Positions 1 to 64,000 of a DNA stretch of 64,000 nucleotides are shown here, one piece after another. Where the stretch lies: positions 94,054,001 to 94,118,000 of the forward strand of contig OZ024745.1 of the NCBI GenBank assembly GCA_964016885.1. The letters run 5' to 3'. Positions within the stretch are counted from its first letter, which is position 1. The number at the start of each line of letters is the position of its first letter. The notes under the pieces are model-generated. The model did no database searches and was not told the origin of the DNA. It worked only from the letters and a program-made list of their open reading frames with translations. The translations under genes and the position numbers were made by a program. The DNA comes from Eledone cirrhosa. Lineage: Eukaryota.

Positions 1-430
1 TAGAGAATTCTGGCCGGTTTTGGCCGGTTTGAACACTAAAGGGTTTAATTATGTTTATTAATGACAAAATAGATGTTTACAGGTTCCCGGGATAATTTAG
101 ATTACCACATGTTAAAGTATCTAAATATGGTTCCTTTTCTATTATATATTCAATGTTGTTTAAAATTACTAACAAGGTATATTTGAGTACAAAACTAAAA
201 ATAATCAACAATTGGAAAACTGAAAACCCCCAAAGTGGATCTGCCTTTCTAAATAGCACATTGTTGAAGTGACCATGACAATAGCATTAACCCTTTATTT
301 AACAAACTGACCAAAACCAGCTCCAATTCTATGAAATAAAAACACCCATTTTAAAGGTTTTCAATTTAAATTAAAATCTTCCAACATAATTTTATATAAG
401 AACCTTGCATATTAAGTTACTATCTTAGTA

Positions 431-3400
431 TGGGCCTTGCAACACAGATAGTTCACTTGGACCCAGGGGGTCGACTGGTGGTGCTGGACCTTGGCAGTGG
501 TGAAGGTAGAGCCTTTAGGCTGATAGCCGCATATGCCCCTTTTCGGACAGAGCGGCCCGACTTTTTCCAGCGTCTGGAGTCTTTTCTAGGGACGTCCCGT
601 TCCCTGCTTTTAGTGGGGGATTGGAATGGTATCCTGGATGCACGTTGGGACTATGCAGGGGCATGTCCCGATAGAGAGGGGTGCAACAGCCTCAAGGGGT
701 TACTCGGCCGATTTGACCTGGCCGATAGATTTCGACTAGATTTTCCGACGGTGCCAACCTGGTCTTGGTCAAATCGCAGCGGATCATCTAGATCGTACCT
801 AGATAGATTTTTAGTTAGAAATAAGGACAGGGACTTTTTAAGTTGTCCAGAAATGCTCATGGTTGGCTATTCAGACCACAAGTTGGTGACCTGCATGGTC
901 AACCTTGATAGAACGCATAGACAGGGCCCCGGTTACTGGAAGCTCAACTTGTCCTTGCCGGCAAGTAGAGCCTACAGGAATCGGATTAGTACGTTAGTTA
1001 AGGAACGGTTGACTGGAGCGATCGTCAACAGCAGGTGGTGGGTATCTCTAAAGAGAGAGATTAGAGTAGTCTCGATTGAATTTAGTAAGGTTCTAGCTGC
1101 GGATAGGAAGGAAAGGGAGCTAATAGATAGAGTAGAAGAGGCAATTAGAAGCGGCGACGTGGCCAGAGTGCTAGCGTCGAGAACGGCTTTGAGCCAGTTT
1201 TTCGACGCGAAGCACGAAGGCTGCGTTGTCCGAAGTAAAATACGTGCTCTAGGGAATGAGGGGGCCAAAGCTGTTAGCTGGGCCCGCGTGACAGAGGCCA
1301 ACAGTGGAACTAAATCCACCATCCGGTCTTTGCGAGACCTGGATGGACGGGCGATTCTTGAGCCTAAGCAGATGTGTGAGGCCTTTCAAAGGCACTTTGC
1401 CCGACTGTTCGGGAGGGGCGGGGAGCCGGTTGGGAACGTGGACTTCGGTCCATACCTCGACGGCCTGCTGCGCCTCTCGGACAGGGAGGCGAAGTCCTGC
1501 GAGGAACCGATTTCGGCCGCTGAGATAGAGGACGTGCTGAGCCAATGCGGCAAACGCAAATCCCCGGGTCTCGATGGTCTTCCTTACGAATTATATCTAG
1601 CTATGCCGGACTTGTTCCCCGATCTCCTCGAGGCGGTCTACTGCAACTGGCAACAGAACGGGAGAATTCCCTGTACTGTGACCAAGAGCGTAGTCACGCT
1701 AGTGAGGAAGGACGAGAACAAGGGGGACGAAATAAGTAACTTCAGGCCCTTATACAGAGTTACAGATTTTGGCCAAGGTGCTAGCAAAGAGGTTGGCGCT
1801 TGTCGTGGGCAACCTGGCGGGAGATGCGCAGACATGCGCTATCCCGTCCAGGTCCATCCATGACAACCTCCACCTCATGCGATACATCATAGAGAGGGTT
1901 GGGAACGAACCCGGCTTTGGTGGGGCTCTGATCAACTTGGATCAATCTAAGGCGTTCGATAGGGTCGACCATGGTTACCTGGATGCGGTGCTAGCGGCGG
2001 CAGGCTTCGGACCCGTTTTCAGGGGCTGGATCACTGCTATGCACAGCAGCCGCATCTGCTCTAGGGTCAAGGTGAACGGCTACCTCTCGGAGCCGTTCAA
2101 AATCGCGCGGTCCATCCGACAAGGGTGCCCTCTCTCCTCCCTTCTGTATGTGTTGACTCTCGAGCCACTACTGCGGAAGTTGGAGTTGTTGCAGGGCATC
2201 CCTTTGGAACCGGGATTGCGGAAAGCGGTGTCAGCCTACGCCGATGATGTGACAGTAATGGTGTCGACGGCCTCCGAAATCGAGGCGGTCGGCACCTTAC
2301 TGGAGGAGTACGAAAAGTTCACAGGGGCTAAGCTGAACCGGGACAAGTCGATCGGTTTGCAACTCGGCACGTGGAGGGGCAGACCGATGCCCTCTGATGG
2401 CGTCGTCGGACGCTGGACGGAGGGCCCGGTGAAGTTGCTCGGGGTCTGGTTCGGACCGGACCTCCAGGTGGAGAAAAACTGGGCGGAGGTTACGAACAGG
2501 GTGTTTGCACTGACCCAGAAGTGGGCCAGTTGCAAACTATCCCTGAAAGGTCGGGCGGAGGTGGCGAACACTTATATAGCGTCCGTCATCTACTACCGCC
2601 TGACCGTAGTGCCCTGCCCAAGGGAAACCCTCACCAAGATGGAGCGCGCGCTCTTCCAATTCCTTTGGAAGAGGCGGGCTCCTATGGTGAGGAGATCCAT
2701 CTGCTGTCAACACCCTTCGAAAGGAGGGCTGGGGATGCCGTGGCTAATGATGCGTAAACACGCATTAAGGCTACGGCACCTCTACGTATTCCTCACCGGA
2801 CAACCGGTGTGGGCCTCGTTTGTGAGACGAACCTTTCCCAGACTCGTCTCACTCACCGAGCTGCAATCCTGGGTCAAGCAAAGACCGAGAAAACTGGGCG
2901 CCTGGCACACTGAGTGTGCCCAGGCGCTCACCGCCCTCTGGCAGGCGGATCCGGTTATCAGTGGAGACTCCACCGCAACATTCTATAGAGGGCTGGTACG
3001 CAGCAGGTGCGACGACGCCCTCGGAGAAGCCCTAGACATGGAGGAGGACGAACTGGCCAGCCTGTTCGGTAGGACATTCAGCCCGGGACCTATGGACAAC
3101 TTCCAGAAGTCCCTGGCCTGGCAGTGTTACCGAGGGGCTTTACCCGTTCGAGAAAGGCTCTACAGACACGGGCGCCCGGGTAGGGACCCCGCCAAAAAGA
3201 TCTGTCCCAGATGCGTGTGCGACGAGGAAACCGTTACACACGCATTGGTACACTGCTCGGGCGTAGCCGATCTGTGGGGCTATGTCGAACAACTGCTGTC
3301 AAGGGTGGGACCGATCCGGTTGACCACCGAGTCTATTGTAATGATCAAGCCGCCTCCCCCCTTCAAAGATGAAGCAGAGGCGGTGTTTCTGTGCGTAATA

Positions 3401-3619
3401 GCCATGGCGAAAGAGGTTGTATGGTGGACGCGTCTGAAAGGACTGAGGTCAGGCACCTTTCTCTCTGGCCAACAACTGGTCCGTTTCTTCCGATATCATT
3501 TCGGAAGAAGGATCAGGATGGAGAGAGAGGTGCTGCACCCCAGTCGTTTTTATGAAAGGTGGGTGAAAGTGGCGAGAATGGCCCGTGTGAATGGGCCTTC
3601 TCTTTACATAAGCCTGTAG
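431..3619 (+). pseudogene. Tx1 ORF2 (APE endonuclease, RT, zf-RVT), truncated and frameshifted
   Basis: GDWN, YLDR and SDHK APE motifs; KSPGLDG, DQSKAFDRV, RQGCPLS and YADD RT motifs; CPRC..ETVTHALVHC finger. A short deletion at ~1750 (NFRP[ITLLN]TEL) shifts the frame between the 477-aa and 616-aa ORFs. Confidence 0.92.
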
Positions 3620-3885
3620 GTGGAAAAGAGGAAGGAACGAGGGAGCACCCCCTCTCTGTGCTCCTGAGGAAAAGGGTTGCACACTTTTTTCGGGGGTGTG
3701 TGCGACCCCCCCCAAGGCGCCTCCTCTCTATTGAGGATTTTGTTAAAAATTTTATTTTTTGTTATATCTTATTTTATTTTTATATTTTGTTATTGCCTCC
3801 TCCTTATTGAGGACGCCTTTTTGTGTAAACTCCCCCCTTTGTACTTGTCCCACTTTTGATGCCCTAGTGGCAAATAAAAGAAACT
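431..3885 (+). mobile_element. 5'-truncated Tx1/L1-clade non-LTR retrotransposon
   Basis: APE-RT-zinc finger ORF2, 3' UTR ending aataaaagaaac, exact 10-bp TSD TATCTTAGTA at 421-430 and 3886-3895. Confidence 0.93.
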
Positions 3886-6156
3886 TATCTTAGTAATGAA
3901 ATAATTAATAATTTTAGTAAATCCCTCAAAATTCTTCATTAATTAATTAAAATAGTGTATTTCATTATAAATGCAGTCATGAAAGGGTTAAGTATCTGTA
4001 TATGCTGTTGATACAACAAGAGAAAATCAGGGAATGAAAATTATAATAGTTTAATTATGTAAATAGAAATTTCAGAATTATTCATCCTTCCTTTATTTTG
4101 ATGTGATTAGATTAATTGTTCCAATAATCCCTAATCTAAAATGTTTGTTTAAATCCTTTGTTGAGTCATAAACAAGTGGAGTAAGTTAATAGCTTTGTAC
4201 ATTACCCTATGTACTGTACATACACTTTTTGATGAGTTGTAGTGCACCTGAGCACTGTACACAATATTTTCATTATTATCATTATAATATGTTGAATTAG
4301 TTAGTCAACTTCATGAGTTTCATGAGGTAACTCTTCTGCCAGGTGTAATCATCATCATCATGTAATATTAACTTAAACTTAGCATGGGCCTGGCTGAAAC
4401 CTATTAAAGTTATCAAAGTAACTAACTCTATTATAAACCACTGACTACCTGAACTAATAATAGCAATTACCTGATTTCATCTTTGTCTTTTTTATTATTA
4501 AACATTATGGATTGGCAGTGTCAGTAGAGTGTCGGTCACCATGCTTTGTGGCAGAGAGTTACGGCCCTTTACGTTCTGAGTTCAATTCCTGCTGAGGTTA
4601 GCTTTGTCTTTCATCCTTACAGGGTCGATAAAATAAAGCACCAGTGAGTACTGGGGTCGATTTAATCGACTTTCCCCTCTCCTTCAAATTACTGGCCTTA
4701 GGGTAGCAAACTTGGTGGAGCTCAAGACAAACTTTGTGGAGCAGTGTTTAATTTCATCCCTTTCTGTTTTGTTTTATGAGTTTGGAAATGTTATTCATAG
4801 TTGTATAAATGTATAAATAACATTACAAATCATGTGTTTCACTCACAATAATGTACGCATATATACACTAGGTACGAACACAAAAGAACCAAACTCCCAC
4901 TGTCACTGTCTCCATTTCTCCCTTCTCTCCCCATCTCTTACTATCGTGAGCAAATGGGACACACACACACACACACTGCCACCCCGTGGCCCTGGCGGAC
5001 AGAATAGAGAAGGCGTTTCCTCAGAGGATGGTAAGGGAGACATGCCGGAAGAGCCATTCCAGCTCATGAGGCACACACCTGTGGGTAGCCATATAAAAAA
5101 GATAAAAACACAATTAAGTAATGAGAAAAAGGGGAAAGGGTAAAGAAGGGCAGAAATGCTGTATTTAAAAGTAGAGGAAAGGACTATAAATGCCATAAAT
5201 GAGAGAAAAAGGATGGAAAAAACACACTCTTGGGTCACAGAAGAAAGGGAGAAGGTGATGGGCTCTGGACCTTAGGCGGGTAGTGTTATTTCCGTTTGGG
5301 TCAACTTGCCCTTTCATTGTTTTGTGGGTTGAATAAATACCACAAATTCTCTCTATTTCTGCCAATGTAAAGAAGTCATTGTCTCTGAAATAGTGACAGA
5401 ATTGGTAGTACATCAAAGAAAATGTCTTGCAGTTTACAGTTACTTACATTGCTTTATGTTTGAGCTTAAATTCCACTTGGGTCAACATTTTCCATTCATC
5501 CTTCCAAAGTTGATGAAATTAGATTAATTTAATCAAACTATCTTTGTCCTTCCATTTCATGATTAATGTTTTAATGGTGGACAAGAGGGGAAATGTAAGT
5601 GGTAGAGATGAGATTTAGTTGCATTCTTTTAGATTCTGAGTTCAAATCTTATTGAATTGATTGCCTTTCATTCTTCTGAGGCAAAATCACTCTGATCAAT
5701 TTGTCAAATCGGTCCAAGGAAACAATATTTTCTATTGATCTTCCATTGCTGATACTATCTAATGATCGCAACTTCTGGCAGAAAGAACAACATGAAATAA
5801 AGGTATCACCCAGTCTGAGAATTGAACTCGCAACCTCATGATCCCGAATCCAACTCTAACCACTAAGATGATTTAAATGTGTGTGCTCTCATTGCAAAAT
5901 GAGTGGCCTTCTACAATTATTAATGTTGTTAGCATCATTTACAGTACCTAGTTTGATAATTATTGATGTGAGTTCAAATTCTAACAGCATTATTTCTTGT
6001 GTTAAATATTGGCAGAGGGACAATGATATACATGAAATGTTAAGATAATGAAACTAATCACTTCTGACATAATTGATGACTTGTTTAGCCCTTGGTCAAC
6101 TCTTATTGAACCTATTATAAAAGGTGTTCCAGTTATAACTATCTTGTCTTCCAAGG

Positions 6157-6822
6157 CATAGTACACCCCATTCTATATTACCATAGTACACCCCAGTCTA
6201 TCTTAAACATAGTACACACCATTCTATATATCCATAGTACACCCCATTCTATATTACCATAGTACACCCCAGTCTATATTAAACATAGTACACACCATTC
6301 TATATTACCATAGTACACACCATTCTATATATCCATAGTACACACCATTCTATATTATCCATAGTTTGCACCATTCTATATTATCCATAGTTCGCACCAT
6401 TCTATATTATCCATAGTACACACCATTCTATATTACCAAAGTACACATCATCACCGTTTTACGTCCGTTCTTCCATGCTAGCATGGGTTAGACGGACACA
6501 CCATTCTATATTACCATAGTACACACCATTCTATATTATCCATAGTACACACCATTCTATATTATCCATAGTATACACCAGTCTATATTACCATAGTATA
6601 CACCAGTCTATATTACCATAGTACACACCGCTCTATATTACCATAGTATACAGTAGTCTGTACTATCCATAGTATATACCACTCTATATTAGCCATAGTA
6701 TAGACCAGCCTATATTATCCATAGTATAGACCAGCCTATATTATCCATATTATAGACCAGTCTACATTACCATGCTATACAACATTCTATTTTACCATTG
6801 TGTACACCACTCTATGTTACCC
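6157..6822. repeat. ~25-26-bp minisatellite
   Basis: Unit ccatagtacacaccattctatatta(t), diverging towards the right. Confidence 0.9.
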
Positions 6823-7104
6823 AATGTGTTTTTTTAGGATGGTAGGATATAATTTGAGAGTTGGTTACTATCTCTAGCTGGTCAAACAACCATGTAGAGG
6901 TTCCATCATTGTGTAGTGGTATTATCTTACAATGAACTCATGAACATAAAGAATGCAACAAGAAACCACTGTATTAGTCATTGAACTAGCACATTACAAA
7001 AAACAAACATTTAGCTGTACACTAGACTACAAGAAACTGTTTATGTAATCATTTGTCCAACATTTACTTAGTGGTGTCTTATAAATTTATTTTTGTTGTT
7101 TCAG

Positions 7105-7258
7105 GTTTATAGATTTTGAGAACTGCATTGTAAAGGGATTGAAGAAGAAATCTTATGAGGTCCTTTGTGTCATAACTGGTGTTATCCACCCTGTAGCAGA
7201 TCTGAAGATAATCAAGCAGAGCACACTAACGGAGGATGGTAAAATCAAAACCGCTGTG
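7105..7258 (+). CDS. GSDME: Gasdermin E-like gene, internal exon A (pore-forming domain)
   Basis: ttttgttgtttcAG acceptor, GTaagt donor; 154 nt (1 + 51 codons) reading FIDFENCIVKGLKKKSYEVLCVITGVIHPVADLKIIKQSTLTEDGKIKTAV. EVLCVIT resembles the EVLCVLT strand of vertebrate GSDME as I recall it. The symbol means GSDME-like; orthology is untested. Confidence 0.8.
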
Positions 7259-8267
7259 GTAAGTTTAGTTTTTAACAAACTGACAAATTTAGATGTATAT
7301 ATCGGGCAGCGAATTGGCAGTCATCAAGATATTGGATAGAAAGCTTTACGGTATTCGTCCCACCTCATTGTGCGCTCTTAGTTCAAATCTTGCCGTGCTC
7401 AATTTTGCCTTCCATCCTTCCGAGGTTAAAAAAAAAGTACCAGTCCAGTACTGGGGTCATTTCTTCCTCTATAGAAAAAATTGACTGTGTTTAAACTTGG
7501 AGAAGGTTGGGCTCCATCAGGTTTAAAAGTGCCCTAGACACACCATATGATGGTGCCTCTATGACTCCACAAGGAATTATGGGATCTTTATCCTTTTTTT
7601 TATAGACCCATATACAATGTTTATGTATAATAAACATACATATGAAAGCAAGTCAACAATTAGAATGGATGAATGGAGGACAGTCAAATACAGTAAATAA
7701 ATTTGTCAGTTATATATATAGATGTTTGATTCTTGCAAGAGTAGACAAAAGGGAAGTGTATGTATTGATATATATATATATACATGCTTGATGCTAGCAA
7801 GAAGAGGACCCTTGAAATCACTGTTAAGTCTTTTGAAGGAGATCTGAGTTACCTTAATTAATTAGTTGTTTGGTTTATGTAAATATTTGAATTTAATTTG
7901 TGAATGGATTGAACAGTTGCTATAAATCTGCTCAATGGTGATAACAAGGGCATCCAGCTGTAGAAAGCTTGCCAAACAAAGAGTTGGGAAGACTCTTCAG
8001 TTGTGTCAAGATCATGACATCACTTGTTCTAGTGCACTCAGTAGAGCATGAGACTGTGTGTAAGTGAGATATAGACCCACCCCCTGCCTGACTGGGAGGT
8101 CAGTAGCCCCTCTTTAGTACTGACTTGGTCTATGTATACCTGTCAAACCCCTGCCAGCAGGGAAAGGAGACATTAAACAATGATGATGTACCATCAGGGA
8201 ATTTTATCATCTTTTATTTTAGAACATTTTGTAGATTAAACTAATAAATAAATTTTTTATTCATTAG

Positions 8268-8510
8268 TCTTCTTCTTCTTAACCCACCTATTCCCGAGAG
8301 GGTCATGGGGGCAGAGACCTCAAACACTCCTTCCAGTGGGTCCTGTCAGAAGCAGGTGTCTCAAACTGATCTGGCTGGATCCACAAGCGAGACCAGCCCA
8401 GCTCATGGATGTTATCCAACCATCTTGCTCAGGGTCTACCTCTGGGTCTCCTGCTGATTGGTTTTTGCCCATAAAATCTGTCCAGTGATTCTTTCCTGAG
8501 ACATTCTAAC
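8268..8510 (-). mobile_element. 3' end of a second RTE family with (AAG)n tail
   Basis: Minus strand reads RRPRGRP*ARWLDNIHELGWSRL...LRSLPP, then a short UTR ending in aagaagaag. Confidence 0.65.
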
Positions 8511-8892
8511 CACATGAAAAAATGTTTTCTTGAGAGATAGAAACTTGATCTTGAATGCCTCCAATATTGATTGAGTTTCCGTCTCCACCATTTCTCAATT
8601 TGATAAGTTACAAGAGAAGATAGTAACTGACCTGTCACCCTCTCTAAGGGTTGCGCTGATAGCATATTTAGATACATCTTCTATTTCTAATGCTTTATTG
8701 TTATCGATATCAGCACAAACATACACAGCAATGTCATGATTTATTGATTTAAGAGGGAATAATTCTTTTTGAAAAATTTGTGTCCTGTGATAGTAGTAAG
8801 TGAAAAGACCTATCATATGTTTTAGAGATTTACTATTTGATGGAGGATTAACTAGCTCACATGAGATTCTACACAAGTTGGATCATGTAGAA

Positions 8893-9440
8893 ACATCATC
8901 ATCATCGTTTTACGTCCATTCTTCCACGCTAGCATGGGTTAGATGGGTTGTCCTGTTGTGGGCAATTCCAGGTCAGGTGACCATGTTTTGCTCATACAGA
9001 ACTGATTTTGACTTGATTTCTACAGCTGGTTGTCCTTCCTAACACCAACCTGATTTACAGTGAGTACTGGGTGCTTTTTTGCTGTGGCGTCCACACGACC
9101 ATTTGATAGTGTGAACTGGGTGTTTTTTTTGTCGTGACACCTCCACAACCGCTTTACAGTGGGAGAGGGGGGGGGGGGCGATACTGTCTATATGCTCCAG
9201 CTTTGGCTTGTACCTGTTGGAAGTCGGGTCTTCTGTATTACTGCGTAAGGCCAGAGGTCGCGGTCCTGTGTCATTGCCTTTGAGAGGTGCAATTGGGCAA
9301 GATTGGCTTTTATCACCTCATCCCAGATCTTCTTGGGTCTCCCCACTCCAAGGCTTCCATCAACTTTGAGCGCTCAGCACCTTTTTATGCAGCTGTCAGC
9401 CTTCATACGCATCACATGTCCATACGAATGTCCAAACAAT
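8893..9440 (-). mobile_element. RTE 3'-end fragment
   Basis: catcatcatc tail and close similarity to 18295-18805. Confidence 0.85.
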
Positions 9441-10063
9441 TGGTAAAAAATTGTCCAACCAGAGTCTAGATAAATTTGAAACTGAATAAACTGTTTTTTC
9501 TTGATTAAATGTAAACCCTATTTCATGAGCTACTTCTATTAGTCTACCATAACAGCATTTGTGTTCATCTTGAGCATTTTTAGCAATGGCAATGTAACCC
9601 AAATAAACAAAAGTACTGCCCATTAAGTATTCATTGATGATTTTGTAAATCACCCACTGCAGTTTGCCAGTGCCTGTATTATAGGATAGGTTAAATTACT
9701 AATCCAATCCAAGGCCTTCTCACTCCTCTTGGTTGAACCCCCTCCTTGGTTGACCTCTACCACATTCTGTTTGGTTTTGGTCATGTCAGGGATGTAGCCA
9801 TACTCACCACGCTTGACCAATTGGGGGCTGGTGAGGCTATTTAACTGATAGTTGGGGTGGATGGCCATTGAGTCTGAGGAGTTCAGCTGCCCCTTTTTTA
9901 CAGCTCTTTTGTTTTTTGCACTCCCAGGGTTCAACTTACCCTCCTCACCAAATGATATAAATTCTTTAATCATTACAAATGTTCTTATTTCATTTTTCTA
10001 AATAATTTTGTTTTTTCCAAAAGGGTGACAAATGACTTTATTAAATTTTTAATTTCTTTATAG

Positions 10064-10268
10064 AAGAAGGAGATAGCAGATGTTGATGTCGAAGAAAAAG
10101 AAACCAAAAAGAACTCTGAAACTCTAGATATTGTTGGTAAAACTAATTTGGCCTACAATATAGTGGAGTTGAAAATTCACCCTGATGGGACTATTGGTGT
10201 TTGTATGACTGAGAACGACAAAGGTGGCTTTGATGTCCTTGACTCGTGCATTAGAGGGTCTGAGAAAA
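10064..10268 (+). CDS. GSDME: Gasdermin E-like gene, exon B (end of pore-forming domain and linker)
   Basis: ttctttatAG / GTaatt; phase 0 to 1. KKEIADVDVEEKETKKNSETLDIVGKTNLAYNIVELKIHPDGTIGVCMTENDKGGFDVLDSCIRGSEK matches the GSDME/PJVK pattern IAYxVxELxVxxDGxxxxCxxxxxxGGF. Confidence 0.85.
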
Positions 10269-10534
10269 GTAATTATTAATTTATTTTGATATCATTTTTA
10301 TTTGTTGTGCATTTAAAAAATAATCTTTTTTATAATATGACAGTATAATTATTAAGTAACAGGTGGCTTTGTTGATTATTTCATCTACAGGATTATCAAG
10401 GAAAACTGCTTATGAGTCTGTTTTTATTACTTTTTAAAATGTATATTAAAAGATTTAAGATCAATGTTTGTTAATAACAAAATCAATTGCTTCCCAAGGC
10501 TGATTCTATGATTTGAAATAATAATGATAATAAT

Positions 10535-10800
10535 CGTCATCAGCATTGATTAACGTCCATTTTCCATGCTAGCATGGTTAGGACAGGATGTCCCTTTGTG
10601 TGAGATCTGGTTGGACTGTTTTGCTAATGCAGGGCTGATTTTAGCTTGGTTTCTATGGCTAGATGCTCTTCCTAATGCCAACCACATTTACAGTGTGTGC
10701 TGGGTACTTTTGTTGTGACACCTACATGACCACTTTACAGTGTGGACTGGGCACTGGTTGTTGTGTCGCCAACACGACCACTCTACAGTGTGGGCTGGAG
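10535..10800 (-). mobile_element. RTE 3' UTR fragment
   Basis: cgtccattttccatgctagcatgg tail motif followed by ccactttacagtgtgg repeats, as in 18300-18540. Confidence 0.75.
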
Positions 10801-11436
10801 GCTTCGCTGGATGTATACTTAGAGAAATTGTAACCCTGAAAGATAGTGAGGGAGATGAGTCGAAAATGCCATTCCAACTTGCAGGGCTCACTTCTGTGGG
10901 TGGCCAACTTTGCCCCGATAACAGTGAGTAGTAGGGAGGTGATTTGGTGACAAAGAATGTCTAAAGTCTCCACTACTATAAGTTCAACAACAAACCTATT
11001 GGAAAGAAGTCTATACTTCAACAGCTTGTGATCTTCAGCTTGTCAGGCAATGAAACATGGGTTTATCATTGAATGTCTCAGGTTACCTCTAGAGAGTGTT
11101 GCTATGTTTCTCATCCCAGATGAGGACCTTACCACTACTGAATGATAAGACTGTGATGCCATCTGACCTTTTGCTGTAAAACACTTGTTAATTATAAAAT
11201 AGTGGTTGTTGATTGGCAATAATTGGTAGTGTCAGACAACTTTGCAACATAGAGTTATGACCATTTACATTCTTAGTTTTGCCTTTCTTCCTTACGAGGT
11301 CTATAAAATAAAGTACCAGTAATGCACTGGAGTTGACTTTCCCCTTTCTGCCTTGTGCCTAAATCAGAAACCATCATAACATAATCAGTTTTATTATAGC
11401 TAGATGGACAGCGACAGTGAGATTTAAGTGTCTTGT

Positions 11437-13373
11437 CTGTTGAGCGATGGCTTATCAACTATTGACCATGTACTGTTGAGCGATGGCTTATCAACTATTG
11501 ACCATGTACTGTTGAGTGATGGCTTATCAACTATTGACCATGTACTGTTGAGCGATGGCTTATCAACTATTGACCATGTACTGTTGAGCGATGGCTTATC
11601 AACTATTGACCATGTACTGTTGAGCGATGGCTTATCAACTATTGACCATGTACTGTTGAGCGATGGCTTATCAACTATTGACCATGTACTGTTGAGCGAT
11701 GGCTTATCAACTATTGACCATGTACTGTTGAGTGATGGCTTATCAACTATTGACCATGTACTGTTGAGCGATGGCTTATCAACTATTGGCCATGTACTGT
11801 TGAGTGATGGCTTATCAACTATTGACCATGTACTGTTGAGCGATGGCTTATCAACTATTGGCCATGTACTGTTGAGCGATGGCTTATCAACTATTGGCCA
11901 TGTACTGTTGAGCGATGGCTTATCAACTATTGACCATGTACTGTTGAGCGATGGCTTATCAACTATTGACCATGTACTGTTGAGCGATGGCTTATCAACT
12001 ATTGACCATGTACTGTTGAGCGATGGCTTATCAACTATTGACCATGTCCTGTTGAGCGATGGCTTATCAACTATTGACCATGTACTGTTGAGCGATGGCT
12101 TATCAACTATTGACCATGTACTGTTGAGCGATGGCTTATCAACTATTGACCATGTACTGTTGAGCGATGGCTTATCAACTATTGACCATGTACTGTTGAG
12201 CGATGGCTTATCAACTATTGACCATGTACTGTTGAGCGATGGCTTATCAACTATTGACCATGTACTGTTGAGCGATGGCTTATCAACTATTGACCATGTA
12301 CTGTTGAGCGATGGCTTATCAACTATTGACCATGTACTGTTGAGCGATGGCTTATCAACTATTGATCATGTACTGTTGAGCGATGGCTTATCAACTATTG
12401 ACCATGTACTGTTGAGCGATGGCTTATCAACTATTGACCATGTACTGTTGAGCGATGGCTTATCAACTATTGACCATGTACTGTTGGGCGATGGCTTATC
12501 AACTATTGACCATGTACTGTTGAGTGATGGCTTATCAACTATTGACCATGTACTGTTGAGCGATGGCTTATCAACTATTGGCCATGTACTGTTGAGCGAT
12601 GGCTTATCAACTATTGACCATGTACTGTTGAGCGATGGCTTATCAACTATTGACCATGTACTGTTGAGCGATGGCTTATCAACTATTGGCCATGTACTGT
12701 TGAGCGATGGCTTATCAACTATTGACCATGTACTGTTGAGCGATGGCTTATCAACTATTGACCATGTACTGTTGAGCGATGGCTTATCAGCTATTGACCA
12801 TGTACTGTTGAGCGATGGCTATCAACTATTGACCATGTACTGTTGAGCGATGGCTTATCAACTATTGGCCATGTACTGTTGAGCGATGGCTTATCAACTA
12901 TTGGCCATGTACTGTTGAGCGATGGCTTATCAACTATTGGCCATGTACTGTTGAGCGATGGCTTATCAACTATTGGCCATGTACTGTTGAGCGATGGCTT
13001 ATCAACTATTGGCCATGTACTGTTGAGCGATGGCTTATCAACTATTGACCATGTACTGTTGAGCGATGGCTTATCAACTATTGACCATGTACTGTTGAGT
13101 GATGGCTTATCAACTATTGACCATGTACTATTGAGCGATGGCTTATCAACTATTGACCATGTACTGTTGAGCGATGGCTTATCAACTATTGACCATGTAC
13201 TGTTGAGCGATGGCTTATCAACTATTGACCATGTACTGTTGAGCGATGGCTTATCAACTATTGACCATGTACTGTTGAGCGATGGCTTATCAACTATTGA
13301 CCATGTACTGTTGAGCGATGGCTTATCAACTATTGACCATGTACTATTGAGCGATGGCTTATCAACTATTGAC
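11437..13373. repeat. 36-bp tandem array, ~54 copies
   Basis: Unit ctgttgagcgatggcttatcaactattgaccatgta, nearly invariant, no spacers. Confidence 0.97.
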
Positions 13374-13614
13374 TCTATTGAGTTGGTCATCTGTTATTCT
13401 TCTTAACTATAATCTGAGACTAATCTCAACAGGTACAAAATAGTGTGTGTGTGATAAAGTATTGGATTACCATTTCATCATGTATTATGAGTTCATATTA
13501 TGTCACCATGAAATAGTTTTTGTTGATGTTTACATCCTTCACCGATATATGAAGAAAGTTATAAACATTATATCATCAGCATCGTTTAACATCCATTTTC
13601 CACACTAGCATGGG

Positions 13615-14492
13615 TATATATATATATATATAAAACAGAAGATGTCTGTCTGTCTGTAAATCCCTAAAACTCGAAGTACCCGACTGATTTTTTTCAAACT
13701 TTACACATGTTACTTATATTTCTTGAAGTAAAAAATTTAACTTTTCCGCTCATTAGGCGAAAAACCACATTTTAAATGTGTTTTTAAGTCTTTTTGAGGC
13801 GTAACTTAAAGATAATCCAGCCGATTTCATAAAAATTTGCAGCACACATTAGTTAGTCCCCTTCCTTGCATTGCTGGACAAAAAAAATTTCTGATTCCAT
13901 TAATGGTTTCTAGGAAATTTACGAATTAGCATTGGACATTACATGCCATTTTCAATATAAACGCTACTTAAACATCGTAAGTAGCGTATAATATTTCGTT
14001 AAAAATTTGTTTTATTTTACAGAGAATACAACACTTACTTACTTTTAAGCAGGACCATTTTAGGGGATTGAGGAAATGAGGAGGACCTTAAAACTTTTGT
14101 TGGCGCCCTGTTGACGTTTCATGCTTTCATCGCACGCAAATCCGGGCCCTGTGTACGTTGCTGTGTTATTGACACTGTAAAACTCATGTCTGTGCTACTT
14201 CTACTAAGACCCCTTTTGTTGCACCTACACCGCAGTATGAACGCCCTGCGCAACTACGCCGAACAGCAATTGTGCTAATTCTGCGGTGACCCCTTTCGCA
14301 TACGGGATTTCTGCAATCAGCCCAGTGACACCGCTTCTATTGGATTCGGCCTGCTGGTGTTCTACGTTTCCAGTTTGAATTCCCTGAGAATAAGGGAATT
14401 CAAAAAGTACACAGCTACATTCCTCAATCTTTGCATATGCGTGTTGCTATTTCACGCTTCCTACCCCGTGCAACACTGGGTCCTGCAGCTAG
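13615..14492 (+). mobile_element. Non-autonomous Helitron
   Basis: 5' (TA)n-AAAA..tgtctgtctgtc start; 3' hairpin cccgtgcaacactggg followed by CTAG|T at 14489-14493. No TSD seen, and the 5' TC is not clearly visible. Confidence 0.65.
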
Positions 14493-15643
14493 TATATACT
14501 ATTAAAAAGATTGAATTCCATAATCAGTTCGTTCGGGTTTGTTTAAAACTCTGTTATGTTATACACATGCATACACAAATACATGCACACACACACACAC
14601 AAGTTTCTATACAGTTTCTTCCCCACCAAATTTCATTCACAAGGCATTGGTTAACTAAAGTGTGTCCATGATGCTAAGCAGTGGGCTTGGGCTGAGAATT
14701 AGAAGGGGGAAAAACAAATTTCTTCACCACTTAGCCATGCCTACATGTATTTGCTCTGGATTGGCAGTATCGGTAGAGCATCACACACAATGCTTTGAAA
14801 CAGAGTTATGGCCCTTTAAGTTCTGAGTTCAAATCCTGCCATGGTTAACTTTGCCTTTCATTCTTATGGGGTCGATAGAATAAAGTACTGGGGTAATTGC
14901 TGGCCTTGTGCCAAAAGTAGAAACAATTATTAAAGAGCAGTGGACTGTCAGTATTGGTAGAGCATCAGACACCATACTTTGCAGCATAGTTATGGCCCTT
15001 TACGTTCTGAGTTAAAATCCTGCTGGGGTTAACTTTTCTTACCATTCTTACGGGGTCGATAAAATAAAGTACCAGTAATGCACTAGGGTAATTGTTGGCC
15101 TTGGGCCAAGAGTAGAAACAATTATTATCCAATATACATCATCATTGTCTTATATTTTACCCCCACTCCCTATCTTATGAAAAAATTTGACATCTTACTT
15201 ATATAATTACTGCTGCTACTAGTCATGTTATTGCTAGGACCCTGTACTGCTGAGCTCCTCCATCTTAGGAGGGAGCCCTGTGAGGCTGGGTGGTTGTTGC
15301 AGTGGGTGTCACTGGCCATTGTCCGAGGGAATGCTTTTGCCATCTTGTCCACAGGGCACAGCACTCCTGCCCCCTTGCCCTAGGCCCAAAGCCCAATCAC
15401 CCTCCCCCTTCACCCCCTCTCTCCTGTGACACCAGAGTTCTTGCCATCGTCTCTCTTTCCTGTTCCTTTTCTTCTTGCTTTCTCTTTTTTTTCTTTCTAT
15501 ATTTCCCTATTCTGTCTTTCCTTTTGGTTCCCCTTTTTTTAAATTTTTTCTTACTAAATAAGGTTTGTTTTTTGCTTTTCAATAAAAACTGGCATACTTT
15601 TTTGAAATAATATTTAACATTGGTAATAATGTTTGGATTTCAG

Positions 15644-15756
15644 CTCTTTTCTACCCTCCCAAAGAGGTTGCTGTGGGAAAAAACATGACAGAGCTAACAG
15701 ATGCTTTGGTTCACTGCATCAGGTATTCGGCTCTGTTTGAGTGGTTCGTGCATTGG
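15644..15756 (+). CDS. GSDME: Gasdermin E-like gene, exon C (C-terminal domain)
   Basis: ggatttcAG / GTaagt; 113 nt, phase 1 to 0, continues exon B: TLFYPPKEVAVGKNMTELTDALVHCIRYSALFEWFVHW. Confidence 0.75.
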
Positions 15757-16683
15757 GTAAGTATTTCTTCATAATTTTTAAAAATATATATATAGTTTTA
15801 TTTTGTAAGTAGTTATATAAGCACAGAAAAAGAGAGCACCATTGGAAAGGACTATAAATGCCATAAATGAGAAGAATAGGAAGAGAAGAGCAAGAACTAC
15901 TAAATGATTATTGGGATTTTCAAAATGGTGGGAATGAAAAAATTGTTAAGTATTAGGTGTTTTTTTTTTGTTCTTTCAGCAAAATGACAACATTGATAAA
16001 ATACTGGATGACTAGCATATAGCTTTTAATTTTAAATCCTCTTTAGTAGTCATGATTTTTCTCTTACCTGTTAAGAATAGGTGCTATATCTTCTGGTTAT
16101 GGGGTTACATTTTAGCTGTATTACACTGTAAATTTTGTCATTTGCTTAGTTATATGAAATCAGCTAACTACTAGCCTTATGAGTCAATTTTTGTTTGTGA
16201 ATGAGTTCTGTATGAGCAAGACATTGTCACTTGACCTGGTATTGCCTAAAACAGGACAACTCGTCTAACCCATACTGGCATGGAAGAATGGACGTAAAAC
16301 AGTGATGATGATGAAGACATTGAAAAAAATTTAATGTTTAAACCTAAAGTGAAAATAATCAAATAAAGTTGCCACCCATTACAAAATATTAATTTATTGA
16401 TAACAAAATTGGTAATTCAGTATACTGTAGTCTTAGTGGCGGATGTCTTTTAAACATGTACTTTAGCATATGGATTTTGTTTTTAGTTTTCATGCTTTCT
16501 TTGGTATAAAAGATATCAATTAACTGTAAAAACAATTTATAGCCAACTCCTTGACTTATACACTCATGATACCTCTGCTAACGTCACTCATTTTCATTCT
16601 ATAATATATGCAGATAGGTGTCCATCATGGTGCAGTCCTCAGCCAACTACTATTTATTATAGTTCTCTTGGCCATAACAAAGT

Positions 16684-17650
16684 AGTTTAAGACTGGCTGT
16701 CCATGGGGATTTCTATATGGTGGTGACCTGGCTCTTATAGCTGGAGCTATGAAAGAGTTAGAAAAGAAATTCCAGCTTTGGAAACAGAAATTAGAATCAA
16801 AAGGACTTAGAGTAAACTTGAGAAAAACTAAAGTTTAGTGAGTAGGAAAGGAGACGAGACTCCAATCATTTCAGGGAAGTGGCTTTGTTTGATATGTGGA
16901 AAAGGAATTGAAAGAAATTCTATACATTGTAACCCATCGGTACACAAGAGGTGTAGTGGGATAACAGGCAGACTAAAAGAAAAGCAGCAGTGAAATAAAC
17001 TGTTTCCAATCCCAGGTAAGATCCATAGAAGTAGTTGATAGCTTCTGTTACCGAGGTGATATAATTAGCAGTGGAGGAGGTTGCTCTGAGGACATAGAGC
17101 TAGAATAAGAACAGGATGGAAAAAAGTTTAGGGAGTCACGACTTCTGTTGGCAACGAAAGGGTTCTCTCTCTGAATGAAAGGCTGGCTGTATGATGCCTG
17201 TCTGTGATGACTGATGTTGCATGGTAGTGAGACATGGGTAGTGAATGCAGAGGATATGTAAAGGCTGGAGAGAAATGAAGCAAGCATGCTCCAATGGATG
17301 TGCAATCTTAATATGCATGAAAGATAAAGCATAGATGTGCTGAGAGAAAAGCTGGGTATAACAGAAATCAAGTGCAGTGTGCTGGACAGATGACTGCATT
17401 GATATGGACATGTGATGTGTATGAATGATAAACACTGAGTGAAGAAGTGTCAAAAGATCTCAGTGGAAGAAAGCTGCAGCAGAGAGAGAGACCAAAGAAA
17501 ACATAGGAGTAAGTTGTGAGAGCTGATCCCAAATCACTGAAACTTACAGAGGAGATGACGAAGGATCATGATGAGAGGAGGGATGCTGTGCTAGAAAAGA
17601 CCCATGCATGCATGGAAAAGCTGATGAAAAATGTTGATGTTGTTGATGGA
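16684..17650 (+). pseudogene. Degenerate RTE fragment (RT 3' part, PHD, C-terminus)
   Basis: FKTGCPWGFLYGGDLALIA, SGKWLCLICGKG, HKRCSGI and HGSETW with many stops; homologous to 18582-19590 but in opposite orientation. Confidence 0.85.
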
Positions 17651-18294
17651 TATCAATTTAAGTGACACCTCCAACAGCAACCTGGTGCATTTGGCATTAG
17701 ACTCTGGTTTTATTGCCTGACAAGCTGAAGTTTATCCTGGGATTGGCAACAGTTTATTTCACTGCTGCTACATATAATGTCTACCTTTTCTTTTATTCTG
17801 CCTGTTATCCCACTACACCTCTTGTGTACTGATGGGTTACAATGTATAGAGTTTCTTGGTCTCTCAATCACCTCCTTACTCATTGTAATCAGGGTGAAAT
17901 TGGCTACCCACAGAATGAGCTCTGAATGTTAGAATTGCTTTTTCAACATATCTCTCTTATCCTCTGGGGTAACACTTTCTCCATTCTGTCTGCTGGGACC
18001 ATGAGGTGGATTGCACCTGAGGTTCTGCACAACAGAGGGTGTTCTCTCACATTGTCTTGGAATGTATCTCTGGAGTAGTGATGGTAGAGTTTGCTGATAT
18101 TTATACTGACACATTTTAGGTGTAGATATATGTCAAGATGTTGGTTATATATTTCAGTTTTCTTCATACTATCACTGCTTTATCACACCAAATCTACCAC
18201 CACCACCACCACTGTTGCTATGACTACCTGTCTTTCTCTCTCTTTATATATGTGTTTACAATGTTGCTATGACTACCTATCTTTCTCTCTCTTT

Positions 18295-21200
18295 CATCAT
18301 CACCGTTTTACGTCCGTTCTTCCACGCTAGCATGGGTTAGACGGGTTGTCCTGTTGTGGGCAGTGTCTGGTCGGCTGACCATGCCTTGCTCATACAGGAA
18401 CTGATCTGGCTTGATTTCTACAGCTGGATGCCCTTCCTAACACCAACCTCATTTACAGTGAGTGCTGGGTGCTTTTTCGTGGCGCCTACACGTCCACTTT
18501 ACAGTGTGGGCTGGGTGCTTTTTTGCCGTGGCACCTCCACGACCACCTTGCGGTGGGGGGGGGGCATATTGTTTATATGCTTCAGCATGTACCCATGGGA
18601 GGTCGGGTACCCTGTATTACTGCGTGACGCCAGAAGTCACGGTCGTGTGTCATTGACTTTGAGAGGTGTAGTTGGGTAAGGTCGGCTTTTATCACCTCAT
18701 CCCAAGTCATCTTGGGTCTCCCCACTCCGCGGTTTCCATCAACTTCTAGTGCTCTGCACCTTTTTATGCAGCTGTCATCCTTCATACGCATCACATGTCC
18801 ATACCAGCGTAACCGCCTCTCCTGCACGCAGCATTTGATTCCTCTTATGCTCAGTCTCTCTCTCAATTCATTTATGCTTTGTCGTTCACGTATATTACTG
18901 TTACACATCCATCGGAGCATGCAGGCTTCGTTTCTCTCTAATCTACGTAGGTCTTCCACCTTCAGCGCCCAGGTCTCACTACCATGCAACATCGCTGTTC
19001 GGATACACGCATCATACAGTCTGCCTTTCATTCTGAGGGAGAAGCCTTTTGCAGCTAGCAGTGGTAGTAGTTCCCTAAACTTCTTCCATCCCGTTCTTAC
19101 CCTAGTTATTGTACTTTCTGAGCACCCACCTCCGTTGCTAATTCGGTCACCTAGGTAGCAGAAGCTGTCTACTGTTTCTACAGGGCCCTCCCAGAGATTG
19201 GTGGTACTTGTTTCCTGTGGCTGTTTGCTTGCTGTTTCAGCACAGCTGCTGCATGTGAATCCTACATTCTTAATTAAGCTTCCTGAGATCCCGCTACATC
19301 TCTTGTGTACCCATTGTTTGCATTTGGGGCAAAGAATGGAGTTCCTACCTACACCTTTCCTACATACTGAGCAAGGCCATTTCCCTGAGGGGATCTGGGT
19401 TCTGTTTTCTCGTCTACTTATAAGGACCTTAGTCTTTGTCATGTTGACTTTGAGGCCCTTTCTCTCTAGTCCCTGCTTCCAGGTTTGGAATTTATTCTCT
19501 AGTTCTACCATAGATTCAGCTATGAGTGCGAGGTCATCAGCATACAGGAGTTCCCATGGGCATCCGGTCTTAAACTCCTCCGTTATTGCCTGCAGGACTA
19601 TGATGAACAGGAGAGGGCTAAGAACAGAGCCCTGGTGGACCCCAACCTGTACGCTAAATTCCTCGCTATACTCATTGCCAATCCTAACTTTGCTGACTGC
19701 TCCCCTATACATGGCTTGTACCGCTTTCACAAGCCATTCATCTACTCCTAGTTTTCTAAGAGCCCACCAGATTACTGCACGTGGAACTCTGTCAAAGGCT
19801 TTCTCAAGGTCGACAAATGCCAAGTAGAGTGGCTTACTTTTAGCTAGGTACTTTTCCTGTAATTGCCTCACAAGGAAGAGCGCATCAGTGGTGCCTTTCC
19901 CTGGAACAAACCCAAATTGCATCTCGTCTATATTCACCCGGTCCCTAATCAGCTGTGCTATAACTCTTTCTGTTACTTTCATGACCTGGTCCATCAACTT
20001 TATACCTCTATAGTTTCCTCTATCTAGTGCATCGCCTTTACCTTTGTAGCAGTTGACAATGATGCTACTGCACCAATCTTTTGGTATGGCCCCCTCTAGT
20101 ATTACCTGGTTAACGATACGTGTGGTTATAGTGTGACCTACAGACCCAGATGCCTTCAGCATCTCGGCAGCTATACCCGATGGACCGGTTGCCTTCCCTA
20201 TCTTCATATCTCTGATTGCCTTACTTACTACGCTGCCGCTGACTTGTACTGCTGGTCCCTCTATAGGGTCTACGTGGGGTAGGGTCTCTTCTTCCCATGC
20301 ATTCTCCTCATTTAGTAATCTATCATAATGACTCTTCCATGCATCTTTCTTCTCAGCACTTGTGAGGGCAAGCTCACCTTTATCATTCCGGATACACTTC
20401 TCTCCAATGACATCACAACTATCTCTGACACACTGCCTCGCAATCTTGAATACCTCCTGTTTCTGGTCCTCACGTTGTAAAACATGCTTGAATTTTCTAT
20501 CCTCTGCTTCCCTCCTAGCTAAGTATACTTGTCGCCTAGCTTCCCTCTTGGTCTCTATGTAATGTACCCTGCTCCCCCCGTTCTTCCATTCTTTCCATGC
20601 CTGTCTCTTGGCCTTGACTGCTTCATCTACCTTATTGTTCCACCACCAAGTCACTCTCCTCCTGCTTGAGGTCTTACTCCAGCCACAAACCTCATCCGTC
20701 GCCTCTAGTAAGTTATTTTTTAGGAACTCCCAGTTCTCTTCTACGTTAAATGTCTCTATCTGTTCTTCTTTACTGTCGTAGGCGTTGAGTAAAATATCTT
20801 TAAATCTGTTACTGGTTGAGGGGACTTTCAGCTTCCAGATCTTTCTTCTCCAGGTTGGCCTCTGTTTCAGGGCTCGTCTAGTTCTGACCGTGAGGTCGCT
20901 GACAACTAAGCTATGTTGGGATGTACATTCCTCACTAGGGAAGGCTTTTGTGTTTACGACCGTCCATCTGTCACGTCCTCTGATGAGGATAAAATCTAAC
21001 TGACTAGAGTGCTCCCCTGATCTATAGGTGATCAGGTGGTTGTCGGGTTTTTTAAAGTTTGTGTTACATATCGACATGTCATTGGCGTCGCAGAATTCTA
21101 GAAGTCTGAATCCTTCCTCATTCCTTGTGCCAACTCCATGGCCTCCATGTACTCTATTGAAGCCGTCGCAGTGTTTACCTACGTGTCCGTTAAAATCTCC

Positions 21201-21606
21201 TGCAATGATTAGGAAGTCCTTGTCGTCTGTTAGAGCAGTAGTGTGTATTAGGGACTCGTAAAACCTATCCTTAAGTTCGTCTGGCAGCCCCGATTGGGGT
21301 GCGTAAGCTGATATTATTGTGGTAATTGTCTTATTCAGGACTAGTCTGAGTTTAATGATTCTTGCATTTACCCTGTACACTGAGATTACTTTATCTACCC
21401 ACTTGTCAGCTAATAGTATACCTACACCACCCATCCCATCGTCATTTCCCATCCAGAAAAATTTGTAGCACTGGCTTTTTCCTACAAGGACTCTAGCAGA
21501 CCCTCCTCTCCATCTAGTCTCTTGCACACAGCATACATCAACTTCCTTTCGCTCTAGCATTTCTACGATTTCTCCTGCTCTTCCTTTCATTGAGCCTACA
21601 TTGAGC
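18295..21606 (-). mobile_element. RTE-clade LINE, nearly complete ORF, 5' UTR lost
   Basis: (GAT)n-type tail at 18295 and internally repetitive 3' UTR; 5' end truncated at LNVGSM. It interrupts the second unit of a ~49-bp local tandem duplication, with only cttt repeated at the junctions. Confidence 0.93.
18582..21590 (-). CDS. RTE polyprotein: APE endonuclease, RT with embedded PHD finger
   Basis: 1002 aa with no stops; CVQETRW, AGDFNGHVG, QFGFVPG, DLEKAFDRVP, QGSVLSP, YADD, a C4HC3 finger, FCYLG and RLRWYGHV. Confidence 0.92.
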   Translation of the reverse strand: MKGRAGEIVEMLERKEVDVCCVQETRWRGGSARVLVGKSQCYKFFWMGNDDGMGGVGILLADKWVDKVISVYRVNARIIKLRLVLNKTITTIISAYAPQSGLPDELKDRFYESLIHTTALTDDKDFLIIAGDFNGHVGKHCDGFNRVHGGHGVGTRNEEGFRLLEFCDANDMSICNTNFKKPDNHLITYRSGEHSSQLDFILIRGRDRWTVVNTKAFPSEECTSQHSLVVSDLTVRTRRALKQRPTWRRKIWKLKVPSTSNRFKDILLNAYDSKEEQIETFNVEENWEFLKNNLLEATDEVCGWSKTSSRRRVTWWWNNKVDEAVKAKRQAWKEWKNGGSRVHYIETKREARRQVYLARREAEDRKFKHVLQREDQKQEVFKIARQCVRDSCDVIGEKCIRNDKGELALTSAEKKDAWKSHYDRLLNEENAWEEETLPHVDPIEGPAVQVSGSVVSKAIRDMKIGKATGPSGIAAEMLKASGSVGHTITTRIVNQVILEGAIPKDWCSSIIVNCYKGKGDALDRGNYRGIKLMDQVMKVTERVIAQLIRDRVNIDEMQFGFVPGKGTTDALFLVRQLQEKYLAKSKPLYLAFVDLEKAFDRVPRAVIWWALRKLGVDEWLVKAVQAMYRGAVSKVRIGNEYSEEFSVQVGVHQGSVLSPLLFIIVLQAITEEFKTGCPWELLYADDLALIAESMVELENKFQTWKQGLERKGLKVNMTKTKVLISRRENRTQIPSGKWPCSVCRKGVGRNSILCPKCKQWVHKRCSGISGSLIKNVGFTCSSCAETASKQPQETSTTNLWEGPVETVDSFCYLGDRISNGGGCSESTITRVRTGWKKFRELLPLLAAKGFSLRMKGRLYDACIRTAMLHGSETWALKVEDLRRLERNEACMLRWMCNSNIRERQSINELRERLSIRGIKCCVQERRLRWYGHVMRMKDDSCIKRCRALEVDGNRGVGRPKMTWDEVIKADLTQLHLSKSMTHDRDFWRHAVIQGTRPPMGTC

Positions 21607-21706
21607 CTTTATATATGTGTTTACAATGTAATCATTGGTATCAGATAATCAGTAAGATATGTCATTGCTTTGATTTGTTTTTCATATTAAAACATTCTTA
21701 TTTCAG

Positions 21707-21832
21707 CTTCATGTCATCCATTCTCATGACGATGAAAAGGTGCCATGGGATGATAAATTTTGGACGTTCATTGGCGATGATGGCTTTCAAGCAGCCTCAA
21801 GGTTTTTCAAATTGATTAATGTAGACTTTAAA
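21707..21832 (+). CDS. GSDME: Gasdermin E-like gene, exon D
   Basis: cttatttcAG / GTaagt; 126 nt, phase 0 to 0: LHVIHSHDDEKVPWDDKFWTFIGDDGFQAASRFFKLINVDFK. Confidence 0.75.
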
Positions 21833-22882
21833 GTAAGTCCTAGTCCTAGTTGTAGTCTTTTTTGAACTTGTTTGGATTGAAATAAGAGTCTGTTATTTTA
21901 AACATATGTATTATTAAAATCATTGAAGGACATATAGTTTATTATATTATATTATATATGTCCAATAAATCAATCATTTAATCAGTTGTTAATATATGTT
22001 TTAGAAAACATCATGAAAACCTTTTACTATCTATCAGATCAAAGTTCTTGTCAATTCTGTTATTATTTTCAATGTCACCACTTAGAAAAACACAGGACTA
22101 CTAAACAAGTATGTTTGTGTTATTGCTGCTATTCTAATACATCTTCCCCATTAGTTTGCCTGTTCTGGTCACTAATAAAAGAGTACATATACTTCTATAA
22201 TTTAGTTAGCTTTTATAAACATATCAACATTTAAACAAGCTCTTTAAACTACAGACAACTTTCAGAATTTGTTTCAAATCTTTACACGATACAATTGATA
22301 GAAAATCACATTTTCAAAACAAAGCAGTGAATTGATAGATGCTTCAAAGTGTCAGTCAAAATGATTTGTAATTATTCCAGTTCCTTGCACTATGTGTTTA
22401 CATTCTGTCAAGTTCAACTTTGCTTTCTATTCTTCTAGGATTGATAAATAAGTATCAATCTAAGGCAGTGAACTGGCAAAGTTACTAATGTTGGACAGGC
22501 TGTCTTGAAGTATCTTCTCTGATTCTGAGTTCAAATCCTTCTGTTGCATATATGAGTGATGTACTTAATCTGATGCCCAGTTTAATACCACCACCGGGCT
22601 CTTGGTTGCTCTAGTAGTATCTACACTGTTGCAAGCATTTAAGCCAGGACTCTTGTTTGAAGGTACTTTTCTTACCTCATTTTGCCAGTTTTGAAGACTA
22701 AGTGATTAAAAATAAAAGTATATATAAATGAACAGCTTTTGGAAAGCTCCCAACATCTCCAACTAAAAATGTTTCTTTTCATTGAATCAAATATTATCTT
22801 CTAAATCTGATGCAACAAAATTTCAAGATGCTGATGAATAAATACAATAAATTGGTTCACAATAATTGTATATAGGTTTTAA

Positions 22883-23157
22883 CCCTTTCATGACTGCACT
22901 TCTAATGAAATACACTCTATTTTAATTAATTAATGAAGAATTTTGAGGGATTTACTGAAATTATTAATTATTTCATTACTAAGATAGTAACTTAATATGC
23001 AAGGTTCTTATATAAAATTATGTTGGAAGATTTTAATTTAAATTGAAAACCTTTAAAATGGGTTTTTTTATTTCATAGAACTAGAGCTGATTTTGGCTAT
23101 TGTCACTTCAACCATGTGCTATTTAGAAAGGTAGATCCACTTTTGGGTTTTTCAAAG
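22883..23157 (+). mobile_element. piggyBac-like non-autonomous element, partial; uninterrupted relative of the element split by the Tx1 at 431
   Basis: TTAA-CCCT terminus; its reverse complement matches ~220-430 joined to 3896-3991. Confidence 0.7.
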
Positions 23158-23406
23158 CAAATCAATTTTTTAAACGTTGCCTAGAAAGAATGGTGACAAC
23201 ATAGAATAGAGAGGACTCTTTAGTTTTGTTAGGAACTAGAAAACCTCAGTAGTGCTGTTTCCATCATAAAATGCACCCAGTAGACTCTGTAAATAGGTTC
23301 GTGTTAAGAAGATATTCAGCTGTAGAAACCATGTCAAAAATGGAATGTACAAGTAAGACATTATCCTCAGACCATCTAAGAGAGCACTAACACTGAATAA
23401 GAACTA

Positions 23407-23895
23407 GGTGCTTTTTATTGTGGCACCAGCACTATCACTTTACACAGTGGACAGGGTACTTTTTATTGTGGCACCACCACTACCACCTTGCACAGTAGAC
23501 AGGGTTCTTTTTATTGTGGCACCATCACTACCACTTTACACAGTAGACAGGGTACTTTTTATTGTGGTACCAGCACTACCACTTTACACAGTAGACGGTA
23601 CTTTTTATTGTGGTACCAGCACTACCACTTTACACAGTGGACAGGGTTCTTTTTACTGTGGCACCAGCACTACCACTTTACACAGTAGACAGGGTACTTT
23701 TTATTGTGGCACCAGCACTACCACTTTACACAGTAGACAGGGTTCTTTTTACTGTGTTACCAGCACTACCACTTTACACAGTAGACAGGGTACTTTTTAT
23801 TGTGGCACCAGCACTACCATTTTACACAGTAGACAGGGTACTTTTTTATTGTGGCACTACCACTTTACACAGTAGACAGGGTACTTTTTATTGTG
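23407..23895. repeat. 48-bp minisatellite, ~10 copies
   Basis: Unit ttttattgtggcaccagcactaccactttacacagtagacagggtact. Confidence 0.92.
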
Positions 23896-24012
23896 TACTT
23901 TACATGCAGAGTGAGATATTCCAATGTATATTTTTCTTTACAAAAATTGTTCTATTTATTATTCCAAACATATCGTTATTTTCATTGATTCTTTAAAAAT
24001 ATTTTTGAACAG

Positions 24013-24168
24013 TATGGTGAGCAAATTTCTGTTGAGGGTTTTGATAGAAACATGCTTGGATGTGCCCTCTATTATCTTGAGATGATGTCATTTCTATCTA
24101 ATGACGAAATCAAAGCAATCATAGATTGTTCTAACACTCGCTATGTTGTTTCATCTTTCCTGAAAGTG
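24013..24168 (+). CDS. GSDME: Gasdermin E-like gene, exon E
   Basis: tttttgaacAG / GTaagt; 156 nt, phase 0 to 0: YGEQISVEGFDRNMLGCALYYLEMMSFLSNDEIKAIIDCSNTRYVVSSFLKV. Confidence 0.75.
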
Positions 24169-26144
24169 GTAAGTGTTTTTTTTTTTTTTAAAGCACCTCA
24201 AATTTTTTTTAATATTTAAAAAATTACTTTCAAGTTTATGCATTGTTTCTGTTATAATTATTGTTGTTGACTAAAATACATATTCAGTACTTTAGCAGTT
24301 TATATCCATGTGGCTGAAGATAGTAATCTATCACAAGTCAGGTTAATACAAAAAAAACCCTTCTATAGCAGCAAGAGGCTCATTATCCCTTTTTTCGCAT
24401 GGGCCCCCATTTGCTCATAATAAGGAGAGATGGGGAGAGTGGGAGAGACGGAGGCAGTGACAGTGGGAGTTTGGTTCTTTTGTGTTGGGACCTGATAAAT
24501 GGACACACTCACACATTTGTTTTCCTACTACTAATAGCAATGCATAATCACTGGTTTTACCCCAGTGCTTATTTTATTGCTGTTTCTTTTGTTATTGTTG
24601 CTGTTGCAAGTACTGTTGTTATTTATATTGTGATACCTCTTTGTTCCTGTTAGAGAATTGCTTACTGCATTCTTATAAAGCACTTATCAGGTATATAGTA
24701 ATCAGCTGTAGGTGGTGATGGTACTGTACTACTGACAGTTGATTCTCTCTGGTACGTATTTTAGCTATAAGAAAGTGTTGCATAAGTAAATATTTGGACT
24801 GCTACTTGCCATATCTGGTTAGAGTTGATTCTTCATGAAGAAATAACTAAATAAGTTGGCCTGCTGTTGAGTAGTTAAGTAGTTAAGTAGTTAAGCAGTT
24901 AAGCTCATGTTGAATAATTTCATCTGGTTCTGCAGTTTACACGATCAGACTCTGGAAGGGAGGTAACTGTTGATATTCTTGATGAGTAATTTCACCTAGA
25001 TTTGCATGATCAGACAATAAAAACGATGCAATTGTTACTCTTGTTGAGTAATTCGTCTAGTTCTGCACAATCACACTATGGAATGGAGGTAGCTGTTGAA
25101 ACTCTTGTTGAGTAATTTGATATAGTCCTGCACAATCGCATAATAGAAGGGAACCTTTGTATGTCTTTTGTTGAGTCATCGTTATTTCTGGCAATGTGTG
25201 CTCCAGTTGATTCAATCAACAAAACTGCCTGCACGTGGAATTAATGTGAAAGTGAATGAGCATTCCACGGACATGTGTATCTTTAATTCTCAGGAAGATT
25301 CAGCATGGCACAGTCTGTAACATGGCTAGCCCCTTGAATTACAGGTAGATCTAAATTTTGCCAAGTGAGTGGACAGAGAAATGTAAGATAGTATTTTGCT
25401 GAAAAGACACAACATGCCGCCAGGTCCAGGGATTGAATTCATGACCTTACAATCGTGAACCAAACACCCTAACCTCAAAGCCACCATAGACTTGTGGGAA
25501 TAGTAGCACACGCACACCAATTGCCAACAGTAGTAATAAGAATAGCAACAGAAAATAGAATGATCATATATCACAAAAATAATACCAGTAATATCTATAG
25601 AAAAAGAGAGTAGTAGATAACATGTATGTGAAGCCATACAGAAAGAGATGGAGAGAAAGAGAAGGTATAGACATGTTTGTGAAGACACACACACACACAC
25701 ACACACACACCACACACCACACACCACACACCACACACACACATTGAGCACAGAAAGGGCAAAGAATAGAAAAAAGATGGAGCAACTGTATTGAGAGGCA
25801 AAGAAAAGGCAATGAAGAGATAAAGAGGGGGGGGGGGGAAACGTGAAGTTGTTTGGCTGTTTAACCAATTAATGAGTAGATTAGTTACCTTTTTCTTTTT
25901 TTTCCCTTTTACTTTTTCATCTTTTTCCTTTTCTTTTTTCTTTTTCTTTAGAGGGGGGGGGGGGGGAGGAATCAGCTAGTTCTAGTATTGGTCTTGTATT
26001 TTATTTATCAACATTGAAAAATAAAGTTGACCGTGACAGGATTTAAACTCACAGCACAGAGCTGAAACAGATATTCTAACAACTTTTTCAATTTATTGCT
26101 TGTTGTTGTTTGTCTCTTAGTCAACTCTGACAATCTTCCATAAT

Positions 26145-38819: not shown

Positions 38820-38969
38820 CATCTATATATAAGCAGAAGGGATATTCAATTTGTTGGTAATTCAACAGTTATAAATGTTTATAACTGATTCAGAGCACTC
38901 GACAGATTTTCTGGAGTATAATATTCAATGATATTAAATAAATAGAAACTATATTTATGAAACCATATT

Positions 38970-39030
38970 TATTCTATTATATATATTTCAAGGGTACCAA
39001 CATTTTGGTACGCTATCATCAGATAAAATA
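38970..39030 (-). ncRNA. Type I hammerhead ribozyme (family B)
   Basis: tattttat-CTGATGA-tagcgtaccaa/ttggtaccctt-GAAA-tatata-TA-atagaata. Confidence 0.72.
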
Positions 39031-39406
39031 CGAAGTTTATTTTATAAATTTTGCCATAACCAAGGAAAATATACCTTAACAGTTCAAGGAAAACTTGAAC
39101 CGTTAAGGTATATTTTCCTTGGTTATGTCAAGCTAATAAACTAGAAACTAGTTCATCGTTCCTTTGTCAGTGTTGAACAAAAAGGCAACGATGGTTGCTG
39201 AACACTGTACGGCTACTAATTCAGGCTGTTTGTTTACAAACAAACCGAGATTTATAATAAATGTTCGGTAAACCCACACGTACATATATATGTGTGTGTA
39301 TGTATGTATATACATACTAGTGTATGTCTGTATACATATATATGTATGTATGCATGCTTATATATATATATATATATATATCTCTCTCTCCCTCTCTATA
39401 TATATA

Positions 39407-39485
<79 letters not shown>

Positions 39486-39506
39486 TTCTTTCTCTCTATA
39501 TATATA

Positions 39507-39566
<60 letters not shown>

Positions 39567-39590
39567 AATTTCTTTCTCTCTATATATATA

Positions 39591-39650
<60 letters not shown>

Positions 39651-39753
39651 AATCTCTCTATATATATATCTACATACATACATTTACGTATGTATATAGC
39701 TATGCATTTATACATGTGTATATATACATGCATTTATATTTAAGTGTGTAAGG

Positions 39754-39793
<40 letters not shown>

Positions 39794-40084
39794 ATAATAT
39801 ATATATATATATATATGCGCAGTGTGACAAGAAGCTTCCTTCCCAACCACATATTTATGGGTTCACTCCCACTGCCCGGGCCGACAAAAGTCCTGTTAGT
39901 GGATTTGATAGACCGAAACTAAAAGCCCGTCGTATGACTGTGTGTTTCTTTGCGTTTGTGTTTGCCCTCCCACCAATGCTTGTTGGTTTGTTGACGTCCC
40001 CATAACTTACCAAGGTGATTCTTCAGCATGGGCGTAGTCCAGAGACAGAAAAAAAGTAAAGTATATATGTGTGTGTGTGTAGAA

Positions 40085-40488
40085 GAGGGGTCTCAAACTC
40101 AAGGACACAAAAGGGCCATTACGTCCTGGAGGAGAGGCACAGTGGGCCAAATGTGGTGGTGGGTGATGATTTTCACCAGTTATAATCATTTCTACTATAA
40201 GAACAAGGCATGAAATTTGGGGTTTAGGGTTCAGTCGATTACATCGATCCTAGTACACAACTGGTACTTAATTCATTGACCCAAAAGGATGAAAGGCAAA
40301 GTTGAGATCGGCGGGATTTGAACTCAGAACGTAAAAACGGAAGAAGTACAGTTAAGCATTTCGCCAGATGTGGTAACGATTCCACCAGCTCACCGCCTTA
40401 TTTTCACCAGTTATAATGCAATATGAAATATTGGTTCTACCACGGGCCACAGCAAAGTAGTTCGCGGGCCGCATGTGTGAGCCCCCTG
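40085..40488. mobile_element. hAT-type MITE containing a SINE
   Basis: Ends gaggggtctcaaac / gtgtgagccccctg with subterminal gggcc motifs. The SINE at 40187-40399 (-) is flanked by an 18-bp TSD attttcaccagttataat. Confidence 0.65.
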
Positions 40489-40729
40489 TTGGAGATAGAT
40501 AGATACATAGATATATTTCTTTATTTACCATAAAGGCATAAAAAGAAGGGACAAATACAAAGGGGGAGTTTACATACAATCGAGTAAAAAGGGTATAAAA
40601 TGAAAATAATCGAAAATAACCTCAAAAGGGAGGGGACGTGATGGGGGTTGCACCGCCTCCCGAAAAAGTGTGCAATCCTTTGCCCGGGGAGCACATGGAG
40701 AAGGTGCTCCCCTCTCCTTTACTTCTTTA

Positions 40730-43700
40730 CCTACAGGATGGTATACAGAGAAGGCCCATTTACACAGCCATTCTCGCCACTATCACCCACCTTTCATAAA
40801 ACTGCCTGTGGCCAAGCACCTCTCTCTCCATTCTTATCCTTCTTCCGAAGTGATATCGGAAGAAGTAGACCAGACTATGGCCAGAGAGGAAGTTGCCTGA
40901 CCTCAGACCTTTCAATCGTGTCCACCAAACAACCTCTTTCAGCATGGCTATTACGCACAGAAAGACCGCCTTTGCTTCCTTTGTGAAGAGGGGAGGCGGT
41001 TTGATTGTCATCACGGACTCGGCGGTCAATTGGATCGGCGCCACCCGCGACAGCAGTCGTTCGGCGTAGCCCCACAGATCAGCCACGCCCGGACATTGCA
41101 CCAATGCGTGCGCAACGGTTTCTTCGTGACGCACGCATCTAGGGAAAATCTTTTTTGAGGGATCCCTGCCTGGGCGCCCGTGTCTGTAGAGCCTCTCTCG
41201 AACGGGTAGAGCCCCCCGGTAGCACTGCCAGGCTAGTGACTTCTGGAAGTTGTCCATTGGTCCCGGGCTGAAAGTCCTACCGAACAGGCTGGCCAGTTCG
41301 TCCTCTTCCATGTTCAGCGACTCTCCAAGGGTGTCATCGCCCCTGCTAGCCACCAGCCCTCTATAGAATGATGAGGTGGATTCTCCACCGACGGCTTGGC
41401 TCGCTTGCCAGAGAGCCCTGAGCGCCTGAGCACACTCAGTGTGCCAGTCTCCCAGTTTTCCGGATCTTTGCTTGACCCAGGACTGCAGCTCGGTGAGCGA
41501 GACGAGTCTCGGAAAGGCTCGTTTCACGAACGGAGCCCACACCGGTTGACCAGTGAGGAATACCTGTAGGTACCGTAGTCTTAATGCGTGCTTACGCATC
41601 ATCAACCACGGCATCCCCAGCCCTCCTTTCGAAGGTTGTTGGCAGCAGATGGATCTTCTCACCATAGGAGGGCGCTTCTTCCAAAGAAATTGGAAGAGCA
41701 TGCGTTACATGGTGGTGAGTGTTTCCTTAGGGCAAGGCACGACAGTCAGGCGGTAGTAAGTGACGGACGCTATGTAAATGTTCGCCACCTCCGCCCGGCC
41801 TTTTAGGGACAGCTTACACTTGGCCCATTTCTGGGTTAGTGCAAACACCTTGTTCGTAACCTCGTTCCAGTTCTTTTCCACCTGGAGGTCCGGTCCAAAC
41901 CAGACCCCAAACAACTTTACCGGGCCCTCCGTCCAGTGTCCGACAACACCGTCGGGAGGCATCGGTCTGCCTCTCCACGTTCCGAGTTGCAGCCCGATGG
42001 ATTTTTCCCGGTTCAGTTTCGCTCCTGACAACCTTTCGTAATCCTCCAGTAAGATACCGATCGCCTCGATCTCCGAGTCGGTCGATACCATTACTGTTAC
42101 GTCATCAGCGTAGGCCGACACCGCTTTGCTCAATCCTGGTTCCAGGGGGATACCCTGCAACAACTCCAACTTCCTCAGTAAAGGCTCGAGAGTCAATACG
42201 TACAGAAGGGAGGAGAGAGGGCACCCCTGTCGAATGGATCGTGTGATTTCGAACGGCTTCGAAAGGTAGCCGTTCACCTTGATCCTAGAACAGATGTGGT
42301 TGCTATGTAAGGCAGTGATCCAGCCTCTGAAAACAGGATCGAACCCAGCCGCCGCTAGCACCGCATCCAGGTAACCATGGTCGACCCTATCGAAGGCCTT
42401 AGACTGATCAAGTTGATCAGGGCCCCACCGAAGCCGGGTTTGTTGCCAACCCTCTCTATGATGTATCGCATGAGGTGGAGGTTATCGTGAATGGACCTGG
42501 ATGGGATAGCACATGTCTGCGCATCTCCCACCAGGCCACCCACGACAAGCGCCAACCTCTTTGCTAACACCTTGGCCAAAATCTTTAACTCTGTGTTTAG
42601 CAGGGTTATGGGCCGAAAATTATTTATACTATCTCCCTTGTTCTCGTCCTTCCTCACCAGCGTGACTACGCCCTTGGCTACAGAACAAGGAATTCTCCCG
42701 TTCTGCTGCCAATTGCAGTAGACCGCTTCGAGGAGTTCGGAGAAGAAGACCGGCATTGCTAAATAAAGTTCGTAAGGTATACCATCGAGACCTGGAGATT
42801 TGCGTCTGCTGCATTGGCTCAGCGCATCTCCGATCTCATCAGCCGAGATTGGTCCCTCGCAGGACTCTGCCTCTTCGCTCGAGAGACACGGCAGGCCGTC
42901 GAGGTATGGACCGAAATCCACGCCCCCGCCCGGACCCTCCCCTCCCCCGAACAATCGGGCAAAGTGCCTTTGAAAGGCCTCGCACATCTGCCTAGGCTCC
43001 CGGATCACCCGCCCATCTTCGTCTTGCAACGACCGGATGGTGGATCGATTTCCACTCTTAGCTTCTGTCACGCGGTGCCAGCCAACGGCTTTGGCCCCCT
43101 CATTACCTAGAGCACGTATTTTACTTCGAATGACGCAACCTTCGTGCTTTGCATCGAAAAACTGGTTCAAGGCCGTCCTCGATGCCAGCACTCTGGCCAC
43201 ATCTTCGCTCTTGATTGCCTCTTCTAATTTACCTGTTAATTCTTTCTCGTTTCTATTCCTATCGGCAGCTAACATCTTGCTATAACTTATTGATTCTGTT
43301 CTAATCTCTCTTTTGAGAGATGCCCACCATCGGTTGTTGACGATTGCAACGGTCAACCTCTCCTTAACTAATCTGCTAATCCGGTTTCTGTAAGTCTCTT
43401 TTGCCGGTAAAGACAAATTAAGTTTCCAGTAACCGGGACCCTGTTTATGTGTTTTCTCGAGATTGACTACGCAGGTCACTAATTTGTGATCCGTGTAGCC
43501 AACCGTGCGCATTTCTGGACAGCTTAATATGTCCCTATCCTTACTTCTAACTAAGAATCTATCTAAGTACGATCTAGATTGACCACTGTGGTTTCTCCAA
43601 GTCCAGGTAGGCACAGTTGGAAAATCTAGTCGATATCTATCGACCAAGTTAAAACGGTCGAGTAACCCCTTGAGGCTGTTACACCTCCCTCTATTAGGAC

Positions 43701-44166
43701 ATGCTCCTGCATAGTCCCAATGTGCATCTAGGATGTCATTCCAATCCCCCGCTAGAAGCAGGGAACGCGACGTTCCCAGAAAAGTCTCCAAACGCTGGAA
43801 GAAGTCGGGCCGTTCAGCTCCGAAAGGGGAGTAGACGGCGACCAGTCTCAAGGCCGCACCTTCACTACTGCCAACGTCTAGCACCAACAAACGACCCTCC
43901 GGGTCCGAGTGCACAACCTGTACGGCAAGACCCAGGTGTTTTTGCAGCAGTACAACAACCCCACCCCCACCTCCAGGTTGACAGAGAGATGCATGCACCT
44001 CAAAGTCATCGAAGGTAGGGGCCAGCTGCCGCACGACGCTGATTCGAGTCTCACAGATAACCATTACATTTATAACACATGACCTGAGGTCATTTAGAAG
44101 CTTTGCTTGCTTCCAAGTTGAGCCCAGGCCACGTGCATTCAAACATCCTACTCTTAACACATCCAT
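40730..44166 (-). pseudogene. Tx1 ORF2 (APE, RT, zf-RVT) with three lesions
   Basis: Starts MDVLRVGCLNARGL. Frameshift at ~42410 (LINL/DQSKAF), in-frame TAA at 41705-41707 where the other copy has Glu, and a frameshift near 40760. YADD is intact. Confidence 0.92.
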
Positions 44167-45656
44167 GTGGGCGGCAGAGCCAAAGGAGAGTGTAGAGACC
44201 TACCTTTCCGCTTCCTGGGGTTCGGGTCGCACGACTTCCATGGGGTCGGGGGTGTTGGGTGAAGGGGTGTCTTGTGGTGGTGTGGGGTCGTCAGTGTGTG
44301 GTGGGGTTGGGGTGTTTGGAGTGTGTTGGGGAGGGGAAGGGGAGGGGGAAAGCTTTTTAGTAGGACGCGGTTTATGGGTTTGGCAGAGGGTGGTCCTACG
44401 TCCTCCTTAAAATCCTTTTTTAGTTTTTGGTAGAGGTTCATTGGGATCTTTATTAATTTTAAATGTGGGTAGTTTTCTGAAGAAACAAAGTTTACACCTT
44501 CGGTTTGTACCGAAGGATTATTGTATATGAGTTCATTTAATTTATTATTGTTTCTGTTGATGTAAGTATAGTGTAATGTCTTTTTTTCGGATGGTGTGAG
44601 TGTTTCGAAGAGGGGAGGGGCAGGTTTTGTTTTGTTTGTTGCTGGAGGGGTGTTTTCTGTTTTGTTGGATTGTGTTGAGATTTGGGTGGGGGTTGTTTGG
44701 CCTTGTGTGTTTTGCACATGTTTTCTTTTTTTCCTTTTAATCTGTCTGAAGGACTCCGTTTCTTCCTCTGAATTCGTTGGGTTATCTTCAGTGTTGGAGG
44801 GAAGAGGTATGTTTGCGGGTAATGTTTCCGTGTTGGTTTTCTTTGTGGGGGAGATGGATGTCACTATGTTAGACTGTGTTGTGTGTTGTGTCTGCGGTGG
44901 TTGTGTTGTTTTATTGAGTGAGGGGTTGGGTGGGCCTGTATTTTGTTTTGGGGTAATGTGTTGTGACTGTTTGTGTTGTGGTGGTGGTGTAGTTTTACTG
45001 AGGGACGGGTTGGGTGGGACTGAGTTTTGTTGTTTGTTTATCTGTTGTGGTGGTGGAGCTGGTGTTGGTAGCAGGGTTTTCTTTTTGTTGAGTTTGGGAC
45101 AAGCGGCCTTCAGGTGCCCTCTGCCTGCACAGATATGACAGGACGTCCTTCTCCCCTCCACGCTAATGTTTATATACCTGTGGCCCTCTAATAGGATTCT
45201 GTCGGGTATTTGGGCGATGCGTTCAGGCTTCATTTGCACTACCAGCTCTATACCTGTTCCACTGAACGCATTGCCTGTGGTTTTCCCAATGGAAATCACG
45301 TTGTCATTCACTGGATCGATGAAGCCAGCTATGAGCCAGCAGTAGTCCACATCTGGCATCATTGCATCCAGCCATATGCGTTGAGTTCTTTTACCCATAT
45401 AAGATGGATAAAAGGTAACATTTTTCGAACGAATCGGTGACAATGCACATTTTTTTGCCGCCGATTCGTTCTTCATAATAATTGCTAGGCTTCCATACAG
45501 TCTGTCTTTTCTTATGAAAGTGGTTTCATTAAGTACTTCTGTGAGTACTGTTTTGATATCTGCCTGAGTTGGCTGTTCAGGTTTTTTTGAAGTGTTGTTG
45601 ATGGTGCGGAACACGACCGTTCGACTTTCAATGTCTTTGGTGAGTTCTTGAGGCAT
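44154..45656 (-). CDS. Tx1 ORF1 (gag-like, CCHC zinc knuckle, Pro/Thr/Gln-rich tail)
   Basis: 500 aa with CHICAGRGHLKAAC knuckle; overlaps the ORF2 start by 13 nt. The upstream ORF 45689-45916 is probably its N-terminus, split off by a frameshift. Confidence 0.8.
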   Translation of the reverse strand: MPQELTKDIESRTVVFRTINNTSKKPEQPTQADIKTVLTEVLNETTFIRKDRLYGSLAIIMKNESAAKKCALSPIRSKNVTFYPSYMGKRTQRIWLDAMMPDVDYCWLIAGFIDPVNDNVISIGKTTGNAFSGTGIELVVQMKPERIAQIPDRILLEGHRYINISVEGRRTSCHICAGRGHLKAACPKLNKKKTLLPTPAPPPQQINKQQNSVPPNPSLSKTTPPPQHKQSQHITPKQNTGPPNPSLNKTTQPPQTQHTTQSNIVTSISPTKKTNTETLPANIPLPSNTEDNPTNSEEETESFRQIKRKKRKHVQNTQGQTTPTQISTQSNKTENTPPATNKTKPAPPLFETLTPSEKKTLHYTYINRNNNKLNELIYNNPSVQTEGVNFVSSENYPHLKLIKIPMNLYQKLKKDFKEDVGPPSAKPINRVLLKSFPPPLPLPNTLQTPQPHHTLTTPHHHKTPLHPTPPTPWKSCDPNPRKRKGRSLHSPLALPPTWMC

Positions 45657-46341
45657 TTTTACCGATAAAATACCATTCTCTCCTTCACTTATGTATTGTT
45701 TGGCGTCTGTGCGACATCTGAAATATTTTCAGGTATATATGTCAAAGATTTCTTTGTTGTTTGTGCAAATGAAATCTTGTTGACTCTGTCGTCTGCTTTG
45801 CTTTCTGTTATGGTGTTATTTTCAAATGTTATTTTTGTGTTTGTTGTGTCTTTGTTTGTGGTATTAGTATTGTCATGCAATTTTTCAAATTTTTTTTTTT
45901 CGTTGTTGGAATCCATGTCAAGATTTGTGTTTTCGTCATTTTTCTCCGCAGATTCGTCTGTTTTTATTTTATTTTTTCCTTCCTTCTCTATGACGTTAGT
46001 TGGGAAGGAAGGGGGGGGGGGACTAAAGCGTGCGAGCTTACAACTCTTACCCCTGTCCCCCCACCACTATTTTCGTTCGCTTCGTTTAACATTTCTGACA
46101 GACGATTGAAATTTTTTTGCCACAAAATTTTTTAAAACAGGTTTTTCACCTCTAGGAGGGGTAAAGATGAGCTGACCCACCGCCTGACAGTTCAGACGGG
46201 GGGTCAAGCTACACAATAGTATCAAAATTAAATTTGAACTCACAAAATTTCCGCAATAAATTTGAACAAAACTTCTGCGCGAAGTGAATTACATCCACAC
46301 TGTAGAACAGACGACAGCTAGATTCGATAGATAGATATATA

Positions 46342-46529
46342 TGTTTCTACTTTAGGCACAAGGCCAGCAAATTACCCAGTGCATTACTGGTACTTTATTT
46401 TATCGACCCCGTAAGGATGAAAGGCAAAGTCAACCTCGGCGGGATTTGAACTCAGATCATAAAGGGACGTAACTATGCTGGAAAGCATGGCGTCCGACCC
46501 TCTACCGATACTGCCAATCCACCACCCTT
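46342..46529 (-). mobile_element. tRNA-derived SINE at the Tx1 5' junction
   Basis: 19-bp TSD ttcgatagatagatatata at 46323-46341 and 46530-46548. Confidence 0.85.
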
Positions 46530-46577
46530 TTCGATAGATAGATATATAGATAGATAGATAGATAAATAGACGTGTAC

Positions 46578-46796
<219 letters not shown>

Positions 46797-47101
46797 TTCT
46801 TACTCTCTCTGTCCCTCCCTCTTTCTCTCTTCATTTATATATATATACAATAGTACAGCATATTCGAAGTTCAATCAGCAGCCAAGCCAACGAATGCCTT
46901 CAGTAATGGAGCCAAGCACTCGACAAGGAATAAACCTCAGAGTAATAACATACAGTTTAAAAGGGCTTGCAAATTGAAAATAGCGACCGCTAATTTAGCC
47001 ACGTGATCTGTATCAACGAAAGAACTGACTAGTGAGAAAAGGAAATACACACACACACATACACAGATATAAAAATATACATACATACATATATGCACAT
47101 A

Positions 47102-47148
<47 letters not shown>

Positions 47149-47261
47149 GATTGTTATTTGGCGTTGTTGAAAAGAGCAGTGGCCTTTGACCAGGCAATAA
47201 AAACTGGAGACAAAATTCTTTCTGTACCAAAACCAAGGCACACACACACAAGTTTGTGTGT

Positions 47262-47296
<35 letters not shown>

Positions 47297-47967
47297 TGCG
47301 CGTTTATGTGTGTGTATCTATCTCTATATATAAGGGATACATATATTGCTTTCTCACTGTCACCAAGCTTCTCAATTCATTCGTTGCTACTAAGTATTTT
47401 ATTTTGCTACGAGGTATTTTATTTTGCAAGGTACTATTTTTCCCCTGAGTTTGTGATTTCAGAGAAAGGTAAGAAATTCTTCATATTTTGCATCTTTTGT
47501 ATTTTGACTTTACAGTTTGAATTGTAGAATTGTCTATCCACTCAAAATATTACAACAGGTAACAGTGAAATATAGAATTAAAAAAAAAAGAAGCTTTTTC
47601 GACTGAGATCAAATCTTTGAGAACATTCACGTCTATTTTTCAAAACTATATAATTTGAAATAGCTTGCTTTTGTTTTGGACTGAAACTTTTTTGTATTTA
47701 ATCCGTACGAGTATTTTTTAAAGATTCTAACATAACTTGATTTGGCCCAGTAATTTACTGATATCAAAATCAATAGTATATTGAAAAATGGAAAAATAGG
47801 GTAGGCGGGGGTTTTTTTTTTTTCGTGATTTTGAGGGGCAAAAGGGGTTGAGAACCTATGAACTAAATGAAGGTGGTGTCCTAACATGGCTTCAGTCTAA
47901 TAACTGAAACCAGTAAAAGAATATATATGTATATATCATCATTGAATATGAATTGAATATGGTCAGG

Positions 47968-48218
47968 TTAATTTCTATGAAACTGAATATGTAGTGTTAA
48001 TTTGTATGAAAGAGAATATGTAGTGTTAATTTCTATGAAAGAGAATATGTAGTGTTAATTTGTATGAAACTGAATATGTAGTGTTAATTTGTATGAAAGA
48101 GAATATGTAGTGTTAATTTGTATGAAAGAGAATATGTAGTGTTAATTTGTATGAAACTGAATATGTAGTGTTAATTTGTATGAAAGAGAATATGTAGTGT
48201 TAATTTGTATGAAAGAGA
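47968..48218. repeat. 29-bp minisatellite, ~8 copies
   Basis: Unit gaatatgtagtgttaatttgtatgaaa(ga/ct). Confidence 0.9.
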
Positions 48219-49189
48219 AATGAGCTAAGAAAGTCTCTAAGCTTGAAAGTCATCAGATAATGTGTACAAAAAGGTTGTTTTTGCTGTTATTTAGGTCTAT
48301 GTCAACCCTAACTAAGCAGACATGTGTTCAACTGTATTCCTTCCATGCCCATCTCATCATTTTAGGAGTGTGTAAGATGGCATTATCCAAAATGTTATTT
48401 AGCTTTCCTAAGACAGTAGGGTGTAATTTGAGTGAGATTTAGCTGCTATTTTCAGCAAGTTGAGCATGTAGAGTTTTCTCAACTATGTAGAGGTTAGTGT
48501 TCACTTTGAGAACCTCTGCCTTAGAAGGTGGTGAGGGAGATACTCTGTGGGGCTAACACTTGTGGGTAGCAAACTCTGCTCTAATAGTAGTGAGTAGGAA
48601 TGTGGTCTGAGGGCTAAGAACGCTGGATCCATCACTTGGTTGGTAGTGTATTACTCAGTTAAATAGCTAATATGTGACTAATAATTGTTTCTACTTTAGG
48701 CACAAGGCCAGCAACAACCCAGTGCCTCACTGGTACTTGATTTTATCGACCCCATAAGGATGAAAGGCAAAGTCAACCTCGGCGGGATTTGAACTCAGAT
48801 CGTAAAGGGACGTAACTATGCTAGAAAGCATGGCGTCCGACCCTCTACCGATACTACCAATCCAAATACACTAGCATTTTAAAGAAGTCTTTCACATTGG
48901 TAAGAAAGGTTTTGGAAAGTTCAAACAGTAAGTTTTATGACCATTTACTTTGAGATAATGTAAGATGTTTCAGCTATCTTTATCATTTCATTTTTTTAAT
49001 AAATGGTTTCCCATTCTTGATTATAGCTTTTTGCTGTATATGTGTGTTTTTAACCTACACACATGTATGTGTGTGTGTGGGGGAATCTATCTATACAGCA
49101 CATGTATGTGTGTGTGTAAACCTACATATATACAGTATATGTGTGTGTGATCCTACATATATATATACAGCACATATATTAGTGTATGT

Positions 49190-63903: not shown

Positions 63904-64000
63904 TAACTATTGCAAAGCATTTTGTCCGACTTTCTACCGATTCTGCCAATCCACCGCCCTATTAACTGCTGCTAATTAATCCTAGCTACTCAAGCTTGCA

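Follow-up and report, generated by a model that had tools for sequence, protein, structure and literature searches.

In the octopod Eledone cirrhosa, the pentapeptide D-V-L-D-S (GATGTCCTTGACTCG, 10232-10246) is encoded in frame straight after KGGF (10220-10231), at the end of the pore-forming domain of a gasdermin, and we consider it probable that this DVLD-S is an activation site of the caspase-3/7 type. The motif lies in a spliced and apparently intact gene, is conserved among cephalopods and stands between two recognizable domain folds. The reading of it as the likely activation site is based on this conservation, on its position in a predicted structure, and on analogy with gasdermins that have been tested.

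A gasdermin gene in the window

The window is the whole stretch of 64,000 nucleotides (nt) that was analyzed. Six coding exons, A to F, were located in it by tblastn with orthologues (Table 1). Every acceptor is AG and each of the five internal donors GT; joined together, the exons encode 323 amino acids (aa) without interruption up to the stop codon, with 83.6% identity to aa 141 to 464 of Octopus sinensis LOC115232596. The N-terminal exons (aa 1 to 140) were not found by profile search within the 64-kb window. In run X1, of unrecorded run type, one contig of 2,172 nt joined 7258 to 10064 (GT..AG) and reached 10268 with 0 differences; the 945 nt of this contig past exon B would, by our own arithmetic, accommodate exons C to F together with a 3' end close to either AATAAA (28062 or 28081). 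The three remaining runs of that study were unspliced here. A sequencing artefact was rejected, since the contig was free of mismatches over exon B and no variant inside exon B was found in 4 runs (one study). The gasdermin gene in the window is a real octopod gene and appears intact. The open frame of exon A (7085-7339) extends 80 bp beyond the donor, and the spliced contig places the true end at 7258.

Table 1. Coding exons and motif of the gasdermin gene (positions in the window)
Feature	Position	Strand	Basis
Coding exon A, about aa 141-191	7105..7258	+	tblastn, splice sites, joint in run X1
Coding exon B, aa 192-260: last pore-domain strands, GGF, DVLD-S, linker start	10064..10268	+	Pfam, tblastn, splice sites, run X1
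KGGF, end of gasdermin pore-forming domain	10220..10231	+	Pfam match end; alignment with human GSDME GGF 242-244; structure superposition
DVLD, P4-P1 of predicted caspase-3/7 site	10232..10243	+	Orthologue residues 248-251; sequence and cephalopod conservation; cleavage predicted
Ser, predicted P1'	10244..10246	+	Ala in Argonauta, Ser in cuttlefish/squid clusters, Leu in genus Octopus
Coding exon C	15644..15756	+	tblastn, splice sites, predicted structure
Coding exon D, C-terminal domain	21707..21832	+	tblastn, splice sites
Coding exon E, C-terminal domain	24013..24168	+	tblastn, splice sites
Last coding exon F and stop codon	27551..27769	+	tblastn, splice sites; AATAAA at 28062 and 28081

Exon B has an AG acceptor and a GTAATT donor and matched Pfam Gasdermin (PF04598) over model positions 188 to 238 of 240 (E = 1.5e-4, below the cut-off when the exon was searched alone). 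The original prediction had placed DVLD-S directly after KGGF in this exon and had taken GGF as the end of the pore domain; frame, splice sites, Pfam match, and mismatch-free spliced contig bore out the former, and the end of the Pfam match and the alignment with GGF 242-244 of human GSDME the latter. A search with exon B gave 3 matches from 22 candidates, all of them octopod and 76 to 85% identical (O. sinensis LOC115232596, a Logan protein, and Argonauta hians), and a full-length search (5 matches of 8,000 scored) added two proteins with 53 to 56% identity, one of which clusters with Sepia pharaonis. The window thus belongs to an octopod distinct from those matched.

Mobile elements and tandem repeats are present around the gene. 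The intron between exons C and D harbors, about 100 bp before exon D, a non-LTR retrotransposon on the minus strand (18585-21608), presumably RTE-like, with an uninterrupted stop-to-stop frame of 1,008 aa and endonuclease, reverse transcriptase, and PHD-like matches. Two related non-LTR retrotransposon copies (endonuclease, reverse transcriptase, and zf-RVT), in frameshifted pieces, lie at 400-3616 (+) and 40763-45728 (−), the latter with an upstream frame of 524 aa that had no Pfam match. The intron after exon B contains a very homogeneous 36-bp tandem array (11437-13373; 54 copies, 98%) in which several frames are open; further arrays are found at 49140-52123 (41 bp x 72) and 55755-56610 (19 bp x 45).

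In the orthologues, PF04598 matched above the cut-off (E = 8e-24 to 1e-20), which identifies the N-terminal pore domain. No Pfam match was obtained for the C-terminal region, which is uninformative because a C-terminal gasdermin match was absent from every full-length invertebrate protein scanned (13 of 13); fold search settled the matter in favor of a repressor domain (see below). When 37 N-terminal domains were placed in a tree (midpoint root, one search), the cephalopod proteins formed a long-branched clade (100/100, length 1.84), placed weakly among molluscs (93/86) and outside both the vertebrate GSDME clade (100/100) and the PJVK-like row. Assignment to vertebrate GSDME proper was therefore rejected, as was assignment to pejvakin (PJVK), in which the C terminus is truncated, whereas here a full repressor-fold domain of 213 aa is present. 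A DxxD in the interdomain linker, as in caspase-3-activated gasdermins of the GSDME type, is kept in the orthologues. The protein is an invertebrate gasdermin (GSDMin) of the molluscan part of the tree and is likely to be GSDME-like in its working. Its closest known relatives are the orthologous two-domain gasdermins of other molluscs (GSDMin/GSDME-like, e.g., abalone and oyster GSDME), for which activation by caspase-3 has been reported.

The DxxD motif among cephalopods and in the predicted structure

KGGF occurs in 15 of 20 cephalopod sequences examined, and in every one of the 15 a DxxD comes directly after it (8 further members of the cephalopod clusters, of 42 to 66 aa, were excluded from the 20). 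The expectation that the motif is kept in other cephalopods was thus confirmed in octopuses, argonaut, and cuttlefish, with the 15 sequences representing five 90% clusters and hence not 15 independent cases. The variants were DVVD-L in three Octopus species, DVVD-S, DVLD-A in Argonauta, and DIPD-S in the cuttlefish/squid clusters, so that P3 and P2 vary (VV, VL, or IP); the P2 Pro of DIPD is also found in human DMPD and coral DEPD. This was the sole DxxD common to all five clusters. Across the window's protein and 5 cephalopod sequences both Asp residues were invariant, which by itself is modest evidence because 139 of 323 columns, and 10 of 26 Asp columns, were invariant anyway. The P1 Asp (D251), on the other hand, was the sole invariant column among 249 to 258, and D248 and D251 are the sole Asp residues within the coil 248-265 of the window's protein. 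At an Asp frequency of 6.5 to 7.8%, we calculated that a DxxD would occur by chance exactly here with a probability of about 0.5%, and anywhere in the 18-residue coil with one of roughly 10%.

Residue 252, the P1' position, is Leu in O. sinensis, O. vulgaris, and O. bimaculoides and Ser or Ala in the remaining cephalopods. Leu at P1' is disfavored by caspases and may slow cleavage in the genus Octopus. A second DxxD (DGND or DGDD) was observed at residues 109 to 112, inside the pore domain, in the three octopod clusters; it falls in a low-confidence segment (92-116), is not seen in that form in decapods, and is encoded by an exon outside the window. It could be an inactivating caspase site.

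The structure was predicted with AlphaFold2 for the Argonauta orthologue, rather than for the window's protein, from 53 sequences (mean pLDDT, 78.9; pTM, 0.49, at which interdomain packing is unreliable). Residues 1 to 249 of the model superposed on residues 1 to 245 of the human GSDME pore protomer, the closest solved pore-domain structure (Z = 19.9, rmsd 4.0, 225 aligned), and residues 259 to 460 on the GSDMD repressor domain (Z = 15.7, rmsd 2.8, 177 aligned); Foldseek agreed. The last pore-domain strand was predicted at 234-237 and a two-residue strand at GF (246-247), followed by coil (248-265) and by helices from 266. The P1 Asp is at the start of 251-258, the sole interdomain stretch with pLDDT below 50. 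Since model residues 1 to 249 match the pore protomer, a cut after D251 would drop the repressor and keep all residues seen in the solved pore. Access for a caspase is uncertain, because P4 to P2 (248-250) sit on the margin of the ordered domain, beside a flexible stretch of only about 8 residues.

Distance between GGF and the putative cut site across the family

According to the original prediction, human GSDME has roughly 20 residues between GGF and its site, and the octopod linker would be unusually short. We counted 22 residues in human GSDME (GGF 242-244, DMPD 267-270), a protein that shares the caspase-3 DxxD logic and belongs to a separate clade. The octopod linker is indeed short relative to human and mammalian GSDME; as a novelty the claim was rejected, on the basis of GGF-to-site counts across 63 family representatives, the tree, and distances measured from a conserved Glu.

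The representatives were drawn from a profile search of 1.84 billion representative sequences, which gave 129 matches, 106 of them of at least 230 aa and 63 with an aligned GGF and 30 more residues. A DxxD within 30 residues of GGF was present in 31 of the 63. It followed GGF directly in four, namely, Octopus, Lingula (DTVD-S), one further protein (DDVD-G), and Saccoglossus (DKPD-E, with a poor P1'), and in 16 of 63, including Morone gasdermin Eb, the Asp was one residue nearer (FxxD, using the F of GGF). The Lingula anatina protein (XP_013387688, pejvakin-like), from a brachiopod, has GGF-DTVD-S in a register identical to that of the octopod and is homologous over 432 columns (hhalign, 99.7%) at about 28% identity. 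Teleost GSDMEb resembles the octopod protein in that its caspase site touches GGF (FEVD; GG-FEVD at 243-246 in Morone GSDMEb), and differs from it in having FxxD instead of DxxD and a longer downstream linker; some species have a lytic form, others a non-lytic one. The DxxD of Haliotis rubra stands 9 residues farther from GGF than that of cephalopods.

The reference point for distances was a Glu of the penultimate strand, conserved in 50 of 53 alignment rows. The P1 Asp was at +25 in cephalopods and Lingula, at +24 for FxxD sites, including those of fish, at +27 to +35 in other molluscs, an annelid, and nemerteans, at +19 and +35 in the coral Montipora, and at +43 to +51 in most vertebrate GSDME (+47 in human, E223 to D270). 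The span from this anchor to the first repressor helix, where the alignment is loose, was 59 to 60 in cephalopods, against a family range of 59 to 105 (median, 74) and about 100 in tetrapod-type GSDME; one other representative had 59, and Owenia, Patella, and Lingula had 62 to 64. The cephalopod linker is thus short yet within the family range, and the long human linker is the opposite extreme and not the norm. Among the gasdermins of invertebrates and fish, a putative site this close to the pore domain is nothing out of the ordinary.

Predicted cleavage and its alternatives

A caspase-3/7-type protease would cut after the second Asp of DVLD, and this would release the pore-forming domain, complete at about 251 residues, from the repressor domain. 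The freed domain is predicted to oligomerize in membranes and to cause pyroptosis-like death, and octopod gasdermin may have an immune role. A precedent is coral GSDME, in which, according to PMC9450806 (citing Jiang 2020), caspase-3 cuts 238DATD241 and 254DEPD257, with a lytic fragment from either site. Like the octopod protein, Orbicella faveolata GSDME has a DxxD at the end of the pore domain; there are two tandem sites in coral and one in the cephalopod linker, and the first coral site probably lies some 6 residues closer to the domain than that of the octopod, as judged from Montipora foliosa, where DxxD is likewise at 238-241 and 254-257. Amphioxus GSDME is cut at VHTD253, with lysis, and by human caspase-3 at DVVD304, the same tetrapeptide as in Octopus (PMC10155998). 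Other texts describe mollusc, coral, and hydra gasdermins as activated by caspase-3 with a preference for small P1' residues (PMC10948149) and invertebrate sites as conserved DxxD motifs (PMC11508797). In its discussion, PMC9130220 states that human GSDME-N of less than 235 residues loses activity, a limit that the octopod N-terminal fragment exceeds.

Among the alternatives, the one that survives best, though we hold it to be unlikely, is that caspases cut DVLD and the freed fragment is non-lytic or weakly permeabilizing, with a non-pyroptotic role. Fish studies speak for it: GSDMEb cut at the adjacent position yielded fragments without lysis in pufferfish (245FEVD248, cut by caspases 1, 3, 6, 7, and 8; PMC11358365) and in turbot (243FEVD246, cut by caspase-8; PMC9130220), whereas tongue sole and zebrafish GSDMEb fragments are described as lytic in a review (PMC8122782). 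A site that touches GGF can thus be reached by caspases, and lysis is not automatic. The little LDH released by lancelet and shark fragments (PMC8742441) and the long cephalopod branch point the same way. Coral fragments that end still nearer the domain are lytic, however, and the cephalopod orthologues keep F2, L18/19, K38/39, and the Glu anchor, with a predicted pore fold that is intact. A related reading, which seems doubtful to us, is a switch with one conserved caspase site in about 9 flexible residues, in which cleavage would need peeling of the GGF strand, or in which no lytic pore would form, with further damping in the genus Octopus by the Leu at P1'. The cephalopod gasdermin would then be the most compact full-length switch sampled here, on a fast-evolving branch and differently gated or non-lytic, to which we give similarly little credence.

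It is decidedly unlikely, in our estimate, that both Asp residues have a structural role, such as capping of the GGF strand or contact with the repressor, with activation relying on another protease or on no cleavage at all and the DxxD being incidental. D248 is next to the invariant block CxxxxDKGGF, many Asp columns are invariant in any case, and the genus Octopus tolerates Leu at P1'; moreover, cleavage-independent activation of GSDME and GSDMD is described in a review (PMC12547243). Against this stands D251 as the only invariant residue of a variable, low-confidence stretch. Gasdermins of brachiopod, annelid, nemertean, and mollusc, in addition, carry a (D/E)xVD-small motif downstream of GGF at a distance that shifts from one to the next, a pattern more in keeping with a protease motif than with a structural contact. 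A true cut at the ELTD of exon C (276-279), which resembles an initiator-caspase motif and is followed by Ala or Ser in octopod sequences, is very improbable, and ELTD was rejected as the main site because it falls inside a predicted helix (274-285) and is replaced by EVQE in the cuttlefish/squid (decapod) clusters.

The orthologues XP_029658425, XP_014790989, and CAE1327994 are already in published surveys, and the O. bimaculoides, O. sinensis, and S. pharaonis proteins are listed in the supplement of PMC9355259. Alignment figures in supplements may already mark the cephalopod DxxD. In the literature searched, subscription papers excepted, no experiment that examined cleavage of, or lysis by, a cephalopod gasdermin turned up. 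The general picture is unchanged, since caspase-3 activation at a linker DxxD has already been reported for coral, mollusc, fish, and mammals. For molluscs, Yuan 2022 (PMC9355259) describes gasdermins as a group without an evident caspase site, and the cephalopod DxxD is a clade-level exception to this published remark. DVLD-S provides a precise and testable candidate for the activation site in cephalopod pyroptosis.
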